The notes beneath the pieces were generated by a model, which was not told the origin of the DNA, did no database searches, and was given only the letters and a program-made list of their open reading frames with translations. From the human T2T-CHM13v2.0 reference genome, Homo sapiens, in NCBI RefSeq assembly GCF_009914755.1, contig NC_060938.1: a stretch of 64,000 nt of DNA. One strand, written 5' to 3'. Below are positions 1 to 64,000 of this stretch, piece by piece. Within the stretch, counting starts at the first letter, position 1. Every line of letters begins with the position of its first letter. The translations under genes were made by a program, and so were the position numbers.

Positions 1-792
1 GAGAGCCATCTGAGTTACTGCATGCATCAACAGTGCTCCTTCTTATTGCTAATACTCCATAGCATAGATGTACAGCAATTTGTTCAACCATGCACCTATT
101 ACAGGAAATTTTGGTTGTTTCTAGGTTTTGGCTATTACAAATAAAGCTGCTATGAACAACAGTGTACAGATTTTGCATGTGAATATAAATTTTTATTTTT
201 TAGGGTAAACGACCAAGAGTGTAATTGCTGGGTCATAGGGTAAGAGTACGTTTGGTTTCATAAGAAATTGCCAGACTGTTTTCCAGGTGGTTGTACTACC
301 TTAAATTCTCACCAGCAATGTATGAGTGATCTCCAGTTTCTCCACATCCTCCCCAGCATTTGGTATTATCACTATTCATTTTAGGTGTTCAACTGGTATG
401 TAGTGGTATCTCATCATGGTCTGAATTTGCACTTCTCTAATGGCTAAGGATGTTGCTCCTTAAGTGTTGTGCTCTGGCATCTTGTTAGCCTCATCCTAGT
501 CCTGGCTCTGCCACTCCCCCTTCATCGTCAGTCCTAGAAACACCTGCTGCTGCCAGTTCCTGAGATTTTAAATATTCTTGGGAGCAAATCAGACTTATTC
601 ACAGTTTTTCCCTTGCTGGCTCAGGAGTTGTCTTTCTCAAGTCTGCTAAGGCAGTTAGCACTTGTCTATCTGCTTTCCAGCTTCCAAAATTTTGTTGTGT
701 TTTACTGTTTACTGTTAGTTGTTTATGATTTAGTCTGTCATAAAGTACACTTCCCCTCTTCCTGTTGTGTTCTTCTCATCCCTAAGAGTTTA

Positions 793-1218
<426 letters not shown>

Positions 1219-1449
1219 AAAGGCATTTCTTTGATTACTGAAGAGGTTGAACTTACTTCCAAATGTTTATGAATCTGTGTATTTCCTCTTCTGTGAAATG
1301 CTAGTTCAAATTTTTTGTCCATTTCTTCCCACGGGGATTTTTGCCTTCTCTTATCGATTTGTAAAAGCTCTTCATATTTTTTGTATTCTGTTGGTCAGTT
1401 AGATGTGTTGCAGATACTTTCTCGTAGCCTGTGACTTGTCTTTTCACTT

Positions 1450-1590
1450 TTTGTTGTTGTTATTGCTTTTTGTAGAGAAGGGGTCTTGCTATGTTGCCCA
1501 AGCTTGTCTTGAATCCCCAGGTTCAAGCAGTCCTCCCACCTCAGGCTCCCAAAGTGTTGGGATTATAGGTGTGAGTCACTGTCCTCAGCC
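1450..1590 (-). mobile_element. FLAM (free left Alu monomer)
   Basis: Single antisense Alu left arm (tgtagagaaggggtcttgctatgttgccca...gattataggtgtgagtcactgtcctcagcc) flanked by a repeated ttttcacttttt. Confidence 0.85.
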
Positions 1591-2648
1591 TTCGTTTTCA
1601 CTTTTTAAATGGTTTCTTTTGCTGAATTGAATTTCTTAATTTTAATAAAATTGCCTTTTGTTACAGCTTTCCCTTCACGCTTTGCTCTTTTTGTGTCTTG
1701 AGAAGCCCTTCCCTCTTCAACAGTCTTTTTAGTTATGCCTTTCATGTTTAAATCTTTGATCATTTGGGATTTATTTCTGAGTATGATGTGAGGTAGGGAT
1801 TCATTTTCTCTACTTAAAAAATGTATGGAGAGCAAGTTTCCCAGCATCTTATCAAAAAACATCCTTTCTACACTGATCTGCACTGTTTATTCTGTCAGTT
1901 ATACTTCAAGTTTCCATTAGTATATATTTTTCTGTGTTCTCAGTAATCTTCTGTTGGTCTTTTTGTCCATATCTGCACCCATACCATACAGTTTAATGAC
2001 TTCAGCTCTGTGCTAAGTCCTGCTGTGTTGCATAGGTCCCAGCTTGCTTTCTTCTTCAAGAGCATCTTGGCTAATCTTAGTCCTTTGCTCTTACATGAAA
2101 AAACCTCTTGTGATTTTTGTTTAAGTGTGTTAAATCTTTAGGTCAATTTGGGGAAAACTGACATGGTGATGAAGTACATAGTATGTTTCTTTATAAAATA
2201 TATGATACATCTCTCCTTTTACTTACACCTTCTTTAATGTCTTTGAATAAAGCTTTCATTATTTTTCCCATAACGTGTTTGCACATCTGTTGTTGGTTTT
2301 ATTCTTAGGTATTCAATATTTTTAATTGCTAGGGTAAATGACATTTTAAAATTTATATTTTAAGACCATGGTTGGTATAGAAATCGGTTTGTATAGATTG
2401 TGATTGTATTGAAATGCAGTTGGATTGGAGTATTGATTTTGTGCCCAGCAAACTTGCTAACTATCTTCATTCTAATTAGTATTAGTTTTTTTCCCTTCTA
2501 CTTAAACAATCATATTATCTGCAGACCATGATCACATTTTCTCTTTTCTTTCCTCATGCATTTATTTCTTTGCTTTACTGAAACTGGACTGGCCCTTTGG
2601 TTAACTTTTGACTTTGTAAAAAAGCCTATTAAAATTATGAGTAACAAC

Positions 2649-2974
2649 TGCCTTAGTGCATGCAGGCTACTATATCAAAATACCTCAGACCAGGCAATTT
2701 ATAAACAGCAGATATTTATTGCTTACAGTTCTAGGGCCTGGGAAGTCCAAGATGGAGGTGTCAGCAAATTCAGTGACTGGTGCGCCGGTTTCTCACAGAT
2801 GATGACTTCTCCCTGTGTTCTCATAACGCAGAAGCCGGAAACAAGCTCCCTCCAGCCCCTTCTGCAAGGGCACTAATCACCTCCCAAAGGCCTCATCACC
2901 TCTTGATACTATTGCATGGGGGTTAGGCTTCAACATATGAATATTGGGGGGATGCAAGGATTCAGACCACAGCA
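2649..2974 (-). mobile_element. ERVL-MaLR solo LTR (MLT1A/MST-like)
   Basis: TG...CA ends (tgccttagt...ttcagaccacagca), typical 'atttattgcttacagttctagggcctgggaagtccaagat' and 'ggttaggcttcaacatatgaat'; 5-bp TSD acaac/actac. Confidence 0.85.
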
Positions 2975-3189
2975 ACTACTGAGACAATGTGAATAGTACA
3001 CACAACCTCCAACCCGGTACAGAAGGAAAAATCAGGAATAAAAAATGTCTAATTCACATGAAGGTCAGAAAGGAAGAGGAAAATAAAGGTCAGAGGCAAA
3101 GTATGGAATTCCAAACGTGGAATGCCGAAATGGAGAACTCAGGTCCGGAGCCGGTGAATTGCCCTCCGCGCTTATGGAGATCGCCTGCA

Positions 3190-3263
3190 GCGCCACCTGC
3201 AGGCTGGAGGAGCACTCCGGGCCCCAGTTCACCGCCCTGGACCCAGCTGGCGCCACCTGCGGT
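3190..3263 (-). promoter_or_regulatory. Two tandem CTCF core motifs, same orientation, 60 bp apart
   Basis: Reverse complements CCTGCAGGTGGCGC (3190-3203) and ACCGCAGGTGGCGC (3250-3263) resemble the CTCF consensus CCASYAGRKGGCRS. Motif evidence only. Confidence 0.55.
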
Positions 3264-3284
3264 TCCCAAGGACGCATCCAGTAA

Positions 3285-3317
3285 GGGGCGGGGCGGGGCG
3301 GGGCGGGGAGGGGCGGG
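3285..3317 (+). promoter_or_regulatory. GC-box (Sp/KLF) array / G-quadruplex-capable (GGGGC)n
   Basis: ggggcggggcggggcggggcggggaggggcggg within a small CpG-containing patch (~3100-3450). Confidence 0.55.
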
Positions 3318-3941
3318 ACTCACCACCCATGTGACCTGCACTGGCCTGGAGGAGCTGCCTGACTGCAGCGGACTCTGCCAAGAATTTCAAGAGGTGCAGT
3401 GGTCCAGTCATAAAGCAACATGAAAACGCTGTAAAAAGAGTTTAATCGCGCACACGAGGCAGACATTGCATTTAATTTATCACCCTGCAAAATTAAAGCC
3501 ATTCTGGGGTTTGCTATCGCTCATGCAGGGTGGAGTTATTTATTGGACACTGTCAGAGCCGAGGGGATCTGAAATTCAGGTCAGGGAAAGTCAAGTTTAC
3601 AAAGGCCCGTCCGGGTCCCTAGGGGCCCAGATGGCTCAGGGCAATGTTCCTGTGTCTTGCTGCTGCAGAGGCTGAGGGGAGCAGGCACTGTGTTCACATC
3701 GTTGATGAGAAAGCCGAGCTCCGTGTGGGTGCGTGCAATCCTGCCTCCCCGAGCTCCACGCTCTGACCCTCTAACTCCTCAGACCACTAAGTAGGCTGTC
3801 CCCTCACCTGCCCCTTTGACGATGTGCTGGGTGCCAGGTGCCTGAAATGCGTGCTCCTACCTGCCCAGCCCTGTAAGGAAGCCCTGCATGGTGACCCCCA
3901 TGTCACAGATCTGAGCCCTGGCTGAGTTGATCACCGGGCCT

Positions 3942-3968
3942 GGCGCTGTCCACCCAGTCTGTGCTGAA
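3942..3968 (-). promoter_or_regulatory. Non-canonical (expanded spacer) RE1/NRSE REST site
   Basis: Minus strand reads TTCAGCAC-agactgggt-GGACAGCGCC: 8 nt of the left half and all 10 nt of the right half match, gap 6 nt longer than canonical. Confidence 0.55.
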
Positions 3969-5769
3969 TCTATTTGAAGAAACCCATGGGGTCCTGGGCT
4001 TGGACCTTTTGCTTGGCCCAGGGAGGAGGGGCAGGGCAGGCGTGAGGCCTCCTAGAGGAAGGATGGCGGCCGGTTTGAAATACACCTGGGAAATGGCTCC
4101 GGGGGACACCACAGATTTGCCTTCAAAGCACTTGTTCAAGCAGTTACTCACTGGGACTGATTGCAGAGGAGGTGGGCAGGGGGCGCTGGCCGGGCCTCTG
4201 GGCTCTAATTAGTCAGGTAATAAGGCTGTTTGTGCCAATTTGCTGGGCCGACAGGCTGGCTGCTCACTGGCTGCCTAACGAGGTGGGGAGTTGGGGTGAG
4301 TGGCCCAGGCAAGGCCCATTGACTCACCAATGGGCTGCGGCTGCCCCTCCTGCTCCTGTCTGCAGGGCCCAGGAGAGGTGAGTGGAAGCTGGGGAGGCCG
4401 GAGGTCCCTGGCGTGGGAAGGCCACAGCAGTCATTGGCACCCAGACCAGCAAGACCAACCCTCCAGCTGGAGGCCCTCTGTCCCTCCGAGGACTCACTGC
4501 CCGAATTGCCAGACAACCTGCCAGGAGTCCCGGCACCCACACCTCCTGTCCTTGTGGGTCTGGGTTGTTTGCACTGAGTGCAGAGCTCTGCGGCTGATGT
4601 AGGGAGAGAACAGAGGGCTTAACCCCTTCCTGAATCCTCTCATTCTGGCCCCCACCACTGCTGAGGTTAACACCATCCTGACACCCACTTTCCAGAGAAA
4701 TCAGCAGAGCCTGGAAGAGCCTCAGGGAGTTGAAGGAGAGACGAGGAGAAGGGGCTGCCACTGTGGGTTTTCTGTGTGACCTCGGGTGATGGCCTGCCCT
4801 CTCTGAGCCTGGGTTCCCTGTCTGTGGTATGAGCTGGTGCTGCAGGTCAGCCTTTGTGCCTCTCAGAGACAGTGTGTTGGGTGGCTGAGGGGGGCGCTGG
4901 GGGTGTGAGGGGAAGGAAGAAGCCCAGCAAATGCATGCGGTCTGCTTCCCCGTGAGATGTTCTGCTTTCTCCCATCTCTGCCACACCCCTTCTCCTGGGG
5001 ACCCCCAGCCCAGCGCCCTGGACCCAGGGCCATGCTGACAAGGGATCCTGTGAGCAGCCTAGGAGCAGGCGCACATTCCACACATACTTCTGGAGCATGT
5101 GCTCAGTGCCAGATGCCACAACAGGGGCTGGAGACACTTGGGGAGCTCCAGGCTCACATCCCTGGGGAGGCAGGCGCCAGCCCCACAGTCCTCTGAGTAA
5201 CTGTCCTGCAGGGTGGTGCTCAGCCGTGCCTGCCCACACCTCCATCGACTCCAGGTGGCACATCAGGGCAGGGTCACCCTCACCCTCCAGTTCCCAGAGG
5301 CCTCCTCTGTCAGGCTGCACCCTCTGTGAGTCCCTGGAGGACCCTGGGCTGAAGTCAGGCCTTTTTCCTCTCTCCTGCACAGATCTGGCACCTTCCAGCT
5401 CCTGCCCACAGATCTGTATTGCACCTGCCAAGCTCCAGTCTCCCACCCCCAACCTCTGCAGACTCTTCCAGCCTCCTCCAACTCCAGGTTCCTGCAGGAT
5501 CCCTCCCTGTCCACCTAGACTGGAGTGACTCTGAAGTCACTTCTACAAGCCTGCGTTGGGCTCCCATGCAGATGTCCCATGTGCACAGAGCCCCGATTCT
5601 GGCTGCAGAGGCAGCTGGCACCAGATGTGCAGACACAAGGTGCCTGGGCAGGTGCCCAGACAGAAGCCTCAGTCTGGGGCCATGAGGTGAGCACACTCCC
5701 GAGGGAGGCATCAGCCCAGGACCTCAAACAACGATGGTGAGAACACCAGCCCGCACTCTTCCTCATTAG

Positions 5770-6085
5770 TTGGAGTCAACTTGGATGCCACCTTCGTGGG
5801 AAGGTCTCTCTTCCCCACCATACCTCTGTGCCTCCATCTCTCTCGGCCTTTCACCCTACCAAGGAAAATCTTCCTTGTCCTTCCTTTGTATCACTGATCA
5901 TCACCCAGCATGATCTATTCATTTGTGAGTAAGCTTTCTGCTCTTTCCCCTGCGATGCAAGCTCCATGCAAACAGAAAGATTTGTCTGCATTTCTTTTCC
6001 TGCCAAATCTTTAGCATAAAGAATAGTGTCTGGCATGTAGGAGGTGCTCAATAAATATTTGTTGAGTAAACAAACGAATGAATTG
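5770..6085 (+). mobile_element. L2 LINE 3' end
   Basis: 'gcaagctccatg...atagtgtctggcatgtaggaggtgctcaataaatatttgttgagtaaacaaacgaatgaa' is a typical L2 3' terminus. Confidence 0.75.
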
Positions 6086-7963
6086 GTTGTACATCCCCTT
6101 CGAGGCAATGTCCACACAGCACATTTATCATCGCTGCACTTGCAGGACAAATGGCTTCTGTGTCCTGCTGGCTTCCCTCCTTTTGGATACCAGTTGCCCA
6201 CGTTTCCATTAGATCTTCTGATTTTTCACTAGCGCTGCCCAAGTGCTATCGACTGCCTGATGGGTGCCTTCCCAGACTCTTCTGCACATTGCACACTCAG
6301 GCTGTCAACACATCACTCCTCCAGACACCATGGAGAGGGGCGCCTTAGTGGCAAAATTTTTCCAATCGGGGGAGCAATTTTCTCAGGATAAGTTCCCATG
6401 AATTGCAATTACCTGATAGAGGAGCCCTTGCTATTGCTCTCGCCATGTGTTGCAAATTGCATCCTAGAAGCTATGTGCTGCTCACGTGCCACCAGCTCAC
6501 AGTGCCACCAGCAGTGCAAGCACCTGCTGGGGGAAGTCCAAGCTGCACCTGCCTGAAGCCAGCATGAGGCTGAATCCCAGCCCTGAGCCTCCAGGGAGAG
6601 GCATGACCCAGACATGAAGGCAACAGAAAGATATCTGTGACCTGCCCACATGGAGGGATGGTGCCATCCAGGGTCCTTTCCAAAGAGGGCACCCAAGGGC
6701 AAGGTCCAGTGTGCATGGAGCTTAGGGCCAGGGAGGGTGAGGAGTGCCGGTGGAACCCCCTGGAATGAGCACCAGTGCAGAGAAGCATTGCCTCCCTGCT
6801 AGAGGAGGCCCCAATGGATCATCGTGACCAAGGGGGCAAGCTCTAGATGAAAGAGTAGGACAAAAAGAGAAAGGAGGGAGGGCCTTGGAGAGAAGAGAAG
6901 GAAGGTGAGCAGGCCAGCGGTCACTGAGCTGGGTGTCCATCTGTGGCTTCATGAGCCTGGTGCCCCTCTCCTCTCTTGAGGTGCAATGGCAGACCCTGTA
7001 GGGTCCCCTACCCCCACTGCATGTGCCCCTGCTGGGGCTGCCCATCCAGGGTCCAGGGCTGCCTCCTTCCCTCCAGGCCCTCTTGACAACCCCGCTCCCC
7101 TACCCTAATTTGTGGGAGGATTGGATCCTAAGCCAGTTTAGCCAACTCTGAGACTCACTCTGTGCCAGACGGAGGCAAAGTGTGGGGCTCACAGGCTCCA
7201 AACTGAAAAAGCAAGTTCACAAAACGGGGGGCACCCGGCACCGTGGGAGGCGTGCAAGACATTGGATCCGACTTCACTGGAGGGCATTGCGAGAATGTTG
7301 GAGATGGGGAATGAGAGAGACCGGCAGTGAAGGCGGCACACCCGCCCCACCCTCAAGGCACCGTGCACCGCCCTGTCCTCGGATCTCCCCTCCAGGGCAG
7401 GAACGCACCCACCTGACCGAGTTGCTGAGGACAGGCTCCAGTGTGAGTCATCTGGGCCACGCTTGGCTCCTTTTTGGTGGGGAGTGGAGGAGGCAAACTC
7501 TAAATTTTATTTTTGAAGTGAAAAAAGCTGCCATTTAAAAAAGTTGTCAGTCAAGTTCCACTGCTGTGTGTCCATCAAAGCTCGAATTGGACTGATCCTG
7601 CCATAGATAATGGTGATAACCTCTGGACAAATAACAAAAATAAATCAATCAACAGAACTTCCAGTTTCAGCTGCAACATGTAAACAGCTTGGAAGTCACT
7701 CCTCTCCTTACAATAAGAAAAAGGCGGAAAAAGTGAAAATCAGTGACTTTTCTCAAACCCATCAGAGAATGGGGTTGCAAAGCAAACTGCCACCCTCAAA
7801 TCCCGGGAGACACATGAATATGGAAGAGCAAGTCTGAGATCTGCTCACCTGGAGCCGAAGCCGCTGGAGCCAGAAACCCGCAACTTGACTGGCAGCCTTG
7901 ATGAACTGCTGGGGGCTGACCGTGGAGTAGCTTGACAGGGAGCAATTTCCTGGGGCCACACTC

Positions 7964-8052
7964 TTTTTTTTTAGATGGAGTCTCGCTCTTGTCGCCCAGT
8001 TTGGAGTACAGTGGCACGACCTTGCTCACTGCAACCTCTGACTCCTGGGTTC
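7964..8052 (-). mobile_element. 5'-truncated Alu (89 bp of right arm)
   Basis: poly-T + 'agatggagtctcgctcttgtcgcccag...gcaacctctgactcctgggttc'; exact 12-bp TSD ggggccacactc at 7952-7963 and 8053-8064. Confidence 0.9.
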
Positions 8053-8620
8053 GGGGCCACACTCCTTATGGGGGGCCCATTTTCGTGGGCTTCACTCCCA
8101 GAAACCAACAAGTCTTTCATGGTGAAGATCTGAAAATGACCCCTGTGTCTCTGGCAGTGGGTGGCGAAGGCAATCGTGTGAAATATACCCAGTGCCTTCT
8201 TCATAACCAAGGCCTGTTCTCCAGGAAACCTTATTGCAGGTGGGGGAGGGATTTCCTCCCACTCCTGCCCCCGCCAGTGTGTCTGTCTCACCTTAGGATA
8301 AAAACAAAAAACATAGTAAACGAGGGCCAGAGAGCTTCAAAAGAATAGATTGGGAATATTGCAACCAGGAAAGGACTTGCAGGGATAGGAAGCTATACCC
8401 ATGCAGAAACACGTGAAGGTAACAGCCTAGGGTCACAGGCCCACTACAACACTGACATGTAATTGGAAGATTATAAAGAACCTCCTCCCCAACACCTACC
8501 ACAGCCCCAACAGGGCTCCCATATAATAGCAGTGGATTCTGGGACAGACACAGACTCTCTAAGGAGGATTACTCAGGGAAGCCCAAAGTCAAAAGTGGCG
8601 GACACAAACAAGGATACTAG

Positions 8621-9012
<392 letters not shown>

Positions 9013-9430
9013 AAAACTTCACACTAAAGGCTTATTTCTCTCAGTTCTTACCACCCAATACAATATGTCAGGTTTTCAGCAAGAAATTACAAAGCATGCT
9101 AAAAAGTAAGAAAAAAACACAATCTGAAGAGACAACGCAACCATTAGAAATGGACTCATGTAACACAGACGATTCAATCATTAGACAAGGAAGGTAGATA
9201 TAACTATAATTAATATGCAAAGGGCTCTAATGGAAAAAGACAACAAGCAGAAACAGATGATTAACCTAAGTAGAGAGATGGAAACTCTTAGTAAGAATCA
9301 AAAAGATATACTAGAAATTTTAACAAACAAACAATTATGACAGAAATGATAAATGGCTCATCAGAGGACTGACACATCCAAAGTAAGCACCGGTGAATTT
9401 GAAGATAGGTCAATTAACACGTCCCAAACT

Positions 9431-9562
9431 ATTCTCTGTGTCTCTTAATATCTCTTTTGTATTTTCTACCTCTTTTCTCTCTAAGACGCATTCTGTGTAA
9501 TTTCTTCAGTTCTCTTGTCTAATTTAGTAAGTCTGTCTTTGACTGCATCTAATCTGCTACTG
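9431..9562 (-). mobile_element. Antisense L1 ORF1-region fragment abutting the sense L1
   Basis: Abrupt switch from A-rich to T-rich at ~9430; 'gcattctgtgtaatttcttcagttctcttgtctaatttagtaagtctgtctttgactgcatctaatctgct' resembles antisense old-L1 ORF1. Confidence 0.55.
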
Positions 9563-9835
9563 TTTATATCCCTCTTCCCTCTTTAGCATATTTGTTGAGT
9601 AAACAAACGAATGAATTGGTTGTACATCCCACCAACCCATTGGTTGTACAACTGCCACCAACTGAGTCCTAGGGGTTCTCTTCCCTAAAGGCAGGTTGTG
9701 GGTAGCACACAACCTCAGGCTCTGCTTACCTTGACTTGAAAACCTAGTGACAAGAATGTAAGTCTTGGCAGAGAGACAGTCTCTTTATTCACTTTTTAAA
9801 AAATTATTAATATATAATTAATATACCATGAAATG

Positions 9836-10255
9836 CACCATCAGTTTTCCTTTGCTGTGCAAGACATCACCGACAATCTAGCAGCTTACAGCAACCATTC
9901 ATGTTGTGCACGGTTCTGTGGGTGGTTCTCCTCTGGTCTGGTCAACTGACCTCAGCTGGGCTCACTCATGCACCTATGGTCAGCTAGCAGGTCAGCTGCG
10001 AGCCAGAAGGTCCAGGGTGGCTTCACTCACACGCCTGGTAGCCAGCAGACTGTTGGCTGAGGTGATAGGGCTTCTGGGCAACGTATCTCTCATCATCCAG
10101 CAGGCTGGTCCTGTCTCCTCCATATGTGTTCACAGGGGTCTGAGAGCAGAAAGAAGTCAGGCCCCATCATGCCTATGTCACATTTGCTATTGTCTCATTG
10201 GATAAGCCAAGTCATGTGGCCAATCTCAGATTCTGTATGGGAAGGGACTGCATAG
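9836..10255 (-). mobile_element. MLT1-family LTR (MLT1G/H-like)
   Basis: 'tttgctgtgcaagacatcac...agcagcttacagcaaccattc...cagctgggctcactcatgcacctatggtcagct...tctcattggataagccaagtcatgtggccaa'. Confidence 0.7.
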
Positions 10256-12154
10256 GGATATGATGCAGAAAGATGTGTGACTGCAGTGGTCTACCCAGAT
10301 GTTAACTGTTCTATGGCCCCGGTCCTGCTTTCTCTGCTAATGGTCCCTACTCTGTTATCTATTGGTGTGAACAAATGACTCCAAAACTTAGTGGCTTAAA
10401 ACAGCTATTTTATTTTGATGGGCCAAGAATTTGGAAAAGGCTTGGCTGAGTGATTCATCTCTCATTCAGTTGGTGTCAGCGGGGGTGACTGAGGCTGGAG
10501 ACTCTACTTCCGAAATGCCTTCTTCACTCCCATGTTTGGAGCCCCAGTGCCTCTGTTTCTCTCTCTCCTCCACACACTGTCTCATCCCCCAGGGCCTCTC
10601 TGCATGGCTTGGGCTTCTTACAGCAGGTACATCTCAGGTTGGCTGAATTTACATGACTGCTGGTCTCCTGGAGCAAGCATTCCAGTGAGTGAGGCAGAAG
10701 CTGCCAGACTTCACAGGACTTAGTCTAGAGGTCCTGGCATGTCATGCCTGCTGCATTCTGTAGGTCAAGCAAGTCACTAAGACCAGGGCAGATCCAAGGT
10801 AGCAGCAGATTCGACTTCATTTCTCAATGAGAACAAAGAATTTCTATCCATCTTTAATCTACCACAGTCTGCCCTGTGGCTACAACTGTTGATACTCCTT
10901 TCAAATGCAACACACACTGAATCTCACTGAAGGCCCTCGCAACGTGCACCCAGCCCCACTGGAGACCCCCGTTTGTCTCATCTGTTTGGCTTTGGCTGGA
11001 GGTCCAGGACCCTCTGGGCTAATGAACTCCAGTGCACATGGGGTCCTGGGTCCTCCAACACAGTTGTTCTGATCTGAAGAACTGCAACCCAGATACGAGC
11101 CATGGGGCCCTTCCACCCACCTAGATTCTGGTGGTGAGACTCTGGGGACCACCAGAATGAACACCCATTCAACAGAGCAGAAAGCAGGAGTACATCACAG
11201 TCATTCCATGGCGATCCTGAAATCCACCCTGGCATGTTGCCAGCTCCTGCGCCCTGATGTGATGCAGAAGGAGTGTGACTGCAATGACCCACCCAGATGT
11301 CAACTGTTCTGGGGGCCCCTGGGTGAAGAAGATTGTGCCTTCTGGGCTCCTGGCATCATCCTCTGAGTCACTCTTTCTCTTCCATATGAGCTGTCCCTGT
11401 TCACAGGTAGGTCCTCAGCTCGGCCTTCCTCCTACCTTAGGAAGATAGAGAACACCACTGGTACAATTTTGTTAAAAGGTTTGAGAGGTTCTTCCAGACC
11501 AACTAAAAATCAGCTGGATTGGATCAAAGCTGCCCTGGCATTGCCTGCTGAGGCTGGCCTATCTTCACCCTGGGCAGCCGGCTATGGAACAGCACCCAAA
11601 CATGCCTGGAAGCCTCATTGACTGGCTGGGAGCATCGGTGGGGCACCCCCTGAAGATGTTTAAAGGCTCTTTTGTTTAGCTGAGAGGGCAGTGAGCCACC
11701 CCCTTCCTTCTCTCTGAGGTCTGGACAAGAGCGCTTCCAGCTGCGCTGGCTTGCAGCCACACATTTCTGCCCCGAGATCATTGTTTGTACTGAGAATCTT
11801 CGTTGGGAGAGCTTGAGGGTGACACAGTTTTGTTTTTGAACTGAGCAAGTCCTGGGTCTTTTATGTTCACTCTAACTTCTGCTAAGAATTTAACTGTTCC
11901 TTAAGCTGACCCCCTCTGTCTTTGTATTTTATCACAGGCAAAGCTGGCTGCCTGGAAGGGTCCCCTGTCAGATCCACCGGTGGGTGAGCTGCCCTTTCTC
12001 TTTTGCAGGTCAAACTTTCCATTACTGTCACCATGTAACAGGGGCCCTTTCCTCCAGCCTCCAGTAATGTCCTCGCCACCCTCACCCTTAGAGCCCTCAC
12101 CAATGATTCCCCATGCTGCCTCCCATCATCTTGTCCCCAAACCAATGACCCATG

Positions 12155-13589
12155 GTGAACTTTTCCTTATTAACATTTTTAAAATAAAATTGTATGTATT
12201 TAAGATATACAACATTTGAACATACACATAGTGAAATGACTACTATATATTTCATTGTATATATTTAAGATATACAACATTTGAACATACACATAGTGAA
12301 ATGATTACTATAGTCAAGCCAATTAACAGAGTCATCACTCCACAAAGTTACCTTTTTTAAATGAGAGCACCTGAAATCTATTCTCAGCAAATTTCCAGCA
12401 TATAATATAGTACTGACTACAGTCCTCATGCTGTACATTAGAGCTCTAGACTAATTCATCCCACATAACTGCAATTTTATACCCTTTGATCAACATCCCC
12501 CCATACCCACTCCTGCCCCTGGTAACCACCGTTTCTCTTTCTGATTCTATGTATTCACCTTTTAAAGATTCTACAAATACATGCAGTATTTTTCTTTCTG
12601 TGTCTGGATCATTTCACTTGGTATGATGTCTTCTGGATTCATCCATGTTGTTGCAAATGGCAGTATCTTTTCCTTTTTTATGGCTGAATAGTACTCCATT
12701 GTGTATATGGACCTCATTTTCTTTACCCATTCATCCACTGATGGACACTTAGGTTGACTCCATTTCTTGGCTGTTGTGAATGGTGTTGCAATAAGCATGG
12801 GGGTGCAGATATCCCTTTGATATGCTGATATCATTTCCTTTGGCTACATACCCAGCTGTGAGATTACTGGGTCATACAGTAGTTCTAGTTTTAGCTTTCT
12901 GAGGAAGCTTCATACTGTTTGCCACGATGGCAGTACTTATTCCCACCAGCAGCATGCAAGGTTGCAAGGTTTCCTTTTCTCCACAACCTCAACACTGCTA
13001 TTTTTTGTCTTTTTGACAACAGCCATTCTAACAGGTGTGAGGCGGTATCCCATTGTGGTTTTAAATGTGTCAGGTTGGTGCAAAAGTAATTACGGTTTTC
13101 CATTACTTTCCATTGCAAAATCTGCAATTACTTTTGCACCAACATAACACATTTCTCTGATGATTAGCGATGCTGAGCATTTTTCATGTACCTGTTGGCC
13201 ATTTGTATGTCTTCTTTTGGGAAATGTCTATTCAGACCCTTTGCCCATTTAAAAATTGGATGATTTGTTTTCTTGTTATTGGATCATTTGAGTTCCTTGT
13301 ATATTTTGGATGTGAGTCCCTTAGTGGGTGAATGGTGTGTGAAAATGTCCTCCCGTTCCTCAGGCGCCTTCTCCTGGTGCTCACGGCTGCCTTTCCTGCA
13401 CTGGAACTTTGTCGTTTGGTGCAATCCCGCCTGTTTATTGTTTTGTTGCCTGAACTTTTGGTGTCATCTCCGAAAATCCAAGTTCAGGAGCTTCCGCCTG
13501 TGTGTTCTACCCATTTAATGGTTGTAGGCCTTACATCTAAGTCTTTAATCCATTTTGAGTTGATTTTTGTGGATGGTGTGAGATCAGGG
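12155..13589 (-). mobile_element. L1MA-type (L1MA8/9-like) 3' fragment inserted in the MLT1 internal region
   Basis: Antisense L1 3' end and ORF2 C-terminus (ORF 12571..12834 'TPMLIATPFTTAKKWSQPKCPSVDEWVKKMRSIYTMEYYSAIKK'); exact 13-bp TSD ccaatgacccatg at 12142-12154 and 13590-13602. Confidence 0.9.
13070..13147. mobile_element. MADE1 (Hsmar1-derived mariner MITE)
   Basis: ~80-bp palindrome caggttggtgcaaaagtaattacggttttc...aaaatctgcaattacttttgcaccaacataa matching MADE1 terminal inverted repeats. Confidence 0.92.
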
Positions 13590-14894
13590 CCAATGACCCA
13601 TGTCTAAAGATTTTGTTACAGCAGCACGCCCACCTTCCAGGTATCAGATTATATTCTGGTGACTTATTGCTGTGTAATAAATGACCCCAAAATGTGGTGG
13701 CTTAAAACACCCCCCCATTTTATTTGGCTCCTTATTTTGTGGGTTCAGGTTTGGAAAGGGCTCAGCTGGGAGGTTTTTCTCGGATCCACATGGTGTCTAC
13801 CGTGCCCACTTCCCAGATGGCATCTTCTCCCACATGCCTGGTGCCTGGGTGCCACGTGGTTCCTCCTCCTCTACATGGGAGTCCACGGCTTCTCACGGCA
13901 TGGCCAGGGAGTAAACATGTTACCCTGAAGATTTCCAAGTGAGTTGGGTAAAAGTCACAGGACTCTTGACTCAGCCTTGGGAGTCCCAGATGTCACTTCT
14001 GCCAAATTCCATTGGTCAAGCAAGTCGCCGGTTAAGGCCAGTGCAGGCTCAACGGGGCGGGTGGATCAGAGTCCATTTCTCCAGGGAGGAGAAACAAGAA
14101 ATTTGCTACCATCTTGAATCTACCATGGTCTCTGGAGCCCGGCCCCTTGCCTCCCAAGCTAGATCCTAGCTTCTTCGGCCTCTCTTTGCTGTCTCTGTCC
14201 CACCAGGAGAACAATAGGGGTGGGTGCCCTCCAGGCCTGTAGGGACCCAGCCAGTTTCTCCTAACCCGGGCAGCTCTGGCCCAGAGGGATTGTACATGGC
14301 AGTCCAGGGGTTGGGGGCTGGGGTGGTCAGGCTGGAACGGGAGCGGCCAGGGGCAGGGGACAGGAATGTGGGGGAACACCGGTCCTAGGGAAGGCCAGGA
14401 GGCCTGAGGAGGAGGCCAGCGGATCCCAGCAGGTGAGGGAGACAGTGGGGCAGGAGGGGAGTGAGGATGGGGGATTGTGACGGCCCCTTCTCCCAGCATG
14501 AACCTCCCAAGCCGGCTGTGGATGTCTTGCAGCTTTGCTCCTTGGAGCTGGGGCCCCCACTGTGGTGACTGGCCGCTGCCTCCTGCTGTGGTCCCTCCCC
14601 CAGATTCCAGCATTGCAGATAATAAGTGAAGGGGCTCCCAGTGCCAGCCCTGCCCACTTCTGAACAATAGTGAGTGTCCTCAGGCACTCAGAGCCCAATG
14701 AGGAAGAAAGACACATGACTGGCTGGCAAAGCCCTATTGTGAGGGGCACGGAGGGAAGGGGCGGGAGGACCCCGGGTCGGCTGCTGGGTGGCCTCGTGGT
14801 ACAGAGACCTAAGGGGTGGGAAGGAGGCCCTCAGGGAGGAGCAGAGGCTCTGTACCGACAGGTGGGCTGGCCCCTCATCCACCCATGTCCTCTC

Positions 14895-15010
14895 CTGGAG
14901 CCTCAGTCTGTCCATCTGTCAAATGGGCAGAGGGACAGCACCATCTCATGGAGCTGTCGTCGGGGCTGCAGGCTGTGAATCTGAAGGCTTGGCACATGGG
15001 AGGTCCTCAC
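14895..15010 (+). mobile_element. MIR fragment
   Basis: MIR core 'gagcctcagtctgtccatctgtcaaatggg...ccatctcatggagctgt'. Confidence 0.6.
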
Positions 15011-15039
15011 GAGGATGAGATTCTTCGCTGTGTTGTCGA

Positions 15040-15250
15040 GTTTTCCCAGCAGAGGGAAGCGTGCAGAGGCGCAGCAGAGCCTGGTGTGCTGGAGGAACAG
15101 ACGTGTGGTCGGGGGGCTGGAGGCACGGGCTGTGAAGTGAGGTAGGGGTTGAGGGTCAGGTTTTGCTGGGAGAGCCTTGACTTCTGTCTCACAGCGGAAA
15201 ACCAGAGTCCTTCAAGCAGGGAGTGACTGGAGTCCCAATTTGGTTTCTCA
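15040..15250 (-). mobile_element. L2 fragment
   Basis: 'agagggaagcgtgcagaggc...gagcctggtgtgctggaggaacag...cttcaagcagggagtgac' resembles antisense L2. Confidence 0.5.
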
Positions 15251-15846
15251 ATTATCAGGGAGGAGGGTGAGCTCTAGGGGTTGCCAGGGAGATGGGGGTC
15301 TCCGTGGTGGGTGCAGGGCTTGCTGGAACTGTTCTGGAGGTCCCTGGAGATAGAGGGGCCCTGGGTTGGCCCTGGAGCCCCCGGTGGTGCTAGAGAACTT
15401 GGCATCTGGGTGTAGGCTCTGCCGGGGGCTGTGTCCCTGCCCAGTGGCCCTGGCTGGCCTTGTCTGGAGAAAGCTCCACCATGTTTGGCCCTGGGTGGCG
15501 GCTCCATCAAGGCCACTGCCAGCCGCTGGCCCTCAGCCCTTCCAGGAGCCTGCTCGGGAGCTGCCGGGACATTGCTCTGCATCGTAATGACGCGTGCTGG
15601 CTCTCGAGGAAGGATGTGACATTCAGCATCCAGGAAATTCATTGTTATTGCCGCACACTGAATGCCAAATGAACCCATAACGGTGGTGGGACTGAGCTGA
15701 AATATTATCCAGGTTTCAAGTGACTCTGGATTATTGCAAACACACAGGGCAGGGGGAGTGGGTGGAGGGGTTGTGCAGACGCAGGTCTGGGACAGCGGCT
15801 GGCAACAGGAAAAGGGGACAGAGTTGGAGGCAACAGGTTGCAGCTG

Positions 15847-16097
15847 CTGGGGGCAGGGGGCTGGGGGCAGGGGGCTGGGGGCTGGGGGCAGGGGGCTGGG
15901 GGCTGGGGGCAGGGGGCTGGGGGCTGGGGGCTGGGGGCAGGGGGCTGGGGGCTGGGGGCTGGGGGTTGTGGGCTGGGGGCTGGGGGCCGGGGGCAGGGGG
16001 CTGGGGGCTGGGGGCTGGGGGCTGGGGGCCGGGGGCAGGGGGCTGGGGGCTGGGGGCTGGGGGCTGGGGGCAGGGGCTGGGGGCTGGGGGCTGGGGC
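15847..16097 (+). repeat. G-rich heptamer tandem repeat (GGGGGC[T/A])n, ~35 units
   Basis: Directly visible: ctgggggcagggggctgggggc... over ~250 bp. Confidence 0.97.
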
Positions 16098-17932
16098 AGG
16101 CAGGGCCGGAGCCTCTCTCAGTAGCTCTTTGCTGCCCCAGGGAGGTCCTGGTCACAGCACGTGGGCTGACGTGGCTGCTCAGAATGGGGGTGCGTCCACC
16201 AGCGGTGGCTCCCCGGCACAGCAGGCCCCAAGTTGGCCCCGCCCCTGAGGCCCGCCCGAGGGTGAAGGCTTCTACAGGGGGTCTCCGATGGCAGCTGCCT
16301 GACCAGTGCAGCACCCGCAAGCTGCACTCCAGCTTGGGGCTCCCTTCCCTGTCCTCCCGTCCACTGTCACCTTGCACAGCCTTCGACTCGCTCTCCTGAC
16401 TGGGACCGGCCTCTCCCAGCCAAGCTGGGCCCCTGGGAGAGCCCCCACACTAGGTCTGCACCCCGTGGTCTCCCATCCCTGACTCCGTCCCACAAACCAA
16501 GCTCCTGGGTGGGGAGAGGGGGCCTGTAGCTGCATGCAGTGATGGGGGGGCCAGTCCCCCACCTCCCCAGGCTGTTGAGAAGGCAACAAGGACCAAGGGT
16601 GGTGAGTGGCTGTCCCCCTTTCTCAGACCCAGAGCCAGTGGCTGCCCCGTGGTTACTTTGTCCGACAGCGGTGGGTTGGCCGGGGTTGGTCTCTCCTGCA
16701 CTGGGGCAGAGGCTGGGGGGACAGGCAGCCTGGATGCAGCCTCTGAGCCTGTCCCTCTCGGGAATGGCAGCCCAGAAAAGGCTTTTTCCTTCCGTTCTGT
16801 CTTCTTGTATTTCCACTTTTTTTACAAAAGAAATTGCTCAGAAATGATTTAGAGCTTTTTGCTAAAAGTGCATTTTGTCATTACATGGAAAAAGCATTGA
16901 TAATTATCCCAGCTGCACTCTGCTCCTGGGAGGATAGATGGGTCCCAGCTGTACCCCACTCCCACGAGGATAGATGGGTCTGACATCCATATCCAGCCCT
17001 CATTGTCCTCACTGCCTGGTGCCTCTGCCAGGATGCCAGACCACCCTCGTCCCTGGCCAAAGAGAGAAGCTCCTTCTCACTCCTACCATCCACCAGAGGC
17101 CCACTCCCTCCAGGTCCCAGGCCCTCCGTTTTTTTGGGCCCCTCCATTCTGGGTTGTGGGAGGCATTTGGGGAGCCGGGCCTGGTGTGGCCTCGGGGGTT
17201 CTGAGTCAGTCACGGGGCATCCTCACAGGAAGGCATGCAGGGAGGCGGGCTGCAGCTGTCTTCACCGTGGGCCATGTCCTGCTTCCCCTGCCATCTGCAG
17301 GACGCTGGGAGAGCCAGTCAGATGAGGGAAGGCCCCGGACGGCTCCCCTGTCCCCACCCGCCCCTGGGCTCCATGTAGGACAGTCCCCACCCACCTCTAG
17401 GCTCCGTGTAGGACAGTCCCCACCTGCCTCCAGACCCCAGGAGACAGGGAAAGGCCTCCGTCTTTCTCATTTGTCCGTGCTTCTCCTTTCCCAGCTCTTC
17501 AGGAGGGAATCACCAGCTCACTGCTGGGCGAAAGTTCTGGCAGCAGCTGCCTGGGCTGGGCTGGGCTGGCTGAAGCCTCAGCCACTGCTCCTGGTGGGAA
17601 GCTCACATGGAAAGCATTCCAGACCCAGAGTCCCAGCAGGGCCAAAAGGTGGGCTGTGAGCACAGGCTGGGGCCCAGCAGCTCCAGGGTAAACAGAAGGT
17701 GGCCAGCTGCCCCTTGGTGCTGGGTGGGCTCCTGGATATTCCAGGGCACGAAACATAAGCCTGGCCTGATTCTCCCTTGGATGCGTCTTCTGCAGGCCTG
17801 GCTCCCTAAGGACATAGCAGGGAAGGTTCTGGCCACGGTGGGACCCCAGGAAGCCAGCAGGCAGCCCCGTGCAGCTTAGGCTGGGCCTGGAGAGCACCGA
17901 GGAGGCCATCCCAGGCACAGCTGGCGCTCACA

Positions 17933-18440
17933 TGCTGCGGGGGGGTTGGATGGTGCCCCTCAAGGATATGGCCATAGCGTAATGCCTGGAGACAGTGGTG
18001 TGGTCTCACCTGGAACTAGGGTCTTTGAGTGAAGGATCTCGAGGTGAGGTGGTCCTGGATCGTCTGGGTGGGCCTTAAATCCCACGGCTGGCGTGTGTCC
18101 TTACACAAGGAAAGCCGAGGGAGATTGGACACAGAGAAGGAGGCCCTGTGAAGATGGAAGCAGAGACTGGAAGGATGTGGCCACAAGCCAAGGGTGCCCA
18201 GGGCCACTGGAAGCTGGGAGAGGCAGGAAGCAGCCTCTCCTGGAGCCTCCAGAGGGAGCAGAGGGTGAGTCTCCTCCAGGGCGGCTGGAGGCTCTGTGGG
18301 GTTTGCACTCGTGGTGGACGGCCACCCCTGCTGGCAGCCTGATTTCAGACCTCTGACCTCCAGGCCCTGAAAAAATGCACTTCTAGTGTAAGCTCCCGGC
18401 CTGCAGACGTTTGATGCAGCGGTCACAGGGGAGCAAGGCA
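17933..18440 (+). mobile_element. MLT1C/D-like solo LTR
   Basis: 'gggtgggccttaaatc...gtgaagatggaagcagagactggaaggatgtggccacaagccaagg...gaagctgggagaggcaggaa...gatttcagacctctgacctccagg'. Confidence 0.8.
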
Positions 18441-18759
18441 GATGCTGGTCTGGGCGCCTCAATCACCATCTCTGGTCCCGTCTGTCTTGCTCCCGAGACC
18501 CCAGGGCCTGGTCCTTGGTAGCACAGGGAAAACACCAGAGAAGGGAATGCAGGAATGAACGACACGGCAGACCCAAGCACTGGCTGGAGGGCGGTCACCG
18601 TCAAAGACAGGGCCCAAGAGTGAGAGTGTGGCCACAGGAGCCGAGAGCTAGGAGGGCCAAGTGTGAATTGCAAGGGCCGGGGCTGTCCTATAGCAGGGCT
18701 CAGGGCCCCAGCGGATGCAGCCTGACACTCGTGGTCCAGCTTCCTGAGCACGTTCTTCG

Positions 18760-18950
18760 AGCCACATATTTTGAGGACCTACTGCGTGCTGGCCAGTGCT
18801 CGGAGGCTTACGTGGATCATGTCTACCTCGGTAGCCCTGTGGGCAGCATCAGAACCCTGGCTTTGTGGGCGAGTGAAAGTCCAGGCCCACGTGTGGCCGG
18901 GAAGTGGCAGGCTTGGGCTTGGACCCCGGACCCCAGACCCACGTCTCTGC
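18760..18950 (-). mobile_element. MIR (degenerate)
   Basis: 'acatattttgaggacctactgcgtgctggccagtgct...gaagtggcaggcttgggcttggacccc'. Confidence 0.5.
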
Positions 18951-21496
18951 CCCTGGAGAGGCCTCCTGCAGTGCCGCAGCTCTGGAGTTGGATGGAAACT
19001 AGAGCAGGGACAGTGTTGCCGCAGCAGAGCGCTGCAGTCCCAGGAGGTGAGAGCCCTGGTAAGCGTGGGCGGTGCAGGAACCCGTCCTGGAAGTGTCCCT
19101 ACATACCCGTGTGCCAGTCACTAAACGCCACACAGGCCGCAGGACTCCTTCGGCCCAGGGCCACTGTCCTGCAGTGGTGAGAAGCCTGTCTCCACTTGGT
19201 AGGACCGTAATTAACCAGTCTGGAAGCTTCCGTCAAGCTCTGTATAGAATCAGCCCCAGGCAAGGCACCGCACAGTGGCCATGGGCCTAGCGCACTCCAT
19301 GGGCGGAGAATACACTGACGATGGCTGAGCCGACAATGGACTGGGCACAGACTCAGCGTGCCAGGGCCTCCCTGAAGTCCAGACAGAACAACTGGGACGC
19401 TGGCTTTGGGGATCTGATGATCATAGATCTTTAGCCGCAAATGTGGGAGGATACTGGAGTAACTCACAGCTGTCAGTGTGGAAGGAGACAACCCAGAGTG
19501 CAGAGGAAATCAGCATCTGTACAGAGAGTGGCGGGCACACGGGGCTTCGTGCTCCCCACCTGCTTACCAGGCACTGGGAGCCATGGGTGGCTCTTGAGCA
19601 CGAGAGTGGCAGGACAAGCCTCTCGTCTGGGAGCCGAGGCAGGCGCTTGCAGGCACGGGCCAGGTCTTTCAGGAGCATGAGGAGGTGGGGGCACAGGGCA
19701 GTGGGGGGCCAGGGCCTCTCTGTGGGCTTTGGCATTCCCATCTGTGCCATGGGATGAGCACCCTGCTCTGGGATGCCAGGCCGGGCAGGGGCTCACTTGG
19801 CACTGGGTGGACTCTTGAGAGGAATGAGCCTGGTGTTGGGCTCTGGCCCTGGCCCCTGACATTTGCTTCTTGCCTTGGAATTGGGGGCAGTGGCCTGGCC
19901 CACTGGAATCGTGGTGACAGGGTGGTGGCTCTCCCTTCACCAGAAGTGTGACCTCCATGGAAAGTCCAGGAAGCAGGGATGAAGGAGTGCCTCATTCTCC
20001 ATGCTGGACTCAGGCGGACCTGCGGCTCCAAGGGCTCCATGCTGGACTCAGGATGACCTGCTGTTCTGAGGGCTCAGCGGCTTCCTCCAGGGCCATCACT
20101 GGGATGAGAGGACCTGGTGTCAGGTGGGGATGTGCCAGCTCCTGTGCCCCCAGCTCCCCTCCTCCTGGGGCCGAGGTAGCTGAGTGGATGGGGAACATGC
20201 CCTCCCTTGCCGGGCCAGCCAGCTCCCTGCCCTCGTCTAAGCAGCCTCTCAGTGGGCAGTGGCCTTGGGCCATCCCTGCTTCCAGAGGGTCCCCCATGGG
20301 GCCCTCGGCCCCTGGCAGAGCTGGGGAGGGCAGCTGCAGTGGGGTCGCGTGCCTGGGGGGCCGCGGGAGGTATCTTGTCCGGGGCTGTGTTTTGGATTCA
20401 TTTATTTCCGCTCTGCCTGGAAACCCACTCTGTCCCCTGTCCTCCGGGTGTACAGTGCCTCCTCAGAGATTTTGGGGGCTCTGCAGGGGCGAGGACAGCT
20501 GTGTGTTTGCCGGCCACATGGGGCAGCCTGTGGGATGAACGGCCAATGAGTGAGGTCCGGCAAGCAGGTCTGGGCCCCAGCTCAGCTGGTGGCCATGACA
20601 CAGGCTCCTAGAAGGCAGAACCATGTGTGTCCATCTGGGCCAGAGGTTGGGAGTCTGCAGCATCAGGTTGGGTTCAAGGCCTGGGAAGCCTGTCCTGACA
20701 GCTCCCCCTGCCTCCGGCCCCCAGCCCTGACCTTAAGCCCTCACACCACCATGCAGAGGCCCAGATGGTGCAAGCCACTCTCCTGGCTCCCCGGCTCCAG
20801 CACCTGCTGTGGCTCCCAGATAGACAGCAGCTACCATCCCTGCAGCCCTCCTGCAAAACACGGCCATTCACACTGCAGGGACCCGGAGGGGACAGTGGAC
20901 CCACAACCTGGCCTGGAGCTCCCGAGGTCTTTCATCATCTGGCCCATCAGCCCCTCCAGCTCGTGCCCATGGTTCCCTTGCACACCCTACAAAGTTCAGC
21001 CAAACTGCCACTCTGGGCTGACCCGAGCACCTGCTGCTACCTGGGCTTCCCTGGGCTATCCCAGGGGTGCTCCCAATCTCCAGCTCCAAGCCAAGGCCTC
21101 TCTGGGACTGAGCATTTGGTCCTGTGTCCAAATTCCTGTTGTCCATGTTGGATCCAGCTCCTGTCCCTACTCCTGCAGAGGGGCCCAGCCCTGCAGTCCA
21201 GCAAGATGTTGGCGAGTGGGGATGGGGGCAGCAGCCCTGGCTTTTGCTGGAATAGGAGGATCTCCCCGGCCGTTCCCACACACCCTGGGCTCCACAGAGC
21301 TGGGAGGACGGAGCCTGGGTTGGGGAAACTGCCTGGTCTCCCGGTGTCCCCACAGTCATCTCTACTGGTCCTGCCCTGGCTGGGTCAGCTCCTGGCTGAT
21401 GACCCAAGCCTGAGGTCCACCTGTGAGCTGGTGGTTGGGGCCATGCATGGCCCACGCACTGGCTGCCCCCAGGGAAGACAGCTGCCCCTCACCCAC

Positions 21497-21870
21497 TGTT
21501 GGGCGAGGGTTGAGTTCTGTTCCCCATTCACAGGTGGGAATCCAGCCCCTGGGATCTCAGACTGGGACCTCATTTGGGAACAAGGTCCTTACAGAAGCAA
21601 CCAAGTTAAAGTGAGCTCACTGGGGTGGTGTCCTGTGTGGCTGGTGTCCCTATAAGCAGGGGGACTTTGGACACAGACGTACACAGAGGGAAGACAATTA
21701 AAGACACAGAGAAGACAGTGTCTATCAGCGGAGGCCGGAGGCCAGGCACAGACTCCCCTCAGGACCCTGGGAAGGAGCCTTGACCACAGACTCCAGGCCG
21801 GACCTGTGAGCAGCAGGTGAGTGCCGTCTAAGCCCTGGTCTGCAGGGCATCAACAGCCACAAGAAAGCAG
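21497..21870 (+). mobile_element. MLT1B-like solo LTR
   Basis: 'gacctcatttgggaacaaggtccttacagaagcaaccaagttaaagtgag...ctggtgtccctataagcagggggactttggacacagac'. Confidence 0.8.
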
Positions 21871-24800
21871 CTGGCTGTCCCCGAGGGAGCGATCTGCCCG
21901 GCAGACACACTGGAGTCCAGGGAGGGGCTCAGGCTGGGCTCCTGCCCCAGCCACTACCTTCCCTCCCCTGCCTCCCCTCCCCTCACCCTTGCCCTCACCC
22001 TTGAGGGGCTGAGCACCAAAATGAAATTCAACCTTCTCAAGAAAACGTGTGGCTTTTGGAACCATGAAAAAAAGGCCCTTCATTGTACAGATGGGGAAAC
22101 TGAGGTCTGGGGCTGGGAGCTTCCTCAGCCCATTTCTGGCCCATGGTGCCCATCTCCCACATGAGATCTGGCCTCCAAGCGGTGGGGGTGTCTGTCTGGG
22201 CCAATGAATGTCTTGGCCTTTGCTTGGCGTCTCCCTGTGGCCTGACTCATTCCTGGGGGAGTGTTTGATTTTAGAAGGAAAGGGGGACCCACTGCAGGGT
22301 CTGGAGAGGGACTTTCCCTCGTGCTCCCCTCCCTGATGTCCCGGTGCACTTCTTAGCTCGCTTGGGAACCCCTTGGCCGGAGCAAGCTCATGGGTCAGGC
22401 GAGTTGACGTGAGGCTGCTGGAGGAATGACTGTGGCTGCCTTAAGTGGCTGGGATCCCACGAGAGCAGGCAGCCCGAGCTTCCACCGAGGGCAGACAAGG
22501 TCAGGGGCAGGGAACCGCCGGGTCTGGGGACCAGAGAACCTGGGGAAGTGGCTTGTGGAGGAGCAAAGCCTGTGTCTGCACAAGAGCATGTGGTGGGCTC
22601 ACCAGGGCCTGGCGGGGGTGAGACTGCCGAGCTGCTTTGGAAGGGAGTGGGGACCAGCAGACCTGGGACAGACATCTTTGTGCAGAAACTGCTGTGGAAT
22701 TGGAAGCCGGCCTCACTCTCCTAGAAATCAAAGCAGTCAGCAAAATGCCTCCTCCTTCAGGGAGCCCTCCTGGTTCAGGGTGTGTGTATAGGAGAAAGAA
22801 ACCACCTACTTCACGCTGGCTTGCGTAGTGAGCTGTAAGGAATGTTCTGGCATCTCCTCTGGGGTTCTGGCATTCTGGGGAAACTGGCTGAGGAGACCTT
22901 GGAGCCCACTGGCCAGGGATGAGAACAATGCTTTGGGAGAGCCTGGGTTCTTGCACTGGAACCTCTGGGCTCGGTTCTGTGGAAATTGTTCTGAGAATCT
23001 GCCCTTGATTTGGCTGCTCTGGAGCATGGTGGCGGAGTCTGGGTGAGTGCCAGGCCCTGCTCCCACCCACCATTGCTGTTCTGTGTGGTGGGGACTGAGG
23101 CTGAGAAGCCGAACACCAGCCAGAGCCCACAGGACTCACGTGGCAGGGGCAGGGCAGCCTGGTGCCCGAGCTCTCCTTGGCCCATCTGGAGAAGGCTGGG
23201 CTGGCCAGGAGGTGGGGGGTCGGGTCCTGGAGCCCTCAGCCAGGGTAGAAGGAGGCCAGGGCCTGCATCCCCTGCTGTGTCCCTACTGGGGAGTGGGTGG
23301 GCAGGAGCCCTGGCCATCCAGGGCGTGTGGTGGCCCCCGGAGCAGTCGCACCCTCATTCCTCACAGGTGGGCCCTCGTCCTCCAGAGAAACTGCAGCTGC
23401 TTTATGAGGCCAGCCCGGCGGTGCAAAGCACTGGGGTGATAAAGGAGGGCAGGGCCATTACTTATCGGGTTCAATTGTTCCGGGGCCCTGGGCAGGGAGG
23501 TGGGGTCACTGCAGAGCACTCTGACATCTGTGCTTGGGGCTCTGACTGCGGTTGGGGCCTGTGGAGGGGGTGTGGGGGTGCAGGGCTCCTGAGAACCCAG
23601 GAAGCAGCGAGAGGAATGTTCCGGGACCGGCTTAGGCTCTGCCGTTCTGGGTGTTGGAGGGGAGGGCGGCTGCCTCTGCACAGCAGGGCCCGGACCAGGA
23701 TCTCACAGGTCCCCTGGGAGCTCTTGGACCATAGTGGACAGAAGCACCAGGATTTCTGGGGTCCTGGCTTTGGACCTGGGTGTTCCTCATGTTGACGGGG
23801 GTCTCCCACACACCAGGTCCCTTTGTGGCAGGGGGGTCACCCTGAGCTACTGAACCAGCCTCACTTTCCGTAGGAGGCCAGGGGGATAATGGTGCAGGGT
23901 CCGTGGCTGTGGGCTTCATGCTGCTGGGGGCCAAGAGGAATAACCAGCGATGACATCAGAGCAGGTATGCAGGAGACGCTGCCTGGGTCGGCACCCCGTG
24001 CCTCAGTTTCTCCATCTGCAAAAGGAGTGACAACACTCCAGACCCCACAGGATGACTGACTTCAAGGGGGAAAAGGGACTCCAGCCTGGCCTTTACTCCG
24101 AATCTCCGGACAACAGCAGGCACTGGCACCAAAGACACCACCCCCTCCTGCGGAAGTGGATTTCCAGCGCGGGCAAGTGGAAAGTGCTCATGGGGGTGGG
24201 GGTGTCTGCCACTGCAGAGCTCGTTCTATGAGGGGCCTCGTTCCTTCTTCCCACCAGCCTCTGCTGTGGGCATCTGTATCAGCCCCACCTTGCTGGGGAG
24301 GAGGTGGAGCTCTGCCTGGCCCAGGAGAGGGGCTTGGCCTCCAGCACACCTGGGTCTGGGGCCCTGCCTGGGCTGCCAGGGCAGCTTGGGGGACTACGTG
24401 AGGTCACCTGTTCATTTTGCAGGAATTCATGGCCCTACGCTGTACAGGATCTTCTCTGGGCTCTGGGAACATAGCAGGTGTCAACAGCAGGTGGGAGCCT
24501 GCACCCTCCTGAGAGAATGGGGGGCTCTGTGCCCTCCACACTAGGCACAGCTCTGCGGCGCCCGCCGGCTAAAGCCACATCTTGGTTAATTCCCACCAGC
24601 TGTGGGAAGTAGGAATACCCATCCCATTATAGTTGGGAAAATAGACTATCCCTGAACATCCCTGGTGTTCAGTGCAGTGTCCCCTCCTCTAGGAAGCCTT
24701 CCTGGGCTCCCAGCTGGGGTCTCAGCCCCTCCCAGCATGTCAACTCTGAAGTCTCGTGGTGACTGTCTCCACGGAGCACTTTTGAGGGAGTAGGCTCTTT

Positions 24801-26539
24801 TCTAACAGACTTCTAAATATCACATCCCTTTGTCCCCTGCACTATCTCCCCAGGTAGGGACTATCAGTACTGCCACTGACAGCTGGAGGACTTGAGGCAC
24901 AGAGCAGTTATTACCCTAGGTTGCTGAACTAGGAAAGGGCACAGCCAGGATGGACTCTCCAGCAGCCTGGCCTGGCGTCAGGATGCTCGACCCCAAGAAA
25001 GTTCTGGAACTTCCCTGTGCTCTCCCTCTGGCTGCTCCGTGTGGGGCTCCGACTCCCAAGAGCCCCGGGGCTGCTGTGGGCAGATAATCAGGAAGCAGAC
25101 ATTCAACTACAAAAGCAAACATTGACCAAGGCAGGCAGCAGGGCCTATGGCGTGGGAGCGCTACCTGGACCCCTCACAGACTGCCGGGTGGGGCTGGGGG
25201 CCGGGGACACCAGGAGCCGCCCACTGACCTGTGTGTCTGCCCTGTGGCTCCGTCTGTCCTGGGGTGCCTTTCTTTCCTCCCTGTCAGGCCACACACATGA
25301 GGAGCCAGCTCCCATGCAGAGGGCCCCCTCATCGCCCCACATGGACACACCTACTTTCCATTGTCACCTGTCAGCATGTCCGGGCTGTGCTCCAGTCCTG
25401 ACTGTGGCCCTGATCCCTCTGGGACTGATCCAACCCCTCCCCCTTCTGCACCAACTACAGGAAGAAGGGCTTCCACTAGGCCAGCACCCAGGGCTCCTCA
25501 GGCCCCCACTCTGAGCCACCGTGTAGCGTGGGCTCTGAGGGAGCAGGGTCAGTGGGAGCCGGCAGGGACAGAGTGGCCCTAGGATGTGCTCTGCCGAGAG
25601 AGGGGAATTGAGTCACTGCGTGGGGTCTTCCATGGTGCCCTGGAGGGCACTTGGAGGAAGCTAACTAGAACAAACTGGGCACTGTCCACGTCGCTGGGCT
25701 CAGCAGGGGTCACCCTTCCCAGGGTGGGGACTATGAGGTCTTCACTCAACTGTGATGCCACACCAGATTATCTTGCTATCCAGCATGTCCTCAGTCTGAA
25801 CTGTGCTCTGACCAGACAATCACACCAAGACCCAACTCCCCCACACAATGCGACTGAGATCTGTGTTTTTGGAGATGATTGCCTGATTTCTCCCAAAAAG
25901 GGTTTTAACTTTTCATAGACAGGGGGATTCTAGGAGCCTCATGACTTTCCCTAATTTTCCCTCCACCTCCAACACGTACCTGCCCACCTCGTCCAAGCCC
26001 CGGGCTTGACAGGTGTCCCCTCTGAGAACATTACTGCACTGACTTTGTCCCCGAGGGTGAGGTGAACCGCTGGGGACTGATGCCAGGGACTGGGGAGTGG
26101 CCGTGCCCTGAAGGAAGGTCAAGGCACAGGAGTCATGTAACGCACCTTCTCCAACCACAGCACAACCATGTGAGGACTGATGACAAGAACGGAGTGGAAA
26201 ATACCCGGCCATCTGGGAATTACAAAAACAACCCATCAGCCAAACAAGAAACCATAATGGAAACCGATATTTGGAACTGAATGATGAAAAAGTACTTCAC
26301 AGTAAAACTTGTAGGATCCACCTAAAATTGCATGGAAGGATAATTCTATGGATTTAAATGGTTATATTAGAAAAGAAGGATGTCTGAAAAGTAATGAGCC
26401 GAACATCCAGCTCAATAAACTAGAAAAAGGGGAACAAAGAAAGAAGGAAATAAAAAAATAAGAGCAGAAATTAATGAAATGGAAAACAATATACAAAACA
26501 AAGGAATAACTAACGCCAGAAGCTTGATCTTTGAAAGGA

Positions 26540-26790
26540 CATCAGTTTTAGTGATCTGTTTCATTGCAGTGACCGCAGTTAATAATAATGCATTTTATGT
26601 TTTTAAATTCTTAAAAGAATAGATTTTAAATGTTTTCACCACAAAAAATAATGTGTTGATGAGGTGATAGATATGTCAATTAGCTTGATTGAATCTTTCT
26701 ACAATGTATACATAGAATAAAACATTACATTGTACCCCATAAGTATACACAATTATTAATTGTTAATTAAAAATAAATAAAATGTAAAAA
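26540..26790 (+). mobile_element. L1MA 3' end
   Basis: 'agaatagattttaaatgttttcaccacaaaaaata...gaggtgatagatatgtcaattagcttgatt...acattgtaccccataagtatacacaattat' + A-rich tail. Confidence 0.8.
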
Positions 26791-26926
26791 ACCTGTAAAG
26801 CCCTGGTAAGTCAGATCAAGAAAAATGTGAGAAAGCATGAATAGCCGGTATTAGGAATGAAAAAGAGAACATCTCTACAGATCTGATAGATCTCTAAAAT
26901 TTAAGAAGAGAAAAAATTATAAGTGA

Positions 26927-27245
<319 letters not shown>

Positions 27246-30224
27246 ATAAGTGAATAGTATTAATCGATTCATGTCAATAAGTTTGAAACATTTGATGAAG
27301 TTAACAATTTCTAGAAAGAGGCATTTATCAAAATTGCCACAACAAGAAATGGAAGACCTGAAAAATTCTTATCTATGACTATTACAGAAGTTGACTTTAT
27401 AGTGTTTCTTCCCTAGAGAAAACTCTAGGCCCAAAGAGCCTTCATTCAGAACTTTGATTTAATATTTAAATAAAAAAATGCCATTTTTATACAAACCCTT
27501 TCAAAGAAAAGAGGGAGCTCTTCCCAACTTATTTTATCAGGTGAGCATAATCTTAATACAGAAATCCAAATAGGAAAGTATGAGGAAGGAAAATCTCACT
27601 CACAAACACAGACACAAGCATCTTACAACCTCAGCAGACTGAATATGGTAATGTGTAAAAAGGATCATGACCAAACATCATGACCAAACTGTCTGCATTT
27701 CAGTATTATGATTTTAGTTAAACAGAACATGGATCCAGGCAGCCATGATGAAGGTGGGAGGCAGTGAAACAGCCTCTGCACTACTGAGGGAGGCCAGCTA
27801 AGATAGCCTTTGCAGACCAGGAAGAGTTCATGGGAGGTATTCAAGGATTCAGTGATGACACATTGCCCCCTACCCTGTCCGAGGAAAGCAGATAATGACG
27901 GACAAGAACAGAGAACTCAAGAAGGGAGAAGATGGCAAGGGGAGCCCCTGAAGAGCAATGGCCTTAAAGATACTCCCCAAAATGCAAAAAAAAAAAGGAA
28001 AAATTATTTTTAAAAATGAAACATTGCAGAATGTCTTCCTTTTCTTTATTCATTCCCTTGTTCCCTCGCCCCTGCTCACTCACTCATTCCACAAGTACTC
28101 ACTGACCCCATCTCTGGGCACAGCTGGCTCAGGGGCCCAGGCCCCCTCCTGAAGGAAGAAGTTCACACAGATCTGCGACTGGGGCTCCCAGACTCCCACT
28201 TCCTCCTCTCACTGTCACCCCTCTTGTGGGCCTTACTCCTTTAGGGGCAGGGCTGGGAGAAGAAGGGGCCGGGTGACACTGGTGTGGGAAGGGGAAGCAG
28301 CTAGGGGCATCTCTAAGGCTGCTCTGAGCTGGCCCAGGTGCTGCTGGTCAGCATGAAACAAAGCTGGCCTGCCCAGGCCTGCTGCCCTGCAGACAGCCCC
28401 CATTTGGGTCACAATGGCCGTGGCCATGGTGGAGGGGCCCTGCCCTTGCCACCTCCACTGCGTGCTGATCATTCCCATGCCCTTTGTGTCCTTGAGCTGC
28501 TGTTGTTCCCCAGAGCCCCACCTCCCGAGAGAGCCCCTGAGAGGTCGGGACAAGAATTGGCCAGGGGGTAATGGGTGCCCAGCCCCGAGACAGCAGGGGG
28601 TGCTTGGGCTGGTCTTCAGCCCACCTGGGCCCACTTCCACCTCCTTCAATGGTGGGACAGGGAACCCCCAGTCCTGCTGGCCAGAGCGGATCCCTGTGGG
28701 GACCTCAGTCAGCCACCCCAGAGTGGATCCCCATGGGGACCTCGGTCAGCTGCCCCCTCTTATGTCTTTCAGCCAACGCTTGCCAGGTCCAGCTCTGCCT
28801 CAGGCTGGGCGGGCAGCAGGGTGACAGGTGTAGCAGCTCGTTGCACCACATCCTGGACCCTCAAGCTTGTCCCGGGGGGCTTCTGCACCCCACGCCAGGA
28901 AGCTCTTCCCATAGGAAGCCTCAGGGTGAGTGGGCGCCCTCGGAGATAAACACGGAGCCCAAGCACACGAGCTCCGGCCTAAGTGAGGATAAATCTCCAT
29001 GACAAATGTCTCCTCGAAAGCCCGGAACAAAGGCCGCGGCGTGTTTATCCACCCTAAAGGCCGCGCAGACAGCCCAGACCCCGGAAACAGCCAATCGTGT
29101 CGAAATTGATGGCCCACTCAGGATGCCTCATTTATTACCAGAGATGTGATAGAGACGCAGGCAGGCGTGACCGGGAGAGGCTGCAGGTGGCCAGGTGGTC
29201 ATGGCCTCCTGCCACCCAGAGGGCTTGGGCTCCACCCTCGGCCACTCAGCCTTCCGCCCAAGGACAAATGGGGTCAGGGTAGCAGCTGTACCTGGCGAGA
29301 ATGCACTCCCTTCCTGGGGGGCCACTTTTTTCCAGGAGTGCATGGCCCTGGGCTGGCTGCTGAGACCTGTGCCCAGCCCCTCCGTGGTGGTACTCTCGTC
29401 AGACACCAGCCTCTGCGGCACCCAGGTGAGAGGTGGTGGTGCTGGGGGGCCCCACCCATGCTCTTGTCCTGTGAAGTGGTCCCAGGGTCTCCTGGGCTCT
29501 CCAGGCCCATCCGCCGCCTGCCCGCCTGCCAGCAAATCAGCTGTGGGCAAAAAGGGTACTTTTGGTTCCCGTGGTGATGGCCCATGAAGATGGAGCTCTG
29601 GCCCTGCAGACCCCCTCCCACCGCCTGGGCACCTGCCTGGAGGGGCCGGGCTTTCACAGCAGGGAGGGACAAGGCGGAGGAGCGGCTCCTGTTTTTTCTT
29701 GCGTGAGGCCTGGATCTGATTTGCACAATGATTTCATTGTGTGGAAATGTGCCAGCACCTGGCTCTGACGCCAGACCACCACGAGTGGCAGCTTCTCCAG
29801 GACATGCTGACATGTGACGAGGGGGTCCTGCATGTGGAGGGGCAGTGGTGGGCTGTGAGGCTCGAGGTTCAGGCGACCAGCAGCGGGTGTGGGGGCTCCT
29901 GTGGTCCCAGAGTGCGTGACCGTCAACCAGAGCAGGGACCCCCACAGAGCCTCCCAGTTAGGGCCCCTGGCAATGGCTGTGGGGGGCTGCATGGAGGGGC
30001 AGTGGCCCAGGGTCTGTGGCGGTGTGTGCCGGGCACAGCAGTCTCGCCCCAGCTCCATCTGCTCCCCTCCTCTGGAGGAATGGAAATGGGACCCCTCCTG
30101 AGCCCAGGCCTCGCCCAGGGCTGGCACCTGGAGGGTGAGGCCCCCTGCCCTCAAGCCTCCCCAGTGACCTGCTGCCCCCAGGGCGGAGCCTGCCTGAGGG
30201 GGAGGCAGCGCTCAGCCCTGAATG

Positions 30225-30370
30225 AGCTGTCAACTGCTGTGTCACAAATTGCCCCAAACTTAGCATCTGAAAACAACACACATTGATTATTTCCAGTTTC
30301 TGGTGGTCAGGGATCTTGACATGGCTTATCTGGGGTCTCTGACTGGGGTCTGAGGGATCGGCAGAGGAGC
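30225..30370 (-). mobile_element. MLT1-family LTR fragment
   Basis: 'actgctgtgtcacaaattgccccaaacttagcatctgaaaacaacacacattgattatttccagtttctggtggtcaggga'. Confidence 0.65.
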
Positions 30371-30849
30371 AGGTTCCCCCTGTAGCCAGGAAGATGCTGC
30401 GTGGAGGTGGGGCAGGGTGCAGGTCCACTGAAAGGGAGCATGAATCTGCTCTGCACGGTGGCCCCAGGCAAGTGGGGGCTTGTTGCAGTGGGGACACAGG
30501 ATGGCTTTTCCCGTGTACCCCAGAAGTCCACACTCCCCTGGTGCAATCTTCTCCAGGGAACGGGTGGATTTATCCGTGGAGATGCATGGAGCCCCGCCGA
30601 GCCAGGCCCAGCCCCACCAGGGTCTCAGGAGAGGGCTGGATGTGGGGATTGGGGGAGAGGGGCTTTTCTCTGGGACCTGCAAGTTACTGGTCACTGTCAA
30701 TCACAAACGGAGCTTTCCTCCATCTCTCCCTCCCCTCACCCCACCCCCAGTCTCCCTCAGCTCCTTCCCCAGATTCTTGGCAGTGCAGCGTCTAAGCAGG
30801 GCCTCCAGACAGAGCCCCGCCCTCGAAGGGGCAGGAGGGGCACCCCGCT

Positions 30850-30955
30850 GTGATCCTAACCCGATCCCCACCACCAAAATCTGCAGGGTGACCCTGGGAA
30901 AGCCACTGCCCTTCAAGGAGCCTCAGTTTCCCCATCTCCCATGGGTGATGGGACC
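30850..30955 (+). mobile_element. MIR fragment
   Basis: 'gtgaccctgggaaagccactgcccttcaaggagcctcagtttccccatct'. Confidence 0.65.
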
Positions 30956-31072
30956 AGACTCTTTCCTTCTCTCCTTCAATCGTAAAGCCATCGACATCCT
31001 GGCCAGGAGGTGGCCTCCAGTCACCTTTATCGGTTCATTTGCCCATTCATTAAATAGTTGTGGCACCTTTCC

Positions 31073-31479
31073 TGTAGCGGGTGGCATGGTAGCCCCCAAA
31101 CATCTGTGTTCATGGACCCAAAGCCTGAGGACCAGGCAATGAGGTCTTAGTTCAAACGAGAGCGTTTGCAGATTTAATAAGGTAAGTAAGGATCTTGGGA
31201 TGAGATTACCCAGGCCCTAAATCCAAGGACAGGCATCCCCATGAGAGACACACAGGGGGAGGCCACGTGAAGACGGAGGCAGAGATGGAGGGACGTGGAC
31301 ACACACCACGGATGCCCGGGGCCACTGAAGCTGGGAGGGCGGGGAAGGATCCTCCCCCAGAGCGTGCAGAGGGAGGGGTCCGGCACACCTGGATTTCGGA
31401 CTCCAGCCTCCAGGACTGTGGGGGAGTAAGTGCCTGTTGTTTCAAGCCTCTGAGCTACGGCAGCCACAGCAAACACACA
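31073..31479 (+). mobile_element. MLT1C-like solo LTR
   Basis: tgtagcgg...'ggccctaaatccaaggacaggcatc...ggccacgtgaagacggaggcagagatggag...gatttcggactccagcctccaggactgtg'...aaacacaca. Confidence 0.8.
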
Positions 31480-32574
31480 CCTTCAATGTGCACCATCTAC
31501 TGGCAGCCAGGGGACAGCCACTAGAGGGACGGCTCATCTTTAGCAGAGAAATGGACCCGGGAGGGAAGGGACCTTTGGGGCTGAGGGTTCCAGGAGCTGA
31601 CAGCCTCTCTGCCCTGCTCCCTCCAGGCCCCAGCTGGGCCAGTGTCCTTCAGCTGCTGTGGGACAGCACCTGCCGTCTTCACGCTCTTTCCACAGCGCGG
31701 GGTGTGGGGAGGGTGGCCGTGCATTTCAACAACCATCCTCTTGGGATTTTGTCAGGAGTGGCCTGGCGGGCCCAGGCGCTGTCCTGCGTTGGATACCGCA
31801 CGGGTCCTTCAGCAACACCTGAGCTCGCGGGAGTCTCAAGTAAACTCTGCATGTCGCAATGAGTTTCAGCAAAGCCTCAAGTTAAATGGCTTGTGATAAA
31901 AATATTAAGCACATTATGACTGCAAGACGTGATCTCGTCAATGAAGGAGGCTCTTAATTATTTTTGAAGAGAAATATCAACAGTGTCAGATTTAACCGCC
32001 AAACTACTTAATATAACTTCCGCCCAATTTTGCAGATCATGATCCGCTCGATTAACGGGCAGGAGGTAATGGATGGAGCCCGCCATGCTGCTCCGGGTGC
32101 CGCTGCTGATGCTGGGGACCGAGCCAGGATGGAGGGAGGGGCGTGCACAGGAGAAACCTGGAACTTTCCCTGGGAATAGACCCTGCAGGGGAAAGCCCTG
32201 TCCCAGCGCCTTCTGAAGTGGGCTGCAAGCTGCATTCAAAGGGGCTTCTCACCCCAGACCGAGGGTGGGAGCGAGGGCTGCGAGGCTGCACCCTGGAGAT
32301 GCAGCCAGGCCAGGCACTCACTTACGCTGCCAGGCGGTTCACACTCACAGCGCGTCCTGAACCGCCTTAGAGGGGCCGTAGAGGGCGGCTCTCTCATTCA
32401 CAGGTGCTGAGTTTGCTGAGCCCCTCCGTGCTTCTTGCTTGCTCCCCGCACTCCAGGGTGGAGGTCCTGCTATCTCCTCTCTGCAGATGAGGAGTTCTCT
32501 CATCCGAACCTCACGGCTCAAGGAACAGAAAGCTGGACCAACGGTGGTCAAATACAGTGGGCGCTTAACTACCT

Positions 32575-33027
32575 CATGGGAGTGAATGGAAAGGAGTTCC
32601 CAAGGACCCCGGGTTCTAGCCCCAGGGCCCTGTGGATGGATCTCACGTGGAAAGGGGGCTTTGCCTCTCAAGGATCTGGCGATGCGGAGAGCAGCCTGGG
32701 TTATCCTGGTGAGTCTTCAATGTAACCACGAGGCAGAGGAAAATTTGACAGAGAACAGAAGAGAGAAGGGGATGTGTCCCGGAGATGGAGAGTGCAGTGA
32801 TAGGGCCACAGCCAAGGACCACTGAGTGCCAAGGGGGCTGGGGGAGGCCAGGACTGACTGCCCGGGGCCTCTGGAGGGAGCCTGGCCCACTGCACCTTAT
32901 TGCATCCCCATGAAAGCTGTTGCAGACTTCTACCTCGAGACCTGTGTGAGAATACAGTTCTGTTGTCTTAAACCACTAAATTTGTGATAGTTTAATTTTT
33001 TTTCAGCAGCCACGAGAATCTAATACA
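32575..33027 (+). mobile_element. MLT1C/D-like solo LTR
   Basis: Ends 'ttctgttgtcttaaaccactaaatttgtgatagttt...cagcagccacgagaatctaataca'. Confidence 0.8.
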
Positions 33028-33029
33028 TT

Positions 33030-33490
33030 CATGAAAGGAGCCTGGAGGTGGGTGGCACCGGCGTTGAGAAGGAGGTAATGACATCACCCAGGGCCCTGGC
33101 TCCTTTCCCTCAGTCATCCTTGAATGTTGGCTACTTGTTCTCTGGCTCCTGACCTCACAGTCACAAGACGGCTGCCACTGCTCCAGGCGTCCCATCCTCA
33201 CACGACAGCCTCTGAAGCAGAGAGTGAGAAAGGGTGGGTGTGGCTTCTCCTTGTATGGGTCTATCTTTCATCAAGGAGGAAAGCCTTTCTCAGAAGCCCA
33301 TCAGTGCACTTCCCAGGCTACATCCAAGCAAGGTCCCATAGCTATCCTGGGCCCATCCATGGCAAAGGGAATAGGTTGACCTGATGGGCTTAGACCAGTC
33401 ACAGGTCATCTACTGGGCTAGGCCCACGCTCCCCAGGCACAAGCAGGTTCTGTTGGCAAGGATAGGAGGGGGATGGGGGCTGGGGTCAGT
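33030..33490 (-). mobile_element. Old MLT1 (K/L-like) LTR
   Basis: 'cacagtcacaagacggctgccactgctccaggcgtcccatcctcacac...gaaagcctttctcagaagccc...ggcttagaccagtca...ggttctgttggcaagga'. Confidence 0.6.
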
Positions 33491-34934
33491 CGCGGTCATG
33501 GAGTTGTGGGGAGTGCCTGGACCGAGAGAGTGAGAGGCAGGATGGCTGCAGTGTGACCTCCTGGGTCCCCCACCACCCAGCTGCCCCCACACACACCCAT
33601 AAACACCCATATTTGGAGAGGCACTGCCTAGGATGTCCTCAGCCACTACCCTACAGGGCTCCACACCTTTCTGGTACCACATAGGCAGGCACTCTGCCCA
33701 CACAGGTCCCTGCCCACGGGCCCTCTGCGCACCTGCTCCTCCCTGAGTGTTTCCTTCCATGACTCCCAACAGTCTTGGGGGGAAATCAGGCCCCGTCACT
33801 GTGACATTAACACTGTAGGACTTTGAGCCCCATCAGGCCCACGGGAGAGCTTCCTCCTCCTCCTGTTTCCTGGGGCTGCCTGGGCGTTTCAGCTTCACTT
33901 TCTCTTCTGCACAGGCATGGAGCGGCATCACGGTTCAAAGCTGGCAGCCCCTGGTCCCCAGACTGCACCGGGCCAGTTCCAGCTTCTGGGGCCTGAGAGG
34001 CACGGGCCTCGGGTTCCCTGTGAGAATTGTTCCTGGTGATAGACCTGTGGGCTCTCTGGGGGCTGAGCGAGAGCCGTCCTAACGGGGAGATGGCCCATCC
34101 AGGGCCAACACGGCACCTGTGCGTTCTCCCATCCTCCTTCCCAAGGGAGTCCTGGCCAGGCCCCTCTCCTGTGTCCGAGGAGTCTTGCCAGCCCTCATGG
34201 TCTGTGTCACGATCTGCAGTAGCTGTCCCATCAGGGCTGATCTGGAAGGAGCCTTTCCTCCACATGGCCTTTCCCAAGTCAGCCCTCAAGTGCTGTGAGC
34301 CTGGACCGCGCCCCTGTCCTCCAGGCAGCTGCCTGCACTCCACACCCATGCGCGTGGCAGCTCTGCGCCCAGCAGCCCTCCTGGTGTGATTTTTATTTAT
34401 TTACCTGAATACTGGAACAGCTGCTTTATTGAGATTCATTGGTCGCAAGGCTTAATTAAAATAATGCCACGCGTCTCACTCAGCGTGGGTCACCAAAGCA
34501 AATGTTTGTTTTGCTGCTGTCAGTTAGGGCCACGTGTGATGAAGCGACGGCTCCCGGCAGGGAAGGCACGTGGGCCCTGACCCCCTGCACCTCCCTGGGT
34601 TGCACGGATTGGGGGTTGCTGAGAAGGAGGGAGGGAGGCCCCAGGGAGGGCATTTCTGGTGTCTTATCAGGCGCCTGGTGGGTGGACGGGGTGAGGGCCA
34701 CGGCAGTGGGGTGGGAGGCTGTGGTACCATCCAGGGGCTGTTCCACACCCTGCACCCTCAGAGACTCGACTTGAAATCTGAGTCCCAACTCCCCAGGGGT
34801 GGGGTGGGGTCTTCTGCTGCCCTCCGATAGGGGAAGCCAGACAGATAGCCCCCGGGCAGGACACGGGAGGGCCCTGGAGAGGGTCCCAGGGCAGAGGAGC
34901 GAGGTGTCCACAGTAGGACCGCTGAGGTGGTCCA

Positions 34935-35393
34935 GGAGGAGGTTCCTGTTGCTGCCATAACAAGCTCCCGCCACTGCAGCACCTCCAGCTCCACAGAGCT
35001 GGCGCCTTCCAGCCCTGGGGGACGGGTGTCCAAAACGCATCCCACCGGGTGAAGGTCAAGGGTCACAGGGCGGCTCCTTCTGGGGGCTCCAGGGGAGGAT
35101 CGGTTCCTTGTCTTCTCCAGCTTCCGGAGGTGCCCCCCGCCCCCTCCTCACCTTCAAGGCCAGCAGAGTGCCCCTCCGTCCTCCCCCCGACTCTGCCTCT
35201 GTCCTCACGTCTCCACCCTCACCTTCCTGCTCCCTCTTCTGAGGCCCTTGTGACAACATTTAGCGCCCACCTGGGTCGTCCGGGGCCATCTCCCACCTCG
35301 GGGTCCTTCTGTTAGTTGCATCTGCAAAGTCCAGGTTCACAGGTTCCAGGGTTTAGGAGGAGGGCGTCCTGGGGGAGACTCAGCCTGCCTCAC
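34935..35393 (-). mobile_element. MLT1D-like solo LTR
   Basis: 'gctgccataacaa...ctccttctgggggctccaggggaggatcggttccttgtcttctccagcttccggagg...catctgcaaagtc...cacaggttccagggtttagga'. Confidence 0.75.
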
Positions 35394-36268
35394 CCCAGGC
35401 ATTGGCTGGCAGAGAAGAGGGGTGTCAGGTGGAGGACAGTCCGAGGGAGAGGAGGACCCCGGACCCAGATCGGCGAGGCTGTGAGGAGGGGTGCAGCCGC
35501 CCACCCTGGAGAGTGGAATGCCGGGGGCGAAGGTATGGGGGCAGACTCGGCCTCACGTTGGGGGCAGGGAACTCAGCTGACGTGAGCCTGAGTGTTTGCT
35601 ACTGTTGCAGGGGCGGTGGAGCTAGACGGGGCCAGGTGAGGGACAACGCCAGACAGTGAGGCCACCATCAGGGAAAAGTGGGTATGGGGAGGCCGGAGGG
35701 GCCCTGCTGGCTGGGTGCTGCTGGGTGCGGGGAGTGGAGCTGCACAGGCCAGGATCGAGCCCTGGCCCAGGAGGAGAGGCCCCTGGGCAGGTGATGAGCA
35801 AAGCCCAGGGCAAAGTGAAAAGCTGGGGCCTTGCTTCAAACATTATGAGGAATTTCAGAGCTCTAACCAAGCTTGAGTTCCTCTGAGCATGGGCCTCGCC
35901 ACAGCCATGAAGCCGGCCCTGGGGCTGTGCTGGCCAGGCTGAGTTTGAGAGGCTTGTGCAACCCCAGGAGGGGTGAAGAGGCCTTTCTCCCCCAGCAGCT
36001 GTGTGACCTCAGGCCAGGGGCCACACCTGGTCTGCACACCGCCTGGGAGCACCCAGTGGGGCTGTCTGCACCAGCCGCCCCCAGACCTAGAGGAGCTCAA
36101 TGGGGTGAGGGTGGAAGCATGAGGGAGAAGTGGGGAGCCTCCTTATGGTGCAGGGGGAGCGGGGTACAGGAGGAGTCTGGGGGAGCTCCCTTATGGGATA
36201 GGGAGATGGGATGTGAAGGAGCCCAGGGGACCCTTTACAGGATGGGAAGACAGGGTGCAGGGGAAGAT

Positions 36269-36491
36269 GGGGAGCAGGAGAAGCTCCTTATAGGAGGGGG
36301 AGACGGGGTGCGGGAGGAGCCCCTTACTGGACGGGAAGATGGGGTGCGGGAGGAGTCCCTTATGGGATGGGGAGACGGGGTGCGGGAGGAGTCCCTTACA
36401 GGACGGGGAGACGGGGTGCGGGAGGAGCCCCTTATAGGACGGGGAGACAGGGTGCGGGAGGAGCCCCTTACGGGATGGGGAGATGGGGTGC
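36269..36491 (+). repeat. 36-bp minisatellite (VNTR), 6 units plus degenerate upstream copies
   Basis: Unit ~ggggtgcgggaggagccccttayaggacggggagac starting at 36269, 36305, 36341, 36377, 36413, 36449. Confidence 0.95.
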
Positions 36492-38399
36492 TGGAAGAGT
36501 TGCTGAGCGGCAGTGGTGAAGGAGGTTGGAGGCCACTATGGTGACTGTCCCAAGAGTTACGTTGGAGTGTCCTAGGAGTAGAGGGGAAGATGCGGCTGTC
36601 GGCTGGGTGGGGTGCCCTGAGAGGGCCAGCGTGATGCTGGGGTGCCTTGGCGTACATGGGAGGTGTCATCCTATTGGCAGGGCTGGGCCAGAGCCGTGGA
36701 CAGTGCAGGACAAAATGGGGGAATGGGACCTGGGCTCTAGTGGACAGCAGACGGGGCTGGCTCAGGCTAGGCCCAGGGGTCAGAGCAGGCGGGATCCTGG
36801 GGACAGCAGATGCACAGCCCGTATAGATGCCCAGGACTTGCTTCATTTGTGTTAATTACCTTCTTTTGATTTTCCTGATCAATAAATTATCCCGACGTAA
36901 TTGGATTATTTGCATGGCTGGCAAGAGGTCGCTGTGATTTAGCGCCTGGCATCCTGGCAGCTGCGTGGGGTCCCATTCTCTCTGAGCTGTCGGCCTGGTC
37001 CTGTCCTGTGCCTGCAGGATGGGGCTTTGGGGCCTCGGCCTGAACCCTCCTCACCATCCACTGTACTGGCTGAGTTGGGGCTGCTCCCTTCCACTCTGAC
37101 CGCATCCTTCTCTGCGGCGGCCATCCTCCGTGTGCCTTCAGGGAGCTGCCCTGCCTCCCGCCTCACACCTACCACATCCTCTGCTGGCCACTGGCCTCCC
37201 TGGACGTGAAGTGCAGGCCCTCCGGGCAGCCCTCACAGGCTGGCTGCTGCACCCATCTGGGGCTCCTCTGGTCCTTTGGAACCGGCCTCAGTGCCTCCTC
37301 CCCAGCGAGGCTACTCCCGGCCACCTGGACTCGAAGGACCCCCAACCCTCTGGCTCTCGTGATTTTACTCTTGCCATGGTGATTGCCATGGGAACTGGTT
37401 TGCCTGTAGCTTGGAGGTCAGGGCCCCCGTAGGGGTGTAAGTTCCACCAGGCAGGGAGTCACCCAGCTCTGGCACCCCGTGGAGCACCGGCCCAGGAGGC
37501 TCCCGCTGCCTCTCCAGCCGCTGTGTTTCGAGGTGCTTCCTTCCTTAGCGTTTTTTCTTGGCTTCAGTTGGCGAGCTTGGCAGAGCTTTATCCACCCTCG
37601 TGGAGGTCAGATTTCCCTTTGCCCTGGTAAGTAAAAGGCATGCCCTCCTCTGCACTGTGCCTCTCCCCACCGCCCTTCTCACCCCTAGCGGCTTCCCTCT
37701 GACAGGTATGACCCTCTGTCCCCTGTGGTCTCTGTCCCAAACAGCCCCATTTCTCTTACCCGTGAGGCTACCGGGAGGTCACCACCCCCAGACTTGTCTC
37801 TTCCCTGCGGTCTCAGGCCCAGTGACCCGGGGCGGTCCCGAGGGCAGCCACTGTTCTCCCCGAGGCAGCGGATGAGGGCTCCGCACTTTCCTCTCTGACC
37901 CTGAGCTTTCTCATCCTTTTCATTAGGATCGGGACAGGCCTCTCCTGGGCTGCTGTGGGGACCCCAGCAGATGGGTGTGACACCGAGCCCAAAGAAAGGG
38001 GCTTGGGACACTCTCAGCCCCTCTGGATATAGAAACCACCCCACACATTGTCTGAGCTTGGCCCTTGGGGAGTGACTGAGGTGCTTTTGGCAATTGTGCA
38101 GGGACATAGGAGCCCGCAGGGGCTGTCAGGATGGGCTGGGAGGCTGGCGGCCACCTGCATGTTGACCAGCACCCACAGGGGCCCTTGGGCCTTGCCTTTG
38201 CCAGTTGGAGATTCTCTCTCGCCACCTTCCTCCTCTCTTCCAGCCTCGTCTTAGGGCTGTGGAGGCCCCTCCCTGCCTGGGGCCTTTACAGTATATGCTG
38301 TTTGATCACCCCTACCCCAACCTGCCTCCATCTCCAACCTGCCCCGCAGGCCCCTGTGTCCCCTCGTCCCTCCACCACCGTGCCCTGCACACCCCCAGC

Positions 38400-39350
38400 C
38401 CAGGCTTTGCCCAGAAGACAGTACACTTGTTTCCAGAACCCGGATCAAGAAATAGAATGTTTCTCACCCCCAAAGCCCCCATACCCCAACCTCAGAGGCA
38501 TCCGCTGTTTCAACTTCCTACACTGCAGACAAGTTTTCTCCCGCTTTTGACTTCCGTCAGATGGACCATACAGCGGGGGCTTCCCCAGGTCTGGCTTCCT
38601 TCACTCCACGTTGAGCTGTGAGCGTCAGTCATCCTGTTCATACAGCAAATGTTTATTCACATTCGTCGTTCGCTGCATCCCTTTATGACTACACGCCGGC
38701 TTTGTATCCAGCCGCCCATCCGTGGACACTTTGGTTATTTCTGGTTTCTGGAATTGGAAGCAGTTATAAACACCTTTTACGTGTGTCTTTTGGCAAAAAT
38801 GCATATGCACTTCCATTGGGTCTCTATCTAAGGGGGGAAAAGCAGGGCAATCGTACATATGCAGGTTCAGTGTAACAAATGCTGCCAAGCAGTTCCACAG
38901 GGCATGTGCCCCAAACACACACCTCATGTCCTCCTTGCACGGGACATTTTCTCTCTTCCCTTTTGGCCATTCATTTTAGAGGGGGTGTCCCATCGTCATT
39001 ATAGCTCACATCTTCCTGCTAACTAAGGAAACTTAGCATTTTATTGTTCATACATTTAGTGGGCATTTGGATATCTTACTGTGCGAGATGTCAGTTCAAA
39101 TATTTTGCCTATTTTTCTATCTATTTGTCTTGCTCCAGTTTTTAAAGGATTGATGTGTTGGGCTTTTTAAAATCTAGATATGAGATTTTTGTCAGAGATA
39201 TGTATCACAAATGACATCTCTTAGTTGTCTTTTCCTTCTCTTAACAATATCTCTGATGAACAGAAGTTCTTAATTTTAATGTGGTCCAGTTAATTGATCG
39301 ATTTTTTTCTTTATGGATAATGCTGTTTGTGTCCCATTTAAAAATGTTTA
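38400..39350 (-). mobile_element. L1ME-type 3' region, antisense
   Basis: 'cggatcaagaaatagaatgtt...ctggcttccttcactccacg...tggacactttggttatttctggttt...tgatgaacagaagttcttaattttaatgtggtcc'. Confidence 0.75.
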
Positions 39351-39379
39351 GAATTCTAAATCCTCTCAACACTGGGATG

Positions 39380-39780
39380 ATTCTGAACTATGCTTCTGAC
39401 TTGTGATGTACTTTCTGTCCTTTGTTTCAGCAGCAACTCGTCAGGCAGGGCTTTTATTTCCTCATAGAAATCATTGATCAGAATATCAGACAATACAGGA
39501 CTGATGTCAGAGTCCTGGGGGATGCTGGAGACCCCCCTCCAGGGTGACACCAGGTCATTAGCTAACTCCCTTTGTCTATAATTGTATATAACAGACACAT
39601 TCCACCTAACAGATCATCTGGGATGGATTTCCCATTTCATCCTCAAGGATAACACAGCAGACCTTGCAAATGCCTGCTGAAATCACAATCACACGTCCCT
39701 TGTCTGCCAGTCTAAGGACCATGACAAGGAAAGACAATGATGTTAGTCTCACATGATCACCTCTTGGAAAACCTGTGTAG
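39380..39780 (-). mobile_element. L3/CR1 LINE reverse-transcriptase relic
   Basis: ORF 39356..39598 gives 'RQRELANDLVSPWRGVSSIPQDSDISPVLSDILINDF', a decayed CR1-RT motif ([32 protein letters not shown]). Confidence 0.8.
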
Positions 39781-39937
39781 TCAGAGGGGGAGGGTGCGGG
39801 GGCTTACCAGTGCTTGTGAAGCACGCTGGATTTTCCGCTCTTCTCTGGGGCTCCATGTGCTCTGAGTTCTGATATTTTAAGAAATTGGCAGGGGCACTTC
39901 AAATCCAAGAGCAGGCGCCCCTGACTCCGTGGAGCCA

Positions 39938-39950
39938 GTTGCCTAGCAAC
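39938..39950. promoter_or_regulatory. RFX X-box motif
   Basis: GTTGCCTAGCAAC fits GTNRCC(N0-3)RGYAAC; CRE/AP-1-like TGACATCA at 39960-39967. Confidence 0.5.
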
Positions 39951-40169
39951 TGCCTCTCATGACATCATCACCAGCAATAGTCTGGGTACCCGAGACCCAG
40001 AGCAGTGAGCTTTCAGGGGAGGAAAGAGGGCCATGCAGAAAGAGAGGAAGGGAGGATCACTGCTGACTGGCCGGTGAAGGCCAGCAGGGCTTCCTAGAGG
40101 TGGTGGGATTTGCTGTGTGCTTAGGGCTGGGTTGAAACTCAGCAGAGATAAGGAAAGTGTTTCAGGCTT

Positions 40170-40460
40170 TTGAACATGAACAAACCCTTGCTGTATGAAC
40201 AGGATGATTGATGCTCACAGCTCAACGTGGAGTGAAAGAAACCAGACCTGGGGAAGCCCCTACTGTACAATTCCATCTGACTAAAGTCAAAAGTGGGAGA
40301 AAACTGGTCTGCAGTGTAGGATGTGAAAACAGTGGATGCCTCCGAGGTTGCGGTACAGGCAGCTTTAGGGTGAGGAATGTGAAATTTCACTCTTTTGTGA
40401 AAACCCTTCATCCCTCTGGTCTGTGCATTTTTGTGTGTGTGCCTGACACTTTAATCTGAA
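40170..40460 (+). mobile_element. L1ME/MC 3' end fragment
   Basis: 'gagtgaaagaaaccagac...tactgtacaattccatctgactaaagtcaaaa...ttgtgaaaacccttca...tgtgcattttt'. Confidence 0.65.
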
Positions 40461-41001
40461 GTTCTGTTAGGGACCGAGGAGAGCTGTTTTGACTGGGACA
40501 TGTGAACTAGCACAGACTTTCCGTCATGTCACAAACAACTACAGAACTGAAGAAAAGATACAGAGTGATGTTTTTGGATAGCGGACAGCAGGCAGTGCAG
40601 GACTGAGGTCCCTGAGAAGAGGGAGGCTGATGAGGCCAGCCCTATGAGTGTCCCATTTCCCGCTCAGGGGCTCTGCCCAGAATGCACCACAGGACCAGGG
40701 GCCCCCAGTGGAGTGCAGTAGATTTGCTGAGTTGAGAAGATACAAACTCAGGTTCAGGGAAGTGGCCAGGATTTGTGGGGAAGAGCACCAAGGAGCAGGG
40801 CTGTGTGATGGAATGGCTGGGGTATCTGCACAGGGCTCCCTCGAGCCTGTTCTAATGCTAACCTGTGGTTGCATGGGGTAAAACTCTGCAAGGCCAGGCA
40901 ACAGACAGAGGAAAGGAAAAGCTAAGCATTTCCAGAATGGACAGAGCTGGGAGACATTTAAGCTCTGGCCAGCCAGAGAGAGAAACACCCTTTAAAACAT
41001 C

Positions 41002-41365
41002 TGTATTACATTGCTCAGGCTGCCATAACAAAATACCAGACTGGGTGGCTTACACAATAAAAAAATGTGTTTCCTCTCTGTTCTGGAGGATGGGAAATCC
41101 AAGATCAAAGTGCCAGCTGGGTTGGATTCTGGTGAAGGCTGTCTTCCTGGCTCGCAACTGGCCACCTTCTCACTGTGTCCTCACACAGCAGGGGCATGAT
41201 GGGGAGAAAGATCTCTTTCCCTTCTTATAAGGCCACAGTCCCATCAGATTAGGGCCCCACCCTTGGGACTTCATTTAAACCTATAGGCCCTGTCTCTATG
41301 AACAGTCACATTGGGGGTTAGGGCTTCAACATATGAATTTGGGGGACACAGTTTAGTTTATAGCA
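41002..41365 (-). mobile_element. MLT1A-like solo LTR
   Basis: tgtattacattgctcaggctgccataacaaaataccagactgggtggctta...gggggttagggcttcaacatatgaatttgggggacacagtttagtttatagca. Confidence 0.9.
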
Positions 41366-42930
41366 ACACTTGAGACATTCAGCTGAGAATTCAGAGGGCC
41401 ACGACTTAGCAGGAAGATAAACCAGCCCCAGAGTAGAGGCTACACTGGCCCATCCCTAACACAGATGATGAAAAACCAGTCTTGAAGTTCTGATCCTGGC
41501 AGCAGCACATGCCTCCCTGTAGAGCAACCCTTCCAAAGATAGCAGCCGTCAACACTGAACATGAGATGTGAAAATGGCTGACGGCACTGGGGAAGACCTC
41601 GGAGAAAGCAGGCAGATTCTGGAAGGATGTCAGCTCTTAGAAGAAGGGATTGGAACTGAGTAAGGTCCCCATTTTAACAGCTTCTAGCCAAGGGCAGCCC
41701 TGTGTCTACACCATGCAGGTCACAGAGATAGCCTCCAGTCCAGTAGGAAATATGCAGCCTCCCTGGCTTGAAGACAGAGAACAAAGTTTAAGGCAGTCTC
41801 AGCCACAGAAAGGCAAAAAGAATCACTTGCAGAAAGGAAAAAGCCAAAAGGAGGCAGACCCCAAGCCCTGTGCATAAGCTACAACCCAGGACCAGGGCAG
41901 AGCCCAAGGAGCCCTGCCAAGGCTCAGGACTCAGGGCAGATTTGAGCTGCCATCCAAAGGGAGGACTTTTCAGTTCGAATCAAACCAGTTAATTACCTGT
42001 TAAAACAGTGAAAACGGGTACTCTTCAATCCAGAGGCATTATAACACCTGTTTACAAAGTCCAATATCCAATCCAAAGTAACTCAACATATGAGGAAAGA
42101 GGCAAATAGGAACCATTCTCAAACTGAAACCATCCATGGAGACTAATCCCAAAATGACCAAGATGTCGAGCTAAACAGACAAGCATTTTGAAGCTGCTAT
42201 TTCTACAATGCCCAATGACATAAAAGAAAGTATGCTAACAATTACTGAATAGATTGCGCATTGCTGTAGAAAAATAGAAGCTATAAGAAAAAGCCAGGTG
42301 AAAATTCTAGAACTGAAAATGTAAATCTGAAATAGGAACTTCACTGGGCTCAGCAGTAGCATGAAAATGACAAAGAAAAGAAGTTAGTGAACTTGAAGAC
42401 AAATCAACAGAAATGATCCAATTTGAAGAAGAGAGAGAAAGAAGAAAAAAATGTTAAGAGTGTTTTAGGGACTTATGGAATAATCATGGAAGCCTGGCAT
42501 ATGTGATCTTGAAGTGTTAGAGGAGGAGACAGGATAAAATAGGGACTTTTTTTTTTAAATTTTAGAAATCATGGCTAAAAATTACCTGAATTTGTTGAAA
42601 GACACCAGTTTACAGATTTTTAAAGTGTGGAAAACCCAAGTCAATATAAATACAGCGGAAACCATGCCAAAGGCCATTAGAGTGAAACAGATGTAAAACA
42701 TGGACAAAGAAAGAATGCTGGGAACAGCCATGAAAAATGACACAGTACACAGTGGGGACAAGGTTCCAGGGGATGCTGACTTCTTGTGAGAAGGAGAGGC
42801 GGTCAGAAGACAGTGGGAAATAGTTTTATAACACCAACCTGTGCTGTGGGGTTGGAGGGGAGCCCTATAATAGTAAAAACCATTCTTAAAGAGTGAAGGT
42901 GAAAGGAAGAAATGTTCAGATAAAAATAAA

Positions 42931-43144
42931 CAGCTCAGGAGTTTTTGACAAGCCTGACCAACATGGCAAAACCCCATCTCTACGAAAATTAGCTGGGCAT
43001 GGTGGCACATGCCTGTAGTCCCAGCTTCTCAGGAGGCTGAGGTGGGAGGATTGATTGAGCCCAAGAGGCAGAGGATGCAGGAGCTGAGATCCCACCACTG
43101 CACTCCAGCCTGGGCAACAGATCAAGACTGCCTCAAAAAAAAAA
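42931..43144 (+). mobile_element. 5'-truncated AluJ-like SINE
   Basis: Partial left arm + right arm ('gaggctgaggtgggaggattgattgagccc') + poly-A; TSD-like aaaaataaac/aaaagtaaac. Confidence 0.88.
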
Positions 43145-45257
43145 GTAAACCAAAAGAATTCTTCACCAATGAATACGCACCACAAGCAGTGTTGAGGCAG
43201 GTTCTCCCAATGGATGGGAAATAGGGACGTGCTGCCAGATGGAAACCTGGCGCTTTGGTTCCCAGGACGGAGAGACCATGGTGGTTGAGTGAAAAGTACC
43301 CAGCAGGTTTAACAAGGGGAAGAATCTGCACTAATTCTCCCCTGGCTTACCTCCGGCATCACAGGGCCGGTGCCCCAGGGCTCTTTCCAATGCCCAGTTC
43401 GGAGCCCGTGTGCTTCTCATAGGTCTTCAAGGTGGAGGGAAAAGCAAGAGGCCGGGCCCCAGGCAAACCTTGGAACACGCATGTCCATGGCAGGTTGGTA
43501 GAGAACCTGGAGACAGGCTGGTCACACCAGAGGCCGGCTGTGGGGTGTGGGGCAAGGGACTCTGGGGTTTGGGCTTCCAGCGTGGAGCTGGGTCCGGGCA
43601 TCAGTGCCAGCATTACCACCCAGCTGTGCCACCTTAAGCCAATGTCCTCCCCTCTGGGCTTCTGTGTAAATTATAGGGAACCGATGATGGGCTGCGCGGG
43701 CCCTGAGGCAGCTCCAGCGCTGAGAGCCCGGATATGGCCTGTTTGCAGCTCTAGGGTTCTCTGGCTCTTGGAGCCCATGCAGACGAAGGAGCTGAGCAGA
43801 GCAGGTGCTGGGCAGCCATGGTTCTGAGTCTGAGCCTCTGTCTCCTCCGTGGTACTGAGAATTGCTCTCTGCCACCTCCCCGTGTCCCCAGCTATGGTCC
43901 TGCTCTTAGGATGGGTTTGCAGATCCTGGGGGCCCAGGTTGTGGCCGAGGACTGCCCTGTGTCTGGGGTCAGGGCTCTGGCATCCGTGGCCAGCAAGAGG
44001 GGCTTCCCTGCTCCCTGAGCCTCTGCTTCTTTTGGTAGCCACGACCCACTGTGACCGGAGGCTCTTTTAGAACGTGTGTATAACCACCTTCCCTCCCCTA
44101 CATGCTCACACTGGGTCTGGAAACTCCATCTTTCTGCTTCCCCTGACTTCTGCAGTCTGGGTCTGACTGTCTTGAGGGCCCTGCTTGCTAGAAGAGGTGG
44201 AATGGGATGGCTCGCCATAGCCTGAGGTGGCCGAGGAGCCAAGGTTGGTGGGGGCATGAGGGGTGTAGGAATCCCCCTCCCACCAGTGGTGCCCAGCCCA
44301 GGCACAGACCCCGTCAGTGTTGGATGGGGGTGTACAGTTCTAGGTCTCTGAATCGGACTTGGCTCTGCAGCCTCCCTCCTGGCTCAGCGCCCCCAGAGCA
44401 GAGCCTTCCCCCAGCAGAGAGGGTGTGAGGGAGGACAGTGACAGTGCAAAGGGGAGCTGGTGGCCCAGGAGTGGGGGGGGCACATGGGGGAGCTCCCCTC
44501 TCCTCCCCAGCCCCCACCTGCACCGGGCCTCGCAGCCGTTTGGTCCCTGAAAAGGCCTCCCTGCCCCAGCATGTGAATATGGATGTGTGCCTAAGGACTG
44601 GAGGTGCGGCCCTAATTAGAGCGTGATGACTGCCTCCCGCCGCTGCCGGGAGCCTGGGGCGGGCGTCAAAGGGGAGCAGCCCGCTAATCCCCCCTTCCAA
44701 GGGCAGCATCTGCTCCCCTCCCCTTGTCTCTCTGTCGGCAGCCGTGAGAGCCCTGGCTATTTAATTAGGACAGAAAGTTCCCCCAACCTTGGGAAATGAT
44801 TTAATTTCAATATTTCCTTTGCTGAGCGTGAGATCCTTCCCCACTGCCTGCCCCGTCCTCAAAGGCCTTTCATCTGCAGCCCACCCTCCCCCTGCAGACC
44901 CTCGCACTCCCCTCTCATTCCGGATGTCGGAGCGTTTCCAAGGGATCGCAGGGAGGAGTGAGGCTGGGCTGGGGGTGCTCCCTGGCTGCGTGCCCGGCTT
45001 CAGCTTCGGCTGGGACCAGCTGCTCGAACCACCCCTCCAGCCTGGCCTTCCTGCAAGCACCACCCTCAATGCCGCCCGGAGTGCTAGGCAGGGCCCTCTC
45101 CAGGCATCCACCCAGGCAGGAGCCAGGCCTGCAAAAAGCCCCCATGAAGCCTTGGCCCCAGAGATTGCGCCTCTGTAGCTCTTCCCTGGACGTCGCCACC
45201 TTCACTAACGGGCCTTTGTTATCGTCTTTAATCTGGCCTGACTCATTCTGCCCCCAG

Positions 45258-45455
45258 CATGTGGGTGTCTGCATGTGTGTGTGAATGTGCACATGTGTGA
45301 AGGGGAGCATGCCTACGCCTGTGTGTGCATCTGAGTATGCTGTGTACACGCAAATGTGCATAGTTTTGTGAGTGCATGTGCCCACAGTCTGTGTCAATGT
45401 GCACAAATGTGCGTGTGTGCACGTTTGTGTGTGTGCATGTGTGTGCATGTGTGAG
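45258..45455 (+). repeat. Degenerate (TG/TGCA)n alternating purine-pyrimidine tract
   Basis: catgtgtgtgtgaatgtgcacatgtgtg...gtgtgcatgtgtgtgcatgtgtg. Confidence 0.85.
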
Positions 45456-48400
45456 CTGAGAGTCCCCTGAAGTCTAAGCCTGCTTTCTCCCAATTCTTTT
45501 TAGACAAGTGGGCGCTCATGTCCTCAGCTGACACATCCAGGGCCAGCTCCAGGCTAGGCACATGGCAGGTGTGGGGTACACTGGCAAAGCAAACATGTAC
45601 ATGCTCAAATGAATGGAGTCAGCCCAGCCCAGGCCTGGCAGGTAGGCAGAGGGGGTGGGTGGTGGTGCTGGGGATGCTAAGATTGCTGGACTTGGGGACA
45701 GAAGGCCCAGTTGTAGTCACTCTGTCCCCTGCTCTTTCCAGACTCAGTGTCCCCATTTGTGCAATCACCTCAATCCCAGAGATCAGTGCCCTGTGCACAG
45801 CTGGGAAAGCCAGGTTAGCAAGGATTTCTCGTGACCCTGGGGAGCCGGCCCAGCCCCCAGGATGGTCCTCGGCCTGATTTCCTCCAGCAACGCCTCCTCA
45901 CAGCCCCCTCCCTGAGCTGGTCTTCACCCTCACTCTCCAGCCACTCTCCTCCTTCGTCCTGTCCTCTCCCATTTAGGACAAAGATCAGCGTCATCCCAGC
46001 TCTCAGCTGGGAGGGCCTCAAGCCCAGGCACAGGAGGCGGCTAATGAGAGGTATCAGCTGGGCGGCTCTGCCAGGAAACTCGCCGCCCTGAGCAATTTCT
46101 TAAAAGGAAAATTCTAACCTTAAAGAGTCCTTTGAACACGTTGTGAATGAACAACGGACTCGGTGGAGTTGGTTCCTCAGAATTACTGGGAGATGGAGGT
46201 TACAGAAAAGAGAAGATTGATTTCCATTTGGTCTCCTGAATATATTTCCTGAGTTCTTAAGGAGCTGTTTATCACGCCTCACACTGAGGGCGAGGTGGGA
46301 ATCCTTGGCTAACAAATTATGATCACTGTTATTCTCCCTCCCCTACCCATCCCCCACACGAGAATTTATGCATTTTCCAGACAAAACGTGCTTTCGCAGA
46401 GAGGCACTGGGTCGTCCTCACCGCAGTCAAGTATCGACAGTATTGATCAGACGCTCCCCGGCTAACAGGCACCAATGAGTCTGTGCCGCCCACGGTGATG
46501 TTCTGGCGGCTCGTGGGGACCCCACCCACCGTCAGCCTAGCTTATGGTCCCCGTGCCTCCTGACCCCACCTAAAGATGAGCCCCAGCAGGGGCCCTTTAG
46601 TGCATATTCATTCCCTGTTGGTCCACTCGCCAGCCAGGCGCTGTGCCAGCACGGGCTTAGAACACCAGTCACTCAGAGGACGCTCAATGCATGCGTGCAT
46701 GAACGAGTGAGGGTGTGAATGAATGAATGAGTATAGGTGTAGTTTGAAATAGAGCTGGAAACAGAAAGCCAGGGCCACGTGAGGGGAACTGCTCCAGCTT
46801 GTTGGAGATGGCCCTTTTGATCCCCAGGACAGGAATCTGACATTGATCACCCCAGAGACCCCTCTCTGGGCCTCCTGTCAGGCTCCCGGAGGTCCCGTGG
46901 GCCAGGCGGGCCTCCTCTCTCTGTCCCCCCAGTGATGGCACTGGAAGGGCTCTGAGGACGGCTGAACAAGGACGCATGACTCTGCTGTCCAGAGGCACCG
47001 CTGGCTCCTGGTGAGGAGCTTGGAAAGCAAATTTGCATGGAACTTTGAGAATTGCTTTCTTTCTGTTTTATGAAATCCTTCTCTAAATGTCTGCATATTG
47101 CTCTCCTGAGGGATAGAGGGAGAAAAATAGCAATTAAAGTCTTGTCATCCGACTTGTTCAGGCCGTTAAGTTGTTCAATCTTGCATAAGAAATCTGCTAG
47201 TGTGCTTAAGTGGGAGGGAGCACCTGGAGCCGGCTGTAAATGTAAATCAATATGTAATGATATGCGCCCAGGCTGCACGGCCTGTCACTTGCGGGCGCAA
47301 CCACCAGGGGCCCAGGTGTGTCCTCCGTGTGCGCCTGGTGGAGCCGGGCCTGGGCCCTTCTGCCCGCAGTGGTCTAAGCAGACGGAGAGAATGGTCCCAT
47401 GTGGGCACACCCTGTGGCGCGGCCTCTGAGCCATCTCCCTCTTCACCAGTCTTGCTGGGAAGTCCAGATGAATCACATTTGGAAGAAGCTACTTGCTGGG
47501 CCATTGGCCTGGACAAACACAACGGCATTCCTGGGCAGCATGGCCAGGGCGTGGGGGCTGCGCCAAAGTGCCAGGCCGCCCCCTCGCAGCCCAGCAGGGT
47601 CGGGTGGTGGTGAGTCCAGGCCCCGGGCTCCGATGGGAGATCGGATGGGGCGGGCTTGCCACTGACAGACAGATGTAGAGCCGGGCAGGTGGGCAGGGGC
47701 AAGCCTGGGTCTTTGAGGTGCGGCAGATGTGAACATCCCATTTTCCAGAGGAGGAAGGGGAAGCAGAAGCGCCCTGTGCCCCTGAGGTCCCTCTCTGCTG
47801 CCTCCCGGACAGCTGTCCGTGGCAGGCTGGGAGCCAGGCCTGGTCCTCACTTTATGTCCCCATTTTATGGCGTCTCAGGAGAAGGATATAAAGCTGGGGA
47901 GATTCATCCCCTTTGCAAGAGGTTCATTTATTTTGACACTTGTGGTTTAGTTTCAATTATTTATCATAACACTAGAGAGGGCCCTGATAAAAGCACCCAA
48001 GTGTGTTTAACAGCAGCCACGGTGAGGGTGACCAGTGGAGCAGGCACTTGGGGAAGGCCCCTGGGGACCAGGGCAGGAAGGTGTGGGTGGGAGGGAGCCC
48101 CTGGTCGAGGGAGCCCGCATGGGCTGGACGGCACTGGGGTTTTCCTCTTGGCTGGAAACACAGGAGGTGAAGGAGATACGCTCCAGCGTGCTTGGAAATG
48201 ACAACTTGTTCCAGTGCTGTCTGCAGAGCCAGATGGCAGCCAGGAACCTGGCGATGGGATTTTAGGAGCGAAGCTTCCTTCTCTTCAGTGGATACAGTTT
48301 TTCCACCTGCTTGAGCTTGAGCGCCAAGTGGGAAGGCCCAGCCCCTCGGCTTTGGTGAGATTCCCTCAGCCTGTGGCATCTGCACTATCTGGGCACCCAC

Positions 48401-51020
48401 CTGCCCTCACGTCTGTCCATCTGCCCACTTACCTGTCCATCCGTCCACATGTCTGCCTCCACTGGTGACGGTGCCTGCAGCAGACGCCACATGGGGATGG
48501 CCGACATGGAGGCGCATCAGGCCTGGCACTGCCTGGGAGCTCCTGGCCTGGGGAGAGGTGCAGCTCCCAACACAGGAACAGCTAGTAAGCCCCTGCTGGG
48601 CCCAAGTACTGTTCTATGACCTGTCCACGCAAGGGCCATCCAGCTCCAGGGCAGGCCCATTGACCTGCATCCTGTATGCAGACAGGTTCAGGCCGAGCCT
48701 GAGGACGGACTCAAGCCAAGCCGCTGGGTGGTGTCCTGCCTGACGGGGCCTCCTCCTAGACACTCGCCCTCAGACATGGGGGCTGAGGTGCCCGCCTTCT
48801 CCCAGGGGCCATGCCTCCCGCCCTTCCCAAGGCTACACCCTTACTGCCTGGTTGTGGAGAGGTTCATTTCTGAGCCATACACAGCCCCTCCCTGGGTCAC
48901 ACCCATCAGCTCTGGGCGGAGGAAAAGTGGGCATAGGGGGAACACAGCCTGCCTGTTCCTCCCTGAGCGGCTGGGTGTGTGTGGCTCCATCTTCCAGAAG
49001 AGGCAGACTGAGTGAGATGGGCGTGCAGAACCAGCCAGCTCTGGCATTTCCTACGGCGGCTGGGAAATCGGAGGCTCCAGAGAGGAGAGGGCCTGCCCGG
49101 GGCACACAGCAAGGTCCCTGGCTCAGGAAGCACACACAATGGCTTCCTCTGGCCCCGGCAGGGGCTGGGGTGCTTGGAGGGCCCCTTATGCTTCATGGCC
49201 CCGCAGCGTCTGCCCCAAAACAAGCCAAGATGGATGAAAAATCGCTGGCGAAGGTCACTACAGGACAGCCGCGGACCGGTTGATTGCTCGGGGCGGCCCT
49301 CGCCCCGTCGGCGACTCCATCGGCAACTTCGCCGCGCTCTGATTTATGATGGGAAGAAAATGGTCCCCTGAACCGCCACCGGCTCTGGTTTGGGATTCTG
49401 TGTGACTCTCTGTGTGGCCGGCCCACCGTTTATTCACACCACTGAAGTGTGAATTCTATGAATAAATTTTATTATCTTGGGGCTTTGGGATGACAAAAAC
49501 ATGAAAGCCTCCGGAATTGGTGAGATGCCCGCCTCTCCTCATTACGTCGGCTGGGGCTGGGGGCGGGGGCCCTCCTGGGAGCCTCATTTAGATTTTAATT
49601 AAACTGACTTTTCCCAAACAATTTGCAATAAATTAGTGCCAACCAGGCTTGCAACATCCAGGCGCGAGGCCGTGCCAGGCTGTCACGGGGGACGCTGGCT
49701 CTCAGTTGGGGTCACCCGCATGGGAGGCCATGCACACTCTGGACAGGCCGGCGCTGGCTCACTATGCTGGCCCCAAGGTTTGCGTGGCCAGGGGTAGCCC
49801 AGGCACACACCAGACTCCCAGCTGACACCTGCTCCAGGAGAGGGGAGCGGCCATGTGCTGGGAGGGGCTGGCGTCTTTTCACTGAATGCCCACAGCAACC
49901 TGGTGACGAAGATGTCAGCATAGCGCTCAGTGGCACCCTCAGGGCAGAGGATGCTGAGCGCCCAAACCGCAGCTTTGAGGATGCAGTGTGGTGGAGGGTG
50001 GCCGGCACGGTGTGGGGGTGTCCTCAGCACCCTCCGCCCTGGACCTTCCTGTTCCAGGTGGACTGAGCATCAGTGGGGTGCAGGGTCCAGGACAGACGGA
50101 AAGGGAGGCTGGGCCCCGGGTGCCAGCCGAGAGATCCTGACATCCCAAGTTCCCTGAACCTCACCTTGTGTTAGACATGTGGGAAAAACCGAGGCTCAGA
50201 GAAAGGGAGGTGATTTGAACCCCGGGCTTCTTCCACTGCAGGCCCCTGTTGCCATCCCCAGCCTGCCCAGGGAGCACTCCCTCAGCCAGCACATGGCCAG
50301 CCTCCAGTGGCCATCCGTGGGAAGGAGCAGAGCTGCTCTGCTGATGCCCAGAGAGATGTGGGGGGAAAACCTGCTGCTCCTCGGCTGGGAGAAACCCCCA
50401 GAGTGGCTTGCCTCCCAGTGACAACACTCAAGGTCCCCAGGAAGAGGGCGTGTTCTTAAAACCGGAAAACAGCCCAGTGCAGCCCTGGTGTGTGTCTGAA
50501 GGCTTTAGGATACTGAAGCTTGGCCCACAGGCCCTGGCCTTCCTGGAGAGAAGGGGCAGGGAGGAAGGGAAGGGGCCCTGGAGGGAGGCTGTGTGACCTG
50601 AGGGCTGGGTTTGGCCAGGCTGGTGCAGGCTCCGACAGCAGCCTCTCTCCAAGGGCCTGACCCTGACCTCCAGGATGCGAGGCCCACCAGGAAGCCCCCA
50701 CCTGCCTTGGCCCTGCCTGCTGCCCACGTCGGCAGCTCCCACCTGGCTTCACCACGGCCTCGGGGAAGGGGGTCCCTGCATTTGTGTGCCCCAAATCCCC
50801 GAACGGCAGGTATGGAGGTGACAGCCACAGATGACCTTGAGGTGGCCCCAGGGACCTCTCTCCCCATCAAAGGCTGTGCAGACAGGCATCCTCCTGCTTT
50901 CCAGCATCGACGTCTACGTCACAGGTGGAAGGCACATCACTCTTTCTAATATTCACACCGACAGTGGTCCCTTTGTTCTTGATTTTCCTGTCCCGTGGAT
51001 TTGTAAAAATGAATCTGCGT

Positions 51021-51211
51021 CTTTTATTGTGGTCAAATATACATAACGTACAGCGTATCACGGTAACCACTCTCGGGCGTAGTCAGCGGCGTTCAGCACA
51101 GTCGCATTCGTGCAGCCGTCACCACCATCCACCTGCAGAGCATCTTCATCTTCCCAGTCAAAGTGCCGTTCCCATTCAACACTGACGCCCTGTTCCTCCT
51201 CCACCCCAGCC
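51021..51211 (-). mobile_element. L1MB-type 3' end fragment
   Basis: 'ttttattgtggtcaaatatacataac...gtgcagccgtcaccaccatccacctgcagagcatcttcatcttccca...cccattcaacactgac'. Confidence 0.75.
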
Positions 51212-54200
51212 GGGAGAGGCGTTTATGTTTTATAAGAGGCTTTGGGGCTGCGGAGACGAACCCCCAGGTTTGCCAGGCCCAGCTGTGGTTAATTCAGGTC
51301 ACATATTCCAAGTTCCCGATGAGGAGGATCTCTGTCCCAGTGAGGCACCGGGGACAGGGTGCAGGGGACACAGGCCCTTGCCAGGGGCTCGGGGAAGAGG
51401 TCGGCACAGGTAGCCACCGTCAAGGGCCACCGCAGAGCTCAGGCAACGATGACGATCCTTCCGTTTTGCTCAATGCTCCACAGTCGACAAAGAGCGTTCT
51501 GGTCCACACACGACTGTGTGCTCGTGCGAGAGCCTTGGGGATGACATTACACAGTGTCTGTCCATCAGGCCCACAGGTATCCAGCAAGGTGGCGTCTGCA
51601 CATGCTGAGTGAGGGGAAGGTGCTGGTTGAGGAGGGAGCGAGGCTGTCCCCGGCCCTGGCCAGCTCCCAAAGCGTCCCTCAAGGCCAGCGATGTCCCAGG
51701 TCTTGGCTCCCTCGTGGCTGGATTGGTCTGGGGACTGGTGCATCCTCACTCTGAAAGGCTGCTGGGGCCTGGACTGGGCACCTGAGGATGAGAAAGTCAG
51801 ATGCATCTCCCTGGGTGCCTGCTGCCGCCCTCCTGGGAGTTTGTGGTCATAAAATAGGATCCTGGGAAGAAGCGACTCCAGAGGGAGGGCTCCGGGAGAG
51901 CTGGTGGGCTGCTGTCATGGCCTTGTGGGGCTCTGCAGCTCTTGGGGCAGTTATGAGCACAGCGATATACGGGGCCACTGGGGCTCCATGTAGCTCTCGG
52001 AGACTCTGAGAGAAGGAGCTGGCCCTTTGGAGCTGGAGAGTAGAACCAGCCTGGCTCCCCAGTGTGCCGGCTCCAGGGAGGCCCTGAGGCGGGCCCAGCA
52101 GGCCAGTCGCTGCTGCCATGGGTGGGCGTGCAGTCGGTTCTGGCAAGTCCTGCCTGCCCGGGAGGCCTGGTGCACACACTGGGGATATAGGACAGCCTCA
52201 CTGCTTCAACTGTGGGGTTGGTGGCGGGGGTCACCTTTCCTGCTTTACAGATGAGGGAGCCGAATTGCACTGGGGAGAGCCCTGGCCCCTAGTCTGTGTG
52301 TCCAACATTCTAGAGCCTGGGTTCTCGAGGCTGGTGGCTACAAGGTGGCTATTCTAGATTCCCTGTGTCTGGATGGTGTGGCCGCAGCACCCAGCCTGAA
52401 GGCTGATGGATCCCACTCAAGAACCCGGCCTCCTCATGCTATGTGCACACAGAGGGGCAAGGTTGGGGAGGGAGAGGGGCGAGTCCCAGGCTGCAGGTGG
52501 AGCGACCCCAAGCTCCCACCCCAAACAGCACAGTCCAGGACGCCCACCCGGAAGGAAGCTGCCAAGAGCTTCAGCACGTGGCTTTGAAATAACACAGTGT
52601 GATTTAACGGCCCGGGTGGTGTGGAACAGCGGCACGGTGGCTCCTCAGCAGTGGAGGCTCCGGTCCTGGCTGGTGCATCTGCTCCGGCAGCTGGCCGCCC
52701 CTCCATCCGCGGCCGTAACATTTCAAGACAGTTTTGCTTGCAAGGAGTCACAGTCCATTGGTTTTATGGAAACACTCTCTGAGTTTACTTCCCGCGCAGG
52801 GGAAAGACAGCTGTTTTATATGCACTTGGAGGAACACCTAAAGGGTTTTAGTGTTAATTAAGTTGGGAGGACGGTTCTTAACAAGCACCTTTTTGTAAAT
52901 GTCAAGCTGCTCTGCTGTTTCACTGTTGTTATGGAAGGTGGAAATTAGGCAGCGCCCCCTACTCCCTCCTGCGGCAGGAAAGGGGGCACCACCTGTGTGT
53001 GCTGGGGCAGGTGTGCTGACACCGGCTTGCTCAGTAGAGCCACTTCCTGGAATGATCCGGAAAGTATAAGGGCAGCCCAAGAGGGCAGAAAAGCCGCAGC
53101 ATCCAGAGAGTAATGGGGAGGCTCTGAGTGTTGGGGGCTGGTCTCAGGGACTGGCTCCATCTGGGGAGAGCTCACAATGTGAGGGCTGCAGACACAGCTC
53201 CCACCCAGAGCCCTGGCAGGACCCCCTCATGGGCAGGTCCGGGCAGCACATGGGAATCCCTGTCTCAGATGGTGGATGCCAGCTTGAAGCTCCCAATTTC
53301 ATCTTTAGATTTGGGCCTGGACGAAAAGTCCGACGTGCGGGGCGGTCAGCGCTTCGGCTGCGGTGGGTTCCCGCCCCTTGCTGCCTCCCCAGGATGGGTT
53401 CTTGGCCTTCTGGAGCTCCAGGCCCTACCCGGTTTCCCCCTCTCATCAAAACATGCGACCAGGCCATGTTTGCGGGGAGGCCAGTGCCCCACAGCCCCTG
53501 ACTGTCCCCGGTGGGGCCTGAGGTCGATCAGGAGCAGGGAGAGATGAGGCGTGAACACCTGGCTGTGAGCTGGTCCTTCCACGTGGAACACCCTGGATGG
53601 ATGGGGGCTGCAGATGGGCCCCGGGGCACACGATGGGGAAGGGGAGGCTCCCAGGAGTATCTTCAGGGCCCACAGGGAACCCCCAGGGAAGGGGCTTGGA
53701 CGGGTGGGGCTGTGGTTCCCGAGGGCCTGGAAAGCTGTGTGGACCTGAGGGTGTGCTGGGTCCAAGCCCAGCTGATTCCAGCGGGTGGGAAACCGTGTGT
53801 GAGGCTCTGGACGGCCTGTGGACAGGGCAGAGGCCCGGGATGTCTGGGAGGCCGGGTGGGGACACAGCCTTTCCCTGTCGGCTCAGGAGTTGGCACCGCT
53901 GAGGAAAGGGGGATGTTCAACAAATGAGCTTCAGAGAAACCCCCCAACACCACTACTCCTGGAGGAGGCATCCTGAAGACTGAAATGTTCCCGGGTCTCC
54001 AGAAAGGAATCCTGGGGCCAGCACTGTGTGGGGGCAGCTGACCTCCCAGGGCCACTGCTGTCGCTGCACCCACTGGCAGTGGGACAGGAGCCTGGGCCAG
54101 GACCCAGAGACCTGAGTCATGTCAACCCCACCCCCTACCCCCAATTTCTTGACCACCGGGGCCTTCACCAGACCTGCCTGGCTCCGGCCTCTGTCATGTG

Positions 54201-55227
54201 GAGACTGGAAGTTTCAGGGCTCAGCCTGGGTGAGCACGTGGGAGCCCTGCGGTGAGTGGGGGTGGAACCCCGGACTCCAGGGACGGCGCTCCAGGAGGGG
54301 TCTCAGGCACACCCCAACCTCCCAGCGGCCGTGACGGGCTTGGAGGCCTGTGTCAGGCCACAGCAGGCCAGGCCCGGTTTCCGGACCCTGCTGAGAGCCA
54401 CAGACCCAATGACTTCTGCAGCTTGCCCCGTGAATGGAGCTCCATGCCAAAGCTTGGTCTCCAGGGTGCTGCTTCTCCAGCACCAGCGGCTCCCAGGCTT
54501 GCAGGGGCGGCGTGGCCTGGGCCAGCTTTCCCAGCCATTGTTCTCCCTGTGTGAAAACCCCAGGGCTCCCCAGCCGGCACCACCACACCCCTTTGCCTTT
54601 CCCCTCCTGCGGCCCCTCTGCTGGGTCACAGCCTTGGAGATGGGCCTGCAGAGGCACCCACACACCCTGGCCAGAGCTGACATCCTAAGCAGGCTGACAA
54701 CCAGCCTGCAGGCTGAAGGACCCTGGAGAGACCTGGCCAGGCTGGACCCTGCAATCAGAAACAGAAGGCCCTTCTAGTGGGGGAAACTGAGGCCCAGAGG
54801 AGGGTAGAAGACTGCCCACAGCTGCCCGAGGGGGCTGAGTTCTGAGTCTGGGCTCTGGGTGGCCTGAGCAAGAAATCTGCTCCTGGGCACCCGCGGCTGT
54901 GACGGCTCCTGTGGCTGGGTCCTGGAACTCCTCCTGCCTCAATCATCGATTGGGCAGAAGGTCTGGAGCATGCTGGGCCTGGCTGCTGCCTGGGCACGAG
55001 TGGGGATAGCTTCAGTGTCACCTCAGTCACCCCAGGAGCCCTGCGGGATGGCTGCCCCACTTCACAGATGGAGTCTTGAGAGAGCTGATCAAGAACGGGG
55101 TGTGGGCCTCTGTGGTTTCCGCCTCCCGGATGCCCCATGCCTCTGTGTCTCAGAGGTGCCTGGGCCTCTGGGCTGCTGCCAAGTCCAGGACTAAGTGTTC
55201 TTCCAGAGCCCCAGATGCATCCTTCTG

Positions 55228-55228
55228 G

Positions 55229-55269
<41 letters not shown>

Positions 55270-55270
55270 G
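55228..55270 (+). repeat. (TG)n microsatellite, one interruption
   Basis: ~21 TG units with a single TT interruption. Confidence 0.97.
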
Positions 55271-56514
55271 GTCTCTGGGGGCAGTGGTAGGAGCCTGGGT
55301 TGCAGGGGCTGTCTTTGCTAGATCTCAAACTCAAAGGGGACCCTCTCTCTGGTTGCCTGGGGAGTCTGCTGCCCCGCCACCCCCCCGCAACAGTCCTGCT
55401 TGCTGCTCCTGTGCCTTCCTGCCCCCGAGCCCCGTCCCCAGCCCCTTTCCCTGCCCAGCCCTCTCTGCTGCCTTCCAGGCCTGCTCTCTTGACTTCAGAG
55501 GATGAGACTCGGGTCTGCCTTCAGGCTCCCAGGGGAAGGGTCCCAGGAGCTGCACTCTCCTCCCTGCCTGACAGTGCAGGAGGAGGTCGATGCCGTAGGA
55601 GGAGGGCAATGCCCCGGCAGCAGGTGCTCTCTGGCTCCAGCTCCCCATTCGTGCACCGCCTCAGCCCTGCAAAGTAGGTTGGTGCAGTCTTACGGGGGGA
55701 TGTCTGCAGCCAGGCATCACCATCCGCAGCCAGGCAGAACGTGAGGCTGGTGCTGTGACCTGGGCCAGCACTTCCCTCACACTCTCCTTGTCCTTCCATG
55801 CCTGGCCTCAGTGAGGAAGGGTCCTCCTGGAGATGGGGCTGGGCAGACGTCCCTGGAGGGTCCCAGGAAGGCTCTGAAATCTGGCACATTCTGCAACCTA
55901 TGTTCCAACCACTGACTCCAGGAACTGGTGCATGGGCTGAAGCAATGAAGAAAAGTCACCGTCCCATGAGGCAAAGCTGATTTAAAAGCTCACTTATTCT
56001 TAGTGGGAAAAATGGGGTTAGCAACCATAACATTTGAAAACCAACTGGAAATAGGCTGGTAAATAACTTTATGGAATTGTTGGTTCGGGAATTATGTTAG
56101 GAACTTGGAGTCTGTGATTATCAAGCAAAAAATGTCTCAGCATTTCAGGCCAGGGTCAGGGAGAGGGTAGGGGTGGGAATGGGGTCTATAGAGGTTATAG
56201 GAAAAGAAATCTGAGTGGTTGTTTAGGAGACTGAGGAGACTGAAAAGACCCTGAAACCCCACGGAGGTGATCAGGGACACTGGCCTGCCCTGAGATGCCT
56301 CTTCCAGTGTGCCTTCCTCCCCGCTGCCCTGCCCAGGCCAGCTCCCTGGAAACCCACTAAGAGGAAGGGTGTCTTGTGACCAGCCACATCACGAGATGTC
56401 CCACATCGCAGATTTCAGGTGCAAGGATTGAGGTGTCACAGCAAACAGAGGAGGGGCTGGGGTAGGTGTGGTTCTACAGCAGCTCTTAAAACAGAATAAA
56501 CAAAAACTACAAGC

Positions 56515-56688
56515 GGTCTGCCACGGTGGCTCACACCTGTAATCCCAGCACTTTGGGAAGCTGAGGTAAAAGAATCACTTGAGCCTGGGAGTGTGAGGCT
56601 GCTCCCTCTGGTGAGCTGTGATCACACCACTGTACTCCAGCCTGCGTGACAAAGCGAGACCTTGTCTCTAAAGAAAACAAAACAAAAA
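56515..56688 (+). mobile_element. Alu monomer (FAM/FRAM-like)
   Basis: Single arm 'ggtggctcacacctgtaatcccagcactttgggaagctgagg...gtgagctgtgatcacaccactgtactccagcctg...gagaccttgtctct' + A-rich tail. Confidence 0.85.
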
Positions 56689-57578
56689 CCAAGTGTAATC
56701 AACCTTGCCCTTGAAAATGCGTTAGTCCACCCACCAGGTCATCTGGAATCTATCTTGGGATAGGTGGTGACCTGGTAGGACCAAGGGTCTTCCGAGGCAC
56801 TGAAGAACTTGGGTTTTGCTGTAGATCTGAGTGGGGAGTTTTGGGAGGAAGGGGCGGGAAGTACCTTGATCTCACTGCCAGGGCCCCTTTGGCTGCTGAG
56901 GGGACAGCAGCTGAAACAGGACGGGCAGTGCACGTCCAGCGAGGACACCCTGGCCGCAGGTCTGCCCAGCGACAGGAGGAGGGCTGCATCTGGGGTCCGT
57001 GGTGGAGGTGGACACAGCGGCCAGCTTCTGGGAGCGTTTTAGAGTGAAGTCCACAGGACGTGTGTGAGGGAGTGAGCCGGCATCCAGGGCAAGGTCCTGA
57101 GATTCAGACGGTGGTGCTGTTTGGCAGTGACCCTGGGTGTGGGCGTCCCGGGTGCCGGGGAGAGCTCATCTTCAGAAATGAGGAGGCCGGGGGTGGCACA
57201 GACTGTCCACACAGGGGTTCTGTGGCCTGGCGTGCTGCCAGTCCAGAGATCCCAAAAAAACCTGTGTCCCGGCTGCTGTCCTTGGCCCTGCTCTGACCCC
57301 TGCTCTCCCCGCTGCTTTTCAGAATTGCTGCTCCGTGAATTTCTGAATTGCAGTACTCGCTGTGCACCTGTCTCTTCCTTCGGGAGCCATTGTCAGGTGG
57401 GATTGCGTAAATGTCCTCCATGGCGTGAGGCCCTGACTCACCTGAACAACATTCCCCAGTGAGCACGGAGCAGCAGCCCGCCCGGCTCAGCAGTGCCTTG
57501 CCCTGGCCCTTTCTCTCCTCGCTGGTTCATCTGCATTAAAGAAACAGAAAGCTTCCTTCGCTGGCCCGCTCATTGCCT

Positions 57579-58236
57579 GTCTTCTCTCCCTGCCTCAGCT
57601 GCGGTCAGGCTCCAGGTGAGCTGCACCTGGCCGTCTCAATTACACTGCTTCTCTGGCATCGGATAGGAACTCTATGGCCAACTTACCCACAAGGTGGTCT
57701 GCAATATCTTTGAATAAATTAATGATTGAATGAATGTCTTAGTCCATCCAGGCCACTACAACAAAACAACACAGATGGGGCAGCTTAACAGTGGACATTC
57801 ATTCCTCACATTTCTGGAGGCTGGGAGTCCAAGGTGAAGGTGGCAGCAGGGTTGGCTCCAGAGAGGGCTGCTTCCTGGTCCCCGGACAGCCTCCTTCTTG
57901 CTGTGTCCTCTCATAGCAGAGAGAGGATGTTCTGTCACGGGCCCTCATGACCTCCTCTAAGCCTCATCAGCTCCCAGGGGCCTCACTTGCAAATACCATC
58001 GCATTGGGGTCAGAGCTTCCACATAGGAAACATTTGGTCTGTAGCAACGAGTGAATGAATCATTACAGATTTCTCTATAAGACCACCAGGTCTTAATGTA
58101 TTCAAAGATATTGCAGACCACCTCTTGGGTAAGTTGGCCATAGAGTTCTTATCCAATGCCAGAGAGGCCGCGTAAATGAGACGGCCAGGTGCAGCTCACC
58201 TGGAGTCTGACCGCAGCTGAGGCCGGGAGAGAAGAC
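57579..58236. repeat. Inverted repeat: 144-bp arms at 57579-57722 and 58093-58236
   Basis: Manual alignment of arm 1 with the reverse complement of arm 2: 133/144 identical, no gaps. Confidence 0.95.
57735..58046 (-). mobile_element. MLT1A-like solo LTR (loop of the inverted repeat)
   Basis: tgtcttagtccatccaggccactacaacaaaac...ttctggaggctgggagtccaaggtgaaggtggcagcaggg...aaataccatcgcattggggtcagagcttccacatag...gtagca. Confidence 0.85.
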
Positions 58237-58599
58237 CGACGACGTCTGAGTCGTCAATGTTGTGAAAGATCTCCAGAGTGATGAAATTAAGGGTATTTAT
58301 TTCTTTAGTTGTTGCTTTTGTTGTAGCAAACAAAATGAAACAAACACACATGCACACAAAACGACCAAGCAAAAAGTGTCCGCTACTTGTTAAAGTGAAC
58401 CTCTAGTAAAGTTGTCTCTCTTTTTGTCACCGAGGATGAGAAACAGAGATGGGAATTCTATCCTCATGGAAAACAGGAGGCACCCACAACTCTGAGCCCC
58501 TGAGAGTGTGAAGGCCTTGCCGAGTGACCTCGCTGCTCCAGGGCGAGGCGGAGGCCAGGCTGCGGGGCTGCACAGCCAGCCAGGGAAGCTCCCCGCCCC

Positions 58600-59580
58600 A
58601 GGACTGCCCTCCCACACACTGCAGACAGTTGTTTCGGGAAGAACTCACTTTATATGCACAAATAAACAATGACAGAAAGGAATGAAAATAGTGTCCACTG
58701 AAAACATTACAAGAAAAAGGAAGAAAATAATAGAAAAGGTAAAAAGCAAAGACACAAAAAATCCTCGCATTGGGGAAGATGATGGAAACCTTCTTAACAA
58801 TCAGAAACTTAACGATCTAAATGAAAATGTCTTTCACGTAAAACAAAAGCCAAGACAGACTTCAATAAGAAACAAAAAGATGATAGGAGATTTCAAAAAT
58901 AGGCAGGCAGAGCTCAAGAAAAGAAGCAGAATTTTAAAAATCACAAAATGAAGGCCACACTAGAATCAAAGAAAAAGAGAATAGATTCTCCTAAAACCAT
59001 TGCCAGGGATGTGGAGTCAAGCTTGGAAAAAGTGAAAAAAATTCACCAGAAAAGAATAAAGAGTTGCGATGGTTTAGAGGAAAGGATAGAAAAGGAAAAC
59101 ACAAAATGCCGACACAACACACACATAATTGGTGGCCTTGCAGGAGAAAATCAAATATAAAAGAAAAATAATTCAAATAATTCAAGAAAATGTGGTGAAA
59201 CTAAAAAAGATGAAATCTATGGATTAAGAGGGTATATCATGTTTCTACAAAAATTGGTGCACTTGATCAGCACTGAGACTTGGGGGTCAAACACGAAGAA
59301 TTTGTTTGGCACCGAGGCAAAAATATGAAGGCCCTGACATGAGAAGAGAAGTCCAAGCTGGCTTCAGATTTTCTACGGCAACACCTCATCTTAGAGAAGA
59401 GGGAAATAATGCCTGCAAAATCTCCAGGAAAAGAAAGTATGAACCAAGAATTTTATATCAGAGTAAAATTTTAGAACAGAATAAAGCTGTTACTCATGCT
59501 GAATCATAAAAAAGCGCTTCTGAAAATATTCACAAATGGAGGAACTCTTGTCTACTGAAGTTCCTTTTAAATAAATAAAT
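58600..59580 (+). mobile_element. L1 ORF1-like relic (HAL1 or old L1M)
   Basis: Broken ORFs 58682-59509: K/E-rich coiled coil then 'FSTATPHLREEGNNACKISRKRKYEPRILYQSKI', resembling the ORF1p C-terminal domain; no recognisable ORF2 follows. Confidence 0.7.
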
Positions 59581-59709
59581 AGAGAATGAATTTTAGTCCA
59601 CCAAAAGGCAAATGAACAGGCTGTGAAGGACTAGGTCAAAACAACTGAGAGACTTAGGCCGTGGAGCGTTAAGTAGTGTGGAGTGTGTCAGTGGAGACAG
59701 GCGGCAGAG

Positions 59710-59935
59710 CTTTGGTGGCCTGTGACAAATAAATCCGGACAGCTCCTCCTCTCCCTGTGGGTGCAGCCACTCACCCAGGAAGTCCACTTCCCTCCACCTG
59801 ACTCTAGGCTGGCCTCATGGCTTCTTTGGCCAATCCAATGAGGCAGAAGGGGTGTCTTGTGAGTTCTGGAACCTGGGTCTTAGGGCGTGGTAGCTTCAAT
59901 TTTCACTGTCATGGCAAATCCTGATGCCGGGGCGC
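59710..59935 (+). mobile_element. Old MLT1-family LTR fragment
   Basis: 'acttccctccacctgactctaggctggcctcatggcttctttggccaatccaatgaggcagaag...gagttctggaacctgggtcttagg'. Confidence 0.6.
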
Positions 59936-59939
59936 CTTC

Positions 59940-60347
59940 TGATATGGTTTGAATAAAATCTCACCTGAAATGTGATCCCCAATGTTGGAGGTGGGGCCTG
60001 GTGGGAGATGTTTGGGTTATGGGGGTGGATCCCTCATGAATGGCTTGGGGCTGTCCCCATGGTAGTGAGTGAGTTCTCACTCTTAATTCACACAAGAGCT
60101 GGTGTTAAAAAGAGCATGGCACCTCCTCCTATCTCTCTTGCTTCCTCTCCCATCATGTGACATTCTTGTTCCCCTTCCACCTTCCATCATGAGTGGAAGC
60201 AACCTGAGGCCCTCACCGGAAGCCGAGCAGATGCCAGTGACATAATTCTGTACAGCTTGCAGAACTGTGAGCCAAATAAACCTGTTGTCTTTATAAATTA
60301 TCCAAGCTCAGATATTCCCTTATAGCAACACAAAACAGAGTAAGACA
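59940..60347 (+). mobile_element. MSTB-like solo LTR
   Basis: tgatatggtttg...gggggtggatccctcatgaatggcttgg...gccaaataaacct...tatagcaacacaaaacagagtaagaca; TSD ccttc/tcttc. Confidence 0.9.
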
Positions 60348-61194
60348 TCTTCCCTGCGCTGCTCCCGCCACCCCTTCTCCCCGGAGAGCAGCTTCTCGGA
60401 AAATCACCTGCACCTGAATCTTTGGCTCAGCATCTGCTCTGAAAAACTTGATCTAACACGGCATCTAAGATCCAAAGGAAGTTAGCTCAGCCTGACGCCA
60501 GCTTTCTCTCTAAAAGCACCCAATCCAAGCACATGGCCTGTGGCAGGATGTGGAAGCAATGCCCCTGGGTCTCAGGACACTCAGGGTAGGCAGGTGGAGA
60601 GCTCTTAGTATGGCAGGAGTGATGGGGGTGGGGGTGGGGATGCTGGAGGTGGTGCTGAGAACACAGGTGGCACAAAGACCCAGTCCACTCCTCCTGTGAC
60701 CTTTGCCCTCCAGCTCCTGCCAATCAACTTCTCAGTCAGTGTCTAGGCCCAGCCCTCTATTGCCTCCGTGCTGCCATGGCCTCCCTGTCCATCTCCCAGG
60801 CAACAGAGGAGTCGGTCTGAGGCCTCCAGCCTCACAGCCAGTGTAGTTGCATGTTAGGTACCACTTCCATCCTCGGCTGTCAAAGAACAATGCTCCTTAT
60901 CTGAAGAATGTGGTCTGGAGATAATTAGTTCTAACGGGACACAGCCCTGTGGCTGCTGTGGATGGGGCTTTGTTGTGGCTCAACAATGCCACCATCAGCC
61001 CAGATGTCGTGCACAGGCTTGGGCAAAAGGCAGGTGACTGCAGACTCACAGGGGCTCAAGAAGCACACCATGTGGGAGAGCTGTGGAGATTCACTAAAGG
61101 ATGGAACTAAACAGATCGACAGAGACAGACTAAAAAACAGCCTCTTCAGCCTTTGTCTGCAGTGTGCCTAATGCCTCCAGCCACCAGCAAATCA

Positions 61195-61420
61195 ATAACA
61201 ATAATAACAAAACCATCACCAGTGACGACAGGGGGCCCTCATCAGGCACTCCACCCATGAGGCACTCACAGTAACTTGATAAAGATGATGCAAATTACAT
61301 ATATCCCTATTCATAGGTGAAGGAAAGGAGGTGGGCAGTTTACCTGACTTGCTCCCAGTCCTGGAATTCTGAGCAGTGAAGCCGAGATTCAAACCCAGGA
61401 TGCCTGGCTGCAAAGCCCAC
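61195..61420 (-). mobile_element. MIR
   Basis: 'aataataacaa...tatccctattcataggtgaaggaaag...tgacttgctcccagtc...gccgagattcaaacccaggatgcctggctgcaaagccc'. Confidence 0.65.
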
Positions 61421-61897
61421 ACATGTGCACAGCTGGCACCATACCCACCCGGTGCTGCCCACACATGTGCACCTGGCCCCATACTCACCCTGTGCTGCCC
61501 ACGCAAGTCCCCACTGATATGGTTTGGATTTGTGTCCCCACCCAAATCTCATGTCAAATTATAATCCCCAGTGTTGGAGGAGGGGCTTGGTGGGAGGTGA
61601 CTGAATCATGGGAGCAGATTTCCCTTTTGCTGTTCTCACGATAGTGAGTTCTCATGAGATCTGGTTATTTTAAAGTATGTTGCACCTCCTGCTTCCCAGT
61701 CTTCCTCCTTCTCTGGCCATGTAAAATGTGCCTCCTTCCTCTTTGCCTTCTGCCATGATTGTAAGTTTCCTGAGGCACCCCAGCCATGCTTCCTGTACAG
61801 CCTGCAGAACTGGGAATCAATTAAACTCCTGTTCTTTATAAATTACCCAGACTCAGGTAGTTCTTTTTTAAAAATTTTTTTCCTTTTAATTTTTCTT

Positions 61898-61975
61898 TGT
61901 CATCCTTGTACAGGGACCATGCTAATGTTCTCTGTACCATTCCAATTTTAGTATATGTGCTGCCAAAGTGAGCAC
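61898..61975 (-). pseudogene. U6 snRNA retropseudogene (U6 nt 1-78, 3'-truncated, A-rich tail)
   Basis: Minus strand GTGCTCACTTTGGCAGCACATATACTAAAATTGGAATGGTACAGAGAACATTAGCATGGTCCCTGTACAAGGATGACA, 70/78 identical to U6 as recalled; tail 61867-61897; TSD tcaggtagttcttt at 61853-61866 and 61976-61989. Confidence 0.95.
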
Positions 61976-62547
61976 TCAGGTAGTTCTTTATAGCAGTGCC
62001 AAAATTGGCACCAGGAAGTACCAGGAAGAGAAGAGAAGAGACCTGAAAATGTGGAAGCAGCTTTGGAACTGGGTAACGAGAAGAGGGTGGAAGAGTTTGG
62101 AGATCTCAGAAGAAGACAGGAAGAGGAGGGAAAGTTTGGAACGTCCCAGAGATTTGTTGAATGGTTGTGACCAAAATGCTGATAGTGATATGGACGGTTA
62201 AGTCCAGGCTGAGGAGGTCTCATATGGAAATTAGGAACTTATTGGGAACTGGAGTAAAGGTCATTCTTGCTATGCTTTAGCAAAGAGACTGGTGGTGTTG
62301 TAACCCTGCTCTAGGGATCAGTGGAACTTTGAACATGACAGTGATGATTTAGGGTATCTGGCAGAAGAAATTTCTAAGCAGCAAAGCATTCAAGATGTGG
62401 CCTGGCTACTTCTAACAACATATGGTCATATGCATGAGCGAGGAGATTATCTAAAACTGGAACTTATATTTATTAATAAAAGGGAAGCAGAGCATAAAAG
62501 TTTAGAAAAATTGTAGCCTGACCATGTAGTAGAAAAGAAAATCCCCA

Positions 62548-62904
<357 letters not shown>

Positions 62905-64000
62905 TCAACAGCCAAGACAATGGGGAAAATGTCTAAAAGGCACTTCAGAGACTTTGGCGGCAGCCCTCCGATCTCAGGCGTGGAGGCCTAGGAGGGAAGA
63001 ATGGTTTCATGGGCTGGGCCTAGGGCTCCACTGCCCTGTACAACTTTGGGACACTGCTCCCTGTATCCTAGCCACTCCAGCTTTAGCCATGGCCAAAGGG
63101 CCCCAGATATGTCTTAGATGATGGCTCCAGAAGGTGCAAGCCATTCAGTGTTGGTGGCTTCCATGTGGTGTTGAGCCTGTGGGTACACAGAGGGCAAGGG
63201 CTGAGGTTTGGGAGCCTCTGGTTAGATTTCAGAAGATGTATGGAAATGCCTGGATGTCCAAGCAGAAGTCTGCAACAGGCCTGGAACTCTCACGGAGAAC
63301 CTCTACTAGGGCAGTGTGGAGGGGAAATGTGGGGTTGGAGGCCCCACACAGAGTCCCCACTGGGGCACTGCCTAGTGGAGCTGTGAGAAGAGGGCCACTG
63401 TCCTCCAGACCCCAGAATGGTAGATGTACTGACAGCTTGCATCACGCACCTGGAAAAGCCACAGGCACTCAGCGGCACCCCATAAAAGCAGCCAAGGGGG
63501 CTGTACCCTGCAGAGCCACAGGGCTGGAGATGCCCAAGGCCTTGAGAGCCCACACCTTGCGTCAGTGTGGTCTGGATGTGGGACATGGAGTCAAAAGACA
63601 TTATTTTGGAGCTTTAAGATTTAATGACTGCCCTGCTGCGTTTTGGACTTGCATGGGGCCTGTGACCCCTTTGTTTTGGTGGATTTCTCCCTTTTGGAGT
63701 GGGTGTATTTACCCAATGCCATTACCCTCATTGTATCTTGGAAGTAACTAACTTGCTTTTGATTTTCCAGGCTCATAGGTGGTAGGGCCTTGCCTTGTCT
63801 CAGATGAGACTTTGGATTGTGGAGTTTTGAGTTAATACTGAAATGAGTTAAGACCTGTGGGACTGTTAAGAAGGGATGATTGTGTTTTCCCATGTGAGAA
63901 AGACATGAGATTTGGGAGGGGCTGGGGTAGAATAATATGGTTTGGATTGTGTCCCTGCCCAAAACTCATGTCAAATTGTAATCCCCAGTGTTGCAGGAGG

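What the first reader, a model, noticed from the sequence alone, without database searches (positions are those of the whole stretch)
57579..58255. 144-bp inverted duplication enclosing an LTR, with micro-hairpins at both ends of the right arm
Seen: 57579-57722 and 58093-58236 are reverse complements (133/144, ungapped), separated by 370 bp that is mostly an MLT1A LTR. The right arm is bounded by taagacc-acca-ggtctta (58078-58095) and gacgac-gtctga-gtcgtc (58238-58255). The arms match no repeat I recognise and look more alike than the LTR is to its family, so the duplication appears younger than the LTR or has been homogenised. Known: snap-back hairpins at junctions are typical of template-switch/TMEJ events, and inverted repeats promote small inversions and, if transcribed, long dsRNA. 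Inference: a non-Alu ~140-bp stem-loop (ADAR/Dicer substrate) or a flippable 370-bp LTR cassette.
Basis: partly seen in the sequence, partly recalled or inferred. Interest (0 to 1): 0.7.

Follow-up and report, generated by a model that had tools for sequence, protein, structure and literature searches.

The report
Inverted duplication around an old LTR
A 144-base stretch of unique human DNA sits in two reverse-complement copies on either side of an ancient solitary retroviral LTR; it is real, but most likely an ordinary replication copying error with no sign of a function.

Summary
57579-57722 and 58093-58236 are reverse complements, 133 of 144 ungapped, and both micro-hairpins are present.

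The arms and their outer flanks occur nowhere else in the T2T genome. They are therefore not the ends of a transposon, and not two copies of a repeat.

The 370-nt spacer holds a 312-nt solitary LTR (57735-58046, TG...CA ends). It belongs to an old high-copy family: 744 first-look candidates, and 70.6-79.0% identity to 29 kin. The name MaLR/MLT1 is recalled, because no repeat library was on hand, and subfamily "A" is untested. Print dates MLT1 to more than 100 Mya.

Arm-to-arm distance (K2P 0.081) is 0.25 of the LTR-to-kin distance (0.317), with a range of 0.12-0.48.

Best reading (confidence 0.5): a template-switch or fold-back copy made long after the LTR arrived, roughly 20-40 Myr ago.

Main rival (0.3): an older palindrome whose loop the LTR entered, with the arms later made alike again. 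The arms hug the LTR, and an 8-nt inverted pair continues the symmetry.

No transcript, RNA family or sign of selection was found. The arms are too short and too diverged for flipping or MDA5-type dsRNA. Other species' genomes would decide between the readings.

The parts
57579..57722 (.). Left arm of the inverted duplication. It is unique sequence and the probable template.
   Evidence: 133 of 144 complementary to the right arm; no other copy in the genome; no micro-hairpin at either end.
57720..57727 (.). Left member of an 8-nt inverted pair (TAATGATT). It overlaps the last 3 nt of the left arm and ends 7 nt before the LTR.
   Evidence: longest reverse-complement match between 57720-57734 and 58047-58092 is 8 nt. 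Background P(>=8) is 0.010 (8886 placements with the same geometry in the window) and 0.008 (20000 shuffles).
57723..57734 (.). 12-nt inner left flank, GAAT-rich. Its last 5 nt (ATGAA) are the candidate target-site duplication.
57735..58046 (.). Solitary LTR, 312 nt, of an old high-copy family. It is recalled as ERVL-MaLR, MLT1 group; the subfamily is untested. Its orientation was not determined by any tool.
   Evidence: 744 first-look candidates, 40 scored, 70-81% identity; homology to kin starts at 57735 and ends at 58046; starts TGT, ends GCA; both flanks are unique, so no inner region adjoins it.
58047..58092 (.). 46-nt inner right segment. It comprises a candidate target-site duplication (ACGAG, 3 of 5 with the left), a GAAT-rich stretch, the right 8-mer, and about 27 nt with no counterpart on the left.
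   Evidence: no 12-mer of it recurs elsewhere in the window.
58059..58066 (.). Right member of the 8-nt inverted pair (AATCATTA), starting 12 nt after the LTR.
58078..58095 (.). Micro-hairpin at the inner end of the right arm: 7-bp stem, 4-nt loop. The last 3 nt belong to the arm.
58093..58236 (.). Right arm, the probable inserted reverse-complement copy.
   Evidence: Micro-hairpins lie at both of its ends and at neither end of the left arm. The 6-mer AAGACC occurs at 58079-58084 and again at 58232-58237, across its outer end (read).
58238..58255 (.). Micro-hairpin just outside the right arm: 6-bp stem, 6-nt loop, CpG-dense.
   Evidence: 4 CpG in 58237-58256, observed/expected 2.2 against 0.28 for the whole window.

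Best explanation
An ancient LTR retroelement inserted here and was later reduced to a solitary LTR (57735-58046). It is recognised from memory as MaLR of the MLT1 group. Much later, roughly 20-40 million years ago in the primate lineage, a replication or repair error occurred. The growing strand, just right of the LTR, switched to the complementary template (or folded back on itself). It copied about 144 nt of the unique left flank backwards and then returned. This left a reverse-complement insert (58093-58236) with untidy junctions.

The result is a local inverted duplication of unique DNA with the LTR as spacer. It has since drifted neutrally to 92% identity and has no demonstrated function.

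Shown: the repeat, its uniqueness, the LTR and its bounds, and the four-fold difference in divergence. Inferred: the order of events, which arm is the copy, the mechanism and the date.
For: - Divergence. Arms K2P 0.081 (non-CpG 0.055) against a median of 0.317 (0.249-0.378) between the LTR and its 29 fetched kin (non-CpG 0.304). The ratio is 0.25, and 0.12-0.48 from the exact Poisson limits on 11 differences. Even the upper limit is under half.
- Neutral drift. Differences are spread evenly (scan P 0.13-0.68; longest-run P 0.74). They give 3 G:U wobbles for either transcript strand, so there is no sign of patchy conversion or of selection for pairing.
- Recombination limits. At 144 nt the arms are at or below the published minimal segments (134-232 bp mitotic, 300-500 bp human meiotic, passages). 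Sustained recombinational homogenisation is therefore hard to credit.
- Uniqueness. The arms and flanks are unique in the genome, so the copy was templated locally.
- Asymmetry. Hairpins lie at both ends of the right arm and at neither end of the left. A 6-nt direct repeat spans the right arm's outer end.
- Published mechanism. In the four-point template-switch model, type 3-2-1-4 creates an inverted repeat and made up 31% of confident human-chimp events (passages).
- Local precedent. A second unique inverted duplication 19 kb away has a 1.5-kb, mostly unique spacer. Inverted copies at some distance do arise in this region.
Against: - Geometry. The arms end 12 and 46 nt from the LTR. With the 8-nt pair the symmetry reaches to 7 and 12 nt (P about 0.01). 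A late copy has no obvious reason to frame the LTR so exactly.
- Size. The copied piece (144 nt) exceeds the longest of the great-ape gold-standard events (median 12, maximum 128). The 331-370-nt distance exceeds the under-100-bp spacing usual at yeast inversion junctions.
- Junctions. No clear microhomology lies at the inner junction, and about 27 nt between the 8-mer and the arm stay unexplained.
- Dating. The LTR distance was measured only to the 29 best of 744 candidates, and it includes differences between source elements.
- No outgroup genome could be consulted.
Confidence: 0.5

Rival explanations
1. Palindrome first. A palindrome of about 150-bp arms with a roughly 13-nt GAAT-rich loop existed before the LTR arrived. 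The element integrated into the loop, and the arms were afterwards kept or made alike (template-switch homogenisation or gene conversion) until a few tens of millions of years ago. A 27-30-nt insertion later split the inner end of the right arm.
For: - The LTR and its candidate target-site duplication lie at the axis of symmetry. The arms reach within 12 and 46 nt of the LTR, and the 8-nt pair 57720-57727 / 58059-58066 brings this to 7 and 12 nt.
- In vitro, retroviral integrases prefer sites next to the loops of cruciforms, and weakly palindromic target sites are common (passages of PMC3279379 citing earlier work).
- Template switching between non-identical inverted repeats is reported to homogenise arms (PMC8604942, abstract start in the listing; classic model described).
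- Template-switch events usually make short-loop hairpins.
Against: - If the arms were older than the LTR and neutral, they should be no more alike than the LTR is to its kin (70.6-79.0%). They are 92.4% identical.
- The arms are shorter than the published minimal recombination segments.
- Differences show no patchiness.
- No weaker inverted similarity survives outside the arms (z 0.3 and 1.06).
- The 8-mer re-uses 3 nt of the arm and is a post-hoc find.
Confidence: 0.3
2. The hairpin, or each arm, is functional and held by selection: a structured RNA that is edited or diced, or a duplicated regulatory element.
For: As RNA the region would form a 144-bp helix. Sparse non-repetitive dsRNA-forming loci are reported to be enriched within 3 Mb of chromosome tips, and this locus is 2.52 Mb from the q end.
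Against: - No transcript or functional element is annotated over it. The nearest is an enhancer at 54797-55066.
- No Rfam match lies within 57.5-58.3 kb.
- Mismatches give no strand preference for wobble pairs, 3 against 3 of 11, and 5 of the 11 differences are transversions that break pairing on either strand.
- It is below the >300 bp, >96% paired class.
Confidence: 0.07
3. The arms are terminal inverted repeats of a DNA transposon, or two independent insertions of one repeat in opposite orientation.
For: Many short human palindromic elements have this look (recalled).
Against: - In each of three genome searches (E up to 10 or 1) only 2 of 2 candidates were found, the query and its partner.
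- The same tool did find old repeats at 68-82% identity for other queries.
- The 8 nt outside the two arms share no direct repeat, 3 of 8 (read).
Confidence: 0.03

Closest known systems
Short-range template-switch mutations (four-point model, event type 3-2-1-4; PMC5453318, PMC7954356, PMC10710096)
   Same: A nearby stretch is re-copied in reverse complement, which creates a new inverted repeat and a potential hairpin in a single event. Such events are common in the primate lineage.
   Different: Here the copied piece is 144 nt and lies 370 nt from its template. The great-ape gold set has a median of 12 and a maximum of 128 nt. The junctions carry extra bases, and the ancestral state could not be seen.
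Fold-back or leading-to-lagging-strand switches at short interrupted inverted repeats (ODIRA; PMC10766183)
   Same: An inverted junction centred on a pre-existing short inverted pair. Here that would be the 8-nt pair flanking the LTR.
   Different: The yeast junctions use 2-14-bp repeats, mostly 40-80 bp apart, and give large amplicons. Here the pair is 331 nt apart, the copy is only 144 nt, and about 27 nt separate the 8-mer from the arm.
Non-repetitive predicted dsRNA loci of the human genome (dsRNAscan; PMC11838218)
   Same: Inverted repeat of non-repeat sequence, intergenic, within 3 Mb of a chromosome tip. The class is sparse, about 2 per Mb, and tip-enriched.
   Different: I could not see whether this locus is in their table, because supplements are closed. 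It is below their long and highly paired class.
Solitary LTRs of ERV3/ERVL-MaLR, MLT1 group
   Same: Old, very high-copy, TG...CA ends, about 300-370 nt, no adjoining inner sequence. Print lists MaLR under ERV3 and dates MLT1 to more than 100 Mya.
   Different: Nothing unusual in the LTR itself. The name rests on recall, because no repeat library was on hand.

Membership tests
ERVL-MaLR LTR (MLT1 group) | Member of a dispersed, high-copy repeat family | tested here: met
   744 first-look candidates, 40 scored, 44 matches at E<=0.001 including the query itself, on many chromosomes.
ERVL-MaLR LTR (MLT1 group) | LTR termini TG...CA | tested here: met
   first bases TGT, last bases GCA. The ends of homology to kin fall at 57735 and 58046.
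ERVL-MaLR LTR (MLT1 group) | 5-bp target-site duplication (the length is recalled) | tested here: inconclusive
   ATGAA against ACGAG, 3 of 5. Among the 29 kin only 1 reached both ends, and it showed 1 of 5.
ERVL-MaLR LTR (MLT1 group) | Significant match to a curated reference for MLT1, and for subfamily A | not testable with these tools
No Dfam or Repbase library was on hand.
ERVL-MaLR LTR (MLT1 group) | Copies occur as direct pairs around an inner region | tested here: inconclusive
   The one pair seen (L033, chr3) is 98% identical over 216 nt, 1017 nt apart. That makes it a recent local duplication, not an old LTR pair. I did not pursue this further, because naming was not to lean on inner sequence.
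ERVL-MaLR LTR (MLT1 group) | Age of tens to more than 100 Myr | tested here: met
   Median K2P to 29 kin is 0.317, about 0.16 per lineage. Print gives MLT1 >100, MST 75 and THE1 55 Mya. The divergence alone does not separate MLT1 from MST.
DNA transposon or MITE with terminal inverted repeats | Other copies of the arms in the genome | tested here: not met
   only the query and its partner arm.
DNA transposon or MITE with terminal inverted repeats | Target-site duplication outside the two arms | tested here: not met
   Read: the 8 nt outside each arm agree at 3 of 8 positions.
Template-switch mutation (four-point model) | A segment that is the reverse complement of nearby sequence, in switch-point order 3-2-1-4 | tested here: met
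   The event type is described.
Template-switch mutation (four-point model) | Ancestral state without the copy seen in an outgroup | not testable with these tools
   Only the human reference could be read.
Template-switch mutation (four-point model) | Size within the range of described short-range events | tested here: not met
   144 nt against a median of 12 and a maximum of 128. The locus lies just beyond the described tail.
Endogenous long dsRNA (ADAR, Dicer or MDA5 substrate) | Long, mostly paired helix | tested here: met
   the arms pair along their length, z = -30. For the MDA5-type class (>300 bp and >96% paired) the test is not met: 144 bp, 92%.
Endogenous long dsRNA (ADAR, Dicer or MDA5 substrate) | Both arms in one transcript, with editing or small RNAs | not testable with these tools
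   No expression or editing data were on hand. No transcript is annotated.
Known structured RNA or miRNA family | Match to an Rfam model | tested here: not met
   (E<=1, 56500-59500): no hit within 57.5-58.3 kb. (gathering, whole window): only U6 at 61869-61975.
Recombination-flippable inversion cassette | Uninterrupted identity at or above the minimal efficient processing segment | tested here: not met
   Longest identical run is 29 nt and the whole arm is 144 nt. Published values are 134-232 bp mitotic and 300-500 bp human meiotic, though events under 50 bp are reported between very close repeats.

The most novel reading that the evidence does not exclude
The LTR element integrated into the loop of a pre-existing, cruciform-capable palindrome of about 150-bp arms. 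That would make the locus a genomic fossil of the preference of retroviral-type integrases for hairpin tips, so far known from test-tube work. It would also mean the arms were held or reset to near identity across a 331-nt spacer for tens of millions of years, although they are shorter than the usual minimum for recombination.
Probability: 0.25. Interest if true: 0.55.

Novelty: new member of a known kind. Interest (0 to 1): 0.27.

Why it matters
As it stands this is one more local inverted duplication of the kind that template switching makes, wrapped around a commonplace ancient solitary LTR in a gene desert. It has little consequence by itself.

Two points have some value.
- It would sit just beyond the largest short-range template-switch event in the one great-ape set I could read (144 nt against a maximum of 128 nt), at a larger distance from its template. 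This may matter for how such events are searched for.
- The sequence carries a small paradox. The geometry says the palindrome came first, while the divergence says the LTR came first. A simple cross-species alignment would settle it. If the geometry wins, the locus bears on where integrases land in vivo and on how short inverted repeats are kept alike.

The second unique inverted duplication 19 kb away fits the reported enrichment of such structures near chromosome tips.

Tried and rejected
- Extending the repeat. A gapped local alignment of 435 nt against 454 nt did not extend the 144-nt block. The outer flanks (300 and 500 nt a side) show no residual inverted similarity: z 0.3, with 127 of 300 shuffles as good, and z 1.06, with 67 of 300. 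The direct-orientation control gave z -0.22.
- Transposon ends or a repeat pair. Rejected, because there are only two copies genome-wide.
- Apparent leftward extension of LTR homology into the left arm. This was seen in 7 of 29 first alignments. Inspection showed gappy AT-rich noise, and true homology starts at 57735.
- Templates for the junction segments. No 12-mer of 58047-58092, 58237-58300 or 57520-57578 recurs in the window on either strand.
- Patchy conversion. Not detected.
- Selection for RNA pairing. No strand bias in wobbles.
- Rfam. Nothing at the locus.
- LTR pair on chr3 (L033). It is a 98% identical recent duplication and says nothing about naming.
- Target-site duplications in kin. 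Only 1 of 29 loci had both ends, so the test is uninformative.
- It does not mask the LTR and was of no help.
- Not done: a protein search of the arms (no open frame was looked for), any cross-species, pangenome, expression or editing look-up (no tool), and any check against a repeat library (none on hand).
- The supplements of the dsRNA and template-switch papers may list this locus. They were closed.

Papers, and what I saw of each:
- Passages only (find mode): PMC5753468, PMC5453318, PMC7954356, PMC10710096, PMC1794541 (including the text of Table 1), PMC3279379, PMC10766183, PMC2583991, PMC3966225.
- PMC11838218: passages plus sections 9 and 10 whole.
- PMC8604942 and PMC8794818: start of the abstract in the search listing only.

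Recalled, from no call:
- the names MaLR, MLT1 and ERVL for this LTR;
- the 5-bp length of their target-site duplication;
- the conversion of divergence into years.

Full report
**1. The observation**

The sequence at 57300-58560 and two repeat scans show arms 57579-57722 and 58093-58236: 144 nt, 92% complementary, 370 nt apart. A gapped local alignment of 57300-57734 against the reverse complement of 58047-58500 gives the same ungapped block, 133 of 144, and nothing more. The 11 differences are 6 transitions and 5 transversions.

Both micro-hairpins are present: 58078-58095 (7-bp stem) and 58238-58255 (6-bp stem). As RNA, 57560-58260 folds at -410.1 kcal/mol against -231.8 +/- 5.9 for 20 shuffles. 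The long repeat is far beyond chance.

The micro-hairpins are only nominally unusual. The window has 53 hairpins with 7-bp stems and 184 with 6-bp stems, and 1.8% and 4.9% of positions lie within 2 nt of one. Three of the seven pairs of the inner hairpin are the arm's own first bases. Neither end of the left arm has such a hairpin.

**2. The arms are unique DNA**

I ran three searches of the whole T2T genome: the left arm plus 13 nt (E up to 10), 58047-58560, and 57100-57734 (E up to 1). Each found 2 of 2 candidates, the query and its partner arm.

The same tool found old repeats at 68-82% identity for other queries, so a high-copy ancient repeat would probably have shown. The tool does skip very common words. 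The 8 nt outside the arms share no direct repeat (3 of 8).

**3. The virus remnant: real, old, solitary**

The spacer query (57723-58092) drew 744 first-look candidates. Of these, 40 were scored, at 70-81% identity on many chromosomes. Local alignments to the 29 saved kin loci gave 70.6-79.0% identity.

Seven of the 29 alignments seemed to run left into the arm. Inspection showed gappy AT-rich noise, with real homology starting at 57735. At the other end homology stops at 58046. The element is thus 312 nt and starts TGT and ends GCA. The flanking 5-mers ATGAA and ACGAG agree at 3 of 5. Relative to several kin it has one short internal deletion. Both flanks are unique, so no inner sequence adjoins it and it is a solitary LTR.

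No repeat library was on hand. Subfamily 'A' and the strand are untested. Print places MaLR (MLT1, MST, THE1) under ERV3 (PMC5753468, passages). It gives ages of more than 100 Mya for MLT1, 75 for MST and 55 for THE1 (PMC1794541, Table 1 text).

Median K2P to the 29 kin is 0.317 (range 0.249-0.378). For the 21 kin with at least 250 aligned nt it is 0.316. That is about 0.16 per lineage, which fits an age of the order of 70-100 Myr at recalled mammalian rates. The figure is biased down because these are the best 29 of 744 candidates, and biased up by differences between source elements. It does not by itself separate MLT1 from MST.

Two attempts to add LTR hallmarks failed:
- The only direct pair seen (chr3, L033) is 98% identical, so it is a recent duplication.
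- Only 1 of 29 kin had both ends for a target-site check.

**4. Relative age of the arms**

Arm-to-arm K2P is 0.081 (non-CpG 0.055), against 0.317 (non-CpG 0.304) for LTR-to-kin. The ratio is 0.25 on all sites and 0.18 on non-CpG sites. With exact Poisson limits on 11 differences (5.49-19.68) the ratio is 0.12-0.48. Either the arms arose long after the LTR, or they were made alike again long after it. Scaled to the LTR's age this is roughly 20-40 Myr, with wide error.

**5. The paradox**

The geometry points the other way. The arms end 12 nt before and 46 nt after the LTR. An 8-nt inverted pair (57720-57727 and 58059-58066) carries the symmetry to 7 and 12 nt from the LTR, on either side of the GAAT-rich target site. 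About 27 nt on the right have no counterpart. The background chance of such an 8-mer is 0.010 (8886 placements with the same geometry) or 0.008 (20000 shuffles). However, it re-uses 3 nt of the arm and was found post hoc.

If a palindrome of about 150-bp arms came first, the LTR sits in its roughly 13-nt loop. That agrees with the in-vitro preference of integrases for sites next to cruciform loops (PMC3279379, passages).

**6. Weighing the two orders**

For 'LTR first, copy later':
- The four-fold divergence gap.
- No clustering of differences (scan P 0.13-0.68) and no strand bias in wobble pairs (3 against 3).
- No weaker inverted similarity outside the arms.
- Arms shorter than published minimal recombination segments: 134-232 bp mitotic, 300-500 bp human meiotic, though events under 50 bp occur between very close repeats (PMC2583991, passages; PMC3966225).
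- Hairpins and a 6-nt direct repeat only at the right arm.
- A second unique inverted duplication 19 kb away with a 1.5-kb, mostly unique spacer, so distant inverted copies do form here.

For 'palindrome first':
- The geometry.
- The usual short loops of template-switch hairpins.
- Reported arm homogenisation by template switching (abstract start of PMC8604942).

A hybrid is possible. The weakly palindromic target site flanking the LTR may have served as the short interrupted inverted repeat at which a late switch occurred, as at yeast inversion junctions (PMC10766183, passages). Those junctions are mostly 40-80 bp apart, whereas here the pair is 331 nt apart, and 27 nt separate the 8-mer from the arm.

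I put 0.5 on the late copy (including the hybrid), 0.3 on palindrome first, and the rest on selection, repeats or artefact.

**7. Function**

Nothing supports one.
- The locus lies in a gene desert between LINC02691 and C14orf180. The nearest annotated features are an enhancer at 54797-55066 and RNU6-684P.
- No Rfam family matches within 57.5-58.3 kb.
- The helix would be an adequate ADAR substrate if transcribed. It falls short of the >300 bp, >96% paired class thought relevant to MDA5 (PMC11838218, section 10).
- With a longest identical run of 29 nt, recombinational flipping of the spacer is unlikely now.
- Expression, editing, small RNAs and haplotype orientation could not be examined.

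**8. Comparison with the known**

The closest kind is the short-range template-switch mutation. Type 3-2-1-4 makes an inverted repeat and accounted for 31% of confident human-chimp events. More than 50,000 such events are inferred in genic regions of the primate lineage. This case is larger (144 nt against a maximum of 128 in the great-ape gold set) and further from its template.

As a structure it belongs to the sparse non-repetitive dsRNA-forming loci, about 2 per Mb and enriched within 3 Mb of chromosome tips. This one is 2.52 Mb from the chr14q end.

I rate it a new member of a known kind, of modest interest, with one testable twist.

Noticed in passing
window 38460-38659 and 40177-40377: A second inverted duplication of unique sequence: 173 of 197 aligned positions identical (87.8%), with only the two copies genome-wide. 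Its 1.5-kb spacer is mostly unique and holds an old dispersed repeat only at about 38980-39350. Two such structures in 64 kb is far above the reported average of about 2 per Mb, and fits the reported enrichment near chromosome tips.
   Followed up: partly
window 58237-58256: The 20 nt just outside the right arm hold 4 CpG, observed/expected 2.2 against 0.28 for the window and 0.13 for the LTR. This is odd for old neutral DNA and suggests the stretch is young or protected from methylation.
   Followed up: partly
window 57612-57630 and 58185-58203: Each arm carries the same internal 7-bp-stem hairpin. Its presence in both arms follows from the duplication itself.
   Followed up: no
window 57723-57734 and 58047-58059: The LTR's insertion site is GAAT-rich on both sides. 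This makes the exact target-site duplication ambiguous.
   Followed up: partly
window 61869-61975 (-): Full-length U6 match, 85.5 bits against a gathering score of 44. It coincides with the annotated pseudogene RNU6-684P.
   Followed up: partly
window 56500-56670: Weak sub-threshold matches to SRP RNA (27.4 bits, gathering 70) and mir-619 (27.3 bits, gathering 80). This is the usual signature of an Alu fragment.
   Followed up: no
L033:881-1096 and 1898-2113 (chr3): A 216-nt direct repeat, 98% identical and 1017 nt apart, that includes a piece of an LTR of the same family. It is a recent local duplication, not an old LTR pair.
   Followed up: partly
window 43157-61507: The repeat-mask table supplied with the session has no masked interval here. 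Yet the stretch holds at least the 312-nt LTR and an Alu-like fragment. That table greatly under-reports old repeats.
   Followed up: no
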